Source: a virus (taxonomy: Duplodnaviria; Heunggongvirae; Uroviricota; Caudoviricetes). From it: a stretch of 6,136 nucleotides of DNA. Location: positions 1 through 6,136 of IMG/VR virus record IMGVR_UViG_2778261249_000001; one strand, given 5' to 3'. The notes below the pieces were generated by a model. The model ran no database searches. It was not told the DNA's origin and saw only the letters and a list, made by a program, of their open reading frames with translations. Below, piece after piece: positions 1-6,136 of this stretch. Made by a program: the position numbers and the translations under genes. How positions within the stretch are numbered: position 1 is the first letter of the stretch; each line of letters starts with the position of its first letter.

Positions 1-5028: not shown

Positions 5029-5688
5029 ATGAAAATGAAATGGTATGAACTGGCTAGATCCAGAATGAAAGAGCTCGGCATAACTCAAGAGAAGTTAGCT
5101 GAAGAGCTTGGTATGACGCAGGGTGGAATTGGTCACTGGTTGCGCGGATCTCGTCATCCATCTCTTGACGAGATTGGTGTGGTGTTTAAATACCTTGGTA
5201 TTGATAACGTCTCATTCAACCACGACGGTACATTTTCACCTGTTGGCGAATACTCATCTGCCCCCGTTAAAAAACAATATGAGTACCCTGTTTTTTCTCA
5301 TGTTCAGGCCGGGATGTTCTCGCCTGAGCTTAGAACCTTTACCAAAGGTGATGCGGAGAGATGGGTCAGCACAACCAAAAAAGCCAGTGATTGTGCGTTC
5401 TGGCTTGAAGTTGAAGGTAATTCCATGACCGCGCCAACAGGATCCAAGCCAAGCTTTCCTGACGGGATGTTAATTCTCGTTGACCCTGAGCAGGCTGTTG
5501 AGCCAGGTGATTTCTGCATAGCCAGACTTGGTGGTGACGAGTTTACCTTCAAGAAACTGATCAGGGATAGCGGTCAGGTGTTCCTACAGCCACTAAACCC
5601 GCAATATCCAATGATTCCATGCAATGATAGCTGTTCCGTAGTAGGGAAAGTTATCGCCAGCCAGTGGCCTGAAGAGACATTTAGTTAA
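5029..5688 (+). CDS. cI: CI prophage repressor, 219 aa: non-lambda N-terminal HTH domain fused to a lambda-type S24 autopeptidase/dimerisation C-terminal domain
   Basis: From about residue 84 (nt 5278) to the end, [38 protein letters not shown]…[13 protein letters not shown] matches lambda CI near-identically as I recall it, including the Ala-Gly cleavage site, catalytic Ser (EGNSMT) and Lys (FKKL). The N-terminal 83 aa ([40 protein letters not shown]…) are unrelated to lambda CI. I place the start at ATG 5029 rather than the ORF-track TTG 4987; ATG 5035 is an alternative. Confidence 0.9.
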
Positions 5689-5720
5689 CAGCCTCACAAC
5701 TCTAAAACACACAACAATAA

Positions 5721-5748
5721 CCCGACCTTAGCGTCGGGTTTTCTTTTT
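5721..5748 (+). terminator. Rho-independent terminator immediately after cI
   Basis: Stem CCCGAC (5721-5726) and GTCGGG (5733-5738) with a 6-nt loop, followed by TTTTCTTTTT (5739-5748). Confidence 0.65.
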
Positions 5749-5800
5749 CCAAAATATAAACCCATTAAATACAAAGCGTTATAAAAAACTAATTATATTT

Positions 5801-5840
5801 AGAACATTTTGTATTGACTCGATAAAGTACAAATCGTACT
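5801..5840. promoter_or_regulatory. Candidate OL operator sites overlapping PL
   Basis: AGAACattttGTATT (5801-5815, overlaps the -35) and AGTACaaatcGTACT (5826-5840, overlaps spacer and -10). Centres are 25 bp apart. Same dyad family as the OR candidates. Confidence 0.5.
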
Positions 5841-5842
5841 AT
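5814..5842 (+). promoter_or_regulatory. PL-like promoter for N
   Basis: -35 TTGACT (5814-5819), 17-bp spacer, -10 TACTAT (5837-5842). Predicted start near 5849 (ATCAGCAGG…), which is where the lambda-like N leader sequence begins. Confidence 0.65.
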
Positions 5843-5882
5843 TTAGCCATCAGCAGGATGCACTAACCACCATGAAGGTGAG

Positions 5883-5912
5883 GCTCTTAAAAATTAAGCC
5901 CTGAAGAAGGGC
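5883..5912 (+). promoter_or_regulatory. nutL (boxA and boxB) in the N leader
   Basis: boxA-like GCTCTTAAAAATTAA (5883-5897) followed by the boxB hairpin GCCCTGAAGAAGGGC (5898-5912), matching lambda nutL. Confidence 0.8.
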
Positions 5913-6069
5913 AGCATTCAAAGCAGAAGGCTTTGGTGTGTGTGATACGAAACGAAGCATTGGCCGGAAGTGCGAATCCGGATTAGTTGCCAATGTGCCA
6001 TTGCGGGGTGTTTTCGTTCAGGACTACGACTCCCACACACAACCAAAGCTAACTGACAGGAGAATCCAG

Positions 6070-6136
6070 ATGGATGCACAAACACGCCGCCGCGAACGTC
6101 GCGCAGAGAAACAGGCTCAATGGAAAGCAGCAAATC
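6070..6136 (+). CDS. N: Antitermination protein N, first 22 codons only; gene continues past the right edge
   Basis: ATG 6070 preceded by AGGAG (6058-6062) with 7-nt spacing. Translation MDAQTRRRERRAEKQAQWKAAN matches the lambda N arginine-rich N-terminus (the boxB RNA-binding motif). Confidence 0.9.
   Translation, partial: MDAQTRRRERRAEKQAQWKAAN

Follow-up and report, generated by a model that had tools for sequence, protein, structure and literature searches.

A VT2-Sakai-type CI repressor with a lambda-type self-cleavage module in the early region of a lambdoid phage

The window analysed here, a stretch of 6,136 nucleotides comprising positions 1 to 6,136 of the IMG/VR virus record IMGVR_UViG_2778261249_000001 (Caudoviricetes), carries a lambdoid early regulatory region that runs in the opposite direction to the lambda map (Table 1). 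The lambda reference is J02459 (locus L001), and lambda cI was translated from that record. A replication module (1269-4117, minus strand) consists of a Phage_rep_O-type initiator and a primase-helicase rather than lambda O and P, and the same module is found in Sf101, mEp043, SEN22, epsilon34 and some Stx2a phages. Where the primase-helicase gene starts (1237-1270), a block of 32-34 bp shows 97-100% identity to the ren/nin146 junction of lambda (40568-40599); it also occurs in AP005153 and Dewey in otherwise unrelated surroundings. This block looks like a conserved gene-boundary sequence and could act as a recombination linker. Among phage records and complete Escherichia coli genomes, contiguous coverage of the window does not exceed 82%. 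The combination of this replication module with the immunity cassette and a lambda-like N and cII is a mosaic of its own.

Table 1. Features of the 6,136-nt window, in order of position.
Feature	Position	Strand	Remarks
Toprim/DnaB-like primase-helicase, 626 aa	1269-3149	-	
Phage_rep_O initiator	3257-4117	-	
nutR-cII block, lambda-like	4249-4695	-	98.2% nt identity to lambda 38248-38694 (blastn); bounds the cassette on the other side
cII	4289-4582	-	Pfam Phage_CII
cro-like gene, 71 aa	4702-4917	-	Pfam HTH_3; paralogous to the CI N-terminal domain
OR region (intergenic)	4918-5028		between cro and cI
OR operator-like sites	4946-5019		4946-4960 AATACGATATGTACT; 4979-4993 AATACATCTTGTGCA (weak); 5005-5019 AGTACAGAGCGTAAT
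pR-like promoter	-35 at 4973, -10 ending 4944	-	overlaps OR sites (promoter scan)
cI repressor gene	5029-5688	+	ORF from ATG 5029 to TAA 5686-5688, 219 aa
CI N-terminal domain: HTH DNA-binding domain and first part of linker	5029-5277	+	non-lambda; VT2-Sakai/Stx2-II immunity type
CI C-terminal domain: lambda-type cleavage-site region and S24 catalytic/oligomerization domain	5278-5688	+	Ala94-Gly95, Ser132, Lys175
Lambda-like block of the C-terminal domain	5278-5682	+	93.8% to lambda (blastn)
C-terminal sub-segment with higher divergence from lambda	5583-5688	+	17/106 differences, vs 11/305 before nt 5583
Terminator after cI	5711-5746	+	stem 5719-5740 and T run (terminator scan); 89% to lambda 35800-35835, downstream of rexB (blastn)
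OL/pL operator-like sites	5768-5842	+	5768-5782 AATACAAAGCGTTAT; 5801-5815 AGAACATTTTGTATT; 5826-5840 AGTACAAATCGTACT
pL-like promoter	5814-5842	+	TTGACT-17-TACTAT; overlaps OL sites
pL leader, lambda-like	5848-6136	+	with nutL and start of N; 95.5% nt identity to lambda (blastn)
nutL boxB	5898-5912	+	alignment
Start of N	ATG 6071 onward	+	within the lambda-like block

Two further start candidates exist for cI besides ATG 5029, namely ATG 5035 and ATG 4993, the latter being used in deposited annotations (231 aa). As ATG 4993 lies inside the operator region, the longer version is probably an over-extended call. A leaderless PRM transcript would fit a start at ATG 5029, and the AAGGG at 5023-5027 would have the better Shine-Dalgarno spacing for ATG 5035. 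A Pfam search assigned residues 11-58 to HTH_3 (PF01381; E = 8.3e-11) and residues 87-209, as a full-length match, to Peptidase_S24 (PF00717; E = 8.9e-29). The C-terminal domain (CTD) matched the lambda CI structures 3bdn, 8gmu, 2ho0 and 1f39 in the PDB with E values of 1e-64 to 1e-96, and its fold can be regarded as settled because of its sequence identity to these solved structures. In the alignment, Ala94-Gly95, Ser132 and Lys175 correspond to the Ala-Gly site, Ser149 and Lys192 of lambda CI (mature numbering), and they are invariant among lambda and seven other homologues. The protein thus has the N-terminal HTH_3 domain, C-terminal Peptidase_S24 domain, Ala-Gly site and Ser/Lys dyad of a self-cleaving repressor of the LexA/CI type. 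A pseudogene was also considered and rejected on the basis of the intact open reading frame and a dN/dS of 0.03.

Comparison with lambda CI divides the protein sharply in two. BLASTP gives near identity over residues 84-218, and 133 of 136 residues are identical over residues 84-219, the three differences being C122, D200 and S219 in place of Ser, Glu and Gly in lambda. In a codon alignment, 383 of 411 nt of the CTD are identical to lambda (93.2-93.8% across methods) as against 100 of 249 nt (40%) and 18 of 83 residues in the N-terminal domain (NTD), a contrast with a Fisher p of 5e-51. Homology in blastn begins exactly at nt 5278 (residue 84), and in the nucleotide alignment the identity over a sliding 30 nt climbs, between 5259 and 5288, from about 0.5 to 0.87 or more. 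At synonymous sites the NTD is saturated (pS 0.81) and the CTD is not (dS 0.34, dN 0.009), which indicates a recombination boundary rather than unequal constraint. The dN/dS of about 0.03 for the CTD against lambda shows that this module is maintained under strong purifying selection.

The joint falls in the inter-domain linker, or hinge, about 10 residues upstream of the Ala-Gly scissile bond. Residues 84-218 align with positions 1-135 of the lambda CI chain 8gmu, essentially end to end, and residues 83-212 similarly match the 2ho0 chain, which its depositors named 'cI101-229'; since the lambda-like block covers both chains, the shared unit is the whole cleavage-site region together with the catalytic and oligomerization domain. 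These results agree with a sequence-only reading of the same DNA, which had proposed near identity to the lambda CTD from about nt 5278, a joint inside the gene and in the linker rather than at a gene boundary, and an intact Ala-Gly site and Ser/Lys dyad. The pairwise alignment with lambda CI that it had recommended gave a sharp break-point and not uniform moderate divergence. Its description of the first 83 residues as unrelated to the lambda NTD was, however, overstated. Both NTDs belong to HTH_3, and the BLASTP and PDB 3bdn alignments pass through residues 11-83, so that the CI NTD is a distant homologue of the lambda NTD with the same HTH_3 fold, not a foreign one.

Divergence from lambda is not even within the CTD. 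It amounts to 3.6% before nt 5583 and 16% after it, a split reached by only 3 of 2000 permutations. Many of the sites in 5583-5688 are alike in lambda and the Stx phage but not in the window. This second, minor mosaic step therefore suggests another short exchange, with an unsampled allele as its source. The lambda-identical block of one E. coli protein (P0042) starts within the CTD itself, near residue 123. Together with the step at nt 5583, this indicates that break-points in cI are not confined to the linker.

The surroundings of cI are organized in similar blocks. No homology to lambda was detected by blastn in 4696-5277 (cro, OR and the NTD) or in 5747-5847 (OL/pL), so that the immunity cassette is split into two non-homologous patches with the lambda-like CTD between them. 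In addition, rexA and rexB are absent between cI and OL (5689-5847), while the terminator that follows rexB in lambda has been kept. The cII of phage Dewey was called as a gene of 354 bp (equivalent to window 4289-4642); the lambda-type start is ATG 4582, and the Dewey annotation is probably over-extended.

Within the two patches, six candidate operators, three at OR and three at OL, share the 15-bp pattern ARTAC-N5-GTAYT. The four best candidates from the pattern search cluster at OR and OL; the middle OR site (4979-4993) and OL3 each have three mismatches to the palindrome. Genome-wide, the pattern was found six times against 1.29 expected, which is only modestly above chance (six were reached by 1 of 200 shuffles). 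The record of the Stx1 phage AP005153 has operators annotated at the corresponding positions, and the half-sites of all six are kept relative to that phage, while the spacers and the inter-operator DNA diverge. The cro gene has no homology to lambda DNA and is 98.2% identical in nucleotides to the Stx1 phage cro, so the cognate Cro is conserved along with the operator half-sites. Cro and the CI NTD are 35% identical and have a common TQGxIGHW helix, which fits both proteins reading the same sites.

The window therefore does not belong to the lambda immunity group: only 18 of 83 NTD residues are shared with lambda, Cro is of the HTH_3 type and the OR and OL DNA is non-homologous. Wild phages of the imm-lambda type are reportedly the subject of work published by Degnan and colleagues in 2007. 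The window does have the attributes of the VT2-Sakai/Stx2-II/Nil2 immunity group, with 80 of 83 NTD residues including an identical HTH segment, the same Cro and the same operator half-sites.

VT2-Sakai, the Stx2 II/Stx1 phage of Morioka V526, Nil2, 1717 and YYZ-2008 share with the window the CI NTD, its joint to a lambda-type CTD, Cro and the operator half-sites. The Stx-phage cI is 92.9% identical to the window in nucleotides overall, with three amino acid differences in the NTD and four in the CTD, and the OR region is 82% identical. The flanks differ, however: in the window, cII, nutL and N are of the lambda type and cI is followed by OL without intervening genes, whereas cII and N of the Stx phages are HK022- and HK97-like and additional open reading frames lie between cI and OL. 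Lambda CI (P03034; 3bdn, 1f39, 2ho0) is like the window protein at residues 84-219, including the Ala-Gly site, the Ser/Lys dyad and the oligomerization surfaces; in contrast, the window NTD is 18 residues shorter, its operators are unlike those of lambda, its Cro is of the HTH_3 type and not of the lambda Cro family, and rexAB are missing. Dewey matches window 4298-5935 at 94.9%. The replication genes of Dewey, vB_EcoP-720R6, 683R2, Louie and phi458 differ from those of the window, Dewey having an O-like initiator and a DnaC-like loader with an HNH insertion.

This architecture is already known, and the window CI is an ordinary repressor of a previously described type. High C-terminal and low N-terminal homology between the VT2-Sakai and lambda CI proteins was described by Fattah et al. 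(2000; Genes Genet Syst 75:223), as cited in PMC10742460. A classification of Stx-phage repressors unites the VT2-Sakai/Stx2-II-type CI and lambda CI, with 61% overall identity, in its 'Clade I' (PMC8951638). Similarly, the epsilon34 repressor is about 80% identical to lambda in its protease domain and about 50% identical to L, VT2-Sa and Nil2 in its NTD (PMC2629481). This repressor, gp46, thus follows the same published pattern as the window CI, and the epsilon34 replication module (O and toprim primase-helicase) is 88% identical to the window in nucleotides; gp46 nevertheless has a different immunity type and a more diverged CTD, the NTD identity in related Salmonella phages being 53-55%.

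Very probably, then, the window CI is a functional repressor of the known VT2-Sakai/Stx2-II/Nil2 immunity type (Clade I), resident in a non-Stx lambdoid/P22-like E. coli phage, working on the lambda model and bearing an old, inherited joint. The HTH_3 NTD would read the 15-bp sites, three at OR and three at OL, and the paralogous Cro would read the same sites. Residues 84-219 would supply the lambda-type module with its cleavage site, dyad, and dimer and cooperativity surfaces, and because of this module repression, cooperativity and RecA*-stimulated cleavage should follow the lambda model. Dimers of CI are thus predicted to occupy the six sites cooperatively, by way of CTD contacts like those of lambda, and to repress pR and pL; CI probably also autoregulates PRM, whose -10 overlaps the 5005-5019 site. 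Upon activation of RecA (RecA*), self-cleavage at Ala94-Gly95 would part the NTD from the oligomerization domain and lead to prophage induction. Cleavage of this particular allele is predicted from its 98% identity to the lambda module, and the substitutions C122, D200 and S219 in the CTD may bear on its rate.

RecA-dependent inducibility, which the sequence-only reading had also expected, is reasonable to infer from the intact state of the cleavage site and dyad. Mutants of lambda CI of the ind and hypercleavable classes provide a general basis for altered cleavage rates, and the linker and the NTD context can also alter such rates. It is nevertheless improbable that this CI is intact but poorly or not at all inducible through RecA, with induction depending on another factor, for example an antirepressor: conservation extends to every catalytic and cleavage-site residue, 8gmu and 2ho0 are matched essentially end to end, and the low dN/dS shows that the module is maintained.

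The joint is by no means peculiar to the window. Identical copies of cI occur in phages Dewey (PQ850600) and vB_EcoP-720R6 (ON470605), copies of 98.8-99.8% nucleotide identity in 683R2, Louie and phi458, and full-length copies of 92.9% identity in dozens of Stx phages (e.g. Stx2 II, Nil2, 1717, YYZ-2008 and the PA series). Overall, the same combination of NTD and CTD is present in more than 60 deposited phages, including VT2-Sakai, and 776 of the 5426 complete E. coli genomes (about one in seven) have a full-length copy. Matches to cI were found at 1428 places in 1207 of the complete E. coli genomes, roughly 110 to 220 of which have two or three such genes. In several further E. coli genomes among the matches listed, the similarity begins only at query nt 250 (window nt 5278); the one such genome that was checked has a lambda-type cI (98% amino acid identity). 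The joint also stands at the same position in the Stx phages, whose flanks are unrelated. Further, the CTD alleles of the window, lambda and the Stx phages are roughly star-like (93.2%, 91.5% and 92.9% nucleotide identity), with nearly all differences synonymous, and since the three alleles are about equidistant, the joint is old and the direction of exchange cannot be assigned.

These observations bear on the picture implicit in the sequence-only reading, in which a lambda-immunity phage lately gained a foreign NTD. The recombination joint itself stands, but not the notion that it is special to this phage, and it is arbitrary to call one domain foreign on a lambda chassis when the exchange is old. 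The flanks do suit a recent, window-specific event, since cII, nutL and N are 95-98% lambda-like and the backbone resembles that of lambda. Such an event is highly improbable even so: the window CTD is no nearer to lambda than the lambda and Stx alleles are to each other, the same joint recurs in Stx phages and in the 776 genomes, and a CTD dS of 0.34 is far above what is expected of a recent transfer, with the cII block 98.2% identical. The suggested search with the NTD alone for its donor did identify the immunity type (VT2-Sakai/Stx2-II) but, in the phage collection, no donor in which this NTD is joined to another CTD. Matches there were either at least 95% identical and already joined to a lambda-type CTD, or at most about 55% identical over full length; a 60-80% band seems, judging from the matches listed, to consist of partial matches. 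The NTD is 95-96% identical in amino acids to the Stx-phage CI proteins (VT2-Sakai, 95.2%), followed by those of the Salmonella phages g341c, SPN9CC and ST64T (53-55%).

Modularity of the repressor is also evident from the other side of the joint. A search with the CTD alone gave 375 homologues, and among the 120 listed at least three large NTD types, along with minor ones, are attached to this CTD family: one in proteins of 212-216 residues that begin MKTMHEIIGERIK, that of the window CI, and that of lambda. NTD and CTD identities are decoupled among these homologues. Whatever the NTD type, CTD similarity within this set (P0001-P0120) tends to track the host genus, with the best E. coli matches at 97-100%, Salmonella, Citrobacter, Enterobacter and Klebsiella at about 79-89%, and Providencia, Plesiomonas, Edwardsiella and Serratia at about 60-66%. 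E. coli also has more distant CTD lineages, at 63-68%. A single history shared by the whole of cI with lambda, in which diversifying selection for a new immunity simply made the NTD diverge faster and purifying selection constrained the CTD, has in its favour that the two domains are under very different constraint and that both NTDs are HTH_3 homologues, but it is scarcely credible given that it predicts equal synonymous divergence in the two domains, contrary to the pS and dS found, that identity changes within about 15 nt, that the same CTD family carries at least three NTD types, and that the flanks show the same block pattern.

An old and widely inherited recombination boundary is the preferred account of the joint, with one edge of the immunity cassette lying inside the cI linker, immediately upstream of the self-cleaving module. 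Its persistence is attributed to the reassortment of immunity types among lambdoid phages by homologous recombination within the conserved CTD and the flanks, of which a repressor of this kind is an expected outcome. In annotation, this cI is correctly named a VT2-Sakai-type (Stx CI Clade I) repressor that carries a lambda-type S24 module; a lambda-immunity label would be wrong. The window offers a clean textbook case of an immunity cassette split around a conserved self-cleavage module. It is already established that mosaic boundaries in lambdoid phages can coincide with the borders of protein domains and not only with those of genes, and any novelty would rest solely, and rather doubtfully, in possible cross-talk of heteroimmune co-resident prophages through their shared CTDs.

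Within one E. coli population, heteroimmune repressors have in common a CTD module for dimerization, cooperativity and cleavage that is 97-100% identical in protein sequence, and some genomes carry two or three copies; mixed dimers or higher oligomers could therefore form between co-resident repressors, although this is put forward tentatively and as rather unlikely. If they do form, the immunity and the induction thresholds of the co-resident repressors would be coupled or poisoned. Such mixing might underlie the cross-immunity between lambda and VT2-Sakai found by Fattah et al. (2000), as cited in PMC10742460. It might also be the selective reason for the extreme conservation of the CTD at the protein level (dN/dS 0.03 at a dS of 0.3-0.46).

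What the first reader, a model, noticed from the sequence alone, without database searches (positions are those of the whole stretch)
5801..5842. The same dyad family recurs at PL, supporting the operator assignment
AGTACaaatcGTACT (5826-5840) and AGAACattttGTATT (5801-5815) overlap the spacer/-10 and the -35 of a strong PL-like promoter, with centres 25 bp apart. Finding the same half-site at both early promoters, and nowhere else obvious in the window, is what a repressor-binding motif should look like. Only two clear sites are visible at OL against three candidates at OR.
Basis: seen in the sequence. Interest (0 to 1): 0.55.

Follow-up and report, generated by a model that had tools for sequence, protein, structure and literature searches.

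The report
Known-type phage repressor operators at PL
The two short palindromes are real and are almost certainly the left-operator sites where this prophage's CI repressor (and Cro) shut off the PL promoter, but the same sites are already annotated in the closely related Shiga-toxin phage VT2-Sakai, and a weaker third site sits upstream, so the finding is correct but ordinary.

Summary
AGTACaaatcGTACT (5826-5840) and AGAACattttGTATT (5801-5815) lie 25 bp apart. They overlap the -10 and -35 of TTGACT-17-TACTAT, the PL promoter that reads through lambda nutL into a lambda-type N gene.

The motif is far from random:
- A matrix trained only on the three OR sites ranks OL1 first in a 46-kb relative.
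- Four of the six window matches with up to two mismatches fall in 3.5% of the window.
- Across 47 distinct natural OL variants the half-site columns are nearly invariant, while spacers and flanks vary freely.

The non-lambda DNA in this region is exactly cro-OR-cI(N-terminal domain) plus a 101-bp OL/PL block. This is a classical immunity cassette.

A third, weaker but conserved dyad, AATACaaagcGTTAT (5768-5782), lies 33 bp upstream.

None of this is new. CI here is 97% identical to the CI of a Stx1 phage whose six operators are those published for VT2-Sakai, and its helix-turn-helix is identical. Those phages' GenBank records and a 2015 supplementary table list the same six sites as putative operators. 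Salmonella phage L has the same operator family. I found no report of the cognate CI binding these sites.

The parts
5826..5840 (.). OL1: AGTACaaatcGTACT, a perfect dyad overlapping the PL spacer and the first bases of the -10; centre at -16 from the inferred start
   Evidence: Top score in the 46-kb relative with an OR-trained matrix. Half-sites nearly invariant in 47 haplotypes. Homologous to an annotated putative operator in AP000422 and AP005153.
5801..5815 (.). OL2: AGAACattttGTATT, overlapping the first bases of the -35; centre at -41
   Evidence: Fifth-ranked hit in 46 kb with an OR-trained matrix. One singleton variant in each half-site among 47 haplotypes, while the 10 bp just upstream are highly variable. 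AGTACattttGTATT at the same place in phage L.
5768..5782 (.).
   Evidence: Best non-training hit in the window with a matrix built from the four strong sites. Left half invariant and right half with two singleton changes in 47 haplotypes. Homologous to the third annotated putative operator in VT2-Sakai and the Stx1 phage.
5814..5842 (+). PL promoter: TTGACT (5814-5819), 17-bp spacer, TACTAT (5837-5842); inferred start at A5849
   Evidence: Promoter scan. Homology to lambda resumes at 5848, one base before the position matching the known lambda PL start at record position 35582, the coordinate used.
5898..5912 (+). nutL boxB hairpin GCCCTGAAGAAGGGC in the PL leader
   Evidence: Read directly. 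Hairpin reported. Lies inside the 95.5% lambda-identical block 5848-6136.
6070..6136 (+). Start of the lambda-type N antiterminator gene (runs off the window)
   Evidence: Pfam N36, E = 3.7e-12. Annotated as N in relatives.
5035..5688 (+). cI repressor: HTH_3 N-terminal domain of VT2-Sakai/phage L type, joined to a Peptidase_S24 C-terminal domain nearly identical to that of lambda CI
   Evidence: Pfam. PDB sequence search against lambda CI 3bdn. 210 of 217 residues identical to the Stx1-phage CI, with an identical HTH.
5719..5740 (+). Hairpin terminator after cI, just upstream of OL3
   Evidence: Terminator scan. Weak similarity to the lambda terminator region beyond rexB.
4946..4960 (.). OR1: AATACgatatGTACT, overlapping the PR -10
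   Evidence: Annotated homologue.
4979..4993 (.). OR2: AATACatcttGTGCA, a weak site 33 bp from OR1 and 26 bp from OR3
   Evidence: Best hit between OR1 and OR3. Conserved. Annotated homologue.
5005..5019 (.). OR3: AGTACagagcGTAAT, overlapping the likely PRM -10
   Evidence: Annotated homologue.
4702..4917 (-). cro: a 71-aa HTH_3 protein whose recognition helix resembles that of CI (TQGAIGHW against TQGGIGHW)
   Evidence: Pfam. BLASTP of the CI N-terminal domain against Cro, E = 4e-13. One residue different from the Stx1-phage Cro.

Best explanation
The dyads at 5826-5840 and 5801-5815, together with a weaker third dyad at 5768-5782, are the left operator (OL1, OL2, OL3) of a lambdoid prophage in the VT2-Sakai immunity group.

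Proposed mechanism:
- Dimers of the prophage CI repressor read the half-sites A(G/A)TAC ... GTA(C/T/A)T through the N-terminal helix-turn-helix.
- Bound at OL1 and OL2, they cover the -10 and -35 of PL. This excludes RNA polymerase and silences the N operon in the lysogen.
- The C-terminal domain is almost lambda's own. Dimers at OL1 and OL2 (25 bp apart, against 24 bp in lambda) should therefore bind cooperatively, and OL could loop to OR 880 bp away.
- After RecA-stimulated self-cleavage of CI, Cro is expected to use the same sites, because its recognition helix is similar.

Shown here: the sites, their positions on the promoter, their statistical enrichment, their conservation, and their co-inheritance with the CI DNA-binding domain. 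Inferred only: binding, cooperativity, looping and any function of OL3.
For: - Sequence and promoter geometry. Site centres are at -16, -41 and -74 here, against -17, -41 and -61 in lambda.
- Enrichment: 6 matches against 1.29 expected, with 4 of the 6 in 3.5% of the window (P = 2e-5).
- Cross-prediction: an OR-trained matrix ranks OL1 first and OL2 fifth in 46 kb, and an OL-trained matrix ranks OR1 and OR3 second and third.
- Selection at OL: among 47 distinct OL haplotypes, 5 of 30 half-site columns vary, all as singletons. Among spacer and other columns, 36 of 64 vary, with 204 variant counts (Fisher p = 3e-4).
- Selection at OR: 2 of 30 half-site columns vary against 27 of 79 elsewhere (p = 3e-3).
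- Module structure: lambda homology stops at 5746 and resumes at 5848. The non-lambda DNA is the OL/PL block plus cro-OR-cI(N-terminal domain).
- The proteins: CI is HTH_3 plus Peptidase_S24 with a C-terminal domain almost identical to lambda's. Cro shares the recognition helix.
- Close relatives: CI is 97% identical, with an identical HTH, to the Stx1-phage CI. The homologous six sites are annotated as putative operators in AP005153 and AP000422 and are listed in Table S5 of PMC4587872.
- Distant relatives: phage L has AGTACattttGTATT twice at PL, 25 bp apart, and a repressor HTH of TQGAIGHWLNG. The related epsilon34 paper proposes WTACRAWWTGTAT.
Against: - Nothing here or in the literature I could read shows the cognate CI binding these sites. 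Published operators for this immunity group are labelled putative or predicted. The only EMSA data I found use lambda CI, not the cognate protein.
- OL2 and OL3 score within reach of background on sequence alone, with 4 and 12 such hits expected per 46 kb. Their support comes from position and conservation.
- The right half-sites of OL1 and OL2 overlap the -10 and -35, so part of their conservation could be due to the promoter.
- Haplotype counts are not independent evolutionary events.
Confidence: 0.9

Rival explanations
1. OL has only two functional sites, as in phage 933W. The 5768-5782 dyad is a non-functional relic or a chance match, so the first reader's count of two is right.
For: OL3 has 3 mismatches to the consensus, and a score this high is expected about 12 times per 46 kb. 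Its spacing from OL2 (33 bp) differs from lambda's 20 bp, and the spacing in phage L is different again (30 bp). Two-site OL regions do exist: 933W and Phi24B are described that way.
Against: It is the best non-training hit in the whole window. Its left half is invariant and its right half shows only two singleton changes in 47 haplotypes, while the 5765-5766, 5776-5777 and 5789-5797 positions around it vary in many. A homologous site is present and annotated in VT2-Sakai and the Stx1 phage despite about 20% divergence of the region.
Confidence: 0.2
2. The dyads are conserved as promoter architecture (-35, -10, an A/T-rich upstream element) or as a site for a host protein, not as repressor operators.
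For: The region is A/T-rich. The right halves of OL2 and OL1 overlap the -35 and -10 hexamers.
Against: The left half-sites and OL3 lie outside the hexamers and are equally conserved, while adjacent A/T-rich positions vary freely. The same dyad recurs at PR and PRM with different promoter sequences. The block is exchanged together with the CI DNA-binding domain while the flanks stay lambda-like, which a host-factor site would not require.
Confidence: 0.04
3. The two dyads are a chance resemblance to the OR sites.
For: With two mismatches allowed, about 1.3 matches are expected per window, and two such matches do occur in coding sequence.
Against: OL1 is a perfect match with p = 1e-6 per position. 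The pair sits on a promoter within 1 bp of the lambda register. Clustering gives P = 2e-5. The half-sites are conserved across 47 haplotypes and in phage L.
Confidence: 0.01

Closest known systems
OL/OR operators of Shiga-toxin phage VT2-Sakai and its immunity group (Stx1 converting phage AP005153, Stx2 II, Nil2, 2851, the PA/PST1 phages)
   Same: CI is 210/217 identical with an identical helix-turn-helix, and Cro differs at one residue. There are six dyads at homologous positions with the same half-sites: OL1 AGTAC..GTACT, OL2 AGAAC..GTATT, OL3 AATAC..GTT(A/G)T, and OR1-3 likewise. OL spacing is the same 25 and 33 bp.
   Different: - The spacers differ (OL1 aaatc against atatc, OL2 atttt against aaatt), and OL3's right half is GTTAT against GTTGT.
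- OL follows cI directly here, whereas the Stx phages carry about 1.5 kb of extra ORFs between them.
- N, nutL and cII here are lambda's own, and the replication genes are an O-like protein plus a primase/helicase.
- The closest full-length relative is a P22-like (Lederbergvirus), non-Stx prophage next to the bio and uvrB genes.
Phage lambda OL1-OL2-OL3 / PL
   Same: OL1 lies over the spacer and -10 and OL2 over the -35, with centres at -16/-41 here and -17/-41 in lambda. There are three sites on each side. The CI C-terminal domain is about 98% identical. The PL start, nutL and N are the same.
   Different: - The half-site sequence and the CI N-terminal domain are unrelated.
- OL2-OL3 is 33 bp against 20 bp, and OR1-OR2 is 33 bp against 24 bp.
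- OL to OR is 880 bp against 2407 bp, because rexAB is absent.
Salmonella phage L / ST64T immC operators
   Same: The same dyad family occurs: AGTACattttGTATT twice at PL, 25 bp apart, and AATACatttcGTACT at PR. The repressor and Cro HTH are similar. The VT2-Sakai record itself notes similarity to phage L C2.
   Different: The repressor N-terminal domain is only partly identical. The third OL site is differently placed (30 bp) and weaker. The host is Salmonella. Whether the two immunities cross-react is not known to me.
Phage 933W / Phi24B OL (two-site left operator)
   Same: It is a lambdoid OL controlling PL.
   Different: Here a conserved third site is present. PMC4587872 explicitly contrasts EDL933 (933W), which has OL1 and OL2 only, with Sakai, which also has OL3.

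Membership tests
Lambdoid phage left operator (CI/Cro sites controlling PL) | Repeated dyad-symmetric 15-17-bp sites of one family present at both OR and OL | tested here: met
   Six sites matching A(G/A)TAC-N5-GTA(C/T/A)T. Matrices trained on one side recover the strong sites on the other.
Lambdoid phage left operator (CI/Cro sites controlling PL) | Sites overlap the -35 and -10 of an early promoter that reads through nutL into N | tested here: met
   TTGACT-17-TACTAT. The nutL boxB and N are lambda-identical. Site centres are at -16 and -41.
Lambdoid phage left operator (CI/Cro sites controlling PL) | Adjacent cI (HTH plus S24 self-cleaving domain), with a divergent cro across OR | tested here: met
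   Pfam HTH_3 plus Peptidase_S24 for CI and HTH_3 for Cro. Match to the lambda CI structure.
Lambdoid phage left operator (CI/Cro sites controlling PL) | Operators co-inherited with the repressor's DNA-binding domain (immunity module) | tested here: met
   The non-lambda blocks are 4696-5277 and 5747-5847 only. All 79 loci with the same CI N-terminal domain that retain this region carry the same OL block.
Lambdoid phage left operator (CI/Cro sites controlling PL) | Half-sites under stronger constraint than spacers and flanks | tested here: met
   5 of 30 against 36 of 64 variable columns at OL (p = 3e-4); 2 of 30 against 27 of 79 at OR (p = 3e-3).
Lambdoid phage left operator (CI/Cro sites controlling PL) | Direct, sequence-specific binding of CI and repression of PL | not testable with these tools
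   Needs EMSA or footprinting and reporter assays. I found no such data for the cognate CI of this immunity group.
VT2-Sakai immunity group | CI and Cro DNA-binding regions the same as in the reference phages | tested here: met
   The HTH is identical to the Stx1-phage CI. The N-terminal domain differs at 3 positions outside it. Cro has one change.
VT2-Sakai immunity group | Operator sequences match those published or annotated for the group | tested here: met
   The half-sites equal those in AP005153, AP000422 and Table S5 of PMC4587872, apart from one base of OL3.
VT2-Sakai immunity group | Homoimmunity in a superinfection test | not testable with these tools
   Requires phage crosses.
933W-type two-site OL | Only two repressor sites at OL | tested here: not met
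   There is a conserved third dyad at 5768-5782, and the reference phages of this immunity group are described with an OL3.

The most novel reading that the evidence does not exclude
This repressor carries lambda's own cooperativity and oligomerisation domain, but its sites are spaced differently from lambda's. At OR the lambda-like 25-26 bp spacing falls between OR2 and OR3, while OR1-OR2 is 33 bp. At OL it falls between OL1 and OL2, with OL3 33 bp further out. The switch could therefore be wired differently from lambda, for example with cooperative OR2-OR3 occupancy or a different loop geometry over only 880 bp. The shared C-terminal domain could also let this CI form mixed oligomers with lambda CI. 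That would give cross-talk between heteroimmune prophages; cross-immunity of VT2-Sakai and lambda is attributed to Fattah et al. 2000 in PMC10742460. None of this was tested here.
Probability: 0.15. Interest if true: 0.45.

Novelty: already known. Interest (0 to 1): 0.15.

Why it matters
It matters little beyond correct annotation. The result places this common E. coli prophage in the VT2-Sakai immunity group; the cro-cI-PL-N region is at least 80% covered in 129 of 5,426 complete E. coli genomes. That predicts which superinfecting or co-resident Stx phages its repressor would silence.

The comparative data add the first quantitative conservation support, to my knowledge, for operator sites that the literature I could read carries only as putative. 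They also show that Salmonella phage L shares the operator family. The unusual 33-bp spacings, combined with a lambda-type cooperativity domain, could be a useful natural test of spacing rules for CI cooperativity.

Tried and rejected
- An Rfam scan of the window found nothing at gathering thresholds, so no known RNA element explains the region.
- I tried to read Fattah et al. 2000 (the original operator proposal and cross-immunity tests) and Tyler et al. 2004. Neither is held, so what I say about them is second-hand, from PMC4587872 and PMC10742460.
- The 'bully phage' preprint and the Stx2 variation preprint had nothing on this immunity type. The Phi24B papers concern the 933W immunity type, not this one.
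- I looked for an OR2 candidate 25 bp from OR1, which would mirror OL. There is none: the best hit between OR1 and OR3 is the annotated OR2 at 4979.
- I considered that my first extraction of OL variants was biased, because its regular expression required a perfect OL1. I repeated it using BLAST anchoring that does not depend on the sites, and the result held.
- I did not use the large protein-database searches or structure prediction. The identity of CI and its relatives was already clear.

Full report
**What the window is.** The window is the early regulatory region of a lambdoid prophage, read with N to the right.
- Genes from right to left: a lambda-type N (6070 onwards, Pfam N36), cI (5035-5688, +), cro (4917-4702, -), a lambda-type cII (4582-4292, -; Pfam Phage_CII), an O-like replication gene and a primase/helicase.
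- The 1.5 kb tested (cro to N) is 99.5% identical to Escherichia phage vB_EcoP-720R6, whose record is a P22-like (Lederbergvirus) prophage next to bio and uvrB.
- The cro-cI-PL-N region is at least 80% covered in 129 of 5,426 complete E. coli genomes.

**Check of the observation.**
- AGTACAAATCGTACT is at 5826-5840 and AGAACATTTTGTATT at 5801-5815, with centres 25 bp apart.
- The promoter scan reports TTGACT (5814-5819), a 17-bp spacer and TACTAT (5837-5842).
- With up to two mismatches to AGTAC-N5-GTACT, the window has six matches against 1.29 expected, and 1 of 200 shuffles reached six.
- Four of the six lie in the OR and OL blocks, which are 3.5% of the window (binomial P = 2e-5). The other two (2677, 3458) are in coding sequence and fit the chance expectation.

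**Is it the same motif at both promoters?** I trained a symmetric matrix on the three OR candidates only (OR1 4946-4960, OR2 4979-4993, OR3 5005-5019), ignoring the spacer. I then scanned the whole 46-kb phage record.
- OL1 was the top hit, OL2 fifth and a third OL site tenth.
- The reverse experiment, trained on OL, ranked OR1 and OR3 second and third.
- Exact score distributions give OL1 p = 1e-6 per position (0.0004 expected in the 382-bp cI-N spacer) and OL2 p = 9e-5 (0.03 expected).
- The strong sites are far beyond chance. The weak ones (OR2, OL3, and to a degree OL2) need other support.

**A third site at OL.** AATACAAAGCGTTAT at 5768-5782 is centred 33 bp upstream of OL2. With a matrix built from the four strong sites, it is the best-scoring non-training position in the entire window and by far the best between cI and OL2. 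The statement that OL has only two sites is therefore an undercount.

**Conservation.**
- A scan of IMG/VR with the CI N-terminal domain returned 80 loci with an identical domain.
- I extracted the OL and OR regions by BLAST anchoring that does not depend on the sites. This gave 47 distinct OL and 32 distinct OR haplotypes.
- At OL, 5 of the 30 half-site columns vary, each in a single haplotype. Of the spacer and other columns, 36 of 64 vary, with 204 variant-haplotype counts (Fisher p = 3e-4).
- At OR, 2 of 30 half-site columns vary against 27 of 79 elsewhere (p = 3e-3).
- Variation piles up just outside the half-sites: 5765-5766, the OL3 spacer at 5776-5777, 5789-5797 between OL3 and OL2, 5819-5822 between the -35 and OL1, and the OL1 spacer at 5832.
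- The left half-sites and all of OL3 lie outside the promoter hexamers, so promoter function alone does not explain the pattern.
- Haplotypes are related, so these are not independent events, but the contrast is large.

**Module structure.** Alignment to lambda shows four lambda-like blocks:
- window 4249-4695 (98% identical: nutR and cII);
- 5278-5682 (94%: the cI C-terminal domain);
- 5711-5746 (the terminator region);
- 5848-6136 (95.5%: the PL start, nutL and N).

The non-lambda DNA is therefore exactly cro, OR and the cI N-terminal domain (4696-5277), plus a 101-bp block holding OL and PL (5747-5847). Homology resumes one base before the position that matches the lambda PL start. This is the classical immunity-cassette arrangement, in which everything that sets repressor specificity is exchanged together. 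A short promoter block that co-varies with a DNA-binding domain about 500 bp away is hard to explain unless that block holds the domain's binding sites.

**Geometry against lambda.**
- With the start at A5849, the OL centres are at -16, -41 and -74. Lambda's are at -17, -41 and -61.
- OL2 ends in the TTG of the -35, exactly as lambda OL2 does.
- Spacings here are OL1-OL2 25, OL2-OL3 33, OR1-OR2 33 and OR2-OR3 26 bp. Lambda has 24, 20, 24 and 23 bp.
- OL1 to OR1 is 880 bp here against 2407 bp in lambda, because rexAB is absent.

**The proteins.**
- CI is HTH_3 plus Peptidase_S24.
- Residues 82-216 are almost identical to the lambda CI C-terminal domain in solved structures, while the N-terminal domain is only weakly similar.
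- RecA-stimulated self-cleavage, dimerisation and pairwise cooperativity can therefore be inferred from lambda. This is an inference from near-identity, not a test.
- Cro is a 71-residue HTH_3 protein whose helix-turn-helix resembles that of CI (TQGAIGHW against [15 protein letters not shown] = 4e-13). That fits both proteins using the same sites.

**What is already known.**
- CI here is 210/217 identical to the CI of the Stx1 converting phage AP005153, with an identical helix-turn-helix, and Cro differs at one residue.
- That record and the VT2-Sakai record AP000422 annotate three 'putative operator' features at OR and three at OL, plus PL, PR and PRM. The sequences under those features are the homologues of the six sites here.
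- Table S5 of Yin et al. 2015 (PMC4587872) lists the same six 17-mers for the Sakai-type Stx2a phages, citing Fattah et al. 2000. That paper also contrasts EDL933 (OL1 and OL2 only) with Sakai (which also has OL3).
- Two later papers use these VT2-Sakai operator sequences, and one measures binding of lambda CI to them (PMC9803871, PMC10742460).
- I found no footprint or gel shift with the cognate CI, and I could not obtain Fattah et al. 2000.

**A deeper comparator.**
- The OL block also matches Salmonella phage L and ST64T at about 81% identity.
- Phage L has AGTACattttGTATT twice at PL, 25 bp apart, and AATACatttcGTACT, AATACaatatGTGTG and AATACatctcGTAAT at OR. Its repressor helix-turn-helix reads TQGAIGHWLNG.
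- The epsilon34 genome paper names L, VT2-Sa and Nil2 as the closest relatives of its repressor N-terminal domain. It proposes WTACRAWWTGTAT as the operator, the same TAC-N5-GTA core (PMC2629481).

**Verdict.**
- The most likely mechanism is steric exclusion of RNA polymerase from PL by CI dimers bound cooperatively at OL1 and OL2, with OL3 as a weaker auxiliary site. Cro would use the same sites after induction.
- The step from conserved, correctly placed dyads to actual binding is inferred.
- The sites are already on record as putative operators for this immunity group, so the finding is not novel.
- The only mildly unusual feature is the pair of 33-bp spacings (OR1-OR2 and OL2-OL3) combined with a lambda-type cooperativity domain.

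Noticed in passing
window 5035-5688, junction near 5277/5278: CI is a natural chimera. [quoted passage not shown] The C-terminal domain is about 98% identical in protein (94% in DNA) to lambda CI. The DNA homology breakpoint falls in the linker.
   Followed up: yes
window 4975-4980 (A-run between OR1 and OR2): The A-run varies from 5 to 8 bases among otherwise near-identical relatives. The OR1-OR2 distance therefore ranges from 32 to 35 bp in nature, which suggests loose constraint on this spacing.
   Followed up: partly
window 3678-3763: There are four iteron-like copies of TGTCACC-N5-6-GTGACA at 20-24 bp intervals inside the O-like replication gene, next to an A/T-rich stretch with a repeated TTTCTTTTGT. 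This is probably the replication origin.
   Followed up: partly
window 5016-5031: A likely PRM -10 (AATAAT, 5017-5022) lies 6-7 bp upstream of an in-frame ATG at 5029, two codons before the annotated start at 5035. The cI mRNA may therefore be leaderless, as in lambda. The idea rests on reading the sequence and on the PRM annotation in AP000422.
   Followed up: no
window 5689-5767; loci L045, L001, L029: No rexAB or other gene lies between cI and OL here: a hairpin terminator at 5719-5740 is followed directly by OL3. Some relatives with the same CI carry 1-1.5 kb inserts at this point, with OL1 at +1842, +2199 or +2305 from the cI start instead of +791.
   Followed up: partly
L084 (Salmonella phage L cII-101) 1660-1740 and 2470-2550: Phage L and ST64T carry the same operator family and the same 25-bp OL1-OL2 spacing as this E. 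coli prophage. I saw no features labelled as operators in the stretch of the record I fetched.
   Followed up: partly
window 4662-4676 (- strand) and 4318-4345: The lambda nutR boxB (GCCCTGAAAAAGGGC on the - strand) and a GC-rich hairpin with a T-run at the end of cII (a position like lambda's oop terminator) lie within the 98% lambda-identical block. Rfam reported nothing.
   Followed up: no
Table S5 of PMC4587872: The published table labels the three PL-side sites as OR1-3 and the three cro/cI-side sites as OL1-3. This is swapped relative to the GenBank annotations of VT2-Sakai and to their positions.
   Followed up: yes
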